From positions 205,406,001 to 205,470,000 of the forward strand of contig OZ024742.1 of NCBI GenBank assembly GCA_964016885.1: a stretch of DNA of 64,000 nucleotides, given 5' to 3'. Source of the DNA: Eledone cirrhosa. Taxonomy: Eukaryota. Below the pieces are notes generated by a model. That model saw only the letters and a list, made by a program, of their open reading frames with translations. It did not search any database and had not been told where the DNA came from. A program made the position numbers and the translations under genes. Each line of letters starts with the position of its first letter. Positions within the stretch are counted from its first letter, which is position 1. Of this stretch, positions 1 through 64,000 are shown in pieces.

Positions 1-3000
1 CTAAATCTAGTCTAAATCTAAGGTAAATCTAAGCTAAATTTAAGCTAAATCTAAGCTAAATCTGAGCTAAATTTAAGGTTAATCTCACCTAAATGTAACT
101 TATATCTAGGCTAAACCTAATCATAATCTAAGCTAAATCTAAGCTAAGTCTAAGCTAAACTTCATCTAAGTCTAAGCTAAATCTAATCTTAATCTAACCT
201 AAATCTAAGCTAAATTTCACCTAAATCTAAGCTAAATCTAAGCTAAATCTAAGTTATATTTCACCTAAATCTAGGCTTAATCTAATCGAAATCTACGCTA
301 AATCTAGTCTAAATCTAAGCTAAATCTAAGGTAAATCTATGCCACATCTCAGCTAAATCTAAGCTAAATCGAAGTCAAATCTAAGCTAAATCTAAGCTAA
401 ATCTCACATAAATCTAAGTCAAATTTAAGCTAAATCTAAGCTGAATCTAAGCTAAATCTAATCTAAATCTAATCTAAATGTAACCTATATCTAAGCTAAT
501 CCTTACCTAAATCTAAGTTAAATGTAAGCTTAATCTAAGATAAATCTAGGCTAATTCTAAGCTAAATCTAAGCTAAATCTCACCTAAATCTGAACTAAAT
601 CTAAGCGAAATCCCAGCTAAATCTAAGCTGAATCTAAGTTAAATATCAGCTAAATCTAAAGTAAATCTAAGCTCAATCTCAAATAATCTAAGCTAAATCT
701 AAACTAAATCTAAGCTAAATCTAAGATAGATCTAAGCTAAATCTAACATAAATCTAAGCTAAATCTTACATAAATCTCAGTCAAATTTAAGCTAAATCTA
801 AGCTGAATCTAAGCTAAATCTAAGCCAAATCTCAGCTAAATCTAAGCTAAATCTAAGTTAAATCTTAGGTAAATATAAAGTAAATCTAAGCTAAATATCA
901 CCTAAATCGAAGCTAAATATAAGCTAAATATTAGCTAAATCGGAGCTAAATGTAAGCTAAATCTAGTCTAAATCTAAGTTAAACCCTGAGCTAAATCCAA
1001 GGTAAATCTCACCAAAATCTCACCTAAATTTCAAGTTAAATCTAGACTAAACCGTAGCATAATCTAAGCTAAATCTAAGCTAAATTTAAGCTAAATCTAA
1101 GCTAAATCTAAGCTCAACCTAAGCTAAATCTCACCTAAATCTAAGTTAAATCTCACTTAAATCGAAGTCAAATCTAACATAAATCTAAGCTATATCTAAG
1201 CTAAATCCTAGATAAACTTCATCTAAATCTAAGCTAGATCTAACATAAATCTATGCTAAATATAGTCTAAATCTAAGCTAAATCTAAGCTAAATCTAAGC
1301 TTAATCTAATCTAAATCTACGCTAAATCTAGTCTAAATCTAAGTCAAATCTGAGCTAAATCTAAGGTAAATCTCACCTAAATCTAAGTTAAATCTAAGCT
1401 AAATCTAATCTAAATCTAAGGTAACTGTAAGCTAAATCTAAGCTAAACCTTACGTAAATCTAAGCTAAATCTAAATTCAATCTAAGATAAATGTAGGCTA
1501 ATTTTAAGCTAAATCTAAGCTAAATCTCACCTAAATCTAAGCTAAATCTAAGCGAAATCTCAGCTAAATCTAAGCTCAATCTCAAATAATCGAAGCTAAA
1601 TCTGAGCTAAATCTAAGTTAAATCTAAGCTAAATTCAATCTAAATCAACGCTAAATCTAGTCTGAATCTAAGCTTAATCTGAGCTAAATTTAAGGTAAAT
1701 CTCACCTAAATGTAAGTTAAATCTAGGCTAAACCTAAGAATAAGCTAAGCTAAATCTAAGCTAAGTCTAAGCTAAAATTCACCTAAATCTCACATAAATC
1801 GAAGTCAAATCTAAACTACATCTAAGCTAAATCTAAGCTAAATCTAAGCTAAATTTAAGCTAAATCCTAGCTAAATCTAAACTAAATCTAAGCTAAATCT
1901 AAGCTAAATCTAACCTAAATCTAGTCTAAATCTAAGCTAAATCTGTGTTAAATCTGAGGTAAATCTCACTTAAATCTAAGTTAAATCTAAGCTAAATCTA
2001 AACTAAATCTGAGCTAAATCTAAGGTAAATCTCAACTAAATCTAAGTTAAATCTAAGATAAATCTAATCTAAATCTAAGGTAAATGTAAGATAAATCTAA
2101 GCTATACCTTACCTAAATCTAAGCTAAATCTAAACTCAATCTAAGATAAATCTGGCTAATTCTAAGCTAAATCTAAGCTAATTCTCACCTAAATATAAGC
2201 TAAATCTAAGCGAAATCCCAGCTAAATCTAAGCTCAATCTCAAATAATCTAAGCTAAATCTGAGCTAAATCTAAGTTAAATCTAAGCTAAATCTAATCTA
2301 AATCTAATCTAAATCTAAGCTAAATCTACGCTAAATCTGAGCTAAATCTAAGTTAAACCTAAGCTAAATCTCACCTAAATCTAAGCTAAATCTCAGATAA
2401 ATCGAAGTCAAATCTAAACTAAATCTAAGCTATATGTAAAGTAAATCTAAGCTAAACTTCATCTAAATCAAAGCTAAATCTAGGCTAAATCTAACATATA
2501 TCTAAGCTAAATCTAGTCTAAATCTAAGCTAAATCTGAGCTAAATCTAAGGTAAATCTCACCTAAATCTAAGTTAAATCTAAGCAAAATCTAAGCTAAAT
2601 CTAAGCTAAATGTAAGCTATATCTAAGCTAAACCTTAGCTAATTCTAAGCTAAATCTAAGCTAAATCTCACCTAAATCTAAGCTAAATCAAAGCGAAATC
2701 CCAGCTAAATCTAAGCTGAATCTAAGCTAAATCTTAGCTAAATCTAATGTAAATCTAAGCTCAATCTCAAATAATCTAAGCTAAATCTAATCTAAATCTA
2801 AGCTAAATCTAAGATATATCTCAGCTAAATCTAACATAAATCTAAGCTAAATCTCACATAAATCTAAGTCTAATTTAAGCTAATCTAAGCTGAATCTAAG
2901 CTAAATCTAATCTAAATCTAAGCTAAATGTAACCTAAATCTAAGCTAAACCTTACCTAAATCTAAGTTAAATGTAAGCTAAATCTAAGATAAATCTAGGC

Positions 3001-6000
3001 TAATTCTAAGCTAAATCTAAGCTAAATCTCACCTAAATCTAAACTAAATCTAAGCAAAATCCCAGCTAAATTTAAGCTGAAACTCAGCTAAATCTACTCT
3101 AAATTTGAGCTAAATCTAAGCTATACCTAAGCTAAATCTAAGCTAAATCTAAGCTAAACCTAAATGAAATCTCACCTAAATCTAAGCTAAATATCACATA
3201 AATCGAAGTCAAATCTAACCTAAATCTAAGATATATCTAAGCGAAATCTAAGCTAAACTTCACCTAAATCTAATCTAAATCTAGGCTAAATCTAACCTAA
3301 ACCTATGCTAAATCTAGTCTAAATGTAAGGTAAATCTAAACTTAATTTAAGCAAAATCTAAGCTAAATCTGAGCTAAATATAAGGTAAATCTCACCTAAA
3401 TCTAAATTAAATCTAGGCTAAACCTAAGCATAATCTAAGCTAAATCTAAGCTAAGTCTAAGCTAAACTTCATCTAAGTCTAAGCTAAATCTAATCTTAAT
3501 CTAATCTAAATCTAAGCTAAATCGAAGCTAAATCTAAGCAAAATCTACGCTAAATCTAAGCTAAATCTACGCTAAATCTAACCTAAATCTAAGCTAAATC
3601 TCACCTAAATCTAAGCTAAATCTAAGATAAATCAAAGCTAAATCTAACCTCAATCTAACCTAAATCTCACATAAATCGAAGTCAAATCTAACCTAAATCT
3701 AAGCTATATTTCACCTAAATCTAAGCTAAATCTAAGCTATATCTAAGCTAAATCTAAGTTAACTTTCACCTAAATCTAAACTTAATCTAATTGAAATCTA
3801 CGCTAAATCTAGTCTAAATCTAAGCTAAATCTAAGGTAAATCTATGCCACATCTCAGCTAAATCTAAGCTAAATCGAAGTCAAATCTAAGCTAAATCTAA
3901 GCTAAATCTCACATAAATCTACGTCAAATTTAAGCTAAATCTAAGCTGAATCTAAGCTAAATCTAATCTAAATCTAAGCTAAACGTAACCTAAATCTAAA
4001 CGTAACCTACATCTAAGCTAAATCTAAGCTAAATCTAAGCTAATTCCTAGCTAAATCTAAACTAAATCTAAGCTAAATCTAAGCTAAATCTAACCTAAAT
4101 CTATGCTAAATCTAGTCTAAATCTAAGCTAAATCTGAGTTAAATCTATGGTAAATCTCACCTAAATCTAAGTTAAATCTAAGCTAAATCTAAGATAAATC
4201 TCACTGAAATCTCACCTAAATCTAGGCTAAACTTCACCTAAATCAAAGCTAAATATAAGCTAAGTCTAATCTAAATTGCAGCTAAGTCTAGTCTAAATAT
4301 GAGTTAAACGCTGAGCTAAATCTAAGGTAAATCTCACCAAAATCTCACCTAAATTTCAAGTTAAATCTAGGCTAAACCTTAGCATAATCTAAGCTAAATC
4401 TAAGCTAAGTCTAAGCTAAACTTCACCTAAATCTAAGCTAAATCTAATCTAAATCTAATCTAAATGTAAGTTAAATCTAAGCTAAAATCTAAGCTAAATC
4501 TAAGCTAAATCTAAGCTAAATCTAAGCTAGATCTCACCTTAATCTAAGCTAAATCTACGCTAAATCTGAGCTAAACCTAAGCTATATCTAAGCTAAATCT
4601 AAGCTAAACTTCATCTAAGTCTAAGCTAAATCTAACATAAATCTATGCTAAATCTAGTCTAAATCTAAGCTAAATCTAAGCTAAATCTAAGCTTAATCTA
4701 ATCTAAATCTACGCTAAATCTAGTCTAAATCTAAGCTAAATCTGAGCTAAATCTAAGGTAAATCTCACCTAAATCTAAGTTAAATCTAAGATAAATCTAA
4801 TCTAAATCTAAGGTAAATGTAAGCTAAATCTAAGCTAAACCCTACCTAAATCTAAGCTAAATCTAAACTCAATCTAAGATAAATCTGGCTAATTCTAAGC
4901 TAAATCTAAGCTAAATCTCACCTAAATATGAGCTAAATCTAAGCGAAATCCCAGCTAAATCTAAGTTCAATCTCAAATAATCTAAGCTAAATCTGAGCTA
5001 AATCTAAGTTAAATCTAAGCTAAACTTCACCTAAATCTAAGCTAAATCTAATCTAAATCTAATCTAAATCTAAGCTAAATCTACTCTAAATTTGAGCTAA
5101 ATCTAAGCTATACCTAAGCTAAATCTAAGCTAAATCTAAGCTAAACCTAAATGAAATCTCACCTAAATCTAAGCTAAATCTCACATAAATCGAAGTCAAA
5201 TCTAACCTAAATCTAAGATATATCTAAGCGAAATCTAAGCTAAACTTCACCTAAATCTAAGATAAATCTAGGCTAAATCTAACCTAAATCTATGCTAAAT
5301 CTAGTCTAAATCTAAGGTAAATCTAAGCTAAATTTAAGCTAAATCCAAGCTAAATCTGAGCTAAATTTAAGGTAAATCTCACCTAAATCTAAATTAAATC
5401 TAGGCTAAACCTAAGCATAATCTAAGCTAAATCTAAGCTAAGTCTAAGCTAAACTTCATCTAAGTCTAAGCTAAATCTAATCTTAATCTAATCTAAATCT
5501 AAGCTAAATCGATGCTAAATCTAAGCAAAATCTACGCTAAATCTAAGCTAAATCTACGCTAAATCTAAGATAAATCAAAGCTAAATCTAACCTCAATCTA
5601 ACATAAATCTCACATAAATCGAAGTCAAATCTAACCTAAATCTAAGCTAAATTTCACCTAAATCTAAGCTAAATCTAAGCTATATCTAAGCTAAATCTAA
5701 GTTAACTTTCACCTAAATCTAAGCTTAATCTAATCGAAATCTACGCTAAATCTAGTCTAAATCTAAGCTAAATCTAAGGAAAATCTATGCCACATCTCAG
5801 CTAAATCTAAGCTAAATCGAAGTCAAATCTAAGCTAAATCTAAGCTAAATCTCACATAAATCTAAGTCAAACTTAAGCTAAATCTAAGCTGAATCTAAGC
5901 TAAATCTAATCTAAATCTAAGCTAAACGTAACCTAAATCTAAGCTAAACCTTACCTAAATCTAAGTTAAATGTAAGCTTAATCTAAGATAAATCTAGGCT

Positions 6001-6345
6001 AATTCTAAGCCAAATCTAAGCTAAATCTCACCTAAATCTGAACTAAATCTAATCGAAATCCCAGCTAAATCTAAGTTGAATCTAAGTTAAATCTCAGCTA
6101 AATCTAAAGTAAATCTAAGCTCAATCTCAAATAATCTAAGCTAAATCTAAACTAAATCTAAGCTAAATCTAAGATAGATCTAAGCTAAATCTAACATAAA
6201 TCTAAGCTAAATCTTACATAAATCTCAGTCAAATTTAAGCTAAATCTAAGCTGAATCTAAGCTAAATCTAAGCCAAATCTCAGCTAAATCTAAGCTAAAT
6301 CTAAGTTAAATCTTAGGTAAATATAAAGTAAATCTAAGCTAAATA
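1..6345. repeat. Satellite array, 11-bp unit CTAAATCTAAG, with higher-order variant structure
   Basis: Continuous degenerate repeats of CTAAATCTAAG. Rare variants recur at fixed offsets: TATGCCACAT at 338, 3843 and 5786; AATCTTAGGT at 861 and 6309. Confidence 0.97.
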
Positions 6346-6545
6346 NNNNNNNNNNNNNNNNNNNNNNNNNNNNNNNNNNNNNNNNNNNNNNNNNNNNNNN
6401 NNNNNNNNNNNNNNNNNNNNNNNNNNNNNNNNNNNNNNNNNNNNNNNNNNNNNNNNNNNNNNNNNNNNNNNNNNNNNNNNNNNNNNNNNNNNNNNNNNNN
6501 NNNNNNNNNNNNNNNNNNNNNNNNNNNNNNNNNNNNNNNNNNNNN
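6346..6545. other. Assembly gap (200 N)
   Basis: Run of exactly 200 N, typical of a scaffolding join. Confidence 0.99.
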
Positions 6546-7690
<1,145 letters not shown>

Positions 7691-7764
7691 CTCTTTTACT
7701 CTTTTACCTGTTTCAGCCATCCGGCTGAGGCCATGCTGGGGCACCGCCCTTGTTGCTACACATT

Positions 7765-10700
7765 TTATCTCCAGCCTGTATAGGTTGGCCACTGGTGTAG
7801 GAGGGAGTTTGTTGCTGCTGCCCTTAGATTTCCCTCGTGTCTTGCTGTGGGCTCATCCGGGATCCTGGATAACAAGGTGTCGAGATGTTTCTTAAAGACA
7901 TCCACCTCCACGTCATGCAAGTCTCGCAGATGCCTCGGCAGCCTATTGAAGAGTTGAGGGCCCTTGAATCCCAGGCTATTGCAATACCTGCTCCTTATTC
8001 TAGATGTGGAAGACGGGACCTTTGGCACCACACAAGTGACGTCCTGTTCGACGGTTGGTCCAGCTCCCAATGCCAAAGTTTGGTGCTAGTCCCTCCAGGA
8101 TTTTCCACATGTAGATCACTGCGTATCTCTCCCGTCTTCGCTCCAAGGAGTAGAGGTTCAGTTCCTTCAGCCTCTCCCAGTAGCTTGTCTCCCTCATCTT
8201 GGCAATCCTCTTGGTGTAGCTTCACTGGATTGCCTCAAGCTCTGTGGTTAGTTTGACACTATGGGGTGACCACAGCTGGGAGCAGTAGTCCAGGCGGCTT
8301 AGGACAAAAGTCCTCCACAGTGTCAACATGGTGTCTCGATCTCTTGTAAGGAAAGTCCTCAAGATCCAGCCTGCGAATCGTCTACATGCTGTCGCCACCT
8401 TCATGATGTGTGAAGAAAAAGATGCATCATCGCTCATGTCTATGCCCAGGTCTCGTATCGATTTTGACTCGGGGATATCGGTCCCTCCTGGTCCTGTGTA
8501 GCTGTGTTCCGCTATATTTGTGTTTGCAGGTTTGTATTGTAGGGCTTGGAATTTGCCAGCATTAAACTGCATGTTGTTTTCTTCCGCCCATCTGTATATG
8601 GCATCCAGATCCTGCTGTAAGAGGGCAGCGTCAGCCGGGTTTTTGATTGCCTGTGCTACCTTAGTGTCATCAGCATAGCTAGTGAGGGATGTTGTTGCAT
8701 GCACCACAGAGGGCATGTCCGAGAGAGCCACCAAAAACAGTAGTGGTCCCAGGACTGTCCCCTGAGGCACCCCACTTGTTATCGGTGTTTCCCTCGAGAG
8801 GGCCCCATTTGCTGCGACTGCCTGGCTTCTGTCCCTCAGGAAGCCATGCAGCCACTCACCTACTTTTCCAGTTATGCCGAGTCCGTGTAGTTCGTGACAT
8901 ATCATTCCGTGGTCGACCTTGTCAAAGGCCTTCGCAAAGTCAAGATATATCACGTCTACATGTGAGCTGTCTAGTAGCTGTCTCAGTACCCAGTCGTAGT
9001 GATGTAGCAGCTGTGTAAGGCAGCTTCTTCCTGGGCGGAAGCCATGTTGCGTGCTAGTCAGGCGGTCATTTTCTTCGAGGAAAGTGATTAGTTTCTTTCT
9101 GACGACTCGCTCCATGACCTTACTGATATGCGACGTCAGGGAGACTGGCCTATAGTTCTTGGCCTCCGCTCTACTACCTCCTTTATGGATAGGGCATATT
9201 GTGCCTTCTTTCAGCTCCCTGGGTAGTACACCGCTAGCCAAGGAGCTTCTGAAGAGCATCTTCAGTGGAGTTGCTAAGGCCCGCTTACATATTTTTAGGA
9301 GAACTGCTGGGAATCCATCAGGTCCAGCAGCCGAGTCTGTTCTAATTTCATCAATGGCGTACACCACATCCTCTTCCGTTATGTCTATGTGGTTGATGGT
9401 TGCCATTTCTTGATGTAGTGTTGTGGCATCAAAGAACTCCTCTGGCTTCGTTATTTGCATGTGCCTCAGTGGACATGTGAAGACACTTTTGTACTGTTCG
9501 TTCAGTATTTCACATATCTCTTGGGGATTTTCGGTTAATGAACCGTCCGTGTGGAAGAGTGGTCCAATCTTGCAGTGTACTGAGGCAGTTTCTTTTGCAA
9601 ATTTAAAGAAGGCCTTAGGGTTTGTTTTAATGTTTTCTATGGCCCTGTTCTCTTTCCTTGCCCTCTCATTCTCATGTGAAAGCTTGAGTGCAATCTCGGT
9701 GTCAAGTAGTGCACGTTTCAAATAGGATTCCTTCTTGTTTTGGTTTTGTTGACTATTCAACTGGTTTGAGAGTTTAGTTCTACGTCTCATAAGGATTTTC
9801 CTATCTCTGGGAATAAGATTTTTGTGTCTGTTTGCCTCTTTCTCCGGGACACACTTTTTGCATATGGTGTGTATCGTTGTCATGAAGTGTTGAAATTGTG
9901 TGTTAGTGTCTTGTGTGGCGATGTTTGCACTCCATGTTTGCTTCCGGATTTCACTCTTAATCTTCTTCCAGTCAGCCCCGTAGAAGTTAAGGCTGGATAG
10001 CGTCCCAGAGCTTCTTGGTGGTTTTGTCTCTGTTGGTTCTCTTGGACCACATATCATTAACTCTACCAAGTTATGATCCGAGAGAATTGTTGGTGTCACC
10101 TTTACATTGTGGATGAGCACTTCGTTGTTTGTAAAACAGAGGTCCAGGACATTTTCGCCTCTTGTTGGGAGGAGTATTGCTTGCTCCATGAACAGCCTGT
10201 GTGTGAGGGCTAGCAGGGATTCCGTCTGTCTCTGTTCTATTGACGTCATTCCAGGGAGGAGGTGGCCCTCAGGCCATTTGACCTTTGGTAGGTTGAAGTC
10301 TCCCAGCAGTAGGATGTTGAGACCCTGGTCCAGTTTGTCAAGGACCTCTTCTATCCTACTTAGGCTATCCTCAAATTTACCCTCATGACTGGGGGCATCG
10401 GGCGGCCGATATGTGACACATATTACCGTCTGTAGTTGCTTCATATGTATTATCAGTGTGTCACAGACTGAGTTTGAATGTGTCAACAGTACAATTGGTG
10501 TGACATCTTCACGGATATACAGAGCAACCCCACCATGAGTTCTCTCCTTCCTGTCCGAACGAAATACAGTATATTTCGGTATATGTATTTCTGCATCTGC
10601 TATACTGCTTGTCAGGTGTGTTTCAGTTAGTGCCATGCATAGTGCTTGATTGCTTATGGCTAAGTCTCCCAGGTAGGAAATTTTACTCATGTTGCTGAGT

Positions 10701-10990
10701 TTCACCAGGCCCCTGACATTCAGCAGCAGCACTGGTGTGACTTTTGGGGTGCCAGTAATGGCTGACGGTATGACACCTGGTCTGGTGTCAGCGGCGGCCA
10801 CTCTGGGTCCCTTAACTGCGGTGGCCTCGAGTGCTGGTGTGGATGACCCTGGCTCTGGAGACGATGCAGCCAGGTCAGCTGTCCCACAATCTTCTCTGCC
10901 ATCACTAAAAAATTTTTCTGATCTGCTGCTGCCATCTGTATCTCGTCGGCATGAGCGTGCCTTCTCCTTGTTGGTGCAGCACGCGCGACA
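7765..10990 (-). pseudogene. LINE ORF2: APE endonuclease + reverse transcriptase (CR1-like), two lesions
   Basis: Endonuclease motifs LLNVRGL, LTETHL, GDFNLP, SDH; RT motifs YRPVSL, QHGFRPGRSC, LDFAKAFDKV, GVPQGTVLGP, YADD; CR1-type C-terminus YWERLKELNLYSLERRR and QLFNRLP. In-frame TGA at 8222-8224 (likely CGA>TGA) and a 1-bp insertion near 8034. Frame is open back to 10990. Confidence 0.93.
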
Positions 10991-11673
10991 TCAGCATACT
11001 TCTGGAGCGGCTTATTTCGGCTTAGGCTGGGGCATGTTGCGCGAGTATGATGGGCATAGTTCGTTTGAGACCTAGGGTGGGCGAATCTGCATCCCATCCC
11101 TGTCTCTCCATGCCAGCATGTCCCGTTCTTGAAAAACTTGCACATTACTTGGGGTTTTTTGCTCCCAGTGTCTCGGTGCTTTCTGTTCTTTCTTTGAACA
11201 GTTGTCCACTGGTCCCTCTGCGCTTGGTTCTCCTTCGGAAGGTGATTTCGCTTTTCACCTTTGCCCTTAGCTTGTTGGTTGCCCGGCCTGCCCTCCCTGC
11301 CTGTAGCGGAGGGTATATCATTTTCTTTCAGGTCCGTGCTTGTGCTCTCCTACTTTTCCTTTTCCCCCTCTTTTTCCTCTTCCTTTTCCCTCTCCTTCTC
11401 CTCATCCCTCCCTTCGGTTTTCTCCTCCCTGAGGACACGGCTTAGCATCGCCATATGAGGCGCTATGAGGACATACGCCTTCTCAATTTCTTTTCTCTTT
11501 CTCTCTATCTGTACCAGGGTCCTCAGAAACCCATGGCTCTTCAGGTTCTCCGCCATCTTTTTGCTTGGTGGAGACCCATCAGCCATAGTCCACCCCTTGA
11601 TCAAAACCGCTAGTTCAATCTTCGACCAGTTTCGCTGACTCCTGATTTCACATTTTTCCTGCATGCAGTCCAT
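10720..11673 (-). pseudogene. LINE ORF1: Myb/SANT-like (trihelix) domain + charged linker + CCCH zinc finger, one premature TAG
   Basis: ATG at 11673. RNWSKIELAVLIKGW...MAENLKSHGFLRTLVQIERKRKEIEKAY fits the trihelix pattern. After the TAG at 11350-11352 the same frame continues (ESTSTDLK...) into CKFFKNGTCWHGETGMGCRFAH and ends at 10720. Confidence 0.75.
10906..10912 (-). promoter_or_regulatory. Candidate -1 ribosomal frameshift heptamer U_UUU_UUA
   Basis: ORF1 reads CAG AAA AAT TTT TTA GTG; a -1 shift enters the ORF2 frame (TTT TTT AGT GAT GGC). A hairpin follows downstream. Confidence 0.6.
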
Positions 11674-11987
11674 TTCGCTGTGGAGGGGAGAAAGAGAGAC
11701 AGTGGGAGGTGTAGGGTAGAGGTTAGAGAGGGACAGAGTGAGGGAGGGAGATAGAGATATAACTCCAGCGAGAGAAAGAGAAAGAGAAACAGAAGAAAAG
11801 AAAAGAAAAGGGGGAGACAGAAGAGGGGAGCGAGAGAGATAGCGGGAAGAGTGGGGGGGGGTCAGAGGGATAGAGAGGAGATAGATAGAGAGAGAGAGAG
11901 AGAGAGAGCTCGTTGATCTAGAGAGAGGGAGAAAGAGAGCTTGTTGATCGAGAGAGAGGGGGGGAGAGAGAGAGAGAGAGAGAGGGG

Positions 11988-12055
<68 letters not shown>

Positions 12056-12628
12056 CAGCGTGAGAACGTGAGCAACAGCAGTTCACAAATACAAAAATAA
12101 ATTTTTAAATTTAAATTTAAATTTAAATTAATGAATGGAAGAAACCGGAAACATAGAGATATAGAAACACGATGTAAATGTCTGTTTACAAATACACGAA
12201 GTTATTGCAATATCAGCATATCATACAAGAAACAACGAAATCGGGTCAAATACAGATAGGATTATACAAAATCAAACAAGATTATATCAAATTAAATTAT
12301 GTTACTCAGAAAAATCAAAATTAATACAAGATCTGCTTAAGTTAAACCAAAATGCTCTGTATGGTAGACAAACAAAAATAGAAAGCACGTGTGTGTGTTG
12401 TCTCCTATGAATGAATCATACGGTGAAAATAAACATGTTCAAAACGGTAATATATGTAAATATACTTCAAAATAATTGCGTCAAAGCACAAAAACTTATC
12501 TTTTTTGTATGTTTTCCTTGTCCTCTGAAGAATTAAAACCATACATAAATCCGATTACTGTTGATTTAAAATATTAAAATTTCAAATCCGGAGAGACGAC
12601 AATTCACGTCTTATACCAACAAGTGCCA

Positions 12629-12755
12629 AGCCTATATATATACATATATATACATATATATATACATATATATATATATACAAATATATACATATATATA
12701 TATACATATATATATATATACATATACATATATATATATACATATATAAATATAC

Positions 12756-12788
<33 letters not shown>

Positions 12789-12887
12789 AATATACATATA
12801 CATATATAAATATACATATATAAATATACATATATATATATACATATATAAATATACATATATATATATATACATATATAAATATAC

Positions 12888-12918
<31 letters not shown>

Positions 12919-13761
12919 AATATACATATACATATATAAATATACATATATAAATATACATATATAAATATACATATATAAATATACATATATATATATA
13001 TACATATATAAATATACATATATATATATATACATATACATATATACATATACACATCTACATATATATACATATATATATATATACATATATACATCTA
13101 CATATACATATATACATCTACATATACATATATACATCTACATATATATACATATATATATATATACATATATACATCTACATATATATATATACATATA
13201 CATATATACATCTACATATATATATATATACATATACATATATATACATATATACATATACATATATACATATACATATATATATATACATATATATACA
13301 TATATATATACATGCATATATATACATATATGTATGTATATATATATACATAGATATATATATACACATATATACACATCTATATATGTATACATATATA
13401 TATACATATATATATATACATATATATATATACATATATATATATACATATATATATATATACATATATATATATACATATATATATACATATATATATA
13501 CATATATATATATATACATATATATATATACATATATATATACATATATATATACATATATATATATACATATATATATACATATATATATACATATATA
13601 TATATACATATATATATATACATATATACATATATATATACATATATATATATACATATATACATATATATACATATATATATACATATATACATATATA
13701 TATACATATATATATATACATATATACATATATATATATATACATATACATATATATATAC

Positions 13762-13850
<89 letters not shown>

Positions 13851-13873
13851 CATATATACATATATATATATAC

Positions 13874-13920
<47 letters not shown>

Positions 13921-14005
13921 TACATATATATACATATATATATATACATATACATATATACATATATACATATACACATATACACATATATACATATACA
14001 CATAT
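12629..14005. repeat. Interrupted (TA)n microsatellite
   Basis: (TA)n with TAC, TAAA and CATC interruptions. Confidence 0.97.
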
Positions 14006-14518
14006 ATCATCATCAACGTTTAACGTCCGTGTTCCACGCTTGCATGGGTTTGGACGGGGGTAGTCCCACTTGAGGCAAGAGTGATTGTCTTGCTCGCATA
14101 GGACTGTCTGGCAGGTTTTCTACAGTTGGATGCCCTTCCTAACACCAACCACATTTACAGTGTGGGTCTGGGAGGTTTTTACCGTGTTGCCTACACGGCC
14201 ACATTACAGCGTGGACTGTGTGTTTTTTTGTCGTGACACCTACACGATCTCATTTGTTTCGGCCTGGATGGCGCGGCACCAACATAACTTTACATAGAAC
14301 GGGGTGGTGTGGATGGGGTGGGGGTGGTGGCGGGACGGGGGTATATTTTGTTAGAGATGCCTACTGGCAAGGCGGGTCTTCTCTGTTACTGAGTACCGCC
14401 AAAGGTCTCGGTCCAGTGACATTGTCTTGGAGAGGTGTAAGTGTGTGAGGTCGGAGTTTATCAGCTCATCCCATGTTTTTCTAGGTCTGCCTATTCCGTG
14501 GCTACCGTCTATCTTTAT
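14006..14518 (-). mobile_element. 5'-truncated RTE-clade LINE (family of the 19.6-23.3 kb copy)
   Basis: Encodes [24 protein letters not shown]; near-identical 3' UTR and (GAT)n tail. Confidence 0.92.
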
Positions 14519-29509: not shown

Positions 29510-29715
29510 ATGATTTCTAATTTAGGCACAAGAACATGAATATGTGGAGAGGGGAATTTGGTGATATCAATCACAGTACATAACTGGTACTTTATTTTTA
29601 TCAACCCCAGAAGGATGAAAGGCAAATTGAACCACAACATGATTTGAACTCAGAACATAGGAAGTCATAACTAAGTACAGCAGAGTATTTTGTCCAATGC
29701 TTAACGAATATTGTT
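29510..29715 (-). mobile_element. Degenerate tRNA-derived SINE (Deu/Nin-like middle)
   Basis: Minus-strand B box GAGTTCAAATC followed by GCCTTTCATCCTTCTGGGGTTGATAAAAATAAGTACCAG; homologous to 40885-41095. Confidence 0.65.
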
Positions 29716-31957
29716 AATAATAAACAGAACAACTGAATGTTGCCACTCAACCAAATTCTACTGAAAAGTTATAAAGCTTAATCCAGTATCCTGGATTTAA
29801 TGCATGGAAACAAATTCCTACAGTTTTTTTTCTTTTTTATTTGGAATATTGTTTGACAAAATTATTTAAAAGCATTCACTAGAAAAATGTTAGCTCTTAA
29901 ACATTAAAAATGTCTGAAGTTGAAGAGTTGTGGCATTCATATTATCAAATAAAATCAATATTATAGTTTTTAAATTTAAAAATAAAATAAAATAATGCAA
30001 TTTCTTTTTTTTTTCTTTGCTGTATAAATTATTCCTTCTTATATTTCTAGACTTGATTTACAGTCTGCATTTACATAGATTTTTCTTAAAAATTAACTAT
30101 GTTTGAGGTTTCCTGGTTATTTCTTTCTCTCTCATAGGGGACTTGTTATCAACACATTTTGGGGTTGTAGCTATTAACCCCCAGTTTATAACATCGTTTG
30201 CCAATGATATAATGTTATTTCTGCGCATGGTAAAAGTGATCTCCAGAGAATAGCCAATATAATTACAATCTGAACATATCTATACAGCTACATAAAAAAA
30301 AAAAAAATGTTGGTGACCATATTAATAAAATGGTAGTTGTTAAGCATTTCTTAAAGATAAGTTTCTCATGACCCCGAAAATACTACAAGAATTTACATGA
30401 CTGTTTCACCATTATCAAAAATGAAAATTCATTAAGTAAAAAAAGAAAGTATGAAGGGAATACATTTACTTTGATATGTTGAACAATCTGCTCCTACTTA
30501 TCTTGCCTATAATATCTTTTGAGGATAACTTGCTGCTCATTTATAAGTTATGACTAACAGCCTGGAACCTATTTTATTACATAAAGATAACTGATAAGAT
30601 AAGAAAAATAATTGTAAACTTGATAAATTAAATAATACATAAAAAATATTCTCAAAGAGCAATTTTCTAAAAAATATAACCTACAAATTTTCAGAATTCT
30701 GTATTGGTAGAGAGCCAAGATTGCTGAGTCGAATAAACATTGGATACTTGATAAGTTGTGAGTTCAAATCTGCCAAAAATAATCCATTGTTTCCAAGTAA
30801 AACACTTTATAGTACATAGCCTCTGTTTACTTAATTGAAGAAAGTAGTACAAAACTATCAAGGAACATTAGCCAAGAATGTTGTTAAAAGGAAGAGCAGA
30901 TAAGATTTGATGTCCTGAAACTGGAACAAAGCACCAACTCTTTAAAAGCCCCTCAGGTTAACAAATTAGCCTGTATGTGGTCAGTTATACTAAAAATAAG
31001 AGAAAAATCTCCCTTAAATCACACCCTATCTTAAGAAAAAACAGAATACATTAGATAAGGTGGTCCTGGATAAACTATGTCTGAAAAAAAAAAACGAAGG
31101 TCATGCCTTTAATGTTTTTGATTCTAGGTTTACTAAGCTAGGACCAACAGCAACAGGCCTTTCAGTGCTTGGATTTCATATTAAAATATCAGTGTCAGTT
31201 AATGACAAACTAGAAAATCAGTGCTGAATTGCTGAGTAATTTAGGAATCTCATATAACATTTCATCTCTCTATATATAAAATTCTTTGTCTCTCTGTCTG
31301 TCTTTTCCTTATGCATTCCCAAATGGCTCGACCAAATTAAATCAAATTTTACAAGGTAATAAATAGTATTAGACTTGTTACCAGGAGTAACAACATGTAA
31401 TTTTTATTTTCATTTGGATTAAAGCAATATAACATTTTATCTAAAATATTCTACTATAGGCAACTAAGTAAATGGATATTTTATAACACGACGACGATGT
31501 CACATTTTGTATATGGGCGTGTATGTGAGTGTGAGTGCGCGTTTGTGCATTTGTTACATGTTACGCCTTAGTAAGTTACATACACACACATCTTCACGTA
31601 AATACTTAATCAGATACACAGATAATTAACACTGACAAAAACGGGGAGGTAAAAGACTATGCATATGTTTGTGTGAATGTATGTCCTGTGTCTGTCTGTC
31701 TTAGTATATGTGTGTGAGTATATGTGCGTATGAGTATACATACATTTCTTTGACGACTGACATAACGAAATGCTGGGTGTGAAATTCTATGTGTTTGTAT
31801 GAATATATATCTGTATGTGGTTTTATAAGTGTATGTTTGTGTAAGCGTATGTGTGTGTGTTCATCTAATAAGTATTGTCGCAGTTGCATGATATATACAA
31901 ATACACATTTACCATTAAATTAACAGTTAATACATTTACTTATATTTGGTTAATATT

Positions 31958-34117
31958 CACTACGAGAGACTATTCAATGAGGAGAATAAGTGGGAAAAAG
32001 ATAGTCTGCCCCAAATCGATCCAATAGAAGGACCAGCGGTGCAAGTTAAAGGTAGTATAATAAGTAAGGCAATCAAAGATATGAAGACAGGCAAGGCAGC
32101 TGGGTCTTCGGAGATAGTTGCTGAGATGTTGAAGGCATCTGGAATGGTGGGACATACTATGGTCACCCGTATAGTTAACCAAGTAATACAGAATGGGGTC
32201 ATACCAAAAGACTGGCGTAGCAGCATCATCATCATTAACTGCTACAAGGGTAAAGGAGATGCTCTAGATAGAGGAAACTATAGAGGCATTAAGTTAGTTG
32301 ACCAGGTCCTGAAGGTCACAGAAAGAGTTATAGCGCAACTAATCAGAGAGCGAATTGATCTAGATGAAATGCAGTTTGGGTTTGTGTCAAGTAAAACTAC
32401 CACAGACGCTCTTTTCCTTGTACGACAACTACAAGAGAAGTACCTAGCTAAAAGTAAACCCCTCTACTTAGCTTTTGTAGACCTGGAAAAAGCCTTTGAC
32501 AGAGTCCCCCGCTCCATTATCTGGTGGGCTCTTAGAAAGCTAGGTGTAGATGAATGGCTTGTGAGAGCTATACAAGCTAAGTATAATGAAACAGTCAGTA
32601 AGGTTAGAATTAACAATGAATATTGTGAAGAATTTAGTGTAAAAGTTGGTGTTCACCAAGGCTCTGTCCTTAGCCCCCTCCTATTTATTATTGCCCTTCA
32701 GGCTATAACAGAGGAGTTCAAGACCGGCTGCCCATGGGAACTCCTATACGCAGATGATCTAACGCTCATAGTTGAATCAATGGCTGAACTAGAAAAGAAA
32801 TTCGAAACGTGGAAGCATGGCCTAGAATCAAAAGGCCTTAAAGTTAACTTGTCTAAGACTAAAGTCCTAGTTTGTAGAAAGGAAAATAAGGCACAGGTAC
32901 CCTCAGAGAAATGGCCTTGCTCAGTGTGTAGGAAAGGAGTAGGCAGAAATTCAATTGTATGTCCCAAATGCAATGTATGGGTACATAAAAGATGTAGTGG
33001 GATCACAGGTAAACTATCTAAGAACGTAGACTTTATATGTGGCCGATGCTCAGGTGCAATAGGTAGCAAGTGTCCAAAGGATACTAGCCCCTTCTATTGC
33101 CCAGATGGTTCTATAGAAATAGTAGACACTTTCCGTTACCTGGGTGATGAAATCAACAGTGGTGGAGGGGGTTCTGAAAGTACAGTAGCCAGAGTCAGAA
33201 CGTGATGGAAAAAGTTCAGAGAGCTTATACCGCTGTTAGCCACAAAAGGTTTCTCTCTAAAAATGAAAGGCAGATTGTATGATGCTTGTATACGAACAGC
33301 AATGCTACATGGCAGTGAGACATGGGCATTGCGTGCAGAGGACCTGCGTAGACTGGAAAGGAACGAAACATGCATGCTCCGTTGGATGTGTAACAGTAAT
33401 ATACGTGAACGGCAAAGGGTAAATGAACTAAGTGAGAAATTAGGAATAAGAGGGATCAAATGCTGTTTACTTGAGAGAAGACTACGTTGGTATGGCCACG
33501 TGATGCGCATGAAAGACGACAGCTGTATAAAAAAGTGCAGGGCGATGAAAATTGATGGTAGTTATGGAGTAGGTAGACCCAGAAAAACCTGTGACGATCT
33601 GATAAATTCCAACCGTACACACTTGCACCGCTCTAAGACAATGTCACTGGACCGAGATCTTTGGCTCTACACAGTAATACAGAAGACCCGCCTTGTCTAT
33701 GTACAAAGCGAAACCTACAGTCAGTAGGCACCTCTTAACCAAATATACACCCCAATCCACTACCCCTACCCTATCCTCCCACTCCCACCAACACCACCCT
33801 CTCTCTATAAAGTTGGTACCACAACATCCAGTCCAAATAAATGAGATAAATGAGATCGAGATCGTGTAGGTGTCACGAGAAAAAACATACAGTCCACGCT
33901 GTAATGTGGCCGTGTAGGTAATACGGTAAAAAGTTCCCAGTTCCACACTGTAAATTTGGTTGGTGTTAGGAAGGGCATCCAGCCGTAGAAAATCTGCTAG
34001 ATAGTCCTATATGAGCGAGACACAGTCACCCGACCAACCTTGCCTCAAGTGGGACAACTCCCGTCTAACTCATGCTAGCGTGGAAAATGGACGTTAAACG
34101 AAGATGATGATGATGAT
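31958..34117 (+). mobile_element. 5'-truncated RTE LINE (RT + PHD-like finger), sister subfamily
   Basis: ORFs 31946-33205 and 33263-33727 closely match the 20572-22953 protein; stop at about 33203; (GAT)n tail. Confidence 0.93.
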
Positions 34118-34171
34118 AATACATTTCTTTTGGATGTTGATACTTGTTTGTTTACAATATAGAAAAAAAAA

Positions 34172-34380
34172 GTGTTTATTCCAAAAATTCCTCTCATACC
34201 TACAGATGATCCTTTTGAATTTAAGAGGCTTCAGTTTCCAGTCAAACTAAGTTTTGTTATTTCAATTAACAAATCTCAGGGTCAATGCCTCAAGGTAGTT
34301 GGACGATCTCTCTACTATATGCTTCTCCCATGGCCAACTCTATGTTGGTTGCTCACGAGTTGGAAGCAGCAACAATTTAT
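34172..34380 (+). pseudogene. Helitron PIF1 helicase C-terminal remnant
   Basis: IPKIPLIPTDDPFEFKRLQFPVKLSFVISINKSQGQ, then frameshifted CFSHGQLYVGCSRV. Confidence 0.9.
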
Positions 34381-34948
34381 TCATTTGCACACCAACAAAA
34401 CATTACACAATGAATATTGTTTACCTTAAGGTGCTTCAAGATTGACAGATATCCATTTCTAAATTCTATTATCATTACAATTTTGATATTTTTTTATAAA
34501 ATATAGACATTTTGAAATAATTATGAGAGAAAAAAAAATACCTTCATATTTATTGTTTACTAATCTGAATAAGAACAGTAGTAACCCGGAAACACTGGGT
34601 CATTCGGCTAGTCTTTAATATAGGATGAATTCTACTTTGATTTATCACTATCCAACAGAACTAACACAAATTATTGCAACTAATGAGCAAGCTATGTGGT
34701 CATTCAACCAGCTAGAAATAGCAGCCAGCTTTCCCTGAATCACACCCTACCATCCTAAAATAGAAAGAACTCATTGGGCAGTGAATCTAAGATACAAAAT
34801 GATGGGATTGTCATGGCCGAAATTCCTTTGGTCATAAGTCTGTTCTATAAGTCTGGACAAAAATGAGAAAAAAAACAACAATACAAATAATTTCTAATAA
34901 TGGTTTTGTTTTAATTACATTTTAAACAAATATAAAAGATAATCTTAC

Positions 34949-35038
34949 TTCATTGCCAGCTCTGTTTCGGAAACGCAACCATTGTCCGTTGTCTTCTCGT
35001 TGGTACTCCAGTACATATGCCTCTGTAAACTCTTGGCC
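34949..35038 (-). CDS. Single 90-bp internal exon, discoidin (F5/8 type C) domain of a DDR-like receptor tyrosine kinase
   Basis: cttctgttacag|GGC...GAA|gtaaga, phase 0-0. Encodes GQEFTEAYVLEYQREDNGQWLRFRNRAGNE, which resembles the DDR segment G-x-E-F/Y...Y-x-L-x-Y-x-R...W...R-x-G-x-E. Confidence 0.78.
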
Positions 35039-35261
35039 CTGTAACAGAAGTGACATTAAGTAAGGCTGAATATTATTATATTTTCATTATTACTAAGCAG
35101 GCTTTACCCGATTTTTATAAGCTATCATTATTTTCTGCACTTGAGTATCCTTCTTTTTCTTCAGTCATCTGATGCCTTGAGGAGATGGTGAGGCATTTAC
35201 AAAGTTCAAGCTCTAGAGTCCTTGGTTGACCATTGCAGCATGCAGATGTGTTCCTTTGAGG

Positions 35262-35444
35262 AATTGTTTTGATATTGATCAGCTCAGGGTACAATCAAGG
35301 TTATGGGGGCCCCCCGACTCTTTTTCAACATCTCATCAGATATGCGAGCTTATATGTGCGAAGGCACATCTGATGAGATGTTGAAAAAGAGTCTGGGTTC
35401 TATCACTTTGACTGTATCCCGAGTGGATCAATATCAAAACAATT
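35262..35444. mobile_element. Palindromic MITE-like element
   Basis: Outer arms AATTGTTTTGATATTGATC / GATCAATATCAAAACAATT; inner arms CTCTTTTTCAACATCTCATCAGAT / ATCTGATGAGATGTTGAAAAAGAG. Confidence 0.7.
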
Positions 35445-36814
35445 GTAATATGTAATTAAAGTTTGTACATATGCTGCAACATTAACTTCGACCCTTTTAA
35501 TTCTATTTGCACACTGCAGGCGTAACACTGGAATACAACCCAAACAAAACGGACATCATAACAGCATCAATGGCTTTGAACAGCGTACTGCCTGTAACTG
35601 TTGTTGCACACACCTAACTAACATACATACATACACACGAATATACAGACTAGGTCACAAATTGTTTTAAGTAAAATATTCAAGTGTTAAAAGTACAGAA
35701 TGATTAATCAGTGAATTTACAGAACACACCATAGTAAATGATTAACATTGAAACCATTTCAAACTGCTTTCTCTGTACTGAGGTAGTTTACCATAAGAGA
35801 CTAAGCTCTGATTATAACCAATCAAAATAGTGTAACAGAATTTTTGTATCTAGTTACATGGGAAATATTGTACAAAGGAATGCATTCAACTAAATCAACT
35901 CCATTATCTGACCACTACTTAATTCCTTTATTGTACTCACGCAGGTGAAAAGCAAAGTTGACAAATATACAAAAATAAGCTGACCTAAAACACCAACAAG
36001 GTTTAGTTTGGGATATAATGCAGTTGTATTGATGATTGATGTTTGACACTTGATGCAGTAATACAAAAATACACACGTTATCAAAAGAAATTGCTAAGGT
36101 GGCAAAAGATTAAGTTGGATATCCTGTAACACTGAAATGTTTGAAGTATGATTTTAATGATAAGAAACTGAAAAAATAAATTACAATGCCTGCACATCAG
36201 TATTACTTAACAGTTATAGCAATGTAGTTTAGTAGTAATAAAAGAGGAAATGAGTCAATTACAGTTGAAAGATGCAAATTTAGCTTCAACTGAGTATAAC
36301 CTATTCATAAATAACGAGAATGGCTCCTACATTTGTAGAAAGATTATTCAAATACAACATTCATCATCATCATCATCTAAAATCCATTTTCTCTGCTAGC
36401 AAAGGTTGAATATGTCATCACAGACCAGTCAGTACTCTAGCTACTATAGAGATTTTTATCCAAATATCAGCTAGGTTTACTGATTGGAATAATCAGTTTT
36501 AAGAGAGGAAGTAGATAGTTACTCAAGATAAATTAAAAAGTATATGCAATGATGTGTGTGTGTGTGCTTACACAGGCAAGTATTTATTATTCTAATCATG
36601 GGACATTGTCCAGCAATTGAAAAAGTAAATTCCTATATGAAATAGTTATTAATGAACACAATGACATTTTTATTTTAAATAAATAATTCATTTTATTTTT
36701 TTCTATCGAAAGACATATTTTCTGAAATAAATGATGTTATAATAAACCTTTCAAAACAATAGGGGGTGATAAAATACATCTGTTCTATCCAATCATGATT
36801 TTTATGAAATTACT

Positions 36815-38706
36815 GATCCAGCAGAGGGACCAGCTGTGCAACTTAGTAGTAGTATAGTAAGTAAGGCAATCAAAGATATGAAGACAGGCAAGGCAGATAG
36901 TTGCTGAATGGTGGGACATACTATGGTCCCAGATAGTAAACCAAGTAATACAGAATAGTGTCATACCATCATCATTGTTAACTGCTACAAGGGCAAAGGA
37001 GATGCTCTAGATAGAGAAAACTATAGAGGCATTAAGTTAGTTGACCAGGTCATGAAGGTCACAGAAAGTTATCACACATTAGAGACCGAATTGATCTAGA
37101 TGAAATGTAGTTTGGGTTTGTGAAAGGTATAAGTACCACGGGTGCTCTCTTCCTTGTATGGCAACTACAGGAGAAGAAACTAGCTAAACGTAAACCCCTC
37201 TACTTAGCTTTTGTTGACTTGGAGAAAGCCTTTGATAGAGTCCCCCGCTCCATTATCTGGTGGTCTCTTAGAAAACTACTAGATGAGTGGCTTGTGAAAG
37301 TTATACAAGTCATGTATAGAGGAACAGTCAGCAAGGTTAGAATTAACAATGAATATAGTGAAGAATTTAGCGTAAAAGTAGGTGTTCACTAAGGCTTTGT
37401 ACATATCCCCCTCCTGTTTTTAGCCCTACAGGCTATAACAGATGAGTTTAAGACTGACTGCCCATGAGAACTTCTATATGCAGATGATCTAACTCTCATA
37501 GCTGAATCTATGACAGAAGTAGAGAAAAAATTACAAACATGGAAGCTTGGCCTAGAATCAAAAGGCCTTAAAGTTAACTTGTCTAAGACTAAAGTTTTAG
37601 TATGTAGAAAGGAAAGTAGGGCACAGGTACCCTCTGGGAAATGGCCTTGCTCAGTGTGTAGGAAAGGAGTAGGTAGAAATGCCATTCTATGTCCCAAATG
37701 CAAACTATGGGTACATAAAAGATGTAGTGGGATCACAAGCAAGCTATCAAAATGTAGGTTTTATATGTCATTGCTCAGTTGCAGTAAGTAGCAAGTGCCC
37801 ATGGGATACTAGCTCCTTCAATTGCCCAGATGGTTTTACAGAAATAGTAGACATTTTCCGTTACTTGGGTTACAGCAGTGAGTAGCCAGAGTTATAATGG
37901 GATGGAAAAAGTTCAGAGAGCTAATACCACTGTTGGCCACAAACGTTTCTCTCTAAAAATGAAAAGCAAATGTATGATGTTTGTATACGAACAGCAATGT
38001 TACATGGCAGTGAGACCTGGGCATTGTGTGCAGAGGATCTGTGCAGATTGGAAGCATGCATGCTTCAATGGATGTGTAATATACACGAACGGCAAAGCGT
38101 AAACGAACTAAGTGAGGAATTAGTCATAAAACGGATCAGATGCAGTTTACTAGAGAGGTGATTACATTGGTATGATCATGTGATGTGTATGAAGAATAAC
38201 AGCTGTACAAAAAAGTGCAGGACGATCAAAATTGATGGACCAGAAAGACCTGGAATGAGGTGATAAAAGCTGACCTTGCACCTCTCTAAGACAATGTCAC
38301 AGGATCGAGATCTTTGGCGCTATGCAGTCAGTAGGCTCCTCTTAATCCAATATACACCCCACACCTCCTACACCCTCCTCTCACTGCTGCCCACACCAAC
38401 CTTTCTCTGTAAAGTTATGTTGGTACCACAAAACATCTAGTCGAAACTAAAGAGGTCGTGTAGGTGTCAGAACAAAAAGAACCCAGTCCACACTGTAAAG
38501 TGGTCATATAGGAGACACGGTAAAAAGCACCCAGCACACACTGTAAATGTGGTTGGTATTAGGAGGGGCATCCAGCTGTAGAAACCCAGTGAGAAACAGT
38601 CCTATACGAGCAAGATACGTTCACCCGACAACTTACCTCAAGTGGGACAAACGTGTCTAACTTGTGCTAGTGTGGACGATAGATGTTAAACGATGATGAT
38701 GATGAT
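36815..38706 (+). mobile_element. Degenerate 5'-truncated RTE LINE
   Basis: Frameshifted RT/PHD pieces (LAFVDLEKAFDRV, WPCSVCRKGVG), matching 3' UTR and (GAT)n tail. Confidence 0.9.
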
Positions 38707-40884
38707 ATGTAGATTAGAATAGTTTTGGTTTTTTTTCATACTGATACTAATGCCATATTCCTTGCTATTAAATCTAAGACTAACTTGACCATATTAAAAA
38801 AAAAAAAAAATGTTTAAATAATCAAGAATGTGGAGGGATTTAGTAAAATATATAATTGTTCATTAAACTTGTGTTTACAACAATAAGACTTTTCTTATAA
38901 TTATTATTGGAAGATTTTAATTTTAATATAAACATTTAAAAATTTTAATCAATTCATTTAAATTCTATTTTCTCCTTAATATCAGTTTATTCCTTTAATT
39001 AGTTTCTCTTCAATTTGAATGACCATATGAAATTATTTAAAAAACATCAAAACTAACTTGTTAGACATTCCTTTTAACAAATTATAATCTATTTCATTTT
39101 CATAAACAATTCAAATTCTCATCTTTTACATATATATTTTAGCTAAACTATTTAGACACTATATCATTATTGTTAATTAAAAATTACTCTGGTGATATTT
39201 TTGTAAAAGAAGATTCTATTGTTATTAACTATATAATTCTGCAGTCTAGAAATTTGCAAGTATTTCAATTTCAACATTTCATATTCCTGCAAATATGGCA
39301 CCAAAATAAATAAATAAAAATCCTTGAGCATTATTTACTTTTCTGAGGAAATATTTATTCCACTTCCATGAAACTACATTGCATGATCCAAATGATGTGC
39401 TAGCCTCCACTTGAAAGCTTAATAAGTAGTCAACAACAACCATATCTCTAACAATGTTCTAAATTCATTGTCTCTGCTTAAAAGAAAACTATCAGTGTGT
39501 GTGTGCTGTCTATTAGCCATGCATTCCACACAACAAGCATCCAATCAAACTGCCAACCTTACTGTGTCAATACACACAAGAATGTTTCACCACACCACAC
39601 TTTTACTGTTCTCTGCAAGAGATTTCCCTTGACTCTTTTATTCAATCTTTCCTTTTTCCTGAAAGCAAAGCAATAAAAATGTTTGTAGAGAAGCTCACTA
39701 ATGATAAAGGAGAAACTTTAAACCAGTGACCTCCTCCTAAACCTAACCAGTTGTTTTTGATTCAGTAGTTTGTGTTTACAACACACTGACACTACACCAG
39801 GCATCTTATAACTGCTGCCTTATTTCTGTTGACTACACATCTGTAAGTAAGGGAGGGGCAATATCTTGACCAAAATAAAACCTTAGCAACAAATTAATCA
39901 ATTGTTAAGTATAGAGTAGAAAATAACTTAAATAACTCCCAAAGAGTCAATAATAAATAGACTTAAGTCAACAGTTCAGAAGGTGTTGGAATTAGCTTCA
40001 ATCCAATTTGAGATCAAATAAAAATGTCAAAAGTTGAGTTTTCTTAGTATCAGGAAATATACACCAAATACTTTTCAGGGATATGGCATATTCATTTCTA
40101 ATCCTTCAGACATTCTTATGTCAGAGTCTTAAAATTTTGCTTCATCTCTTCTCCTCACATATAGTCTAAACAGTGATAAGTAGCATTAAGTAAATAGATT
40201 TAATTTTCTAAGAAGTTATGAGGCAGTACTTTGAATTAGGTGGATCATAAATAACTGTTGGTTTCTGTAAGTAATAACTGATTTCTCTAAACTTATCAAT
40301 TTATCGCTATAGTAAAATGACTCTCCTTTATTTGGAAGAAATTATTACTTTTCACAATAAAAAATGAGTATGGAGAAAATGTAGGTAGGAGGGAATAAAA
40401 ATTTCAGCCAATCAGATTTTAGAATATAATCTAGAATCTAAATTACACACTTATTATTACCATCATCATCAAAAATAAACCTTTTTCTTATTGAAGGCTG
40501 GGTAGTAGTTACAATGTCCAACAAGCACAGGAAGCAAGACAGGACACAGGAAAATTAAGAGGAAATGACGAGGAAGTCTATTATTAAGTACAACCTTATT
40601 TGAAAGAAACAATTGTCTTTAGCAATAGGCATTAGATATTACAAATGAATTTGTCGACTTCATAATGTAGATGAGGTTTCATTAACAGAAACAACACAGG
40701 TTCTGGTACTGTTACTGCAGAGGAAGTAAAATATAAAAAACCTTTAAAGCTGTGGTATGGGTATGACCAATGTGTGTATGTATACAGATGTCAACATTGG
40801 TGTGTTGAATAAGAATGGATAAAACATTACAAACTAACAATAGTTTAAACATGATTAAAAGATGATTTTAATAATAATGATTTA

Positions 40885-41095
40885 TGAATTAGGCACAAGG
40901 CTAACAAACCTGGTTGGAGGGGAAAGTCGACTAAATCGACCCCAGTGCATTACTGGCGCTTTATTTATAAACCCCATGAGGATGAAAGCCAAAGCTGAAC
41001 TTGGCGGGATTTGAACTCAGAATGTAAAGGACCATAACTCTATGCTGCAAAGCATGGTGTCTGATGCTCAACCGATACTGCCAAACCACCACCCA
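40885..41095 (-). mobile_element. Degenerate tRNA-derived SINE (Deu/Nin-like middle)
   Basis: Minus-strand GAGTTCAAATCCCGCC...GCTTTCATCC; homologous to 29510-29715. Confidence 0.65.
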
Positions 41096-41371
41096 TGATG
41101 ATGATGTTGATGGTGGTTTCTAATTTAGACAACTTATTCCCTTTATTTGCCACAAGGGTACAATCATACTACAAAAACAACACATCTAAAGGTGTTACAA
41201 AGTATGTGGATATAAACGTTATATAGACAACGGTTACATAAAAATGAGAAGAATAATGATAGTAATAATAAAATTAGCAAATAATATTTTAGTATTTTTA
41301 ACAATGTGGACAAGGTATTCAAGTAGAGGAGAAATTTCAATAGTTGATATATAACCACTGACTATTTAAAT

Positions 41372-41696
41372 CAGGCATGGGCAACCTTTTTTGAGAAGCG
41401 GACCGCATGAGATATGGGTCATCATCAGGCAGGCCGCAAGCGCTAATTTACATTTGTGCCCACATTAAAAAAAAGGGTGGTAACTCAGGTTGTTTTGATT
41501 TGTTTCTTCAGAATTCGTACACGTTTTCCTTGATTGTAAAAATGATAGAAAGATAAATTACGTCTGAAAAGTTTGGGTAAAAAAAATCAGAAAGATTTCA
41601 CTTAGGTGACTTAAGCGAGCCCTTCAGAAAGCTTCGCGGCCGCATGCGGCCCCGGGTTGTTTAAATCAGTCGTGGGCCCCGGGTTGCCCACGACTG
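41372..41696. mobile_element. hAT (Charlie-like) MITE
   Basis: TIRs CAGGCATGGGCAAC / GTTGCCCACGACTG; 8-bp TSD ATTTAAAT at 41364-41371 and 41697-41704. Confidence 0.88.
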
Positions 41697-42677
41697 ATTT
41701 AAATGCTGCCAAAAGTCAAAATAGTGGTTAAAAATTACCATTGTGTAATGCTTATTTTGATATTGTATGATTAAATAATTTGTAAATTATTTCAATATCA
41801 TGTAACTTTATACCAAATCAGTTTTTTATGAACTAGAAAATAAATTTAGAATACAATCTAATCAAAACAAGATTCTGGAACCCAACAAATATATATATGG
41901 GAATGTGTTTGTGTTTGTGCAGGCATGCACACACACACACACACACGTATATATATGTGTGTGTGTGTGTGTAGGTGTGTGTGTGTATTATGTATCATAC
42001 AACTCTCAACTAGTCAAATAGGCACTAAAAGGTCAGAGAAGTTTCCAAGGTTCACCAGAACCAAATCATATTTTGTAACAAACATTTTTGTCTGAATTGG
42101 TTTCCTGAGAATGCCATGACCTTTTCTAGACATACAGGGAGCAAAACTCAACTATAATTAATCGGTAGTAGTAATAACACATACATACACATGTTAATTC
42201 AAAATTGTTCAAATAAATTTTATCAATTATTTCATAAAATTTAACTGGTTAAATTTTTAACTTTGGTACTTATTTTAAGAACAGTTATTAATCAAACTGC
42301 TACATTACATATAAACAGAGGTACATATGCATACACAAAAACCATCATTTTACGCCTGTTCATTGCTGGCATAGGTTGGACAGGATACACACAACAGGTT
42401 TTAACAGTTTCTGTGTACCAAATTTCACTCATAAGTCAATTTGAGATGAAAGCAGAAGACACTTGCCTAAGATGTAATGTGTGACTGAATCCTATATCAT
42501 GTGGTTATGAAGCAAACCTATCTACACATACTTGCCAACACCTATTATCCAATTTGCCAAATCATAATGTGATTGTAGGTATTGAAATAGTATGAAAACA
42601 AAAATGACACTATAAACTTCCAAAAACAAAATAATCTAATGAAAATATCAACTTTATATGATATTTCTATGTATATG

Positions 42678-42970
42678 CAACCACATGGTTCTGGGTTCAG
42701 TCACACTGTGAGGCACCTTGGGCAACTGTCTTTTATTATAGTCTTGGGCTGACGAAGGTTTTGTTAGTAGAATTTGGTAAGCAGAATCTGCAGAAGCATA
42801 TATATATATATGCATGTGTGTGTCTTGTAACTGAGTTGTTCGACAAAAAATGATCAATAAGATAAATACAAGATTGGGAAAAATAAGTACTGAGGGCAAA
42901 ATAATTGACTAAATACAGGTAGTGCTCCAGCATGGCTGCCATCTAATGACTGAAACTAGTAAAAAAACAA
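42678..42970 (+). mobile_element. Degenerate SINE with CR1-LINE-like 3' tail
   Basis: B-box-like GGGTTCAGTC, CACCTTGGGCAACTGTC, and tail GGTAGTGCTCCAGCATGGCTGCC...GACTGAAACTAGTAAAA. Confidence 0.65.
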
Positions 42971-43278
42971 AAACTAATATATTTCTTCATTGTACTGTGT
43001 CATTTGCTTTATTTCTTTTTCAAACACAAACACACACACACACAAATATATCTATATCTATTATAATATGGGGCGAACAGACCAAAGATATGTAAACCAT
43101 ATTTTACTCGGTCAGCTGTGATGCAGATAAAATGAAGCATTCAATGACATATATAAATGGTACAAGCCAGAGCATTATAGAGTATTAAATATATTGAAGT
43201 CTATATGCAATTGATTTAAGTTTATTTTTATATGTGATACATATTTCCTAGAGATTTATATATATATAAATGGAATAG

Positions 43279-43662
43279 AATGAAACAAAATTTCATTTCT
43301 CACTCTCAGTACGGCAGTTACTTAAATGTTAAATGTTAATATGCATAAGGAAAGTATATACTTTCAGACGTTCAACCATCTGGCAGGAAGGTATACGATG
43401 CTGACGATAGCTAATAAGCTTGAAACTAGTACATCGTTCCTGTGTCAGTGTTAAACAAAAAGGTGACGTGGTTGCCTAAACACTGTACGGCGTAATTCGG
43501 GCTGAACATTAACTGAACATTATAATAAATGTTCGGTAAACCGATACATGCATATATATATATATGTGTGCCTGTATGTATATATATATACATACTACTG
43601 TACGTCTGTATACATATATGTATGTACGTATACATACATATATGTATGTACGTATACATACA
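43279..43662 (+). mobile_element. Diverged solo relative of the 466-bp hammerhead unit, with inverted 5' piece
   Basis: 43344-43660 aligns to the unit; 43279-43329 is the reverse complement of the unit segment acatttaagtaag...gaaatgaaattt. Confidence 0.88.
43395..43437 (+). ncRNA. Minimal type-I hammerhead
   Basis: ACGATG CTGACGA T AGCT AATA AGCT T GAAA CTAG TA / CATCGT. Differences from the array copies fall at position N7, loop II and a G.U to A-U pair. Confidence 0.82.
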
Positions 43663-43705
<43 letters not shown>

Positions 43706-43746
43706 ATAATATTAATAAATAGAAACTATATTTATAAAACTATATT

Positions 43747-64000: not shown

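Follow-up and report, generated by a model that had tools for sequence, protein, structure and literature searches.

The CR1-group LINE described here, family A of the Eledone cirrhosa genome, probably expresses its second open reading frame by programmed -1 frameshifting at a U_UUU_UUA heptamer, which would yield an ORF1-ORF2 fusion protein. Judging from the sequence, we put the probability of this reading at about three in four. The two-ORF layout, the absence of an ATG, and the conservation of both the heptamer and a downstream stem were observed directly. Frameshifting is favored because the family is young and abundant and has many intact ORF2 frames despite the lack of an ATG before the motif-I Asn of the endonuclease, and because the heptamer is kept in family A, in its relative family C, in the unrelated family B, and in most foreign elements in which a long ORF1 overlaps ORF2 in -1. 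The reading is weakened by a stem that lies 17 nt away, has an ordinary folding energy and is missing in family B, by a linker without amino acid constraint, and by the retention of GTG and ATA codons in the ORF2 frame. The signal is real and well conserved, and the recoding mechanism itself is already known from other systems.

The element and its ORF1/ORF2 junction

The window, a stretch of 64,000 nt, carries a copy of family A on the reverse strand (Table 1). The initial annotation had placed the element in the CR1 group, and this label is borne out by domains, tree placement and 3' end. ORF2 encodes an APE endonuclease followed by a reverse transcriptase (PF03372/PF14529 and PF00078, all above the Pfam cut-off). 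In RT trees, families A and B form a long-branch clade beside a cluster with P0083, a bird (Mycteria americana) RT protein that we take to be CR1; the second tree was a quick one without family B. The 3' tail of the window copy and of three full-length copies (L266-L268) consists of two to three 8-nt units and is not poly(A). Short tandem-repeat 3' tails are a feature of CR1-group LINEs.

The Myb/SANT-like and CCCH matches in ORF1 are both below the Pfam cut-offs, and the named ORF1 homologues are all from Octopus vulgaris. The term "CCCH" is absent from the accessible text of a survey of ORF1 proteins (PMC4120745). A genome search with the distant ORF1 homologues P0124-P0126 recovered family A alone, a search of viral contigs gave nothing useful, and one of the ESM Atlas gave no usable match.

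The window copy is dead: ORF1 is interrupted by a TAG at 11352, and ORF2 by a TGA at 8224 and by an insertion of 1 nt at 8035. The TAG is private to this copy and absent from the other 28 loci that cover the position. The family is abundant (765 DNA candidates in the 3.0-Gb host genome) and young, with all 40 scored candidates of the 765 at least 99% identical. An intact ORF2 frame of 1076 codons, always the same, was present in 47 of 150 scored family A matches, and ORF1 measures 317-320 aa in intact copies. A (TA)n microsatellite flanks both ends of the window copy (7691, 12632) and of the three full-length copies, suggesting a target preference.

Several other repeats were seen in the window. 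A different LINE, presumably RTE-like and with a Cys/His cluster behind its RT domain, is present in three copies (19730-22950, 31931-33724 and 53172-54779). Positions 1-6344 are a satellite of about 576 copies of an 11-bp unit, and 24137-26049 hold 4.1 repeats, 100% identical, of a 466-bp unit, either a recent duplication or an assembly artefact. A transposase-like fragment (26875-27285) is, we assume, of the Tc1/mariner type.

Table 1. Features of the family A element in the window (positions on the forward strand).
Feature	Position	Strand	Remark
CR1-group LINE, family A, full-length, about 4.9 kb	7691..12632	-	ends by comparison with copies L266-L268, domains by Pfam
3' tail, short 8-nt tandem repeats	7691..7707	-	
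ORF1, 317 aa when intact; weak Myb/SANT-like N-terminus, one CCCH finger, C-terminal xFL and helix	10720..11673	-	
ORF2 frame, -1 relative to ORF1: ATG-less linker, APE, RT	7765..10990	-	broken in this copy at 8224 and 8035
APE endonuclease in ORF2	about 10723-10064	-	
RT in ORF2	about 9190-8522	-	
Second heptamer A_AAU_UUU, overlapping the first	10909..10915	-	not conserved
Slippery heptamer U_UUU_UUA in the ORF1 frame	10906..10912	-	predicted shift site
Spacer, 17 nt	10889..10905	-	
Bulged stem-loop: 16 bp, 5-nt and 1-nt bulges, 13-nt loop	10838..10888	-	
GTG (ORF2 frame), 10 nt upstream of the ORF1 stop	10730..10732	-	candidate reinitiation start
First ORF2-frame ATG, 10 codons past the motif-I Asn (10720-10718)	10688..10690	-	

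The junction proved to be laid out as the initial annotation had described it. The ORF2 frame opens at 10990, directly after a TGA at 10993, and the overlap in the -1 frame, given as about 270 nt, measures 268 nt between the two stops. TTTTTTA at 10912-10906 is read in the ORF1 frame as part of N-F-L, and the first in-frame ATG of ORF2 is at 10690, inside the endonuclease. In the 922-codon ORF2 frame, the endonuclease match starts at residue 90, followed by the motif-I Asn at residue 91 and, at residue 101, by the first Met. The matching Asn is required in the LINE Zorro3, in which N17A retained less than 5% activity according to the accessible part of PMC1965478.

In place of a single continuous ORF or an ATG before the endonuclease, either of which would speak against frameshifting, the copies have two ORFs and an ATG-less start of ORF2. 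No ATG precedes the endonuclease in any of the 30 closest loci (window copy included), and none precedes the motif-I Asn in 95 of 100 distinct family A copies, the other five having scattered ATGs. A fixed single-ORF form of the family was sought in 10 long-frame copies and rejected, as no common indel was found at the junction. The first ORF2 ATG lies 30 nt past the ORF1 stop at 10722 and within the endonuclease, and near the stop there is only a GTG; the AUG-at-stop arrangement of SART1 is therefore absent. The GTG at 10732 is kept in 95/100 family A copies and 19/30 family C loci, and an ATA at 10771 in the ORF2 frame is kept in both families. Between A and C, the -1 linker shows 7 synonymous and 26 non-synonymous changes and thus no amino acid constraint.

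Conservation of the slippery heptamer

A heptamer of the form X_XXY_YYZ lies in the zero frame inside the -1 overlap. With the three amino acids and the codon usage of the element kept fixed, U_UUU_UUA arose in 1.0% of resamplings for family A, and any canonical heptamer was in frame in 3-10% of shuffled overlaps. We collected 148 family A loci, of which 146 cover the junction and reduce to 100 distinct sequences (86-100% identity). The heptamer is intact in 75 of these, and the others have scattered changes, with at most 4 copies affected per column. Variants found in at least 10 of the 100 copies occur at the three bases directly 5' of the heptamer and at three loop positions, and 10912-10868 is free of such variants. 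Contigs from 4 runs (2 samples, 1 study) had the same pattern of variation as the genomic copies. The overlapping A_AAU_UUU was rejected as a shift site, positions 10915-10913 each being variable in 13-15 of the 100 copies.

Family C is an old relative, represented by 30 loci with a mean identity to A of 67% near the junction. Its -1 stop at 10993 is common with A in 24 of 29 loci, and the loci have no shared -1 stop from the heptamer to the endonuclease. The commonest letters of family C differ from A in none of the 7 heptamer columns, versus 21 of 48 upstream columns. In these decayed copies, U_UUU_UUA is intact at 14 of 30 loci; the length of the T-run varies among old copies. At the protein level, Phe-Leu is kept at the junction in six aligned ORF1 homologues with 25-44% identity.

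A genome search with a three-finger ORF1 homologue identified family B, and searches of the genome with P0139 and P0165 returned family B and no further new family. Family B ORF1 contains a PHD-like domain and three CCCH fingers. The ORF2 proteins of A and B are 42% identical, whereas their junctions lack DNA similarity and their ORF1 domains differ. We examined 25 loci; a downstream anchor recovered 24 copies, all of which carry U_UUU_UUA, here in the context S-F-L-G. In 21 of the 24, the -1 frame starts 6 nt upstream of the heptamer, and the first ATG typically follows the motif-I Asn by 66 codons. When checked for conservation, the heptamer was thus kept within family A, in the old family C and in the distant family B, in each case beyond protein constraint (codon-usage probability about 0.01 in A and in B). 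Side by side, ORF1 of L002 (A) and L252 (B) have a Myb/SANT-like N-terminus with one CCCH finger and a PHD-like N-terminus with three, respectively, and share the junction. Families A and B also have an identical run of six bases 24 nt after the heptamer.

As a control, we screened foreign LINEs on eukaryotic-looking contigs from metagenome and genome-collection scans; 160 loci were among the matches listed, and the junction was readable in 36 of these. Eight foreign CR1-group elements among the matches listed have an ORF1 of at least 150 codons, a cut-off set post hoc, that overlaps ORF2 in -1. Seven of the eight carry a canonical in-frame heptamer (three U_UUU_UUA, one U_UUA_AAC, two C_CCU_UUA and one A_AAA_AAC), and the eighth has U_UUU_UUG. 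Outside the A/B clade, six of seven elements have a heptamer compared with 0.9-1.2 expected, which would correspond to a P of about 1e-5 to 3e-5 for independent elements; they stem from only about four lineages and so are not independent. In five of the seven heptamer-positive elements there is also an in-frame ATG before the Asn. The sole foreign member of the A/B clade among the matches listed, L301, has A_AAA_AAC instead of F-L, plus an ATG. Four other foreign elements overlap in +1. Under relaxed criteria, L052 joins the positives, and L125, L328, L324 and L375 count as four further negatives.

In the esterase-type elements L054 and L304, the heptamer lies just before the ORF1 stop and is followed 11 nt on by a GC hairpin (z -2.0 and -2.3). 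Heptamer, stop and hairpin together form the textbook layout of a predicted frameshift site. When the residues were kept, the resamplings for A, B, L302, L054 and L304 each yielded the heptamer codons at a rate of only about 1-3%.

Protein relatives were also inspected. In a dual-frame test against ORF1 tails, P0002 fitted best directly at F-L in 5 of 8 cases (equalled by 0-69 of 300 shuffles), and P0003 gave no significant result in the same test. In P0002, the Leu codon ends with the A of an ORF2-frame ATG. P0017, P0163, P0164 and P0052 combine CCCH fingers and endonuclease in one continuous ORF (three cluster members have 1160 aa), which suggests that a fused form is tolerated. P0165 and P0138 have 2A-like (ExNPGP) motifs upstream of a PHD/CCCH ORF1; if these relatives also frameshift, two recoding events would take place on one mRNA. 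Many of the contigs with loci L300-L379 are filed as bacterial or archaeal genomes and carry animal-type LINEs, indicating host contamination of those assemblies.

The downstream stem-loop

The minimum-energy fold contains the stem that the initial annotation had named about 17 nt after the heptamer; it comprises 16 pairs (10888-10838) and starts at +17 nt. A closer pairing with CTGCATC, offered there as an alternative, is unsupported across relatives and was rejected. The stem is no more stable than shuffled sequences (z +0.38, -0.36 and -0.20), and RNAalifold recovered neither the named stem nor the closer pairing.

Covariation was then examined between families A and C. Five stem positions differ, four of them in two compensatory pairs (10884/10842 and 10873/10848; G-C to A-U and C-G to U-A), and one breaks a terminal pair; in the loop, 6 of 13 positions differ. 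We aligned 51 sequences, namely the window, 26 copies of A and 24 of the 30 C loci; the covariation score was matched by 0 of 500 shuffles, although this test is inflated by relatedness and amounts to two events between two lineages. Slid controls paired at 30-38%, versus 92% for the stem. Within family A, the commoner variants of the 3' arm are compatible with pairing (10843 in 35 copies, 10842 in 8), and a variant at 10849, in 7 copies, is at the bulge.

Shift sites usually have a spacer of 5-9 nt, with 11-14 nt in arterivirus and cardiovirus cases, according to the accessible text of PMC5009743. No stimulatory structure was found at 5-9 nt: the covarying stem starts at 17 nt, the closer pairing fails, and family B has no convincing stem and none comparable to that of family A. 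The stem is too far from the heptamer for a classical stimulator.

We also looked at pairing of the shift region with the far 3' end of the element, the arrangement of long-distance frameshift elements of the luteovirus type. In family A, an 8-bp match between the loop and the ORF2 stop region was equalled in 7 of 116 other sequence windows and was absent in three family C ends, and family B had no 8-bp match of its shift region within the element end. In the foreign element L315, the bases right after U_UUU_UUG (site 1000-1006) have 11-bp complementarity to the ORF2 stop, about 2.9 kb away, equalled by 0 of 103 other windows. L302 has a looser match of this kind, judged by eye.

Translation of ORF2

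In the mechanism that we propose, most ribosomes would read ORF1 to the stop and produce the 317-aa protein, and a minority would slip back by one base on UUU-UUA. The slipped ribosomes would then read a linker of about 60 codons into the endonuclease and produce a fusion of about 1,300 aa (256 ORF1 residues and 1048 ORF2 codons) carrying the putative RNA-binding CCCH finger. As in gag-pol, ORF2 products would thereby be kept at a low ratio to ORF1 products. The weakest step of this scheme is that the stem, at +17 nt, would act as a stimulator; the heptamer may act largely alone or with a bound protein.

Termination-reinitiation, the main alternative, would instead give a separate ORF2 protein, as in L1 and SART1, with ribosomes stopping at 10722 and restarting at GUG 10732 or at a CUG that overlaps the stop. 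In families A, B and C, ORF1 ends where the endonuclease begins, A and C have kept the GTG, and the -1 linker is free of amino acid constraint, all of which fit this account. Reinitiation is also the mechanism described for SART1 and L1 (PMC5972666, accessible text), and L1 tolerates non-AUG codons (PMC1965478, accessible text). However, reinitiation leaves unexplained the heptamer in three families and the opening of the family B frame at the heptamer. In the endonuclease, a Leu codon ending in G or A next to the Asn codon is enough to generate a stop in the ORF1 frame, and the stop position in A and C is therefore passive. The CTG codons are CTA in family C, and no UAAUG-type stop-start occurs in the ORF2 frame. 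We consider reinitiation improbable.

The heptamer could also be a side effect of Phe-Leu conservation where an ORF1 helix begins, with ORF2 reached via splicing or transcriptional slippage. F-L does open a conserved helix-like segment in ORF1 homologues, and the variable T-run of old copies is compatible with this idea. It is made highly unlikely by the rarity of the heptamer codons in the resamplings of all five families and elements named above, and by the esterase-type elements, in which F-L ends a different protein. We give the least credence to internal initiation within the overlap, with the stem as a landing site and a near-cognate codon, or an AUA edited to AUI, as the start. The stem and the in-frame ATA are conserved, cephalopods edit A to I extensively, and P0002 has its ATG at the Leu codon; yet family A has no ATG of the P0002 type, and the heptamer would again be unexplained.

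Programmed -1 frameshifting has precedents at the same site. U_UUU_UUA in an N-F-L context is the gag-pol heptamer of HIV-1, and U_UUU_UUA is also the alphavirus 6K/TF shift site. Family A resembles retroviral gag-pol in that a structural ORF overlaps an enzyme ORF in -1 and in having a downstream stem-loop and a predicted low-abundance fusion. Unlike gag-pol, it belongs to a non-LTR element, has no protease to cut the fusion, and has its stem 17 nt off. Alphavirus 6K/TF likewise shifts in -1 with diverse stimulators, in Semliki Forest virus without RNA structure (PMC5009743, accessible text), but its shift gives a viral accessory product and not access to a polymerase.

The initial annotation regarded -1 shifting as typical of retroviruses and LTR elements, and reinitiation as the way of LINEs. 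This stands for SART1 and L1 in the accessible text of PMC5972666, but not for Dictyostelium TRE5-A and TRE3-A, for which the legend of a review figure gives, without elaboration, a -1 frameshift as needed for ORF2 (PMC5911963). Like family A, these are APE-type LINEs with a -1 frameshift for ORF2, attributed there and predicted here; unlike it, they are amoebal and target tRNA genes. SART1 and L1 share with family A a bicistronic mRNA and, in SART1, structure near the ORF junction. However, both have an AUG located at the ORF1 stop or beyond it, used by UAAUG coupling in SART1 and by unconventional reinitiation in L1 (PMC5972666 and PMC3894237, in part), whereas family A has none and a 268-nt overlap. 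The 2A StopGo of CR1/L2/Ingi LINEs is another virus-like recoding, proposed to limit ORF2 (PMC3708506 and PMC3894237, in part), but its mechanism is different and splits a single ORF instead of fusing two. Drosophila HeT-A gag has been reported to require frameshifting in a non-LTR element (PMC5009743, accessible text); unlike in family A, that shift lies within gag and there is no RT gene. Across the accessible text of these sources, to which PMC5443660 and PMC11835228 belong, LINE recoding is covered by reinitiation, StopGo, HeT-A and TRE5-A/TRE3-A. The worked cases named in the available portions of reviews are SART1 and L1, both reinitiation, and translation of the second LINE ORF is described as an open question in that of PMC3894237.

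Our literature search, whose scope took in few subscription papers, found no report of a slippery site in CR1 elements. Overlapping ORFs are reportedly described in older papers on CR1 (Anopheles T1/Q, turtle), which may have suggested frameshifting. We tentatively propose, at a little short of even odds, that -1 frameshifting is common and possibly ancestral for ORF2 of two-ORF CR1-group LINEs with PHD/CCCH, Myb/CCCH or esterase ORF1 proteins, that their replicase would be a Gag-Pol-like fusion, and that the distant stem in CCCH lineages may bind ORF1 protein and thereby tune the slip.

Family A is young and rich in intact copies, and its seven-base site with the covarying stem would represent a third route to ORF2, one that a reporter can test directly. 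If the frameshift reading is correct, the ORF2 protein of many CR1-group elements would be a fusion with the ORF1 RNA-binding domain, and both the annotation of ATG-less ORF2s and the view of RNP assembly would change.
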